A stretch of DNA of 64,000 bases, from assembly GCA_023515725.1 (NCBI GenBank), contig JALDTO010000098.1, forward strand, positions 770,164 to 834,163, given 5' to 3'. The DNA comes from Amoeboaphelidium protococcarum X5. Its lineage: Eukaryota > Fungi > Aphelidiomycota. The notes below the pieces were generated by a model, which saw only the letters and a list, made by a program, of their open reading frames with translations, was not told where the DNA came from and ran no database searches. The position numbers were made by a program, and so were the translations under genes. Shown piece after piece: positions 1 to 64,000 of the stretch (position 1 is its first letter; each line of letters begins with the position of its first letter).

Positions 1-2
1 CA

Positions 3-206
3 GGTGATTAGTCCGATTTGTAATAGACTAGAAATTCTGCAAGTCCTACCGTGATAGAAAGCACTGATGACAGTCGCAGATACTCAACAGACCGTGCAAG
101 AGCTCAGCATGAATAGAAGTTGCGAGAAGATCTTGCTTATGAACTGGGAGTCTTGATTAGTTTTGGAGACTCTATGGTCAGCAATCTTCCATGGAAGTTT
201 GATTGA
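3..206 (+). CDS. 3' end of an unidentified gene (partial, runs off window start)
   Basis: Frame open from window start with TAR=Gln (GDQSDLQQTRNS...LREDLAYELGVLISFGDSMVSNLPWKFD), ending TGA 204-206. No motif recognised. Confidence 0.4.
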
Positions 207-372
207 TATTACTGAATGGGTGATTGCAGTGAGCTTGCGTATTGAAAGACATGAAATCTGTAGTAATCAAAACGACATTTATTCAAATATTTGAAATCTT
301 TTACGATTCATGCAGTATAGCAGGACGCTTCTTGTACGGCCATTCATAGGATTTGCTGTTGGATATACTTCG

Positions 373-1128
373 TCAATTTCCGCGGAAGTGCAGAAATGGC
401 AACATTTTACCAATGCGGCGCATCCCTCTTAAATGAAACTTGCGTTTGAACTCTTCAGCAGCCCCATCGCCACATGTAAATCGCAGCAGGTTCTCCGTCA
501 GATATAGACAATTCTTCCTAAAAGCATGGTAACGGCCTCTTGTCGTCTACAACATATGCCCCTCTATTTCCTCTACAGTTTTCATAGTGTAACATGCATC
601 GTAAAAGTACACACGTTGACCGCCAGCTTAAGTCTCTGACTTTGGAAAGTTGTTCACCTCGCGTCTCAAGTACTGCTTCTACCCTTTCTCTGGTTTCGAT
701 CCTTTACCAACATCGAATCCTTCAGCGCCATGAACTAAAATATTACTATTAAAAGAAGGGAGAACCGCCGAAGAGCCTGCCTAATTATCAGCCACTTATA
801 GATCAGTCTACAAATCATCGCGCACACGCAGCTCAGATGGATTGGCGACGATCAGTGAAGTGTGCCAGAAAGTACCTTTAGGCAACCAGTCAAGTTTGTA
901 ATACTAAATCTTGATCAATCTATACTGACCAGCCTAGTTAGTGTTGGGATTGAATACTGAGTACACCGGATATAATGGGTCACGCGATGCCAACGCCACC
1001 TGGACGCCTTCCTCCTCCTCTAATTGCAATACATCTTCTCTGGACTTCAAATGGGTAGACCAAGAATGCAGATAGCTCTAGACACTTGCCGCCAGCAGCA
1101 AGACAATGAAAGCTTCTAATAAGGACAT
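373..1128 (-). CDS. Secreted PPPDE/DeSI-like (permuted papain-fold) cysteine peptidase, 251 aa
   Basis: ATG 1128 to TGA 373, open with TAR=Gln. Signal-peptide-like MSLLEAFIVLLLAASVQS. Motifs GTFWHTSLIV and YHAFRKNCLYLTENLLRF resemble the PPPDE His (WHTS) and Cys (NC) motifs. Confidence 0.7.
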
Positions 1129-1296
1129 TTTTAATTTAAGGCGGAGAGGTAGGATTTACCACAAAGAAGTGCAAGATGTTTCATTTCATCCCCTAAAATC
1201 TTGAATAATAGGCAATCTGAGTTCGGTGATTGATCGGCTAAGCCACACCAAAGAGGAAGATCAGGTGAGTTGAAAGTATGATCTTAAATAGTGGCA

Positions 1297-1337
1297 TACG
1301 GAATCCGAGAGCCGCAAAAGCGCGTCGCTATTTAAAA
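1297..1337 (+). repeat. Left terminal inverted repeat
   Basis: TACGGAATCCGAGAGCCGCAAAAGCGCGTCGCTATTTAAAA matches the reverse complement of 5742-5782 at 33/41 positions. Confidence 0.85.
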
Positions 1338-2086
1338 AGCAGAAACGAATATTTGTTTCTTACAACTGTTTTTGTTTTTAATGTTCGAGAGCCGCAATCA
1401 GTGCCTCACATTAATACATAACGTTTTTGCACTTGTAATACGCGAATGCGACTTAACAAATTGATTAATTTTTGTGATTACTTTCTTATTTATATCATGC
1501 TGCAAAATCAAATGTATTAGTCATGCACCGTGTGTGTGTTGCTTTACTTTAATGTGCAACTTGCGCAACTGCAGCAGTATTGGTGTAAATATCTCAAGAT
1601 TTTTAATATAGCAGTATTTGCTCCGCTTCTCTAGTAAAGAAATATATGCACCAAACCTCAAGCAAAAATTTGCAAACTGTTTGTGAGTAGTGGTTGCTCG
1701 ATCTTTGTCACAACTGATTGCTTGATGCGTTAATCTCGAAACTGGCGCTTGCAATTTAACAGTAAGTAAGCGATTATTTGTGATAAATTGTTTTGATACT
1801 GAATGATACTTTATTATCTCTTACACACTATTCACTAAACTACTTTTTAACAACGTACAATCTTATTTGCGAGATAAGCATACAGGTATAAGCAATGCAG
1901 CATTGGGACGCCGTAGTGTTGTCATTACTTGCTGCGCCACCCCCCTTACGCCACTCTAAGATCTTACGCAATCATATTATTAATAACAGCTCTCATAGTT
2001 CAGATAACTAAAACGCGACAAATATACGCAATCTCTTTAGTTGATATCTATATCCTAGTGTCTTTTGAATAGAATCAGTATCAAGC

Positions 2087-4102
2087 ATGTTTAATCCGTT
2101 GTAAGATGTGTTATGTCCCAATTCGTCCGGACTCAAAAGGGAGGACTGTCATTGTGCTGGATGTAAATCTTGGCAATAGGCGCAAGCCTAGTTGATGCAT
2201 TCACAAATGCAATTTGAGTAAAAGAAAAAGCTTGCGGTGCAGACAAGAACCGAGTCAATGGTAAATAGATTGCACAGTGGATACCAGACTAAGCCGCCGC
2301 CCCCTGTTCATAGAAACGGTCCTGGTAGTGGAAATAGAGGTTTGACGCGTAAAAACGCGCTGGTGCAAATTAGCATTGTCCCTTGTATTTCAGGATCAAA
2401 GGTTGGATAATTTAAGCGTCTGGAAAATGTTGGCCCATAGATGATTTAGATTGACAAGTATAATGACAATTATCAATCTGTCTTAGCATAAGCTTGTGCA
2501 TTGTTTCACTATCAAGTTGAGCAATCGTCAATTGGACAAAGTCAAATCCACCAAATCCCCTAATTTGGAGTTGATTTTGACGTAATATAATGGACCCAGA
2601 ATATTCAATTGGCAGGATGTAAGTATACCTCTAATAAGGATAAGGTGCTATATTTGATTCCGTTGGTTGAAAGCAATCGCGTGTAATTGCATCCTAGTTT
2701 AAAGAGAAACTATGAGTCTCTACAGTAGCTGAATTTTTTGAATGTCGAGGACTTTGATTACTAGTATGGTTTGCCAGATGAGAAGATGCAGGATAAGGAT
2801 GATTTTGAAATTGTTGAACCGACGCGTACTTTAGATGAGCCTATTATTCAACCTGTCAAGCCTGTCAAAAAGATCAAATCTGCGCAGGAGTCTACGATCA
2901 TACCTGTCAGTTCAAATGTTGCGAGAAATAGTTAGATTGAACATAAGAATAAGTTTTGCTAGTTTGAAAACATTTCCAAGGTGTCCCCTCAGCGTGTAAT
3001 AAAAAATACGCGCTCCTTGTAAGGCAGTGTGGTTGTGCATGTCTACGACTATGAAACAGGCTCCTGGTTCACTGAGGATCCAGGAGTAGTTGGAATGCCA
3101 GATCTGGCAGGAAAGACTAACAAAGGGAATATAAAAAGATGCTACTATAATGGATCTCTGGTCAAGTTTTTTCCAGATCTGCCAGTAGTCTTTAAGTGCG
3201 CAATTGATAAGGATGACGATGATTATGGATTACATGCTAGGGAAATATTAAACTCTGTTTGCGCTCAAAGGTGCTTCCTAGATTTTGACGCGGAATTGAT
3301 TAAGACGCTGCTGGGTTAAGAATATCTATAGGTTGCTGGTGAGTAGCGTGGAGTTTGTGCTGGCGTGATGCTGGAGATTAGAGACAAATAAAATGAGGAA
3401 TTTGGTGATATGGTGGATCTAGCAAAGATATGGACAGTTGAACCCTTCGTAGATGGCCAATTTGTGAAGTATATCGACAACGAGCATTTTATGCAAATTT
3501 GTGATGATGATCAGACTTATGAGGAGAACTTTCGTGAAGAAGTGGCCTGGGCTTTTGCCCATTACTCCTATTATTGGTTTGAGAAGGAGAACTACGAGTA
3601 AATGATAGTTGATATTCAAGGCTCTAAGTGTCACTTTACAGATCTTTAGGTGTGCACTGTCAATGGCACCGATTGCAGTATTGGCAATATGGGTTTACCA
3701 GCAATTGTGAAGTTCTTCGTTATGCACTAGTGCAATTAGATTTGCAAGGCTTTGCATTTAGATGTCGCGACCATTCCGTCTTTAGTAATGGAGAAGATTA
3801 TGGAAGATTCTCTCTTAATGGATAAATTCGAGTCCACTGTGTTTGGATCTCCAGCATAGGCCGCTCCTAATCCTCTTGGATAGTAGAAGACATCATTGAA
3901 GTCGGATGTCTCCATAACTTCTGTGTCTAAACAGGTAGAAGTTAATAATCAAGCCACTCAGGATTTGCAGATAGTAAAGGAGAAATCTAAGATTAAGTTG
4001 GTGGATCCTATTGTTAAAAACATACGTCCGTCTAGCAGAAGACCTAATACGCGTGCTAAAAATGCTGCGTAGAAGAAATTGCCAACTTTGACTGAGGATT
4101 GA
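2087..4102 (+). CDS. Alpha-kinase (eEF2K/MHCK family) domain protein, 671 aa, inside the transposon
   Basis: Single ORF with TAR=Gln. Motifs VVFKC, EPFVDGQFVKY, AFAHYSY, IVDIQG, TDLQV, GNMG and Zn-binding HQCNQIC. N-terminal Cys cluster CPNSSGLKREDCHCAGC. Confidence 0.9.
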
Positions 4103-4187
4103 GTATTTAGTAGCTCTGGTGGAGTTAACAATGAGTACGTAAAGATAGTAATAGCAATAAGAAATTTTTAATTATTCAGACCATTCT

Positions 4188-5567
4188 TCACTAAGCAATT
4201 TCCTACCCTCTCACTTACTATTCTGCTATCAACAATTAATCTCTAAATGCATCCAGCGCGCTTACGAGATCGCCATCGGACACTAAAGCCTTGAACACAT
4301 CTTGACAATTGTCAAAGGTAAGTTGATCAAAACCTTTCTCTATAACAACTTCATCAATAAGATGCCTAGCGTAATTAATTCTAAACCTATCATTCATATC
4401 TATAGTACTTGGTCCAAACAATTGAATAGCCATATCACGCATGTCTTGAGGAGGCTCCAAACCACATTCTACTCCATCAAACATCTCGGGAACTTGATAA
4501 CGCATGATGGGCTGTCCTTGATTTCGAATCTTATGGTAATTCCACAAGGTGGTAATTTTATCTAAACACTCAGCGATATAATGTCCAAAACAATACTGAG
4601 AAATTGTCTTATGAGAATAAAGCGTGGTATTAAAATAACCTGCAAAGTGAAGATTGTTCAGCGTTCCTATCCAATATTCAAGCCCATAATGATTCTATCT
4701 GCCCCAGTAACTTTCTATACGCGTATTGAAATTGGATGAACCCACAATATAAGAGTTCTCACCTACCAATATTTCTTGCAATTACTTGATGTAATTGTTC
4801 TCAGTTCCGCCATCAACACGAACTTTTCCAGGCATAACATTGCATTTGTCAGCCGCATCCAGAAAATATTCCAGTATGTAACGCGCGGGCCTATTCGTAT
4901 CTGCGACCATACTAAACACAACATACCTACTAAAACCATCTACACACGCACTTATTCCAAAGCCAAACTACGACAGCTTATCGAAGCCATCTATATGCCA
5001 CACTTAATTAGGACCATCATTTTAATATTCACGGCGTTTCAACTTGCGCCTTTTACGCATTTACACAGCCTCTGGATTGTCGAATCTTTAGCAAACCATA
5101 ACCATGTCTCGAGATACTTATTGGCCTGATAGTTCACGAAGGACTTATGTAGTTGATCTAATTCCCAATCTTTCACCTTCATCCTGATTTACAACATGCA
5201 CTAAATCCAAAACTTCGACAGGAGATAGCGCACAATGTCTCGTTCCAATTTAATGCTGCGACAAAATCGATTGCAAAGTCCTTAAGGACATTTAAATATT
5301 ATGCTTCTATTTCAGCCAATCCAATAATTATTGTTAAGTGGACCCGCCATTAATTAGATGGCGAGCTTCTTCAATCCAATGTTCACTTTAATCCGCAAAT
5401 GTGGCTCTATTTAAAGCAGTACTCAATCCATGTTCAGTCATAAACCGGTCCAATTTGGACTTGGAGCAGATTGTTCCACTAGAATTTAGAGTATCTAAAA
5501 TTTCCTTGCGCTTCAAACCTTAATTTACTAACTGCCGTACCTGTTCCAAGTCGATTTCTTAAGACAT
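4188..5567 (-). CDS. DDE transposase (integrase core, IS3/IS481-like) with N-terminal HTH/Clr5-like repeats, 459 aa
   Basis: ATG 5567 to TGA 4188. Motifs LKRREYQNDGPNQVWHIDGFDKL, ACVDGFSR, PGKVRVDGGTEN, GSSNFNTRIESYW and WNYHKIR. D-D-E triad appears intact. Confidence 0.9.
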
Positions 5568-5741
5568 TTTGCTGCAAAAAATGAATTCGAGTTAAGATGT
5601 CCCCTATTATAAGGCGGATATAGTGCATGATAAGAAACAAAATAGCAATGAATTTATTTTTAAAATTACAAAACAAAATAAAAATTAAAAATCATTTAAA
5701 ATATTAATGGGAACTTTCATTTTACTTTCTATGTTTAGTAA

Positions 5742-5782
5742 TTTTAAACTGCGAGGCGGTTTTGCGTTTCTCGAACTCCGTA
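5742..5782 (-). repeat. Right terminal inverted repeat
   Basis: Reverse complement TACGGAGTTCGAGAAACGCAAAACCGCCTCGCAGTTTAAAA, similar to the left TIR. Confidence 0.85.
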
Positions 5783-5983
5783 GGGCATTCATTAAGCGAT
5801 TATTATAACATGGAAGCACACACACCCAATAAACCTTGAATTTCTGGTTAATCTCCAATCGGAAAGGCTTTATACAGTTACCAAGAATTAATTTGATGTC
5901 TAATACTATGCAAATTGATTCATAAATTCAAAAATGCGTCTGAATATTAAAAGTTGTAGCATTAAATGTATGGATCTATTTAC

Positions 5984-8878
5984 TCATAGCTACCTTGTCA
6001 CAGCCTATTTGAAGTTTGGATGCAACTTGTTTAGACTGACAACTCCGATTGTATGTTCTTAATCTAAGGTTGAATTCTTGACCAGATTGACGCCAAACTT
6101 CTTCACTCCATCTGCCATTTGCCTTCGCTTATCTTGAGATAGAGATGTCCAATTGTCGAGCTTGTTGTTAGATTTATCCGGTACTGACGTGGATATGACA
6201 TCAGCGTCCCATTTCCAAATTTGATCACCAAGTCTCAACTCTCCTTCAACCACTTTATAAATTGGAGGAAGCAGCTTATGGAGTGAGAGCTGAGTATCGC
6301 CAGCATTATTGGCTGATAGTGCCAAATCGCGTATCATCTGAGCGGGAAGCTTTTTAATTTTACTGATCACCAGAGATTACGGATAACCAAATGGTACTTT
6401 ATGCAGCTTATGAGCTTACTTCTCATAGAAATACAAAATGTCATTTTACACATCGACATCAAATGTAAAATACTCCGGACCATAATCCAAAGACACTCGT
6501 TAAACAAGATCTTTAGAGTTGGCGGCAGATTGCTTGGCTTTGTACGCTTTCATGTCAACATCGGTTCTCTGAGCATTATCTACTTCTAATATCTTTTTAG
6601 GATCACATCGTTTCAATTTGACCTCAGTATAGCGAAGTTACTCGGCTGATGCAGTATATGACAAAGTCTGGGCAGCTTTCTTGCTGTACACTACCATATT
6701 CAAAATTACAAGATTCTTATCCACCAAAAGTTCAGAAGGTAAAGCAATCCTATCAATGTCTGTGCTATCTGGTGACTAAACAGGCGTCTAAGAAGATGTT
6801 TGCCTGTGATCTAAAGGCTTAAGAATCTCAGTAAATACTGAACACACTTCACTCAGCGATAACCCTTCTAAATTACGGCCGTTCACTTCCATCAGTACAT
6901 CGCCAACGCATAGAGAATCATTGGTACTAATACTCCCATTTGAGTCCATATTATCCTATATGTTTCCATTAACATCGAGCTCAATATCAAATAGCGGCTA
7001 TGGAACTGAGACCACTTGAGCAACGTACTTACGCCGCAGATGCCTCACTGTCCAGTCTTCGTGCACTTGAAACTCGAAGCCAATCTTCTCCATCAAAGCT
7101 GTGGTGTTCATTCTATCTTTACCGGTGAACCTGTGGACACGCTTCTATACAGCCTTAAACACATTAGAAGTTGACTGCTGAGGATTGCGATCTGTAATTG
7201 GATTAAGAGACTGACCAAGTTACATGAGCGAATTTCTAAACGAATGCATAAGAGGATTCAGATGGCCATAAGACTTGCTCTTAGAAGTCGGCTGGATGGG
7301 AATTTAAGGCAAGTCTTTATCAATACGGTCATTGGATACTGCAGCAGTATTATTAGAAGAAATCTTGCTATCAATAGGTACTGTTTCATTATTTCCTGAC
7401 TTTTATGAATCTAGAAAGTCATTGATAACTTTCAACTTGTCACTCGGAGTCAAAGAAGCTGATTGCGGAATAATGCCATCACCATCATACAAAATATCCC
7501 CATCAGACTCTTCATTAGACAGCACAGTCACTTTCAATTGACTTTACGCTGGTTTATGAGGCTATTGAGGAGCAGTGACGTTGTTTTGACCATCTCCCTC
7601 CTTGCCCGGTAGACTCTTATTGACATCTTACACAAGAGACACTTCCGTTACAGAAGCATTCAATGTCTCAGTATGGGAATTCTATGGTGAATCAATTTCT
7701 CTAGGCGCTTGCATGACTGTATTAGACTAAGCAACTACTTCTGAAGTAACATTATCATTAACGGGAACATTTAAAGCCTGATTCGATTTCCTGGTACTAA
7801 CTTTGGTCTTGTCAATTTTGTTAAAATGTGCCTTACAGTAATATTGACCGTCCCATGAGTTGTATGTGGCGAGAGTCAACTTTTTTAGACATTCAGCACA
7901 TTTGAGACACTCCGTATGCATGATCTACTTATCCACCAAGAGCTTCTCAGCCGGATAAACTCGTTTCTAACATGCAACGCATAACTCTACAGGTTAAGCC
8001 TGCTTTATGGCATGAAAGGTCCTGGCGCGTTTTAGTTCCACCTACTTCTTGGCTTCTTCTTTAGCTGCAACTTCCTGTTCAGTCTCAGGCTCTTTCTCCT
8101 AGTGATCGGTGCCGCCATTCAGAGCAGCTCGACTCTACTTAAACTTGGCACCCTCCGTCTTTTCAACCATCTACCGCAATTGATCCCAGCTCTGAGTGCG
8201 CTTAAGACCATCACTCTATGCACCATCAATCCTAATCTTGTCCTTATACATCACTGCACCAGTCTCATCATACAATTCATCAGGTAACTGGCCATTCATT
8301 TCATTCACGGCCTTCTCCTCATGTTACTCAAACGCACGCGTTACATCTCTAACTGTCCTTTTCCGATTGAGTAGATCAGAGGCTTTCTCAATAGCAATGG
8401 AACTTTATCCCGCAGTGTCTACATCTATAATCTGTGCGTTATTCACTTTCCAGCCCGACTACAGCCTTTCAGATTATTGCGCTGCATATTAAATTTGCTA
8501 TTACAACAGCGTGGCGTCGATTGTTTCAGCCGTCGATACGATCGGAGCGTCATTGGAAAGCGCCTGTTATTATTATAACTGCAATTTCCTACTCTCAACC
8601 TGCTAGAACCCAGTTGTATAATCACCATTGACATTGAACAGCTGCGTAAAGTGAGGTTTACAGAAATACTTGCCATCCACTGCTGCATAAGTCGAAAGAT
8701 CGAGAATTTTATTACAGATCTAACACCGCAGACAATTTCGGTGCAGAATAGCCTTCTTCAATTACAGCTTCTCCACAGGATACACCACCTTCTGACACTT
8801 GTCACACAAATCTGATGGCTTTGAACCAAACTATTTTTTAGCAGACTTCTACTATGACTCTTCTACTTGATCGCCCAT
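5984..8878 (-). CDS. Protein with two LIM domains and a PDZ-like domain, about 964 aa
   Basis: LIM1 CDKCQKVVYPVEK...HRNCLRCQIC...FCKPHF. LIM2 ...HTECLKCAEC...YCKAHF. PDZ-like LCVGDVLMEVNGRNLEGLSLSEV. Track ORFs 7727-7921 and 6059-6370 are in the same frame. Interior not checked codon by codon. Confidence 0.75.
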
Positions 8879-9135
8879 TACTTTATATAATCTTTTACTT
8901 GATTAAAATTAAGCTTTCATGGTAAGAAATCAACTGAGCCATGATTAGACTATAAATATGGCTTCGTCATGGTAACGTTCGCGTATTGAAACAACACACA
9001 ACGAGTTTAATCCGTGCTATAAACGCATTAAATCAGATGCCTTTAGGTAATAAATGTAACGAAAAATGCAATGTGCAAAAGACAATTTCATTGACCTTCG
9101 TTTAATACTAAGTTGATTAAGATTACTTATTATAA

Positions 9136-10987
9136 TCAGCGCAATCCAATGATTCCAGCCTGAGCCAAGTACTGAATGTTGTCACGGATGACTGGATTCT
9201 ACAGATGATCTCTGGCAGCATTTGGATCTTGAGCCATCTGGTCCAGAATCTGTCTCATCACTGGATCAGCTAAGATCTACTAGACTTTAGGATCTTGCAT
9301 AGCCTTCTTGGCGCGTTCCTCTTGAGACATGTTCGCAGACTCTGAATCAGCACCGTAACCATACATGGCATTGGTTGCCTTCTGCTTCTACTGCTCGAGT
9401 TCATAGCGCGACTTTCCTTCATTGTGAGCTTCATCAATCTCAATGGCTTCATCACAGACAGAGACACACTTCTGGTACTCTTTCATCATAAACAGTATCG
9501 CCGCCTTTCTAATGAAAGCTTTGACAAAAGTCTTGTCCAAAGCGATGGCTTGCTCACAATCTTTCAATCCTTCAGGCAGCGCCATCAGTTTAATGTAAGC
9601 AGCTGCACGGTTAGAGTATCCCTTGGCATCCTTCAGCGAACGCTTAATTGCCTCAGAGTACTCTTTCACCGCATCGGCATACTTACCACCTTTGAACAGT
9701 TCATTGCCTCTGTTACGTGCCTCTTCACTCTTCACAGGATCCTGGTACTTGGACACTTCGTCTTCCTCCTTCAACTTCTCGCACTGCTTCAGCTTGTTCA
9801 ACACATCAGGGATTCTGTGCTCTGACAGACTCTTCTCAAAGAACTTAATCGCCTCACCATATTGCTATTACTTCATGTACGCTGTACCGATTCTGCTCAG
9901 AGCACGCGCAATATGCTTAAAATCGGCACGGTTCTCACGGCCCACATCGACTGCCTTCTGGCACACTTCAATACATTTCTCATATTGCGCCAGTTCAAGA
10001 CATGAAGCTCCGATATTATTCAGCAAGGTGATATCTGCTGGAGTCAGCTCCAAGGCTTCTTCATACTTGGCAATAGCCTCTTGGAATTGCTTCTTACGAT
10101 ACAGATCACCGGCTTCTGTCTTCAGCTACTAAGCCCTCTCCTCCTCTGGATTAACTTCTTACTGTGGAACATTCAATGGCACCTCTGATTAAACGCTTTA
10201 CGCATTAGAATCATTAGGCTAATGCTAAGAATCAGCAGCTCTGGTCTCCAAATCAGGCACAACATCCTCTTCTTCTCCTTAATCAGCAGAAGTCGCCTGT
10301 TAACCAGCCATCTAAGATGCTTCTTCAGGCGATGCTGCAGTCTGAATATTGACTCCAAGAAGAACACTCATGACCGCCATCATTCTAGGATCCTGTAAGT
10401 AGCCGGCAATAGAATTTGGATTATTCTTGACATTATTCAGCATCTGCATGAAATCAGGCTGAGCGAGATACGGAGCAGTCCTAGGATCGCTAGCAATCTT
10501 GGCAATAAAATCAGGGCCAAACATACCAGCAAATGGATTACCGCCAGCCGACCCTTACTAACTCAATCTCTACTGAGCATCCTCCACGCCTTTCTTCAGA
10601 TTAGCATTACTTGGATCATACTTCAATCCCTCACTGTACGCGTCTGCAGCCTCTTCAAACTTTCCCAAGCCGATCAGGGCAGCGCCTTTGCGGCCATAAG
10701 CCTTGCCCCAAGATGGCATCAGGTTGATGGACTACTCCGCGTCTTTCAATGCCAAATCGTAATCCTTCATCGCAGTGAAGCAGCCAGAGCGATTGCTGTA
10801 AAGAATCTAATCATTAGGGCTGAGCTCAATAGCCTTGCTGAAGAACTCGGCAGCTTGATCATAATTTCCAGCAGTAAAACACTTGTTACCTACATCACAA
10901 AATATAATCCTTATTCACAAAAACATTTACATACTAAAAGCCACACATACCTTGAGCCTTTAAATCAGCGGCACTCTCTGTAGTCAT
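9136..10987 (-). CDS. STI1: Hsp70/Hsp90 co-chaperone STI1/HOP
   Basis: TPR repeats (ARNRGNELFKGGKYADAVKEYSEAIKR) and DP domains. One intron 10890-10950 (GT-AG). Ends TGA 9136. Confidence 0.95.
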
Positions 10988-11331
10988 TTTCAAATTATAA
11001 TCTGTATTTTGTATTAAAAAGTCACGTAGTAATCCCGATATAATTAACTGATAATGTTCAAAAAGAAGATCAAAAGCGCGCGTAACGTTGAGTTGAGAGT
11101 CTCGCCCAATCACTCGATCAGCAGAGAGAAACCCACAGAACTTTAGCGAATCTCCATTATATTGGCATTCAGTCTGACGGAATGCTGGTCAACATCAGTC
11201 ACTGAGACAGATTAGAAAAGTTTTTAATAGAAAATTTAGGTAGATTCAAACAAATGATTGTATTCTACTGGTATATATTAAAGGAACACATACATAATTA
11301 CTTCGAATTCGAATATTTTGATATATATTGA

Positions 11332-13935
11332 TCATCCGCTAAAGTTACTCATTTTACCACGTCTAGAGGCAAATTTAGAGAGCACCATGTTAAAATCTTC
11401 TGTTCTGGCGGGTTTGGAGCAGTAGTCATTCATTCCAGCCTAGAGATACTCCTCTCGGTCTCCACTCATACAATTAGCCGTGAATGCTACAATATAGGTA
11501 TCCATCATCTTCTGGCGAATTCTACGAACCACCTCCACTCCATCAATATCGGGCAGTGTGATGTCAAGAAATACCAGATCATATTTCTACTCCAAAATAG
11601 CTTTGACCGCGGCCTCACCGCTGGTAACTTTATCAGCCACGCAGCCCATACGTTCAAGAATCTTTAATGCCACCTTCATATTGACAGGATTATCTTCCAC
11701 CACCAGAATTCTGAGAAATTCAATCTTCTATCGTCCCACCAAAGAAACGTCAGACACAGATCGATTGGATCCACTTTCGCCCAACTCAACGGGCAGCGTG
11801 AAGAAGAACTTTGAGCCATGGCCAACTTCAGATTAAATCTAAATCTTACCTCCCAAGGCTTCCACAAATTTCTGAGATATCGCAAGACCCAGTCCGGCAC
11901 CATGCTAAAACTTGGCCGGAAGTAGTTCGCTCTCACTCCGCTGCATCATAATCTAGGAGAATGGTTAAAACAGTTTCTATTAATCTTCCAATGATATACC
12001 ACAGCCAGTATCAGATACTTCCACAGTCAGATATGCTTCTAAATCCTAATCCTTCGCTTCATCCAACGTAACTTTGACGCGAACAGCGCCGGTACTAGTA
12101 AATTTTATTGCATTAGACAGAAGATTAACCACCACCTGTCTTAACCGCGACTCATCTGTTACCACAAACACTTTATTGTTATTACCCACTTTATCAGAGT
12201 TATTGAAGCTAACATCACTAGCACCAACGTCGACTTTAGTTATATTACTCTTACTACAAGCACAGTTCTCATCGCCCGATGACACGGCGCCGTCACTATC
12301 ACTATCAACAGATGCGGTACCTCTATCATTACAGAACTTTTAATCTTGAGGAAGGTTATTGACAAACTCTAAACTCAGAACAATTCCTTTCTAATTGACA
12401 ATAGATTTAAACATCCATACAACAGACTAAAAGGTCTGCTGCACATTAAAGCACGACTCTCGTAGTGTAAGTGAGCCGTAGTTGTCGAATTAAGATTCAA
12501 TCTTTGAGAGTTCAAGCACATCATTAATCAACTACACCAGATAGCCACCACATTCAACAATAGTATCAAAACACTCTTTCTAGGCTTCGGACACGCCTGA
12601 TTAAGCTAAAAGATCCAGATTACCAATTATACCATTCAAAGGCGTTCTGATTTCATGAGATACAGAAGCAAAGAAGAGTGATCTTGCTTTATTAGAAGAC
12701 TCGGCCTGCTCAAGAGCCCGCTGTAGATGTCTATTCTTCTCCTCCAATTGTTCCTCATAAGCTGCAATATCCGATATATCCAAAACTATACCAAGATAAT
12801 GACCATTAGCAATAGGCTTCAATAAAGACTTTGACAGAACTGGAATTACTTTTCCACTTTTAGTACGCATCTGAACTCGTCGCTTGAATATCTTGCCTTG
12901 CTGAATATTCTCTTTAAACAACTCTCGAGATTCTTCAGCTGAGCCATCCTACGGGTAAAGATGAAGATTATATCCATCACCCAAAAGTTCATCGATAGAA
13001 TACTCGGTCATCTGCTCCAATCTCTTGTTGGCAAAGTGTAGCCGCTTCTCGCCGTCAACTTCATACACAGCAACTGGTAAATTGTCCAGGATATCACGCA
13101 AGTTCAATTCACTTTTTCGAATGGCTGCCCTCATATTCTCCATTGACGTGATATCAAATACAAGACCAGTGGCATGGGTACGCTGACCTTCAGCATCAAA
13201 GAAATATCGTCCCTGCGACATGTAATGAAGAATAGCACCCGAGGCAGTGATAACTCTGTACTTATATGAATAATACTCTGCGCCTGAATCTTCATTAGAG
13301 TGAGCTTCTTGCTTCATCCGGTCCATATCTTCAGGATGAATAGAGTCTTCAATCAAATTATCCAGTCCAGGAAACTTATACTCCCCAAACTACGGATACC
13401 CGCGGATTCGAGCACAGGTGTGATTGATCCACAATATGTCATTGACAATATCTCGCTCAGTCATGAGGTTCTATGTGCAGCTAGAGAATCGCTCAAGCCT
13501 CTCCATGGCCACGGTCTCTTGCGATACGTCATTGATACAATACATAAATGCATACCACCCATCAGGAATACCTTCTCGCTTAATATTCGTTTGACTCTAA
13601 GTATCGTTCGCGGACACCACCTACTATATAAATTTAAGAGTAACCTTCAAATACTAAAAGCATTGCCTTATAGTGACGTTGTATTCCATGGTTCGGCATG
13701 ACGAATCATCATTAATCTACATCATCGACTAGTCTAACATTTCCCGCCATTTCGGTACACCAATAACATTGAGGGAAGTCTGTGCAATGTCTTGGGAAGG
13801 CGGCAAACCACCGGCAAGCAGTGTGTCAGCCTTCTATATCTAATAATGCCCGTCGTATAAAATGTACCCAAGACTGTCCACCAGCGGAAATCGACTCCTC
13901 TCGAATGGCGTCTTGTCAAATTTCGGCATCCGCAT
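11332..13935 (-). CDS. Hybrid sensor histidine kinase (PAS domains-HisKA-HATPase-receiver)
   Basis: H-box [14 protein letters not shown]-box [20 protein letters not shown] segments (IHPEDM..., [13 protein letters not shown]) and receiver [10 protein letters not shown] / LVFLDITLP. Start codon uncertain. Confidence 0.9.
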
Positions 13936-14187
13936 GTTATTAGCAAGCTATTGAGGAATTAGAGAATTTTAATCTTGTGCTGTGTGCATTCGCGAAATGT
14001 ATACAATTTGCCCGCAGATGCTTTATAAGAATATAAAAGAAGTATGCAGAGGTCTGTCGGCCGAATCGCAGTTTATCAGGTAAGACTGTGCGCTGGAGTG
14101 ATGATTATAGTGCCGGCTGGTGGTGATTGTGTTTTACATAAAGGGGTAAACATCGGGAAGATGAATCATCCTCTCGCTCGCGCTCAA

Positions 14188-14205
14188 ACACACACACACA
14201 CACAC
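14188..14205 (+). repeat. (AC)n microsatellite
   Basis: acacacacacacacacac. Confidence 0.9.
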
Positions 14206-14287
14206 GCAGACACACTGAGCTGGAAACGGGTGATGATCGAATACTCTTATCGGTAATTTTTGGTACATTCGATCATGAAAGTGTACA

Positions 14288-14614
14288 TCAAGATTTAGAT
14301 GTTAATTATAGAGTTGGTGAGAAATTGTGTAAATAAGAAGTGTGATCGACATTATTTTTCAACTTTGCCAAGGTCACTTCTTCGCGTCGTGATCTCATGT
14401 GAACAACATCTTGGACAAACAGAGATGAGCTAGATAGTAGTGACGACTCAGCCGATCTATGATGATCTTTACCTCGATCTCTATCTACCGCCTCATCGAC
14501 ATCACAGGTATCACATAGCATCATTTTTGAATCCATAAAATCAATGGGTAATTCAGGAGGTATTAACAACCTTTCATTGCCTTGAAGTAAAATGCACATA
14601 CTCTACAGGCGCAT
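14288..14614 (-). CDS. Hypothetical short ORF (108 aa) upstream of the histidine kinase
   Basis: ATG to TGA open frame only. No homology recognised. Confidence 0.25.
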
Positions 14615-14790
14615 AAGAACAGTTTAACGCAACCTTTTGATCCTTTTTCACAAATAACGCGAAACGGAATGACTACAATACCAGCACTATTATTATTATT
14701 CGATTAGACCGTATCTAATTGCAGTGTCTTTTAGATTAAGAAGAGCGCCAAAATTGGTTCAAATGAAGTGGCCCACGCGATAGGTGATGC

Positions 14791-15606
14791 ATGTCGTACT
14801 TTTTCTGACCCTACGTCCTCGCTGCATTTCAGGCCGGTCTTTCCAACCTTTACTGGATCTGGCGTAAGTGTCGACAAGATGAAGGTGGAGTCTTCACTGT
14901 ATGGCCGAAGGACTTATAACGATTTGAGCAGCAGGAGAGTGACGCGGCCAAGTAGGCAATCTAACAGTTATAGATTCAGCATAAGCAAGACGTGTTGTTG
15001 AAGGATGAAGAGATCAGCACATAAAAACAAGTCATCGACAGATTAAGACTGGAGGTGCGGAAGTTTTCGTAAAAAAATTCAGCTGCAGTAACTAAAAATC
15101 TAGGTGATTTGACTATTCAATCTTCACATTTATCACGCGACGAGGTTATTGAGGATCTGAAAAGTGAATTAAAAAAGTAATTTGACACTCTGAACATTGA
15201 GATTTGTAATTTGAAGAAGAGCAATGAGGATTTGAAGAAGAGTTATGAGAATTTGAAGAAAACGCTTGATTTGTACGTGAAAAGAAGCACGAAATTGGCT
15301 ATTGGATAGCTGATAACTGGTTTCTAAGTGCTTGTTAAGCAGAAACTCGGTGCATAAGATTCTAAAGATACCTGGGATACAGTGTCTTCTTCTTTAACGT
15401 AGACTTAAAAGTCTGATTTGAAGTTGTCAGATACAATACTGAGATTTAGTCAAGTTGGCTCCAAGTCGAAGAAGTTGTCTCTGATTCGTCAGCGACCTGT
15501 TGCAGCGCATATATTTGACGTTGAGGAGATTGCTGAATACGTATGCTAGTAACTAGGCGAATAAAGGGAGGCTCTTTTGGAAATTTTCAAGTATGTCTTT
15601 GATTGA
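14791..15606 (+). pseudogene. Coiled-coil protein ORF interrupted by an early in-frame TGA
   Basis: ATG TCG TAC TTT TTC TGA at 14791-14808, then a 266-codon Met-free open frame with heptad-like LKKSNEDLKKSYENLKK, ending TGA 15604-15606. Confidence 0.45.
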
Positions 15607-16061
15607 GACGCTCAGACAATCTTGTCAGATAGCTCAAATGATTGATTCGTGAACTATGGTACTCTTAAGCACATTGATTAACTGAATTTGCATGTTATTA
15701 AATTTAAAAGAAATAAAATGATTATTTGCGTTTCATTATATTGAATTTACTCATTTATACTTCAAATTCCTTGAGATCTGCAGTAATTGTGGATCACTGC
15801 GCACAGGTGTTGATCCGATTCTGATCAACTTAAAGATTGGATACTATCAAATTCAATAATGTCAATATATTTTTAAGCTAAAGTAAAGTCCTAACAAAAA
15901 ATAAGTGTCGATTGTAAAAGATATAGTAAAGATGAAAAGAGAACACGTAATTCAAATATCAGAAAGTAATAATCTGCGTATTAAATGGTATCATTTTTCA
16001 TAGTCACGGAAGAAGAATTACTTATAGTAGTCAGCCACTCATCAGTTACCACAGATACACT

Positions 16062-16537
16062 TCAGCGTCCCAGCTCTTCAGGTGCAGGAACACCGAGCTC
16101 ATCCAGAGTTGGCTTCAGATCATTCAGATATTCCTTGTAAATCTTCTCGTCGCCAATCTTATCGCGCAAACCTTCCAGAGTGCGAACGGCGAGCACAAAG
16201 CTGTTCATTCTTCTGGCGGCTTTCAATGCCTCAACCAGAACGGATGGTGCTGGTACCAGATCCACACTAAATGCCTGGTTCAATCCGCGCTATAGCTCAA
16301 AGATATCGTCAGCTTCGTTCTTGAAGAATTTAATATAAGTCTCGGTGTACTCCTCATACGTCAGCTCATGATGATCCTCTTATCCATCTCCAGTGACCAT
16401 GGTGCGTTCTACAGAATTATAGTTTTCGTCATAAAATATTATAAATTTATTTAATGAATAAAATTACTTTGCAAAGCAGATAGTCTGGCCAAAGGCACCT
16501 ATCTGGTGACCAGCTTTGAGCGTAATAATGACAGCAT
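16062..16537 (-). CDS. COX6: Cytochrome c oxidase subunit Va (yeast Cox6)
   Basis: DIFELQRGLNQAFSVDLVPAPSVLVEALKAARRMN. Intron 16409-16467. Mitochondrial presequence-like N-terminus. Confidence 0.95.
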
Positions 16538-16814
16538 TTGTTTGCTTTTTTGTTGTAAATAGATCAGTGTTGAGTAGAAAAGTTTCTCTTGGTCAGAGCG
16601 ATCGCGTTCAGGAAGCAAACGGCGAACTCTTTAGATTCGTTTGCCTTTCGAGGCTGTATACTAAGAGTTGATGCGCTGAAGAAAATATAGAAGATGAATC
16701 GCGATAGACCACTGCTTGGATAATAAGCAGAGAGTAGATTGATAGATAATATCTTTTCAGCTCATTTTTATCATTAATCTCTGCCAGTCTTATCACGCAA
16801 TAACTCACTTTTAA

Positions 16815-19739
16815 TCACTCAGTGTACTCAAACGGTGCGGGAGGCTCTGGTTCTACGCCACTGGGAACTGAGCCATCAGCGGTGGTGGACATTGTCGGTG
16901 TGGAATACTCGATATACTCCACAGGCTCATCCGGCTTAACATTCTTCAATAGAACCACACCAAACGTCTTGCTCTTCTTCACAGGCTGGAAACGAGATCC
17001 ACTGACAAATTGAATGTGAGCAGCCTGATTAGGAGTTACTCTCGTCAAATTGGCAATCATGAACTACTTCTCCTCAGCAGTCTTTTTCTTTTCTGCATCA
17101 ACTCCGGCAGCTGGTTTATCACCAGAAGTGACGGATTCTTCAACATTCATGCCATCCGCCTTAGATTGTTCTTCACGATCAGACGCCGGGCTCACGATAA
17201 CCATATCATCAGACGTGTCATTCTACTGCTTCTACTTATCAGCAGCCTTATGCTTAGCGCGAGCGTTGGACTTGGCAGTAGTGGACAGGACAGCTGCGGC
17301 CACCTTCTCAACTTTCTCCTTAGACTCTTCTTTCAGTGGCTCGGCATACTAAAATTGGGATGGAACAGTGTTGCACATCACAAAATCCTTTTCAAACTTG
17401 ACAATCTTTAATGTCTAATCAATACCAATAAATGCAGTAGGCTCCAACGCCAAAGACAATCCCAAAGTCAGTGGAAACCACCACCAGAACTAGATAAACA
17501 TGGTGAGACCGACAAACTTCTGAACAGATACAGAAGTGTCACTAAAAGATGCTCCACCATGAGCGCCCGCAATTCCACCGCTAGACAATAAGGACAATGA
17601 CACATTTCTACCACCGGCATTCATAATACCAACAGCCAAAGTGGCACCAAAACGAGCAAGCAGATTTTCGTGCTTTGCAAACAACACATCATCAATGTGC
17701 TTCTTGGCTGCAGCAAAACGAGGATTACTCTCATTCTGCTCAATCATCACCATACCGATGGCGATTAAAGCACCTTGACGGACATAGTCAACACTATCCT
17801 TAACCAGAACATTCAACATATCCATCGCCTCAGCAGAACCACTACCCGCGCAGGTGATACCAATAGCCAGAGCTACACCATAACGAACATCTGGGTTGTA
17901 GCTGTCACTAATCAGCTCAACTACACGAAGCAATTGCTTAGGCTGACGAGCCAACACAAATCCAAGAGCGATAACAGAAACTCTTCTAACATCGTCACTA
18001 ACATCAGTAGCCGCAATATGAAGCAACTTCTTCAAAGCAACATTGGAACCGGTGGCACAATAAGCAGACATCAAACAATGAACGCCACCATATCTGATAC
18101 AGGCCTCGTTATCAGCAAGCATGGATCCAATCAACTTGTCAGCAGCAGATCCACGGCCAAACTAGATCATACCAATGCCGACAGTTAAAGCACGGATTAT
18201 CTTATCATGCTTATTCACTCTGGCATATTAGAGCAATTCCTCACACAAAGCATCATTGTGGGCGCCAGCATTAACCATACCGATAGCCAATGACGCAGCC
18301 TCTCCGCTGACAGCCGCATCTCCATACAAAATGTTCTTCAGAGCTTCACCAAGCTGTTCATCTTTAGTAGCCAGAGCACATGCGCCCATACCGAGACAAG
18401 CTCCATTCTACACTACAGGATTAGCGTGGCGCATGCCAGCCTTCAAAGTATCTACAATTTCCACTTGACTCTGATCACCAACATGGATCAAACCGAGAGC
18501 ATAATACGCACCACCTTCACTGAACACAGAGCTACTTACACTTCCACCTTCCTTAGGCAGGTAAGGACTTAAGATCTGCAAACTGTTTCTTCTATTGCCA
18601 AAGTGAACGACACCCAGAGACGCACAAGCACTATACTTGGTCCAGTTGCTAGCTCTTGCTAACCATTCCATGTTATCTCTCAGGAAAGTATCCGACGTAG
18701 TACCAAAAGAACATAAAGCATGTGCAAAAGAGACTGCAGAGTGATTAGCACTATTGCGAGAGTCCAATTGATTCTTCACCTTCTTCAACAGCAACAGATC
18801 GGTGTGATTATTTCTGAACATAAACTCCAAGTTCATGGATACACTCAGTTCTCCGCTGAAAATACTGATCAACTTCTTTGCAATGTCGCTTTGCCCAGTC
18901 AACTATTTCAATTGTGCAATTGCAGCACCAACAAAAGGCTTGGGAGCAATAGCATAAATGTCAAACGCCACTTGGTATCCCAACAGCTGATCATCAACAG
19001 ACTTGGATGCAACTTTATCACAGATGGCCTTCACCAAAGACTAAGAATCATTCAACACTAACCAGCATTGCGCCAACGTGTCAAAATCAACCTGCTTCAC
19101 AAGCAAAGACACAAACTCAGATCTCTTCTTCTCAGAGTTCAAAGTTCCACACAGCTACAACAAGTACTAAACTTCACCACCTGCAGCTCCAGGGGCCTTA
19201 GACGAAAGAACACCACTGACACATTGAGCGACAACATCCATACGATTGCACTCCAGAGCGATACCGATGCACTCTTTCCACTCCTTGTTGGCAATACAAT
19301 TCTTGAACACCATGTTGACCACCTGTTCAAACTTCTTCTAACCAGCAATGTACAGCTCAATACTCTTCTAAACCACAAAGTCATTATACAAAGAGTTTGA
19401 CAGCACTTGAGCATCACTACTCCCATTTCTGGCATTAAGATTCAGCTAACCACCAGCATTCACATACTTCAGAGCATAGTCAACAGCTAGATTATACTCG
19501 GTCAAGTGAAAGTACAGCTTACTCAACAGCAGGCAAAGATTCTGTAAATCCCCACCCTTACCACCAGCCTTCTTGTCAGTAACTTGAGCACGGTCCAGCT
19601 GTTCCTGCAGTCCCTCCAGTGTGGTCAACTGCTCAGAAATCTCCATCCAGTTGAAGTCCACCACAGAGAGAAGCAGTTGTACAGAATAACTGACCAACTC
19701 TTGCTCCTAGAGCATACTCAAAATTCCTGCTGCACTCAT
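16815..19739 (-). CDS. RPN2: 26S proteasome regulatory subunit Rpn2/PSMD1
   Basis: MSAAGILSML, FLRDNMEWLARASNWTKYSACASLG, DVSDDVRR, C-terminal PEPPAPFEY. Continuous frame with TAR=Gln. Confidence 0.97.
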
Positions 19740-20067
19740 TGTTAAATTAAAGGTTTGGTATTACGTACGTAAAGTTAATTAATGCTATCACTGTTATGTG
19801 ATAAAACTCTCTAATAGTTGAGAGAAGAGAAAGCTGAAGGAAGAAGCGACACGAGTCGAGCGGCAAGGAACGAGCAATGCGAAACGAACGTTGCCGACTC
19901 AACAAGAAGAGCTACTGCCAGGTTCGATCGTCACAGCTCCAACTAAATTGGTTTCAGATTTATTCCAGGAAGAGTGACGAACGTTTTTGTGATTCCACCT
20001 GCTTCCTAACAGTCAATTTTACACGAGAAAATTAGGTGGCGGCACTTACAAATAGGAATATATTCTC

Positions 20068-20607
20068 TCATTAGATACATTTCTCGCGTAATACATCACG
20101 CAATGATTGAAACATGATGATAATGATGACCAATGTTGAAGGAATCATCAGGAAATATCGTATTTATATCTAACCATACAGAAGACACGTAATTAAATCA
20201 GCAGAGTACACGGATATAACAAATTTTATCATTTTCCATGATAGTGTGCTTTGTGTTCGGAAATCACGCACCTTCTCATACACCTTGTTATACACGTCAA
20301 TGAGATTTAGCATGCGTTCTATTCTGTCCAAAGTATCCCAATACTACTGCTCATATGATGGATAGTCACTGTTTTGATCATTTTACTGGGAGGCGCCATC
20401 ATTTGTCTCCTTACTCAAAAGATGATAGACCAACACAACGACGAGAGTGAAACAAATCTTTCGGCTCAGAGTTGCTAACAGTATCAGGATTACTGGAATC
20501 AGGAGTGATATTCCAAACCTCTAGACGCGTATAGTTTTGATCACTTCATATGCGACCTACACACTAGATGCCGAGTACACCAGAAACTTGATTAATTGAC
20601 TTATCAT
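20068..20607 (-). CDS. Hypothetical multi-pass membrane protein, 179 aa
   Basis: ATG 20607 to TGA 20068, open with TAR=Gln. Several hydrophobic stretches. Confidence 0.55.
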
Positions 20608-20731
20608 TGTTATGATTTTTACTGCAAAATAGTTGCGACAACTAATCGCGTCCGATCGTTCTTAAGCTTTACTACTGATATAAGCTTTGAAAGCTGTCAC
20701 CTATAGATCTGTCTATACTAAGTATTAAGGA

Positions 20732-21580
20732 ATGTAACAAAGATTAAGAATAATTCTGCTTTGCGTAACAGCTGCTATTTGGATTGTATGCCTAAGTTAC
20801 ATATACACTAGAATAAATCGACCATCGATCAACGTCAGCAAACAGCGGTCGTTCAGTTTAAATGATCGAGGCCCTTCTTAGTCAAAGCAGACATTCTCGC
20901 ACCTTATTCTTGTGCCGTGCCACTTAATCTATTTGATGCAGGGATCTTATCATGATGTTGATTCCTATAGAATGCATGACAAGACGCAATTCTCTACATT
21001 GAAGAGGCATATCTAGGCGGGTGTGGACATGCTGAAACAAGACCGTGATGCTTTGCTAGTATTTAGTGGATCTTACACTCAGCCTGGTGTTTGCATAAGC
21101 GAGGCGTCATCATACTACTACCTAATGCTGGCCATCTATCCTGATCTGGAATAAGGTGTTAGAGATCGTATACTGCTGGAAGATTACTCTCGTGATTCGT
21201 ATGAGAACTTGTTATACTCATACTGCAAGTTCCAGATCCATAATTATCATAATACACCACCATCAAGAGTCACAGTCGTCGGGTTTGAGTTTAAACGGAA
21301 GAGATTCACTGATCTGCATAGAATGGCACTGGAAATCACCGAGAAGCAGTTTACTTACGTTGGCATTGATCCAATGGAAAACTTCAATTCATCAGAGGTG
21401 GCTCGAGGTGAATACGAGAATGCCTATAAGCACTTTAAATAAAATTTATACGGCTGCACTAGAGAACTTATTGCGAAGAGAATGTCAAGAGATCCATACA
21501 GGAGATCACTTGAGGCTATTCCACTGTTCACCAACGCGTGTCCTCTTATGCAGCGCCAAATAACCGCATGCATTTAATGA
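20732..21580 (+). CDS. YOR238W-like (DUF218-related) protein with N-terminal TM
   Basis: HLILVPCH, LLVFSGSYT, SEASSY, EDYSRDSYENLLYS, VTVVGFEFKRKRFTDLH. Confidence 0.8.
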
Positions 21581-21654
21581 AAGTTTGATTTTATCATAAA
21601 TAAAGATTATACATGTAAAAGTCAAATTTAATTAAATTCATAATGAGCAAATGA

Positions 21655-22803
21655 TCATCTTTTAATTTGGGAATAATTCAAAAGGTGATTCTGAAGAGCA
21701 TCGATAACAGCAGTGGCATTCTCAGCAATGATATTGTGACCAGCAGAATCTATTGATACGAGCTTTGATCGAGGGATAATCTTTTTAATGTCCTCATGCA
21801 AATGATATGGAACCACATTATCCTCAGTCCCCCAAATCATAGTTACTGGCAAGTGTCTATGAGTCTCATCACTAATCACACTGAGTCGTTCCAGTATCTT
21901 TTGCTTATTACAGATCGAAAAGTGTCTGGTAGTACTAAGAAACGATCTCTTATACGAGGGATGATACTGAGTCTACAATTTGATTAATTCATAAAAGTAT
22001 GACACGTCTTCTTGCAGAGTAGAGTTATCTGATAGAAAGTTATGATTCTAAGAACACAGATAATCCAGATCTAATTCCGGCTTCACCTTGAAATTGGCAT
22101 ATGAGCCTTTGACCATAACGCGTGAACCCAGAGAATACCTAATAGCCTCACCCAAAAGTGGAACTCGTACCAACTTACCAGGCAGCGGTAATTCATCCAA
22201 CAGACCAGCAGGAGCAAGGAGAACAAGACTCTAAATCATCTGATGGAAATATGACGTGAACTAAATAGCAATACTTCCACCTAAGCTGAAGCCAATTAAA
22301 TGGAATTTCTAAACACCAGCATGCAATAAGATCATTGACAATTACGATATATAGAGAGCATCATCATGGTCCACGTGAGGTCCATCTGAATAGCCTCTTC
22401 CATAAAGATCATACAGGAGAATGCGGTAATTACGCGACAGCTTTGATGCCAGCCGTTTAAATCCAGGAGATGGAAAGCTTATGCCATGTATAAAGACTAA
22501 CGTCTCTGCATCAGCTCTGTCACTGCCAAAGTAGTAATAACGCGTACTGCCAAGAGGGAGAATCAGATCAGTGGCATTGGGATAGAAATCAGAAGGATAC
22601 AACTTACTCAAAGCCAATTTTACATTGCCATCTATATCATACTCCTACTGCTCTTATTATTATAATGAACTCTGAGATTATTTATCACCTGAATTTACTA
22701 AAGCATTGAATGATGGAAGCACAGAGTGTCGCCATTCATACTACTTGTACACGACTATAGAAAGTAACACTGTCAAAATCTACCAAAATACTTGAGTAAA
22801 CAT
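21655..22803 (-). CDS. Alpha/beta hydrolase
   Basis: LVFIHGIS, YDLYGRGYSDGP, nucleophile elbow GFSLGG, IWGTEDNVVP, AGHN. Confidence 0.9.
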
Positions 22804-24035
22804 TTCCACCAATTCTAATTTAAATTTAAAGAAAATGATGTGAGGTAAATACTTTTCTATTAATTTCTTGCAAGGCTTTATTGAATGAACCAAGACAATC
22901 GATTGTTCAGGAGATGATTACTAAACGCGTAAAAAGATCAAAGTCTCCTTATAATACAGTAGATTTAAGACCAAATGTGAAAAATCTCTATAATCTCTAG
23001 ATTTACAGAATTATGACTATAATTAAATCATTAATTCATACAGACACTGAATGTGTACGCTTGTCTATACCTATCATTGAGAACGGATCTCAAACACTCC
23101 TTCTTGTCTATCATTGTTTCTATGTACAATACTGTAGATAGATACTATACACTGAACAGCATTTCAATATTACAATTTATCTAAATCAAAACCTTCAAAC
23201 TTGCCATCTCTTGATTTGCAAGCTCTACTGAAAGAATTAGTGTTGGGCAGGCTGGGAAAAAGCCAGCTGGCTTCAACTATAGTATGGCTGGACAAACATT
23301 ACTGTACTCGTGAATATTTCGATGATAGAATCAAACTTCACTACTCATTCTAACTTGTCTTCCTTTGGCTTGACGCAAAATCGTGTGCATACTTATTCTC
23401 ATACTGGTAATTTCACAGGTACCAGCTTACGTCTACTTGGAAAGGCATCATCAGATATAGACGATAAGAAGTCGGCAAACATTTTAGCAATCGACTATAC
23501 GAAATGATAAAGTCTCACCCACGATCAATCTAATCAGCAGGAGCAACCATTCTCTAGTTAACTTCTTTCTCTTACCTACTGTACAAACTTATTCATTACT
23601 GCTGCATCAGGTGCGAATGTCTTTTGATTATTCTGAGCGAATCGCGTCATTAAGTAGGTGATTGATCTTCGGTGTGACTGATCTTCACTTGATACCATGT
23701 GTCCCACGACTTCAATATCTTTTAGCATCTCTTAAGAAAGTGGAACCCGTTTGCTAATTCATGCAATTTAAACTAAGCAAAAAGATATTAGAACGAAGGA
23801 TTTACAAAATTAAATTCCTCTTTCCATCCAACAGGCCAACCAAACGCTCTATCCCCCTCCGGTAACAATTCAATTCAAAACTTCCGTGTCTGCCAAAGAG
23901 AGAGAGAGAGAAAAGAAAATTGTTAAAAGCTCTGCTTATTCATTCACTTTCAGTTGTAAAGCTTCTATCAAATTTATCCGCTATATTCACTTATTTATAT
24001 ACAAAGTATCTCTGTTTAAAGAGAAATACAGAGTA

Positions 24036-26090
<2,055 letters not shown>

Positions 26091-26134
26091 GCAGGGCATG
26101 GAATGAGAAACTAATATCTAATAGAATTATACTT

Positions 26135-27034
26135 TCACTATTTAATCTTGTCTCCTACAATTTTACTAATTTTCGACGTGATATTCTACAATTTCTAGTT
26201 AATGGCCTGTGAGTTGGACGACATTCCATTCGGCATTGGAAGATTAGCAACACAGCGCGTCACTCGCAGAGGCATCCCCACCAGATCGAAACCATTTATT
26301 GCAATCGCCGCGTTAATGGCAGCATCTTCAGCCTCATACTCAACAAACCCATAGTTCATGTGCCGTTTAGAGACTGGATGCGGAGGCAAGGCGACAGATC
26401 GAACTCGACCAAACTCTTCAAATATGGACTGGATGTCCTGCTCAGTAACACCATCATGAATGTTTGAAATGTATATTCGCTACCGAGGCGCTGGACCCAT
26501 ATCCCTCAAAGCCTGCTCCGGATACATCTTGGAACGGCCAACCTTGATCGGACGATTCATTAAACTCAACTAGTCCAAGTTATCAATGGCAAGTATGGCC
26601 GCCTCAGGTACTGTATATTCAATGAATCCATACCCGCGATGCTTCTTGCCCGAGGGATCATACGACATACTAACAGATTTAATATTGCCAAACTGACCAA
26701 AAATCACTCGTAAATGTTGCTCTTGCAATTCCAACGATATATTGCCCACATATATCCTGCAGTATGGTGACAAGTCTATTTACAAATACTGATGCTTCTA
26801 TTGCTATGATGCAGCTGGAGGTGCAGACTTTTACAAAGCAGCTTTATTATCCGATTCCACTATGATATCGAATTTTCTCGAATCTGGACGCGTTAATATA
26901 TCTGTCAATTCCTAGGCAGTCTATCTAGCCTTTCTAATCTTTTACTTTTAAACATCAGTAAGTTGGCCTTAATTCGTCTTTGTGATCTCCAGAACCCAAT
27001 CTTTCACATTAAATTCATTATCCTAATCCGCCAT
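26135..27034 (-). CDS. PUF60: PUF60/half-pint-like splicing factor with two RRMs, 299 aa
   Basis: LTDVQKQKIRKAR, CRIYVGNISLEL...FGNIKSVSMSYDP...HRGYGFIEYTVPEAA, RPIKVGRSK and a second RRM (YGFVEYE...INGFDLVG). Confidence 0.8.
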
Positions 27035-27162
27035 ATTAACAAATTTTATCTCAGTGATTGTCTCCAAGTTGAATATCTTACTGCTAAGAATGGTGATAGA
27101 AACTTAAAGAAGCGCGTGTTGATCGCGTATTTCAAGTTACAAACTATTTTTATCACAAAATA

Positions 27163-27725
27163 TCATTGAGACACGTTGAGCAATTGAATATCCAGAATCA
27201 ACGGCTTTCCGAAAGCACTTTCCAACTGCGACATTGTTCCCTGGCAGAAATGGACGGCACATTGATGCCTAACACCAGATTTCTTTGCCGCCTGTAGTTG
27301 AAGTATCATTTACACAACCTTCTACCTATTATTTTACTTTCTTGAAATTACTAAGAATAATGCTTAAATCAAAATACTGTAATTTATACCTCTGAGTATT
27401 AAGGTAGGATAAAGAATCGAGATGTTTCACCAACTTTCATTGTTTTAACGGCAATCTCGAGAGCGTCCACCTGGAAACCAGAGTTGAGACGAAACTCCAG
27501 AGCTTATTCCTAATGCTTGGAGTTGTATAGAATGTCTGCAGCTTTCCCATTCTGATTGTTCATATCAATAACTCCGCTCCCAGATGGTGAGATGGAATTT
27601 TCAGCAGAGTTCTGTGATTATACAAAGGGACAGCACTGGACCTGAACGTGACATTTCACCTAACACCTCTTGTTGTAATCTGGGAAAATGGAGACTGCAT
27701 CTGCAGACTAAATGAGCACCTTCAT
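27163..27725 (-). CDS. AIP/AIPL1-like FKBP-type domain protein without TPR, 164 aa
   Basis: ALEFRLNSGFQVDALEIAVKTMKVGETSRFFILP and HQCAVHFC...KPLILDIQLLNV. Intron 27322-27389 restores the frame. Confidence 0.65.
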
Positions 27726-28159
27726 AATCTACCCATCATCCGTTATTCTTTATGGCACACGTTAATTCATCCGTACGTGTTTCACTGTTTACTGTATAAA
27801 AATTGTCACTTAATCCCTCACAACTTAAGTGGGTTAAAGAGACACTCAACGAGGAGCGAATAGAACGAAACGCGTCATTTGAGATCAAAATGAAACAATG
27901 ACGCTTGCAACTGCTTTATAAATTTTATTAGTTCATTGATTCTCGTATTTTAAATAGAAAGTTATAGTAATCATTTTAAATTTAAACCATACTGATTTAA
28001 AGGTGAAGATAATAGTCAATTTAAGTAAGAATCAGTGTGAAAAAGCCTTCAGTTCCCCTTTTCACGACGTTTAACAAGCGATTATAAAATTCCTTTCTTT
28101 GCTCCATCTTTAGTGTTACGCTTCAACCGTTATTAAATCTAGTGAGGTAATTAATCAAA

Positions 28160-29542
<1,383 letters not shown>

Positions 29543-29817
29543 AAATAAGAATGAACTTAATCGAATATCTCTATACTCGATTAAATAAGATCGTATTACC
29601 TATTTCACTTTGCTCCAGATAGCCATGAGCCTTAATATTCACGTCCTTAAGCCTCACATTTGTTTCGAGTGTGGCGGTGGCACAGCAATGGACGCCTCCT
29701 GCGACTGATCATCATCATTAATTGTTACACGCTTTGTTATCTGACTATTTTTACATCACTTATAACAATCAGCTTATATTTGTCTTTTCTTAGCTGTATT
29801 ACCGAAAAGGCTTCAAA

Positions 29818-31062
29818 ATGAATACCTTGTTCTATTTGGTGATCACTGCTATTGCTGTGCTGAATAGTGTCAACTCCGTGTCGTTTGGTAGAACTTCAGT
29901 TGGTAGCTTCTTTGATCGTCATACTGCAAGACGTCAACAGTAATGCCGCGTGTATTAGCAGCAGAACGCTGATCTACCTACCGCTACTTTAAAGGCTGAG
30001 AGTGTCGCTGACTTTGTTGGTAAGTTTGTGCTAGCTGCGTCTCAGGGAAGCATTCGCAGGATGGATTAGCTTTGCAATGAAAACTGGAACCTGTGCGAAC
30101 AAATGCACTTTGATGACATCATCTCTGCTTTCAAGAATGTCCACAAGTCGAAGGGAGGTGATAAGTATGTGCTTGGTCAGTATGAAGATTAGCAAGGCTA
30201 CAGGCGCGACTACCATCTGTTTGATGCTGCGGATGGAGAGTCTCTGCCTGATTATATCGACTAAGCGCGTGTCTAATCTGTTTGGGACCAGCTTAAGACC
30301 CAGAAATCCAGTCTAGATATTGCTTATTTCCGTCACATTGCCTCATAATGTGACGACTTTATGGATCGCAACGCTGGTCAGGATGGGGAATCTGAGAGAT
30401 TATTCACAAATCTGCTTGAAGAATCTCTGGCTTCAAATGGTAAGAATGATGCTGAGATAATGGATCGTCTAGTTTAATACTTACAGCGTCTGACTGGTGT
30501 TGCGACCGACCCTGAAGCTGACACGTTTGCTGATGCCAATAGCGAGTTTTAGGATGAAGATGTGAACGAGATCTCAGTGGGTGGCAGCAGAAGAAACTCT
30601 GTCAACTTGTACAAGCGCGGAAATCCAGTGCTAGTGCCTTTCAAGTTGCTTTTTTCAGTATTTCTGAAATTAGCACAAGTTATTGGCGCAGTGCTGGTGT
30701 TCATAGCGGCTGTATTCGCATTTGTCATTGGTTTGGTATTCTTCGAACTACCAACGCTGATCTTCTGTGGTCTGATTGCTGGTGTTGGCTGGGCCGGAGA
30801 GTGTTGTGTCAATGGAGTTTGCTGCCTACCTGAGGCATGTTGTAGCACTGCCTGTTGTTAGGCCGTCACTTGCTCTGTTGGTTCCAAGCTGGTCACTAGT
30901 ATCAGAAAAGCATTGAGCGGTTGTTGCCTCGGCTGCCAGTCTTGCGGTTGGTCCTCTATCCAATCAGTTACCACTGTCTGGAAAGATTATGTGAAAAATC
31001 TACTGTCTCTGTCCGTTAACCTGGTCTTTGACACCAAGCCATTCAAATGGGCAGTCGCTTGA
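29818..31062 (+). CDS. Secreted pre-pro-protein with LYKR site and hydrophobic Cys-rich C-terminus, 414 aa
   Basis: Signal peptide MNTLFYLVITAIAVLNSVNS. Open frame checked to TGA 31060-31062. Confidence 0.75.
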
Positions 31063-31302
31063 GATGGGCTTAGATTGTGAGCATGAGCAACAAACAAAAT
31101 TTATTTTTTACTAGCCACATATCACTTAATTGCTTGAAACTGTCTAAAATCTCCTTAATCAGTTGACTCCAATAATCTGGACTTTTCTTACAGAGCCTAA
31201 TTAATCAGAGCTGTTTCTGAATGAGGAAACTCGATTTGAAACGTGTTTCGATTGAATTCTCTTTCGACAATTCATCGATTGGATTTCTAGCACATCGACA
31301 AA

Positions 31303-32313
31303 ATGGAGGATGCACTGACACAGGAGATAAGTAAAACCGAAGCCAAAATTGTGGATGCTGAAATTTAATTATCTGCGTTATGGTAAATGATGTTGCAGAA
31401 AAATCAACCAGAACACGTCGTGACTGACTGCAGAAGATCTTACATCGAGTAACAAAAAATTGTGGCTCAATTGAACGCTTAAAAGACAGAGCTAGTGAAG
31501 TATCGCCATGATATATGGATCAAAAGTAGTCAGAATAAAACTAAGGTGGTATCATTTAGTAGTGCTTAAAAGCGTGATGTTACAGAAATAACTGGAATCA
31601 ACACTGAGTCGAAGTAGTTGATAATACCCGCATAACTGGATGATGATATCTATCCCGTCTGAATAATTCTTTGCTATGCTGGACAAAAATTTTCGTGTTT
31701 TCGTAAAAGAATTCTGAAGCCGCGCTTCGCACAGTACTTGATCTGATTCTGACTGACATTGTGTCTCGACCAGAGTTCAAAGGGCTGCATGTATTCTGCG
31801 AGTAACCTGTTGCTACACTCAATTATGAAGTGAACAAGTCTCTGTAGGGATATGTGGATTATGTGATTGGACGTAATGAAGCTAATATCACCGATGAATT
31901 TATAACGCCACCTTAGGATTCTCACCTGGTAGTGCGTGAGGCAAAAAATGAATTTTCACAATAAGCAATTCAGCAGTGCGTGGCAGAGGCGACTGCCGTC
32001 TACAAGAACAGAAAAGACGCGAACAAAGTAAATCCCCGTGTGTGGGGCATTTGCTCTAAGTGGAAGTTTATTCACATTGACAATGATGGCTAGTTACATG
32101 GATCTAGCTTGTTCGTTCTAAATACTTTGGACTCTGGCTTAAAAAAAGGAGGATGTGGTTTAGATTTATAATATACTACATCACATTTTTTTAAACGCGT
32201 ATCTATCCTCGCCTACTACCTCCCCTCATTAATCTGCTCATGACTTGGGGGATCTTGTGGAAGCAGAAGATACCGACGATACTTTTGATCACTTCCCTCC
32301 TCAGCGAAGGTGA
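31303..32313 (+). pseudogene. Frameshifted restriction-endonuclease-fold (Crinkler CR-REase-like) gene
   Basis: N-terminal coiled coil, then NSEAALRTVLDLIL...LQGYVDYVIG...LVVREAK...QCVAE...VWGICS.KWKFIHID. Three frame changes are needed (about 31650, 31700, 32145). Confidence 0.7.
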
Positions 32314-32453
32314 TTTGCCAATTGCGTGCGTATAAGGATGGAATGTTATATATTACACTTGCATAATGAAAAATTGAATGAAATATAGCAGTGGCACATT
32401 TGGAAATCAAATCGATTGGCCAAGTTAAGACATCATTTTAAATCAGAACAGTA

Positions 32454-32897
32454 TCAAGCAGAACTGCAACCTTTACAACCGCAATGTTAGCATTCCACGC
32501 GCGTATTTGACTCTTGAAGTTTGTCACTGGGCACTCTACATATGCACACGGAGCCGTAATTTGTGTCTTTAGGCTGAATACATCGCGTACAGCACAACTT
32601 CTCATAGCCTTGCTTTTTCCATTTCGCTATCAGCGCTGCATCTCCATGGCCTTGCTTGAGGCACCAGTCGTACAGCTCTTTACTTATAGCCTTTCGCTTG
32701 TAATACAATTCATACAGATATCGACTTCGCTAGTGATTCAATCTGAATATTGGCCATTGAGATTCCGCCTTTGTAAGACCGAGGTGACCAGAGCTTTCAA
32801 TCTCCCGCATCTATTGATCAAATTCTACCAACTGCGGTTCAATCTAATCCCATCCTTCAGGTGCTGGCTTACTGCGTTTAGTTTTTATTTTGGGCAT
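32454..32897 (-). CDS. BUD31: Splicing factor Bud31/G10
   Basis: [43 protein letters not shown]. Confidence 0.97.
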
Positions 32898-33111
32898 ATG
32901 AACGAAAAATTACACAGCGTTTTTGAAGAGAGTAAATTTCAATTTCGATTTGTTCAAAGAGATAAAAGGGGATCAATGAAACTTCAAGGGAGCTACTGCT
33001 ACTTAATCCTGCGCTAATTTCTCTGAAAACTTCATAAGAAAAATCATATATTGGAAATCTGATGATAATCATGAGCAAATTGCAAGACACTTACCAAAAT
33101 CACGCTCGATA

Positions 33112-35538
<2,427 letters not shown>

Positions 35539-35833
35539 ACTATTTATTAAACGAAAGAAATAATAATAATAATAATAATATATCTAATTTCCAGCTAAGC
35601 CCAAAAAGATACAATTTACACAAATCAACTTACCAAAAAAAGTGGTAAATGTGCGGGTGATTCGAAGGTGAGGAATAAGACGAGAAGAAAAGCGCAAAAC
35701 AGAGCAAGGAGACGAGATGAAAAATACGGAATGTGGCACAGCTGCTGGACAGTTCGGCATTGCATAAGGATATCTGATGTGTTATACAATTTGCAGTGCA
35801 ATTGTCGTGGCCTAATACGTTTTAATTTTGAAG

Positions 35834-37243
35834 ATGCTTTTTAATAAGTGGATTGCTGTGGTGGCGTTGTATTTCCCCCTGGTTGCCTATGTATAAGCAT
35901 AACCAACGCGTAACGAGCCTGGTCAAGTAGTCGCGATCTCTAAAGAAATTTCCACTTAGAGTGTATGGCATTCGCGTTTCCAGCCGCTTAAGGACGGATC
36001 TGATATTGATTTGGGAGTAATTCAGAGCCTGGATCTATCGCTATGGAAATTTTTTGGCATCTTCCCTGAGTTTATTCCCTCCTCAGTGGTGTCATCAGAT
36101 AGCTTACCAGTATCAGAAGAGAGTCAAGAGATCTCACAATCAATGGTATGCGGTCATTGCTCCAGACGCTGTCGACAATCAACTGGATATGCTGGTGAGA
36201 ATGACAGTGACTATTGGAATAGCGATGCATGCTGTTAGACACGAGAGTAAACCAGACTTTCGCACCGCACTGGATGTGAAGATATTCACCAAATTGTGGG
36301 CTCCCGTCATGAATTACTGGAAGCCGATTCATTAGTGGCAATCTGGGAATCTTCATGGGCTTGTCATATACGAGAATGAGCAGGAACGAACTTTGGCTGT
36401 TATATTTCGTCCATATACTGATCCGAAGGTACTTGGTAATCATATCAACTCATTCTTGACCGACCCCGAGGCATACTCTGAAGCTTTCCCTATGAGCTAT
36501 GTTTCCGCCTTAGATGGTGAGGATAAAGTATTCGATATCTATGGTAAGCCAATTATGGTTGTCAACCCACTGATTGATGAGTATATACCTATGGAGATGG
36601 AAGTGTTGACCTTCCTGCAGGCGTATCGCGCTAGTCAGAATCCGAAGGCTGATAAAATTGTTACTGGAGGTATATCTGCTGCTGGTGTTTACGCACAGCT
36701 ATTTGCAATCCGACTTCACTCCTCGATCTGGATTTTATGAACGAGTTTATGTTCAAGCATGCGTTTGCATTCAATACTCCGCCCGCGTTCCACAAGTCAT
36801 CTCCATTTGAAGGAATGCTGAATGCAATGTAAACTGGTGGTTGGTAGTACTCTAGAGTGGTAACTGATGATTTCTGCTCCGTGTATTGGTTGGAACATTA
36901 CTAAACGGCTGAATATGTTGCTGACTACGGACATTTAGGCAATGCGATTCACATGAACACCGATCCTGAACGTGTACCTTAATAATTTCAAAATGCGCTG
37001 TATATCTACAAGAACAGTGATGTGCGCTTTCCTGACCGCTGCTTCAGACATATGCCGGTCAACAGTCTGGAGTCACTGCAAAAGGTTCAGTAATCAAAGC
37101 TATTTGATTGGGTTAAGCTGCATGATCACGTTCTCAAAGTTGGAATGTCTGTGCAGTTCATAGCGAATGCATTAAAGCGTGCCTTGAACTTGTCATAGGG
37201 AAGTTACGAGGCTCTAATGTGGCCGAGATAGTTTCAATATTGA
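35834..37243 (+). pseudogene. Secreted class-3 lipase-like gene with two compensating frameshifts
   Basis: Signal peptide in one frame. IVTGGISAAGVYAQLFA in a second frame (about 36050-36718). AFAFNTPPAF, YSRVVTDDF and YGHLGNAI back in the first frame to TGA 37241-37243. Confidence 0.6.
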
Positions 37244-37578
37244 TCGCGTCAACTGCTAACTTGATATATGGAGGTTATTGAAAGTGAGATTGAAGGATTG
37301 ACAAGTTAAATATACCGAATATTTATTTATTAATTACTTCTTTGTTCTTTATTGAAAATTTGAGTCACGAACATTGCCAGTTTATTGAATGATGTAATCA
37401 GATTGGGATGGATTCGTGTGTTCTCATCCAACGGCAAATGTCGCTCAATCAATCTTTCACTCAGAGATTTAATTTTAGACTTGATCTTTCCAAGTTATCA
37501 GAATTTCTCTTCATAAATAAAGTAGATCTTATCGCTGTTATTATATCATATAGAAGAATATCAATTCATACTTTTTAA

Positions 37579-40059
37579 ATGTTTTGCGATTCTGTGTGGT
37601 TGGCGAATGGATAAGTTAGTTTCTGCTTTTTAGAATTGCTGGTGTCATCAGTATTGCTACTGGTGTGCGGTTTCGTATTGACTTATAATATTCGATATGC
37701 GGCAGCGTAGATATCATACACTCGTACTTCTTTGTATTGGACATCATGTTGCATTACCGCTTACTAGTTGTTCCTTCTCATAATATTGATTTCCTCTTAT
37801 AGACCGCAAGACAATGTTTCTTATTACATTGTGGTAAATGTGATGATACTGATTAGCTGGATTGTAGTTACTGTAATGCAGCGACTGGAACAGCGACGAT
37901 CTACATACTAGAGTATATTGTCAACTATGTTTATTCAATAGCTGCCTTTATTTCTTGCGCTGACTACCGATGGAATTATAATCTTTGATAGAGCGCGTAG
38001 CTTATATTGGCAATCATCATCTCATAATGATTAAAGTGATTATCCGTTGCCATATAAGAACAAGGTTCCTTTGGATATTATACTAGTTTCGTTCCGGGTT
38101 ATCGCCGAGATGTATATGGCGATTAGATAGCTATTATTGTAGATATCAAAGCATCGTGAGTATCAATCTGTCAATGATGAAGATAATGGTGTTAATGCTG
38201 ACAGCGAATCCCTCAACAAGTCTGCATTCTCCAATTTTATGAATAAAATGCGCAAACTTCTTCCCTTCATGTGGCCGTCTGGTCATTTCTGGCTCTAAAT
38301 GGCTATATTTGGCTGTGTGGTGATGCTCATTGTGTAGCGTGTACTTAATGTCATTGTCCCGTTGACTTATAAAGTGATTGTGGATGCTCTCACACCAGGA
38401 TCTGCTGAGACTATATAGCTTCCCATCTGGCCTATTCTGATACATGTCCTTGTAAAGTTTTTATAAGGCAATAATGGTTTGGCGTACACAATCTAGTCTA
38501 CCATGTGGATCCCTGTGGAGTAATACACTACCAAGGAAGTATCCATATCCATGTTCCAGCATCTACATTCCCTCTCCCTCAAATGGCATCTCAATCGAAA
38601 GACCGGTGAAGTATTACGTGTTATGGATCGTGGTACTCAGGCTATTGCCACTTTGCTATCTTATATCTGGTTCAATATATTCCCGGTGCTGGTTGACATA
38701 GCGATCGCTGTCGTCTTTTTTGTAATACAATTTGACGTCTACTTTGGTATAATTGTATTTGTCACGATGGCTTTGTATTTGATAGTCACCATATAGATCA
38801 CAGAGTGGCGTACGAAATTTCGCCGTATAAAGAATGAGCTCGATAATGCCACTAATGCCAAAGCTGTGGACTCTCTGCTCAATTTTGAGACTGTGAAATA
38901 TTATGGAAATGAAGATTATGAAGTTGCCTAGTACTCAGACAGGATCACTTAGTACTAGAAGGCGGACTGGGATAATCAATTGTCCTTGCGATACTTGAAT
39001 CTGTCCTAGAATTTTGTGATTACTGCGGGACTACTCGCCGGTGGACTGTTGTGTGCTAAGCGCGTTGCGGACGGTGAACTGAATGTTGGAGATTTTGTGT
39101 TATTCATCTCATATCTGCAGCAGCTGTATGGTCCACTGAATTGGTTTGGCTCGTACTATCGCGCCATAAATCAGAACTTTGTGGATATGGAAAAGATGTT
39201 GGATCTGTTTGAAGAGGATCCGGAGGTGAAAGATCTTCCCGGCGCTGTGGAGTTGGCGGTGACCAAGGGCCACATCAAGTTTGATAATGTCAACTTTTCG
39301 TATGACTCGAATAAGGTTACCGGTATTCCATCACTAAAAGGTATTAGCTTTGAGGTTCTTCCCGGATAAACGGTTGCTCTCGTCGGTTAGAGTGGCGGTG
39401 GAAAGTCTACTATATTGCGTCTGCTTTTTAGATTCTACGATGTTCAAGGTGGAAGCATTACCATAGATGGACAAGATATACGACACGTTACATAGAAATC
39501 GCTGCGCAAAGCTATTGGAGTTGTTCCTCAAGATACTGTGTTATTCAATGACACCATCAAGTACAATATCAGATATGGTAACGTTGATGCTGAAGATGAA
39601 TTGGTGGAGAAGAATGCTGCGTATGCTCAAATACACGATAAAATCTCGTCATTTCCTGAGCGATATGAGACAAAGGTTGGTGAGAGAGGTCTACGTCTTA
39701 GTGGAGGTGAACTGTAGCGTGTAGCTATTGCCAGAACTCTGTTGAAGAATCCACCTATCTTGGTGTTTGATGAAGCTACAAGTGCACTTGATACCAACAC
39801 CGAGCGGGCCATACAACAGGTGCTTAATGATATGTCATAGAACAAAACTTGTCTGGTTGTAGCTCATAGATTGAGTACCATTGTTAACAGTGACATGATC
39901 CTGGTGATCAAAGATGGTGAGATTAAAGAGCGTGGCACTCATGAAGAGCTACTGGCCATGGGAGAGACTGGTCTATATCATGAGATGTGGTTCAAGCAGG
40001 CAGAAAAGTCGCATAATACCCGAGATAGAAGTGAAAGTTCCAATAGTGCTTTAATTTGA
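37579..40059 (+). CDS. HMT1: Half-size ABCB transporter, HMT1/ABCB6 type
   Basis: N-terminal TM extension, [53 protein letters not shown]. Confidence 0.93.
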
Positions 40060-40167
40060 TGCAACTTCATTGCAATCATAGTCATTTCTTTTTAATATTA
40101 TATTTTTCTTTTGCAGCTTCTTAAAAATATCAATACTTTAGGCCATAAACTGATTAAGAGATACCTG

Positions 40168-41773
40168 TCAATTGGAACCTTCAAAGGCAACTGAGGCTTG
40201 GGCAGTCTTAAAAACCGGCCCTTGGTTAATGTACTACCTCAACTGTGCAACAATGGACTGGGGAACAATATCACGGTGATACTCAGATGATTTCAGAACA
40301 CATTCAACGAGCTCCCATTTAGATACCTACTACTCATAACTCAAATTGTCCAGCCTCTTTAGTAAAAAGTATCCAAAGAATCCACCAGCATCGTATTGTA
40401 CAAACTCTCGCAATCCCCATCCGTGCATAGACATCGCCTTTAGAGCAGAACACACTGCGAAACTAATATATTCGTCAGGATTGCAGAAATACTCTTAAAA
40501 CTCTTACAGTGGATGCTTTTAACTTTAAATTCTCAAATACAATCTCTCATGGCAAAGTTGACTAAATTCAGCGGGTGGATTGAAATCAAATTGACTCCAA
40601 ATATTAGCCAGTGCTCTAAGTACAAAAGTTCTTTCCACTTTACCACTGATGTTGTAGCATTTAATGAGATCCTTACACAGGCCAGACTATTCCAATAATA
40701 GCAAAGATTCTGCACTAAAGCCCATAAGTCCCACAGCGTAGATTGATGAATCCACCAATTCAATATCATCAGATTTCATGTATTTGGCAATCTACGTAAG
40801 AAAGTCATTTGTCTACTAATAATTTACCATTGTGGCAAAATTATCGTGCAGATACCTGCCAACAAACTTAATAACATTCGATAAAATAAGCTGATCATTA
40901 GCGGAATGCTAATTCTGAGGTGAGAGCATGCGGAACAATTAATCAACGATCCCAGAATCTTTAATCATCTATTTTCCATCAGAAGAAGCACAAAGCTGAG
41001 TCAATACCTCCAAAGCATTCAGTTGACTCAAAACATCATCATGATTATTAACTTTCGACATCAAAGACTAAATGTGTTGACTGAACGTACAGATTAAAGA
41101 CGAATGCTTCACCGCCAACTCGACAATTAGCTCATACGCTCTAAAAGCCAATATAGAATCGTCGCTTTCAACAATACCTTTAAGCTTGTTGACTATTTCA
41201 TCGGATTTAATGACGCTTGCCCCTTCCGTGTATTGACACAGAGAGCAGCATACTGAATTCAACAACGAACAGTTACGTACAGACAGAGTACTCATAGAAT
41301 CTAGCAACTTAATAACCAGAGGAACTCCCAGCTAAAACAGAATACGCGCATCATCCGCCTGATTAGCATATTGTTATAACAAATTCAAGCTGAGAGACTG
41401 AATGACAACAGACTCGACAAATAGGCCGTCCAAAATCATGGTCAGTATGTTGTGCTCAATAGATTGCAATTCTGAAAGACTAACACCATCTAAAAGTTAT
41501 TACAGAACAGAACAGCTGAGACTCTTGATCACATCGTCAGAATTAAGCAGCAATTGAAACAAGGATGTCAAACTCTATTTAGTACGTGCCTATGACTTTA
41601 ATGACTGATCATCTACACAAATTACAGAAAGGTTTAACGTTTGAATCTCTTAACAAACAGATAATCTTACTATGAATGAGTAGCTTCAATTAAGACAAAG
41701 TATCTGCCCCCTGTGAGGTGTCAAGAGAATTTAACTATGCCAATAGTTGTTATAAGCGCAGATCCTGAGCCAT
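40168..41773 (-). CDS. PSMD5: Proteasome assembly chaperone PSMD5/S5b-like (ARM repeats)
   Basis: DDVLSQLNALEVL, RAYELIVELA, C-terminal YINQGPVFKTAQASVAFE. Intron 41613-41670. Confidence 0.75.
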
Positions 41774-41991
41774 ACTGTGCTTCGTTAATTTCTTTGCTGT
41801 TGATGGGAAGGGAAGAGTTAAAAGAATTATGACGCGCGTCGTAATAAGAATAAGAAGAGCGCGACTGTACAATCAACTCTCAAACACACTGTTAGAATGA
41901 GAGCAGTTATACTGTATGAGGTAGTAGTCAAATCAGTGATGAGAATTCAAGAATAGAATATTGAAGCTCTCGGCGCATGGTATTTATAAAA

Positions 41992-43240
41992 TCATTTCAC
42001 CTATTTCAATGGCAAACGTGGTCTCAAGAACTCTACAGTCTCTTTGATGCCTTGTTCTAAAGAGACAACTGGGCGATATCCTAGTTCGCGTTTAGCCTTA
42101 TCACAGTTGTAGTAATGATGGGTGCCAGCTAGTGCAACTTTGAATGGCGTCAAGAATGGAGTCCATCTTACCAGGCCGAGGCTTAATACTAATAAAAGCA
42201 GTGATAATACTTGCAGAAAGACGGCAAGCGCGTAGATTACCGAAAAGGACAACTTTCTAGATGGGGATTCCAATCCAAGTTGCGTTAGCACAGTCTTGGT
42301 AAAGATCCAAAAATGCACAGGCTCATCATTAGTAATATTATACACCTACAAATTGATACAAAATTAAAACGCGTTAACCATGTATTATTAAATATGCTTA
42401 TAAGGGTAGTATCAATCTTACCTGACCACTGCATTGAGAATTCTCATCTAAAGCTTCAGCAGCCAAAATGTGACCATGAACAACATTTGAAACATGCGTG
42501 AAATCCACAATATTAGAACCATTTCTACACACAGTTAGAGTGGTGACAATATAAGCACATCAGGAGGGAGACAATGTAAAACAATACCCAATAATAAACT
42601 TCATCTTTCCCTCAAGAGACTTATTCGCAATTTCAGTGACAGTGTAATCGTTAGGACCAAAAATACCATGCGGGCGGATGGCAACAGTTTACAGAGTATC
42701 AGAATTAGCCTCAATGACCAAGTTCTCCTGCTTCATCTTAGTGTGCGTATAACAGTCCAGGTACGTCGCAGGGAAAGGGGTCTCTTCATCAGCATTCTTC
42801 ATGTCCGTGCCATCATAAACAACGCAACAGCTACTAGTCAAAATCAGTCTCTTGACACCAGACTGTTGACACGCTTTAATCACCAGCTTTGTGCCTTCTA
42901 CATTGACACGTTCAAACAGTTGACGATCATTCAAATGGTACGGTGGAGATGCGACATGGAACACTGTGCCATGACCAGTCATGGTATGTTGCAACAACTA
43001 CACATACACTTAAAAGATAACAGTATGCAGCTAGTAGTATAAGTATAAGTTTACATTAAAATTGGATAGATCGCCAGTCACCACCTGGAGATTCTCAGAG
43101 TCAAGTACATGCTAAGGCATACCACGCGGCTCTCTAATGTCCAAAATGGTGACACGAGAGCCTTTAGCCAGGAGCGCATTCACCAAATGCTAGCCCAGAA
43201 AGCCAGAGCCTCCAATGACTACACAATTTCTCAACTACAT
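41992..43240 (-). CDS. ERG26: Sterol-4-alpha-carboxylate 3-dehydrogenase NSDHL/Erg26
   Basis: [38 protein letters not shown]. Introns 42998-43054, 42525-42587 and 42346-42421. Confidence 0.93.
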
Positions 43241-43466
43241 TTCTTGAAGTTATACTATATTACATGATGTTATATGGGAAGCATACATTGGGATGTACAG
43301 TCATCGTGTGTAAAATCTTAAGTCAGTTGATGAAATGTCACTATAAAGAGGTAGAAACTGTGCCACACAAACACTCAAAACTATAGTACAAAGTTTAAAA
43401 CACTTTTTATCGAAAGTTAAGTAAAAATTTAACAAAAAAGGTATTATAGCAACTTTGCTTAGACAT

Positions 43467-43856
43467 TCAATTTATTTTTGAAGCGTAGGAGTGAATATTA
43501 TCAAGTCGCTATTGCATTTACTCAAGCTGAGTGATCGTCCCAGCTAAGGCTTTCAAATCGTTTTAATTATCCTGCGCTGTCGCTACAGCCACGTCCAGTT
43601 CATTTTATTGGAACTATTTTTCTTAAGTCTACACAAATTATTGTTATAAAGTAATGATTTCTGAATAAGTATTGAAAGTAATTCTTACTCTTTCTCTGAC
43701 AGCGGTTGGTGTTCGCTTATATATATGCTCCTGGACGCGGTATAGTCCTATTGACGAATCATTGGCATAACTCTTTACAGTGTTGGTCAAGCTATGAGAT
43801 GCCTTCACAGTCTTGTCGTACAAGTCGCTACTGATTCTCAACTGCTGACTGCTCAT
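43467..43856 (-). CDS. BORCS8: BORC subunit 8 (MEF2BNB)-like
   Basis: ANDSSIGLYRVQEHI motif. Intron 43629-43688. Confidence 0.75.
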
Positions 43857-43977
43857 ATATATTGCTTAACTGATGCTGTAAAACAAAACGCTGAGCTTGT
43901 CCGGATATAGAACGCTAAACTATTGTAAGAGAAATAAGAATGTCGCAATGACCGCACAACAATCGACGTTTCAATAA

Positions 43978-45147
<1,170 letters not shown>

Positions 45148-45221
45148 TTTAGTGTTCTAATACTATAGATGATGATCTTCTCTTTTATGCTCAAAGTGTG
45201 ATCAAACGCGAGAATTTGAAA

Positions 45222-45908
45222 ATGAAACATGCTCGAGATGACAAGGTGGTATAATAAGAGGATGACGATCACTACGATATTGATCAGATTATCAGTGAGA
45301 TGCATGAGACTGAAAGATAGCGTAAAACATAATCTGGGAGCAACACAGTGAAACGTGTAAGCCTAAATAAGAGGAAGAATCTTGAGGATGGTTTGATAAC
45401 TAAACTGGACGAATCGAATAAGGGATTTAAACTGCTACAAAAACTGGGCTATCAGAAAAACTAGGACACTAATGAGTAGATTGATTAAATCTCAGAGCTT
45501 TAATTATAAGCTTCTACGTCAGCAGGCAAGAGGACGTAAATGGAGGAACGCCCTCAATATGCTTCTTCGTCAAAACGGTAGATGCCGCGTAAACAAGATG
45601 CCAGTTAGTCAGTTGAGATGGTCAGGCAGCGAGCTCAAGCACAGGCGCGGCTGAAGACTCTATAAAAGTTTGTTGACTAAGCTCAGTAGGTGTTTGAGAC
45701 TTTTAATAACAAGGACGAAACTGCATATTAAGTATTAGATGATGATGATGAAGATACCGTGTCAATTGAGCAACTAGAGTCGCGACTTAAAGTCATCACT
45801 GAGTAGCTACGGACAAGATATTTTTACTGCATATACTGTGGTTGCGCCTTTGATAATATGGATGATATGAACTAAAACTGTCCAGGTGATTCGTTTGAAG
45901 ACCATTGA
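45222..45908 (+). CDS. G-patch/DUF4187 protein (GPATCH11-like)
   Basis: SNKGFKLLQKLGY and C-terminal YFYCIYCGCAF...CPGDSFEDH. Confidence 0.85.
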
Positions 45909-46143
45909 TAATGATTGTGAATATTAGACGCTGTCATTGGTTAAACCACTTTTGTTATTTTTAAGTGCTCTCAGACCGCAAATCTTGATTGTCTGATATC
46001 AAGCTCCGTAGTCAACGACACAACCATGTCTCTAAAATTAATGATAATCATTTAGTGCTTTACCACTACTTTCTCATTATTAATAATTAGAACATATCAA
46101 AACAGAGCAACTCTGAAATTTGGACATATTTACAGTATATCAC

Positions 46144-49100
46144 ATGGATGAAAATCTAATTGATGGAATATTCTGCTACTCTCTCGGAGAGGATTTGAAG
46201 CAGCTCGATCAGCGTGAAACAATCCGCCGCTCAAACGATTCACTGTCCAACAACAACAATAGATCGAGAGAGTTATCACATGCACAGAATGATAACATAC
46301 CTGCACACCCATTCAATGTATCATATCAACCTTAATTGCAATTCTTCCATCAGTCTGGCTCATCATCTTCATCATCTGAGGGGAAAGTGGCTGCGAAAAG
46401 GTTGCCATAATTCGCATGGATGTTCTGCTTCCCGGAAGGTGGTTTGCAGTTGGTTGACTCTGCTCCTTTGAATAAGTATCACTCCTTTGTTATGACTGAT
46501 GAGATTGGCGCTAAGTAGTATGCCATGTGTATGACCTTCTACGAGCCTCTTACTCAAATGCCAGGCAGCTGCTGTTAGAACTATTAGAAATAGGCTGACA
46601 TGTGGAAGAAAGATCATCTGTCCGACACTGATCTAGAGTATGTTAATCATGTCAGAACAAAGCTGAGGCAGGTCGAAATGCAGATGAAAGAAGCATCTTA
46701 AGAGGATTTGATGGTATTGAAAGAGAAGCTTTCGATATTGAAAGGGCAATATGAACCTTATATTGGAATGTATATAGATGTCAATTAAATTTTTGTGCCG
46801 CGATGTCTTGGTATTGTAAGTCGATGGCCATTTTTTGGATTATTCAAGGATTGGCTCAGGTATGTACACACCGCAATAACTAATCACCTGGTTGTTGGAA
46901 GTAGAATTGCGTTCGAGAGCTATTGTCTTCAATTGTCGCATTATGTTCCTCTTCCGCCACTGGGCAAGACAGACGTTTCTTTTACTATGAGTGATATGCG
47001 CTTGATGTGTTCGCGTCCTCCGGCTAATTATTTGCCAGCGATAAGAGATTTCAAAGCAATACCTATAATTGCGAGTATTGGAGTGGAAAACCTGGTTAGA
47101 CTCTTTGAGTTTATATCGATGGAGCGTAAAGTTCTGATCATGTCAAAGTACGCAGAACTACTTACTCCTGCATGTGAACTGATAACATCGTTAATGTTTC
47201 CATTTTACTGGCATCACATATATGTTCCCGTATTGCCAGCCAAACTTGTTCAGTACATTCACTCTCCCATACCATACATCATAGGCGTGTAATCGTAATT
47301 ATTGAACAGAGAAAGGCCACCCAGCGATGTGTTGATTGTTGATTTAGATGATCATTCCATGACTTATTATGCTCCTAATAGCCGTGACAATATTCTGAGT
47401 TTGGTTGATGAAAAGCCAGATGCGCCATTTCTACCTGGAAAGGAGCGATAGAAATTGTTGTTGAGGTTGAAGAAGAATTTCGCTGTTAACACTGAATATT
47501 AGCCAACATCTGAGGAATGGGTAAATTACTTGTAAGATTCAGATTGGAATGCATGTGATGTAAATAGGCAAGAGATTCAGAAGAATGTTCTTGAGAATGT
47601 CAAAGTGTCCCTCTACAAGGAGTACAATAAGCTGTCTATCACGGTCTAGGCATAGAAACTGTAAATTCCCTTCACTTTGAAGAATGTTTCCAATTAGTAG
47701 TCCAGCTCATCTATTTTCAAAAGAAGATCTGATATGGTGCCAAGTCATAGCCGTCATATTTCTATGGAAAAGACATTGCCTAAAGTTCCTGAACTCCAGG
47801 CCGATTAGCAGTCCTCGCATAGCGTGTCTGATGCTATAAAGGCGAGTTCACTGATGGAACGCAAACTGGAATCCCAGGGATCTCTGTACACTGAGATGGT
47901 TGACACTTTTTAGCGATTGTAGTCATCTTCTGAAGAGTCTGTGGAGTATAGCCAATCTGGATAGTAATCTCAGCGTCGGGTTGTTGTCTCCTCATCCATT
48001 GACAATGTATCCATCTTGACTACCTCTTCTACCATGTAGTCTTAATTAGATCTTACCATGTCCGGCTCTTAAATTTTGAGATCATCCGAGATTTAATAAT
48101 AATAATAATAGCAGCACATGTCATCTGACTTTGATGTGGTTGGAAAATAAAAGCATGTGAGCATGAACGCTGCTGATCGATAAAGTGCCGCTAGTAAAAA
48201 GACGTCATCTTTCGCCAGCATTAGCAGCTGGTTTAGATCTAATTCCTCTAATTCAGACAGCCTATAAGTTGCTCCTGTATCCAGTTATCAGGTGGAAGCC
48301 TTCAAAGCACTGGAACCATTTAAAGAGACCGTTGACAGAGTATTGGTTAATGTCCATCAAATATCATAGGAACATCCTGGATATCAGGTCTGCTAGATTA
48401 AGCAGTATCCAGAGATTCATTATGTCACCAAAGATCCGGTCAATCTGAGCATCCGTAATGTTGTAATGCTGTCTCACAGTTTCAAGTAATTGATCGTTGC
48501 TTTTCACGATAGTTCTCCTAGTGCTAGTATGATTAGTCTGCCTCATTCATCTCTACCAGTTGGTGTTTGTGCACACTGTTCTCTAGAAGTGAGATCCACT
48601 GTCGTATTCACTAACGCTTTGAGGTAGATTTATAAGGGCTTAGAGTATCTTCATTTTAAGCATCGCAACCATGCTCAGTCTGAATAAACTGCTTCACAAT
48701 CATATGTATATGTCTGTACTAATTGCCATGTTTGCGTTCATGAGAAGTGTCTTCAACACTATCATTGTCATTGTGCGGTGGCTGTTCAGGAAGATAAGAT
48801 ATATGAGGCGTTTGTGCACTGTTGGTCATCGCTGCTAAAAGATTATAGAGCTGTGATTTAGTCTGTCGAATCTCCTGAAGATTACAATAAACAGTAGGGG
48901 ATGTTGGCTTAATTCTTTGATGATGGTACTGGATTCATGTAAGGCTTATTCTAAACTCAGGCATTTACTTAGTTTATAGAAGAGCGAAGACGCGAGGACT
49001 CCAACGATTATGATGTTGTGCTCTTTGACGAGTGCATTAATGCTAAATTGAACCGGTCTAAACTTCGAGTATCGTAGGAGGCTACTCCATTCCTTGATAA

Positions 49101-49857
49101 CTAAAAATCATTCGCAATCACTGAGCACTATACTTGTCCTCAGCCTGAGTTTACTGATATGGATCTGGGTCATTCGATTCCGCAACAACTAGATTAAGCA
49201 TTGCTAGTTCCCAAGCGGCGATAGAAGAAGCTATTGAGTGATCGTGATGTGAAGAAGTTGAAAGTTTATACAAACTCAGTCTTGCGCAAATCTCGCACAA
49301 GTAAAAGCCCAACGTCTGAAGCGTCCAAGTGGCTGGGTGAAAGAGTGATGAAAGCCTTAGGAGGAGCCAGTTCAGCTAACACGTCTGATAATCTCAGTAC
49401 CTTGCCTACTTTAGGCGTAACGAAGACGTCTTTGAACAGTTTATAGAAAGAGCAACATGGCTTATAGCGGTAATATGGCCGCCCCTCCAGCAGCACTAAT
49501 CCTTCGAATCAGAGTAAAGTGTAGACCATAGTAGCTGAAGTCAAACGGTATTTGGAATCAGTTCGTGATAGAGAAGATCATGCACAAGTTGTATTGGTGA
49601 ATGGGGAACTTGTTAGTTAAGTAGCGCGAGATTTTGATAATGTACTCTAATAGCTTACAATATATCAAGATGAACTAAACGTGATTCTCGATTATATGGG
49701 TAACAATCCGTAGAACAGGATTGCGACTGAAGAACAAGATGTCAAAGCAGTTCTGTTGCAATTAGAAGAGAAGCTGTAATTTGTCAGGCAGTGTTAACTT
49801 GTAGTTGATGCACCACCACTGTAGAAAGATACCATATATACAACCACCAGTCAATGA
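46144..49857 (+). CDS. DENN-domain Rab GEF with C1-like Cys/His-rich region, about 1237 aa
   Basis: FCFPEG, HSFVMTD, PRCLGIVSRWPF, FPFYWHHIYVPVLP, CTNCHVCVHEKC, QTQAFTQFIEER. Start uncertain. Confidence 0.88.
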
Positions 49858-50092
49858 ATCAATAGGTAATACACATGTTTCATATCCTTTCATCTTTCAC
49901 CTTGTGTATGCCATATATCAATTCTTTATTCATCTGCGTGAATTGCCTGTTTGGTCGCCTGCGCCACTCAGATCTGCCGCATCGTTTCTCGTGATTTTCT
50001 CACAAGAGGTAATCGTGCAATAGGTCTAGTAAAAAAGAAGTTTTTAGACATATTAAATACTTTTAATATTGCGAAAACTTGACACTTATCAT

Positions 50093-52372
50093 ATGGATAT
50101 CGAGCAGCGAAGTAGAGATGGTTCGCCGGGTTCAGCATTAGATACTTATGCCAGTGTCAATGAAGTACCAGGACCCGTTCTTGTAGACAGATATTCCTAC
50201 AAAGCAGGTTCAGTTGCGTCATTCGCCCCAGGAACTTTGAAAAGTTGGCCAATACTCTGGTATAAGTCTCTGCCTGCGTGCTATCGAATTTTGTGTGTTC
50301 TCGCTGTGTGTCTACTGCTTTTTATGATATTCACTGCGTACATGTTGTCGTACGGAGTTCGCTAGCTTGCGATCCTAGGCGTGAATGTAATGTATCCGGA
50401 GCAGTTTGATATACATGCGTTCCAGTTGAATGCTCTCAAGATTGGGCCTATGCAAGGATAAAATGTATCGCTTTCTATAAGTTCTTATGTTCAAATTGGA
50501 CTTCCTGTGAATGTCGTAGTGAAAGATTCTCTCAGAGTCCGCGTGTCTTACGTGATTCCGTTCGTCAATGGAACTTCCGCAGAGAAACTGGTGGGCATAT
50601 CTTATATGACACAAGATGAGATGAAACTGTACAGAAGAGCTGGGTATAATTGCACATTAGATTTAGATTTTGTGGTTTATGATTTTGACACATTCACCTT
50701 GATGACTGATCACATTTTAACTCATCAAGATGCATTTAACAGGAGGCGCGTCGTCAACGTGACTACACCGTCATTGGTATCCGCGTTGCCCCTGTCCGAT
50801 ATCAATAACGTGCTGATAGATTATGATAAGCCGGTGATACTCAAGATTGATGTCATTGTTGGCCTGGTGCAGATACTTGTAGGTGGTATTAGATTGTTGT
50901 AGATCAACGACTTGCCTGTTAATAAGTATGTCATGGTACGGAACACCACTGCCACTTTCCCTAACAGCGCTAGAGCAGAAGATATGTCAGTGGGATGGTT
51001 CTTTCAGCAGATAGCTGGTCTATTGGCTGGTGATGATAGCATTATGTATTATACTTCTGAGTATTTGAGCATTGGAAATCTGACCATGTATGATGATGAC
51101 GCGATATACTCAAGAATACCAGAATTTTATAATCTGATTGCTCCTTTTGAGAATATTACGGCTAATGGCTCCCAGTCTATGGACATTAGATCAACTCCCT
51201 TTACTATTGCCACCACGTTCCATAATCCTACGGCTCTGCATTTTGAATAGCTTGGTAACTACTTTGTGCAGTTGAATTACACCAATGTCACGGTGGCTAA
51301 TGTGACTGTGCGCGATATGAATCTGCAACCTCATGCCAACACTACTGTGATGATATATGGTTACATTATAAAATAGCCTGGTTATGAACATGTAGTGGAG
51401 AATTTAGTGCCCAATGCAGTCTTGAAAGCGCTTATAACTGGAAATTACTCTGATATGCCGTTCTCGCTGAGTGGGATGTCGTTCTATCATAACGAAGATT
51501 TAGTCTTTAACAATAATGGTACCAATGAGAGTAATCTTACTAATATCAACTCTACGTTGGCACTGCCAGACACGCGAAATGTATCGCAGGCTTTCCCGCC
51601 TTTAATGTATGGCTAGCCGTTGATGGGCGCCGTGTAGAAGATGCTGGCGAGGAGATCAGTTGATGTTGGATATAAGTATCTGAAATTCGGCCCCATTATC
51701 GGTAATTCGTTGGCCATCGGTCGTTTATTCAAAGATATTCCCGTGTTTGGCTCCAATGGTCTGGGTGATGTTGTTCAAGGCCTTACTGTGCGATTAGGAT
51801 TTAGGCTAGTTGTTGGTCTTCTGCCTGTCGGTGTATTCCTCGCAAATCCATTTAACTGCACCATAGCTGTAGATGATATAGATATCTCTGTATTCTTACC
51901 TCCGTACCTCACTAATCGACCTGTTGGTTGGGTAACTGGGCGTAACACGTCGCGTCGTGATGAGTCCGTTATTGTTATGCCTCCAATGTTAAATGTCGAG
52001 GACGTACGTATCCCACTTCTTTACTCGAATTAGAGTGATGCCAAGCAATTGATGCGAGACGCCGGGCTTAATTTCAAGATGCGATACGATACCAGGGCTT
52101 TCATGGCCCTTCGTAATGTGACTAGAACTATTGGATTTACCAGGCGGTCGCGAAACTTTCGAATATCTCTACGATTCAATAAACTCAACGTCAAAATTGG
52201 TCGGATGGTGGTAAACTTTTATAATATCACTGAAGAATCAATTGCCAACGTTCCTATTATCCCTCAAAGACTTATAGATAAATTAGGTTGGGTAAGAGCG
52301 TTCTCACTCATGTTCACTGGATGGAATATGGTGGGAAATGGAACGAATGTATTTCCACAGCCAGAGATTTGA
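50093..52372 (+). CDS. Type II membrane glycoprotein, possibly with DUF3712/LEA_2-like repeats, 759 aa
   Basis: Six track ORFs in one frame, joined by TAR. One N-proximal TM, many N-x-S/T sites, and FHNPT/LANPF beta-rich motifs. Confidence 0.7.
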
Positions 52373-52411
52373 AGTTTTGATTTAATTGTACCAATTTACA
52401 TATTATTTTAT

Positions 52412-53920
52412 TCATAAATTATCATTCGCTTCTGAAGATTGACTTTCATCTTCTTCGAAGAATTTTCTATTTACTCCCAATTCGGCCGCTATCAAGTTGA
52501 ACTTCTCCTCCGCCAGCTTGACATGCTCATCCAGAGTGAAAGCAAAGTCATTGCGGGGAACATTCTCAACACTGAATAATATCTTTAGCAAAAGCAAGTC
52601 AGCAAGTTTAAGTTTACCATTTGATATTGTCAACATTAGCTTTTCAGCACATTACTAGAACAGTTCTGGCAAGGATGTATCATTGCAGATAGTGAACATG
52701 TTCAATATAACATAACCAGGAGGGCAGCACTCTGAAGTCGAGTCTTGTACGCGTATATATACGTATTAGCCAGGTAATACACTAACTACAATTACACTTT
52801 ACATGAAGTGTTATTCTTTCATCAATCCCTGGTCTTCTTATGATAGACCAAAAACGAATACTGCACGATTCACAATCATTGCAGCAGTATCACCACGCTA
52901 CTACTCTAAGTCCTATACAATATATCTAGCCTGCCACTCATAAATATTAGAATCACCACCAGAATCAGTACCATCAATCTGAATTCTTACATTATTCTGA
53001 TCATCTTACACATTCGATGCTTCTAGTGATTAATAGCCGAGTATAAAGGTAGTTCCATGGACAGCAGAGACGCGACAATAGGCCTGTGAAATCTCTGAGA
53101 TACCATAAAGTGGATACAAGAATGGGGATTTCCCATACTTTCCAATAGACATGACGTACTTTGTGAATGCCGTCATGTAATGCTACCAACTCAAGTCCAT
53201 TGGAGATAGCTTGCATGTCACAATATCCTTGAGCATCACATCAAAATTCACTGGCAAACGGAAACTTTCAATATACCTACCGAAACTTTAATCATTATCA
53301 CCTTGGTCTCGTGCCCTAATGGCATCCTCTTACTCTTATAAGGTAGTATCTAGTTATTACTAATACTATTGATCAATCTTCTATCTAAGTGAGTCAATAG
53401 CCTTCATCAGGCGCCTCTTGTCCACCAGGGAGAACGTATTGTTATTAAACACGTCCTCCTTTGTCTATGGAACAGCAAGTAGAAGATTGTCTTCAATATT
53501 CACATCATCACCATCAGTATTCACGGAGTCATCAGGTAGATAGTAATGTCCTTTTACAAGTTGGAATTCCAAATACTCACCAAATCCAGTCTTTACTAGG
53601 TTTTATATTAATTCCCCTTCCGCATACAATACTGAGGGAGCCACGTCTACATATATTTTTTACAGCCTAGGATTGAGATCCTCTAATTTCAATGTATCAT
53701 TAGATGCATATTCAAAAGACACGTTCCTAATATTACTATTAGTCTTTTATTATTATTAACTCTTCATAAGATAATCAGCAGTCACAGTGCCTTACAACGC
53801 GCCATAAAATCCGTTCTGATCGATATGTAAAACTTTAACACAAGCCCTTGCCAATGCTGCAGATAGAATAGAGTTCTCAAGACTGGTTCCATTAATAACA
53901 ACATCATACTATTAGTCCAT
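52412..53920 (-). CDS. MRS6: Rab escort protein (REP/CHM/Mrs6, GDI family)
   Basis: YDVVINGTSLENSILSAALAR, VPCSKEDVF...SLVDKRRLMK, PFLYPLYGISEISQAYCRVSAVHG. Confidence 0.88.
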
Positions 53921-54061
53921 ATTAATAAGTACCAGTCAAGATTTTTCACCGACCCTTTCAAGCTTTATATATAAACTACAAACAAGTCAAAGATTTATCA
54001 AAAACTGATAGAAAGGGTACGACAAAACGCGATAAAAGTTATAAAGTAAACAGCATTTTAT

Positions 54062-54544
54062 TCAATCAAATGACATGGTGGAATACTTTTTGGCCTGGTC
54101 ACGAACCATCTGCTCATATTTTGGCCTATTCTACCGATAGATCATTGATACTTCACCATTGGCAGGATCATCATTGTTTACTTCGTGCAACAGCTGCTGA
54201 ATGCCCAGTAAGATCTGTTTAATAGTGATAGACGGTTTCCAACCTTTATCAGGATTAGTGATGGATAGACAAACTGTGCCCGACGGGAATATGTTTGGAT
54301 GAAGTATCACAGGATTAAATTGACACTTTGGAGGAGCAGCTGGATATGTGGCCGGAAATGTAAGTGTCAACATGTACGTGCCACCCTCCCACAGAGAGCC
54401 TTTTGGACCAGGAATTCCACAATCCCATATCATGAGGTTCAATGTTCCATCAGCATTCTTCCTGGGCTTTGCAGAGAACCCAAATGGATGATCTTTTCTC
54501 CACAACTTTCGTTCCTCCTACAGCCGTACCTATGTTATGCTCAT
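54062..54544 (-). CDS. UBC9: SUMO-conjugating enzyme Ubc9, copy A
   Basis: [46 protein letters not shown]. Confidence 0.92.
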
Positions 54545-55068
54545 ATTATATATAGATGCACTAATGATGATGACAGACGCACAGACAGACAGAGAACCGT
54601 TTCACAATAGTTTTAGATGTTCTTGAGAATGCCGAAGAGATTGAGGGAGAAACGATACGCGTCGTCAATTAAGAGTGGTTTCGCGATCCTTCAGAGAGGA
54701 ATTAGAACACGCTCCAATGTGGGCAGTTTACGCACTCTACCTTATTCACTTCTCCTGGCAACACTTGTTTCTAGTCACCGAGTATAGCAAATGCGTATGT
54801 ATGATGGCCTAAAAGAGATTCAGTTGAGCGCTCGCCGGGCTAACCAGTAAACTGAGTGAGTAAGGTTGTGACTTGAAAGGGAATAGTGATTTATAATTGT
54901 ATTCGTTCGACTTCTTCACTATTGATAAGATGTGTCTGCTAAATGCCAATAGATGCCGATGTCGAGAGTGACTTGAGACATTGTTGGAGACATCATGTCA
55001 ATCTGCTCTTGTGCCACTATAACCCAACGGAGTGTTCGACTGCGCAATCAGAAAATTTGATAAGCTCT

Positions 55069-55593
55069 TCAAAAAACGGACGATTGGCCTTGCACAGCGG
55101 TATAAACTGCACTTTATGCACGGATCATAAAGTATGAGTTGTCCCACTAAGCGCCTCTACTTTCACTTGGCAAGACCTAAAACACGTCTGACCCTAATTT
55201 TCCGCCTAACTACTTGTCACCCGATTTTCTCAAATTGTCAAAGAATGTACCAAACTACTGATTTGAAACCAACTTGCCATTCAAAGGTAATATAGCCACC
55301 AACTTCTTGTAATCAACGAACCCATCATCATCTGATGAAATAGTTGGTGTGAACTGTTTCAGATCACGTAATAACTTTCCCACAATCTCTCTATTCTCTG
55401 ATAAGTTCTCATACTTGACAATTATATATTTATATCTATATATATATATATATATCTGTATTTACCTTATACTCTTTAGCAGTTGTGTATAAGTCATATG
55501 TTTATACCACGCCGCAGTATTGTCGTGTTTCTTCAAGAAAGCATCAACTACACCAGTTTCGAAACGTAATATGTTGTCTTTATTTATCGTCAT
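55069..55593 (-). CDS. Hypothetical protein between the UBC9 copies
   Basis: Open frame with TAR=Gln, containing a possible 30-nt TA-repeat intron 55436-55465. No homology recognised. Confidence 0.35.
55437..55455. repeat. (TA)n microsatellite
   Basis: tatatatatatatatatat. Confidence 0.9.
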
Positions 55594-56560
55594 TTTTAGA
55601 TGGTTAGTTATTAGATAATTAACTATGATAAGAGGAAGAGAGATTGGTCAATGGCGCGTCTAAATGAAACGGGAAGTGACGCCCAGATTGAAAATGATTT
55701 CGATCTGATTCAGCGCGTCGTAACGACATCAGTGGTCAAATTCCGCAATCTAACATTACCGTGCTCATTGCCTAAAGCAGACGGACATTGATCGTTTGCT
55801 TCACATGCAACCAAAGCTAGTGTTTGCATACCGTTAATTCTTACAAAACATGACTTGAGCATAATATTGTCTCATTCAAAAATCTAACATCCATAAACAA
55901 ACATGCTCAGTGAGGCTGACGTTTATTATACTTCAACGATTTTCATGAAATAGTAGAAGCTTTTGAGTTCGCTATTGTACTTGTGGAATTCTGATCTAAT
56001 CTCGACCCATAATCTTCTAAAATGACAGCTCATAATTTTGAGCATCAAGTTTCCATTTCACAGCTTTCAAATTGTTGAGCTGAAACTGTATCGACGCATT
56101 TCAAGCACTCATTCGCTCTTCTTAGAAGAACATTGTTGAAACAACTGTAAGTATACTTCTTATATCGCATCTTCACTCTTCTCTCTTACCTTATACTTTA
56201 CAAACTGGGTTAATGGATACAACCGTATGTTGTCTAACGGCGTACTTCTTGTGTGCTTTTCGAACGTGCTAGTCAACGTTCTGTTTTATATCAAGCACTA
56301 GTTTTGAATGACGTTGAATTGATCACTTGTATAATACATTTTGTCATCCTATATAAAGAAAATCCACTTAAGTTTCGTCCATAGCATTAGTCAATCTCTA
56401 AGGTTTCAAACATGATTTGACGCGCGTTTCAACTTCTTAGCATCGCGTAGAATAGCATTTAATAAATTTGGAAAGATGGACTGATATACTGGTGTACTAT
56501 ACAAGTAATATAAAGTATCATAAGAATGCAAAAATTACGCAATCATTACTACAATCAGTA

Positions 56561-57046
56561 TCATTCAATAACCTCTTTAAACTTCTGAGCTTGCTGTTTA
56601 ATAATCTATGCATACTCTGACTTGTTCCTCATATATACATTATTTGCCTTTATATTAGCAGGTGAATGAATGTTAACTTCATCCAATAGCTACTGAATAC
56701 CAAGTAGAATTTGCTTGATAGTAATGGACGGTCTCCAGCCAGATCGCGGATCAATGATGCTCAAACAGATCATGCCCGATTCCCAGACATTGGGATGATA
56801 GATGGGAGGTGAGAAAACACATTTAGGTGGCTCAGATGGATAATTCGCATTAAAGTGTAATTTAACAGTGTACAGACCACCTTCCCATAGAGTGCCCTTT
56901 ACACCTGGCACGGCGCAGTGCCAATTCATCAGATCCAGCGTGCCGTCAGTCTTCTTGATTGGCTTCGCGATAAATCCATATGGGTGGTCTTTTTTCCACA
57001 GCTTTCGCTCCTCGGTCAGTCTCAACACAGCCATACCTTGTGTCAT
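56561..57046 (-). CDS. UBC9: SUMO-conjugating enzyme Ubc9, copy B
   Basis: [46 protein letters not shown]. Confidence 0.9.
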
Positions 57047-57315
57047 TTTCGCTTTATACTTTTTAATACTTAAAATTGCTTCCTTTAGAGAAGAATAAGG
57101 GCCAGCAAGAATAGATGGATGGATGAATATCTGCCGCAATGTTTCAGTACCAGGCCAAATGATAAGGAGAGGGATTTGAAAGATGAAAAAGGTAAAAGTA
57201 AAAGGAGAAACGCGCGCTATCCGTTAATGAGTTTCTCGAATTTTTCTACTGTAGATCTACACGGCATAAAAAACGCCAAATTATCATCGTTCAATTATCA
57301 AAGACGAACAGAGAA

Positions 57316-57758
57316 ATGCCTTTATACGAGCTATTTTGTATCAGTCGGCATCAAGTGCCAGCGGTAAGACGAAATGACGCGTAATTTCTCTATAATAGAA
57401 GATAAAAATTTCGTTTTGTAGGAACATACCAAGAATTTGCTCAAGAAAGCTGGACTGTTGGTGCTGACTAATGGCGGTGTTGTTCGACGATTTGAAAACT
57501 TTGGAAGTCATCAGCTTGCTTACGCTATGCGCAAGAATCATGAATGGTTCAACAAGGGAAGGTAAGTTCATCTATTATGTGTATGATTATAATTATGTTC
57601 CGTCTCTCTCCCTTTTTTTTTATTGTAGATAATGGAGTATGCTTTTTGATGCCAATCCTCAAGTGGTCTCCAAGATTAATCAAGAAATGAAATTGGATCC
57701 TGTTGTAATAAGGCATGGTATAAAAAAGATGGCAGAGAAATCTACAGAAGTATTATGA
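57316..57758 (+). CDS. MRP17: Mitochondrial ribosomal protein bS6m (Mrp17/MRPS6)
   Basis: MPLYELFCISR, NGGVVRRFENFG, FDANP...LDPVVIRH. Introns 57364-57421 and 57562-57628. Confidence 0.88.
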
Positions 57759-57840
57759 GAACATGCACTATATAGAATCATTTTAATAAAATCGAGTCCA
57801 GCGTGACTCGTAAATTTATGCTATGGGACGGTCAACCAGA

Positions 57841-59247
<1,407 letters not shown>

Positions 59248-59453
59248 TCAGCCGGATAGTATAGTCTGTGAGAGAGGAGAAAAGCAAGAGCGAAAGCATC
59301 GCGGTGTACATTGTACTGTTAACAATTGCGATGAAAGTCTGACTTAAATTTAAATGAAGACTGTCTTGACGTTGGGATGGCAAAGTCATCAATTAATAAC
59401 TGTATAAATCTTTAACTTTTAATTTGAATATTATCATATCATATCACTAATGG

Positions 59454-60197
59454 TCAAGCAAAAACAGACTTCTTGGACAACTTGACACCAACGCAAAAAG
59501 CAATCTAATCAGGTACACCAATGCTGTGGTCAGGCACGGTTATAGTTTACAAAAACGCGTCATAATAAACCCATAGAGCATCGCTATCTCCAAAATCTAA
59601 GAACTTTCCAGATCCAGCTTCTATTTGAGTCTTGAAAGTGTAGGGGCGATTCTTCTAAATAGGACACCCGCCGGCAACTAAGTCACAACCTGGCAAGAGG
59701 AGTATTCGTTTATTTTCATTCGCACTACCAGCAGAAACTTAACTGGCAGATAAATCTGACTGAGAACCAGATGTCAAAACGCTATCTTTATCATCAATAG
59801 AGCGTTCATCAACTTGGACCGATGCTACTGCACCCTTGAACACGGTCTACTTATAAATAATCGTCCCTGGAATTTTGATCCGCTTCTTGTCGACCACAAT
59901 ATCTGCCTTTAAATAGCCAAAGACTTCTAACTGCAACAAAACTGCATGATCTACACTGTCATCTTCTTGAATTACAAACTATTTGTCTTCACCAGACGGC
60001 ACAGAAACTGTCACGCTGTCGACATCAACAAGCAGACCTTTACGAGCAGCACCACCGCGCGGAAATCCAAAATCGCTTGGCGCTTTTGGTCCTGTGCAGC
60101 CGTAATCCACGTCCAATAGCTTAATTACGCGCCCATTTACAATAGTGTGAGCATAATTAACAGCTGATAGTAGAGCCACTAAAATCGAAAATCTCAT
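59454..60197 (-). CDS. Secreted protein, possible ML/NPC2-like lipid-binding domain, 247 aa
   Basis: Signal peptide MRFSILVALLSAVNYAHT. GCDLVAGGCPIQKNRPYTFK and terminal IAFCVGV resemble the ML-domain Cys pattern. Confidence 0.6.
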
Positions 60198-60497
60198 ATT
60201 GCGCGTTAAAATGTCGTAAACCCTCCCACAAAATAGATTTCTACAGTGCAAGAACTATGTGATGTTGTACCAAAAAGAGAAAAAATTACGCGTCGAATGG
60301 TCAAATCGTTTGACTATCCTGAAGATTGGGGCTCATGTCAGCCGGTGCCGGCTCAAAGGGGCGGACGGCATGAGGCCGAACACGTGCGCAAATCTGTAAC
60401 ACGTTTTTAATCACAAACACACAAAACCGGCATTTGTACTTTAGATAAATAACCAACCAATTTATTTAATTTTCATAAATAGCTTCTTCTAGACAAA

Positions 60498-61616
60498 ATG
60501 AGTAAATTCTACGCAATCTTCTTCGCTTGGCTGCTGTTGTGGCAAAATTGTTTGAATCCCACCATTGAAGCTATGCGCTTTAGTAACATTAACTCTCAAT
60601 TGACTGGCTTGTATGCTGCTAATGGTGGTGGCGACTCTGGCAGTAATCAATTTGACTAATTGATAAATGGTATGACTGGTGGCGATTAAGGAATGCTCAA
60701 GACTCTAAAGTACTTTGCTGATAAGACCATGAAACAGTCTGCATTTAGTCTGGACAATGCGATTAGAAGTTTGGTAAAGATGGCGCCAAATTTCAAGAGT
60801 CAATCTCAAACTATCATGAGCAAGTTGCAGTCTGGTAATGGCGGCTCAAATTTGCCACGCATGTTAAAGGTTTTCATGCAACAGGCGACAGGTGACGAGT
60901 CGCAGGCTGATCAATTGATCGCCTTTATGAACGAGCAGCAAAGTAATCCTGAATAGAGCTCTGGATAGATGATCAAGTTTTTGACTTAAAAGAGCTCTTT
61001 TGTCAGAGATTGCGTTGAAAAGAGCCCCGAATTGAAATCCTTTTTGTAATCAAGCGGCCACCGTCGTCTACAGGGGTTCACTTATTTATATGATTACTTG
61101 CTACAGACTCCTGAAGTTCAGCAGAGAAGGCCGTATTCTTGGGAGGTTATCGATGATGATGTTAGAAATTATTACTTGACTCATCCGTGGAATTACCCGG
61201 ATGTAAAAATCAAGATTATGTTCATTGTGAGCATGGTGCTGTTGGGTCTGTACTTTGCCTCGATGGTTGTTACTTACAAGTCAAAGAGCTGCGCAATTAG
61301 AATCTCAACTGTCGTGTTTCGCGTTCTGGTTGTCATGTACTGCTGGGCGTATTTAGCTATAATGCTTGGGGTGACATCAACTACAAATACTGATAGAGAA
61401 GCATCTTTTTACCTTTTCGGTATTCTGGTCAATGCTTTCGTTGCATTAATCTATGCAATTTCAGATAGTTTTATTTCTTTGCGTGCCTGTAACAAGTAAT
61501 GTAACCTGGTCATCGAAACGGCTTAAACTATTGTTGAACTAAGTCCCGAAGCCTAGTCTTGTAGTAGACAAATTGAGATGCCACCTTAGCAAGCGACAAT
61601 TGAGTCTGTCGATTGA
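60498..61616 (+). CDS. Signal peptide, helical ectodomain and three C-terminal TM helices, 372 aa
   Basis: Track ORFs 60693-60956 and 61098-61499 share a frame from ATG 60498 to TGA 61614-61616. Confidence 0.7.
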
Positions 61617-61875
61617 TAAAGTCATGAAGTCATAACAATAGAATTTTAGAATTGAGTTGGTATAAGTCGTTTATTTATTTTGTCAGTTTCAATCTCCGCC
61701 AAATTTCTATTGGCCATTGTTCAATCATCATCATTTCTTTTGTGCTTTCAACGTCATATTTAAACGTTAAATATTTTTTTAGTTCAACTCTAACTTTAAT
61801 TTGTCTACACCTTCTTCTTGATATCCAATTGGCGTTTAATTTTGACTATTGGACGTGCTTTTGCAAAAGGTTGGC

Positions 61876-63690
61876 ATGTTCAAATTTAGATAGTTTTCCC
61901 AATATGCTGATAGATTAGTATAAAAGAAACACATTTAATGGTCATTGTATGGTGCTGCTGGATTCGGCACCCTGCTGACATCATTCCATTTCAAGAGTGT
62001 CTAATTGTAATAGTAGTCTGAAGTTTTGAATGATCGCCATCCCTAGGAGTAGTAATAATCAAGGTATTTCAAGAAGATTTTGGATTAATTTAATAATCAG
62101 GATCACTCAATTGCATACTAGAGTAAAAGTTTAGGATAATTAATAACTTCCTATTTGGTATTTAAAGCCTGCTAGATCGAGCTGCTGGTCAGTTCTTCGT
62201 AGAATTTGCTCACCATGGCCAAGTCTGTGGGATTATCTTCATTGTCCAACTGGATTGTGAAGAGGACCTTCTTTGCCCAATTCTGTGGTGGAGAGAATGC
62301 TAGCGAAGTTGTTCCCGTAATGACAACTTTAAAGTCTAATGGTATATCATCCATTCTGGATCTTTCCATGGAGTCTGACCTGTCAGAGGCTACAGATATG
62401 ACTGTATATCCCGATGGAAAGACTGCTTCTGATTTGCGGGCTGAGCGTGTCGTTGAACTCATCAAAGAGTGTATTGATGCCGCTAGTAGCGTTAATTCTG
62501 ATAATTTTGTCGCCATTAAAGTTACAGCCTTAGGCTCCACTAATTCTCTGCTGAATATATCTGGTGCTTTGAATTACATTTGGGATGGTTTTAATTATTT
62601 AGACTCTGATTAGGATGGTATAATAACTCGAAGATAGTTAGAATCATTACTTCAACAATATCCTGGTTATGATTCAAAAATCAATCTAGAATTTTTCATG
62701 AACAACTTTTTTGATCGTGATCAAGAGCAATTCTAATGGAATGATTTAATGCATGTAATCAGTCTGGAAACCGTTCCTAGACTATTTTATGGCGAGATAC
62801 CTCTGGCTGAATGGTGTTTGAACCGGCAGTCTTCATCATCGCCCAAGTTCAGAGTTAATGCCTCAGAATATGATTTGAAGGAGCTTCATAAGATTGAGAG
62901 CCGCTTGGATGAATTGTGTCGTTGGGCAGAGGAGAAGAATGTGAGGTTGATGGTTGACGCTGAGCAGAGTTATTTTTAATGTGCCATTGATTATCTGGCA
63001 CTCAAGATGATGCGCAAATACAATCATCCACTGAAAGAGAATGCTCGAGTTTATAACACGTATCAAATGTACTTGAAAGATGGCCTCAAGCGATTGATGA
63101 ATGATCTAGCTCTTTCGGATATGGGTGATGATGGAGGCTTTCTATTTGCTGTAAAGCTCGTTAGAGGAGCGTATATGCAGAGTGAAGATTCGCGAGCCAA
63201 AGTGCTTAACCTCAAGTATCCCATAAATGATTCCAAACAGGTAACAGATTAATATTATGATTAGGCGGTTGAGTTGTTATTGAGAAAGAATATGCAAGAT
63301 GCGAATGATAAGAGTAATACCATATAGAAGAGTGTCTCTTTAGTTGTTGCAAGCCATAATAGAATGTCAGTTTTGAAATGTTGTGCCATCATGGAAGATT
63401 TAGGTGTATAGAAAGACAGAGGCATCGTATACTTTGGACAGTTGCTGGGGATGCACGATCACCTTTCTTACAGCCTTGCAGCTAATGGATACCAAGTCGG
63501 TAAATATATTCCGTATGGTCCTATTGAGGATGTTATTCCTTACCTAATACGCCGAGCTCAAGAAAACAAGGCTGTATTTGGCAGTGTGTCAAACAAGTCG
63601 ACAGGGTTAGGTGCACAGGGCCTTGATGACATGTCACTCTTGTATGAGGCAATTCAGAATCGACTATTTCAATAGAAAGATGGTAATTGA
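61876..63690 (+). CDS. PUT1: Mitochondrial proline dehydrogenase
   Basis: TFFAQFCGGE, AIKVTAL, LMVDAEQSYFQ, KLVRGAYM, GQLLGM, KYIPYGPIEDVIPYLIRRAQEN. EF-hand-like DSDQDGII insert. Confidence 0.95.
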
Positions 63691-63846
63691 AGCAGTGATT
63701 ATCAGCCGTAAACGTGTGCTGATTTTACATAATAGTGACAACAAAGATAATAGAATTGTCCTTCACAAGTATCACATTACTATCTTTCCATCTCAAAACA
63801 TTTCACATTGCACACCAACAGTTAAGTAGCTAATTAAACATGAATA

Positions 63847-63999
63847 TCAATGGCCCAGTTCAGCACTTCCTTTACTGCCTGTATCTGAGCCATATCGACT
63901 CTCCATATCTTTCAGCGACTACTCCTTCTTCATCAAATCTCTGCGACGAGCCTCAAGCTCATTCTACACCTTGGTCTCCATCTCCTTAAGGCGCTGACT
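63847..63999 (-). CDS. 3' end of a gene with a coiled-coil tail, probably a Cdc11-group septin (partial)
   Basis: RLKEMETKVQNELEARRRDLMKKEQSLKDMESRY resembles the Cdc11-type septin C-terminus. Ends TGA 63847. Confidence 0.55.
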
Positions 64000-64000
64000 C

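Follow-up and report, generated by a model that had tools for sequence, protein, structure and literature searches.

The IS3EU superfamily of eukaryotic DNA transposons has been characterised by TA..TA ends, target site duplications (TSDs) that are usually 6 bp long and a transposase lacking HHCC (Kojima & Bao, 2023; PMC10045372), and the IS3EU elements described so far encode two proteins (Wang et al., 2021). In fungi, IS3EU elements in which a transposase gene and an alpha-kinase gene are oppositely oriented have been reported (Kojima, 2025; PMC12730594). The rust families of this type present 6-bp TSDs, terminal inverted repeats (TIRs) above 30 bp and TAYGG..CCRTA ends, and their kinase travels with an anti-methylation TET gene (PMC12730594). 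The kinase-transposase architecture is known only from one passing sentence in that work (PMC12730594), and an element-borne kinase is mentioned neither in PMC10045372 nor in PMC6839031. Full-text literature searches found no study of the function of the IS3EU kinase, and no description of a transposon regulating its own mobility by phosphorylation was found in the literature searched.

Here, a stretch of 64,000 nucleotides (hereafter, the window) was analysed together with the genome it belongs to (23.6 Mb in 346 contigs). The window contains a TIR-bounded unit with two intact ORFs, both under purifying selection, which is present in the genome as about 21 near-identical insertions with GC-rich 6-bp TSDs and for which empty sites exist. 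It is likely that this unit is an autonomous IS3EU/GingerRoot cut-and-paste transposon, active now or until very recently, whose alpha-kinase would be a second gene that promotes its spread.

Structure, genetic code and classification

The features of the element are displayed in Table 1. Its two TIRs are identical at 33 of 41 positions, a score that none of 200,000 random 41-mer pairs reached, and TACGG..CCGTA termini are found in all copies. The two long ORFs that they enclose are arranged tail to tail, with 85 bp separating the stops. Two candidate GT-AGT splice donors (1683 and 1762) were located by sequence in the leader of the kinase gene, and positions 1764-1881 of this leader are matched at 75% by an older relic on contig C264. 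An imperfect, AT-rich palindrome (5659-5748, about 90 bp, 72%) lies between the transposase start and the right TIR and might act as a promoter or as a region for subterminal binding.

Table 1. Features of the transposon and its target site, with positions in the window
Feature	Positions	Strand	Basis
Complete IS3EU DNA transposon, 4,486 bp	1297..5782	.	Copies, ends, empty sites
Left target copy, 6-bp GTGGCA, same as the empty allele	1291..1296	+	X8 empty alleles
Left TIR, 41 bp, starts TACGG	1297..1337	+	
Non-coding leader 5' of the kinase, presumed promoter/5' UTR	1338..2086	+	
Alpha-kinase ORF, 671 aa (code 6)	2087..4102	+	PF02816, motifs, dN/dS
DDE transposase ORF, 459 aa (code 6), D193/D252/E285, without HHCC	4188..5567	-	PF24764 rva_4
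Right TIR, 41 bp, terminates CCGTA	5742..5782	-	
Right target copy GGGCA, short by one base (imperfect TSD)	5783..5787	+	Junction confirmed in X3 record 15

Both ORFs were read in genetic code 6 (TAA/TAG = Gln), since each of the seven long ORFs tested contains many in-frame TAA and TAG codons and ends in a single TGA. The assignment of UAR to Gln has been reported for Amoeboaphelidium protococcarum (PMC11687900). TAR codons represent about half of the Gln codons in both element ORFs, as they do in host genes; hence, the element has long resided in a host that uses code 6. The window also contains an STI1 gene. Two subgenomes, about 10-13% apart, are present, and the homeologous copy of the region at 87-90% fits a genome that is hybrid or duplicated. 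Together with genetic code 6 and the genome size, these features suggest that the host is probably the aphelid A. protococcarum, which has a hybrid genome.

Regarding its classification, the termini, TSD, TIR, motif and gene-layout features place the element in the kinase-bearing fungal IS3EU type, of which it is a member without TET. Along with the ends, the 6-bp TSD, TIRs above 30 bp and two encoded proteins, it shows the integrase-like DDD/E transposase of IS3EU/GingerRoot elements, in which the first D is located 100-300 aa from the N terminus and there is no HHCC, and an alpha-kinase gene opposite the transposase gene. TSDs of IS481EU elements measure about 4, 15 or 25 bp, unlike those found here. 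The initial annotation, made from the sequence alone, had described 41-bp TIRs with 33 of 41 identical positions and TAC...GTA ends around two long intact convergent ORFs, and had proposed membership in the IS3EU superfamily; all of this agrees with the present results. Its view that the pairing of a kinase with a transposase was novel did not hold, as this pairing is already published for fungal IS3EU elements (PMC12730594).

Copies, target sites and mobility

Seventeen full-length copies were found across the genome, identical save for one SNP in one of them. Counting all ends (21 left and 22 right) gives about 21 sites overall, further copies being interrupted by a nested element or broken up in the assembly. 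The genome search found no other families or MITEs carrying this TIR within 3 mismatches. An exact 6-bp TSD is present in 10 of the 16 flanked full copies; for each of the other lengths between 2 and 10 bp, at most one copy matches exactly. Three more exact 6-bp pairs join split halves. The TSDs have a GC content of 56%, compared with 40% in the background (p = 0.002).

The window copy lacks an exact TSD (GTGGCA on the left and GGGCA-T on the right) and is one of four copies in 16 with imperfect junctions, which may correspond to the error-prone gap filling typical of the element family. In three copies, the two TSDs differ by a single-base indel. On contig C69, the element is separated from its left TSD (CCGGTC) by a 15-nt filler (L016:1486-1500, left of the element), in which the first four bases of the element directly adjoin its last five. 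Such an arrangement resembles two element ends joined together or a patch left by templated repair.

Empty sites, by which the initial annotation had proposed to check mobility together with a copy count, were also found. The window flanks (300-1296 and 5783-6800) join without the element on the homeologous contig C207 at 87-90% identity, and a second strain (X8) presents two empty alleles at the window site. Because of these alleles, the target can be read as GTGGCA, with the right duplicate short by one base. Moreover, the right junction of the window copy was matched without differences in a contig from the same sample (X3 record 15). The element reaches a depth of about 1,400 in this sample, versus 56-110 on single flank contigs, and of about 65-75 in X8, which is the flank level; taking contig depth as a rough guide, this points to a strain-specific burst.

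Concerning other sources, the element with both genes appears at 99.5-99.9% identity in two metagenomes, where the kinase is partial at a contig end. Runs X11 and X12, in which the share is small, contain short, low-depth exact fragments of the element; these are probably traces of the same organism and hence do not point to horizontal transfer. Two metagenome matches to the TIR pattern were discarded as chance 21-mers in GC-rich contigs. Using short stop-free pieces as queries, no related loci were found in metagenome and viral contigs or by tblastn against plasmids.

The copy at C146:611538-615575 is interrupted inside its kinase gene by a nested element of about 4 kb. This insertion has GG..CC termini, is flanked by a 9-bp TSD (AAAAAGATG) and carries two long open frames, one at either extremity, of 431+ and 447 aa in code 6. 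It gave a weak match to DUF6729 (E = 0.09) and is possibly a Mutator-like or other DNA transposon.

Three insertion sites, in their original state, were part of open frames about 470-560 codons long. Host genes have therefore probably been disrupted by some of the insertions, a loss that homeologous copies may buffer. Furthermore, two inverted copies on contig C142 (23062-361907) carry swapped TSDs (CTGGCT/CGCGTC), which probably record a 339-kb inversion by recombination between them, or else a mis-join. The local burst has reshaped the genome through the insertions in open frames and this probable inversion.

The transposase and alpha-kinase genes

The length of the transposase was counted from the first Met inside the TIR-bounded unit, and its HIDG, RVDGG and RIESYW motifs provide the triad given in Table 1. 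No HHCC pattern was found upstream of this triad. Pfam rva_4 (PF24764) matched the protein at 1.2e-8 on a stop-free piece and with 98 bits when read through, and the C-terminal piece was grouped with eukaryotic rva_4 clusters in the Atlas (0.95-0.96). The search with the stop-free core piece found no prokaryotic match. A homologue search with two short stop-free pieces returned self fragments alone, and the single-sequence fold of the C-terminal piece had a pLDDT of 39.

The alpha-kinase family (PF02816) was recognised at 1e-7 and 32.7 bits on one stop-free piece of the other ORF, and at 81 bits when it was read through, with a cut-off of 21.3. This match spans only profile positions 89-185 because the N-lobe is too diverged, and no Pfam match was obtained for the 300-aa N-terminal part. 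The protein has a Cys-rich start, a kinase domain at about aa 340-558 and a basic NLS-like tail (RPSSRRPNTRAK). The motifs (P-loop G-x-x-K-x-x-Y, VFK370, hinge VEP, FVKY, AHYS, IVD509IQ511G, FTD519 and GNMG) locate the catalytic Lys, Asp, Gln and Asp and the zinc His/Cys ligands. The residues read from them are P-loop K351, K370, Q393, E452, K461, H493, D509, Q511, D519 and the zinc residues H547/C549/C553, where the N-lobe assignments (K351, K370 and Q393) come from motif reading only. The equivalences with MHCK A residues were assigned by motif, in part after the MHCK A numbering in PMC4876393. The best PDB sequence match was 4kuj, a putative protein kinase (E = 0.4), and phmmer with a short query, a 69-aa kinase piece, gave 0 hits against 1.84 billion representatives.

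There are 20 PF02816 matches in the genome: 18 belong to element copies, one to an older relic and one to a host-type gene. Since this host-type alpha-kinase is only 27% identical to the element kinase over about 110 aa, the latter is a standing gene of the element and not a fresh capture. The same search revealed no intact domesticated copy of the kinase outside TIRs. The host-type match itself (C98:489738-490280) contains an in-frame TGA directly before the TD motif, which may reflect an intron, pseudogenisation or an error in the sequence.

Kinase relics with 75-85% DNA identity are present on contigs C212, C233 and C264, broken by a stop, deletions or truncation, and one of them conserves the basic tail. 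Compared with the relics, which comprise kinase sequence only, lie next to neither a transposase nor a TIR and presumably derive from the element, the kinase showed dN/dS values of 0.06 in the catalytic C-lobe, 0.18 in aa 481-664, 0.32 in the tail and 0.26 in aa 285-375, with dS of 0.5-0.7. The isolates differ by 5 replacement and 8 silent changes (p = 0.002), of which 3 and 4 are in the kinase (p = 0.04), the X8 list being incomplete. These data suggest that the kinase is a maintained gene of the element lineage, under purifying selection. The bursting lineage carries two private kinase substitutions, L408 and R483, whereas three other samples have P408 and C483; compared with X8, it also shows two transposase changes and about 10 leader changes.

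Regarding the two genes, the initial annotation was right about a 459-aa DDE transposase with the three motifs above and a 671-aa alpha-kinase. Its term "IS3/IS481-like" is correct at the superfamily level but no further, as the look-alikes of the transposase are eukaryotic. Its proposal that the kinase is a dedicated gene of the element instead of a captured host fragment was supported, considering that every intact copy has the gene, as do three other samples, and that it is under purifying selection and distant from the host kinase.

Possible role of the kinase and comparison with known systems

According to DDE biology, the transposase would bind the TIRs, excise the element and insert it with a 6-nt stagger, and copies would be gained whenever a sister copy serves as the template to mend the donor gap. 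The imperfect junctions would then be explained by repair that is error-prone. In this fungal IS3EU lineage, the alpha-kinase would be the usual second gene; it is predicted, with its basic tail, to be an active nuclear Ser/Thr kinase that aids the spread of the element.

Other explanations were considered. The identical copies could be an assembly artefact, that is, a collapsed consensus pasted into gaps: copy identity is perfect and possibly inflated by consensus polishing, contig C104 consists of bare element, and several copies are cut off by N gaps or where a contig ends. Nevertheless, the distinct flanks with matching TSDs, the empty alleles and the roughly 20-fold element depth in a run of this sample that was assembled independently already refute it as regards the existence of the element and its approximate copy number, and the probability left to it is negligible. 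It is also very improbable that the kinase stems from the recent capture of a host gene or fragment, carried as a neutral hitchhiker or Pack-type cargo. Capture of host gene fragments does occur in GingerRoot elements (PMC6839031), and in a young burst every copy would appear intact whatever its function, but no close host source gene was found in the genome PF02816 search, purifying selection has acted on the kinase both over the divergence from the relics and between isolates, and the rust and truffle IS3EU elements have the same type of partner in the same opposite orientation (PMC12730594).

A somewhat greater, still small, probability is given to a kinase kept for reasons other than transposition, either for host benefit or as a selfish toxin/addiction or effector module such as an eEF2K-like translation brake. 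In its favour, eEF2K is described as an alpha-kinase inhibiting translation elongation (PMC5742810) and the IS3EU-like Styx/REP9 as carrying a gene that alters host asexual reproduction (PMC8232023). Against it, the genome search found no intact domesticated kinase outside TIRs, the element consists of two genes only, with no antidote ORF, and the apparent copy number changes about 20-fold between strains.

Within the preferred reading, a kinase that helps the element to spread, the largest share of confidence, close to half, corresponds to a putative action on host silencing, chromatin or repair factors; in rusts, the kinase travels with a TET gene. A putative action on the transposase or transpososome is clearly less likely, and the remaining share covers other, host-directed or neutral roles. 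A more ambitious proposal, which we hold only tentatively and at well below even chance, is that IS3EU mobility requires the kinase as a trans-acting component of its machinery, or that the kinase is the anti-silencing effector of the element, that the pairing predates the aphelid-fungus split and that the burst may be linked to L408/R483. This last link is only a testable lead beside the transposase and leader changes. The kinase may also be dispensable, because Styx/REP9, a distant IS3EU element, can move and has been described with no mention of a kinase of its own.

A minimal, intronless, two-gene and recently active element is a convenient substrate to study the function of a transposon-encoded kinase. 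If the host is truly an aphelid, the pairing reaches beyond Dikarya, which suggests an old partnership.

[quoted passage not shown] Styx/REP9 of Zymoseptoria is similar to the present element in its IS3EU-type transposase, 6-bp TSD, strain-specific bursts and association with chromosomal rearrangements (in the present case the probable 339-kb inversion), and differs in having four ORFs and no mention of an element-borne kinase (PMC8232023, PMC10853768). IS3EU and GingerRoot elements share with the window element the TA..TA ends, the usual 6-bp TSD, the GC-rich targets and the integrase-like DDE core without HHCC (PMC10045372; PMC6839031), whereas GingerRoot (Cerbin et al., 2019) has TIRs of 100-150 bp and host gene fragments (PMC6839031). 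The IS3EU elements of rusts (Pucciniales) and Tuber indicum, such as IS3EU-7_PSt and IS3EU-1_TuIn, present the same ends, TIRs above 30 bp, a 6-bp TSD and opposed transposase and alpha-kinase genes (PMC12730594). In them a TET/JBP gene is located between the two genes, where the window element has just its 85-bp gap; the latter also differs in its code-6, probably aphelid, host and its intronless ORFs. What is new here is the compact, intronless, TET-free form of this element, its strain-specific burst and its host, which is probably an aphelid.
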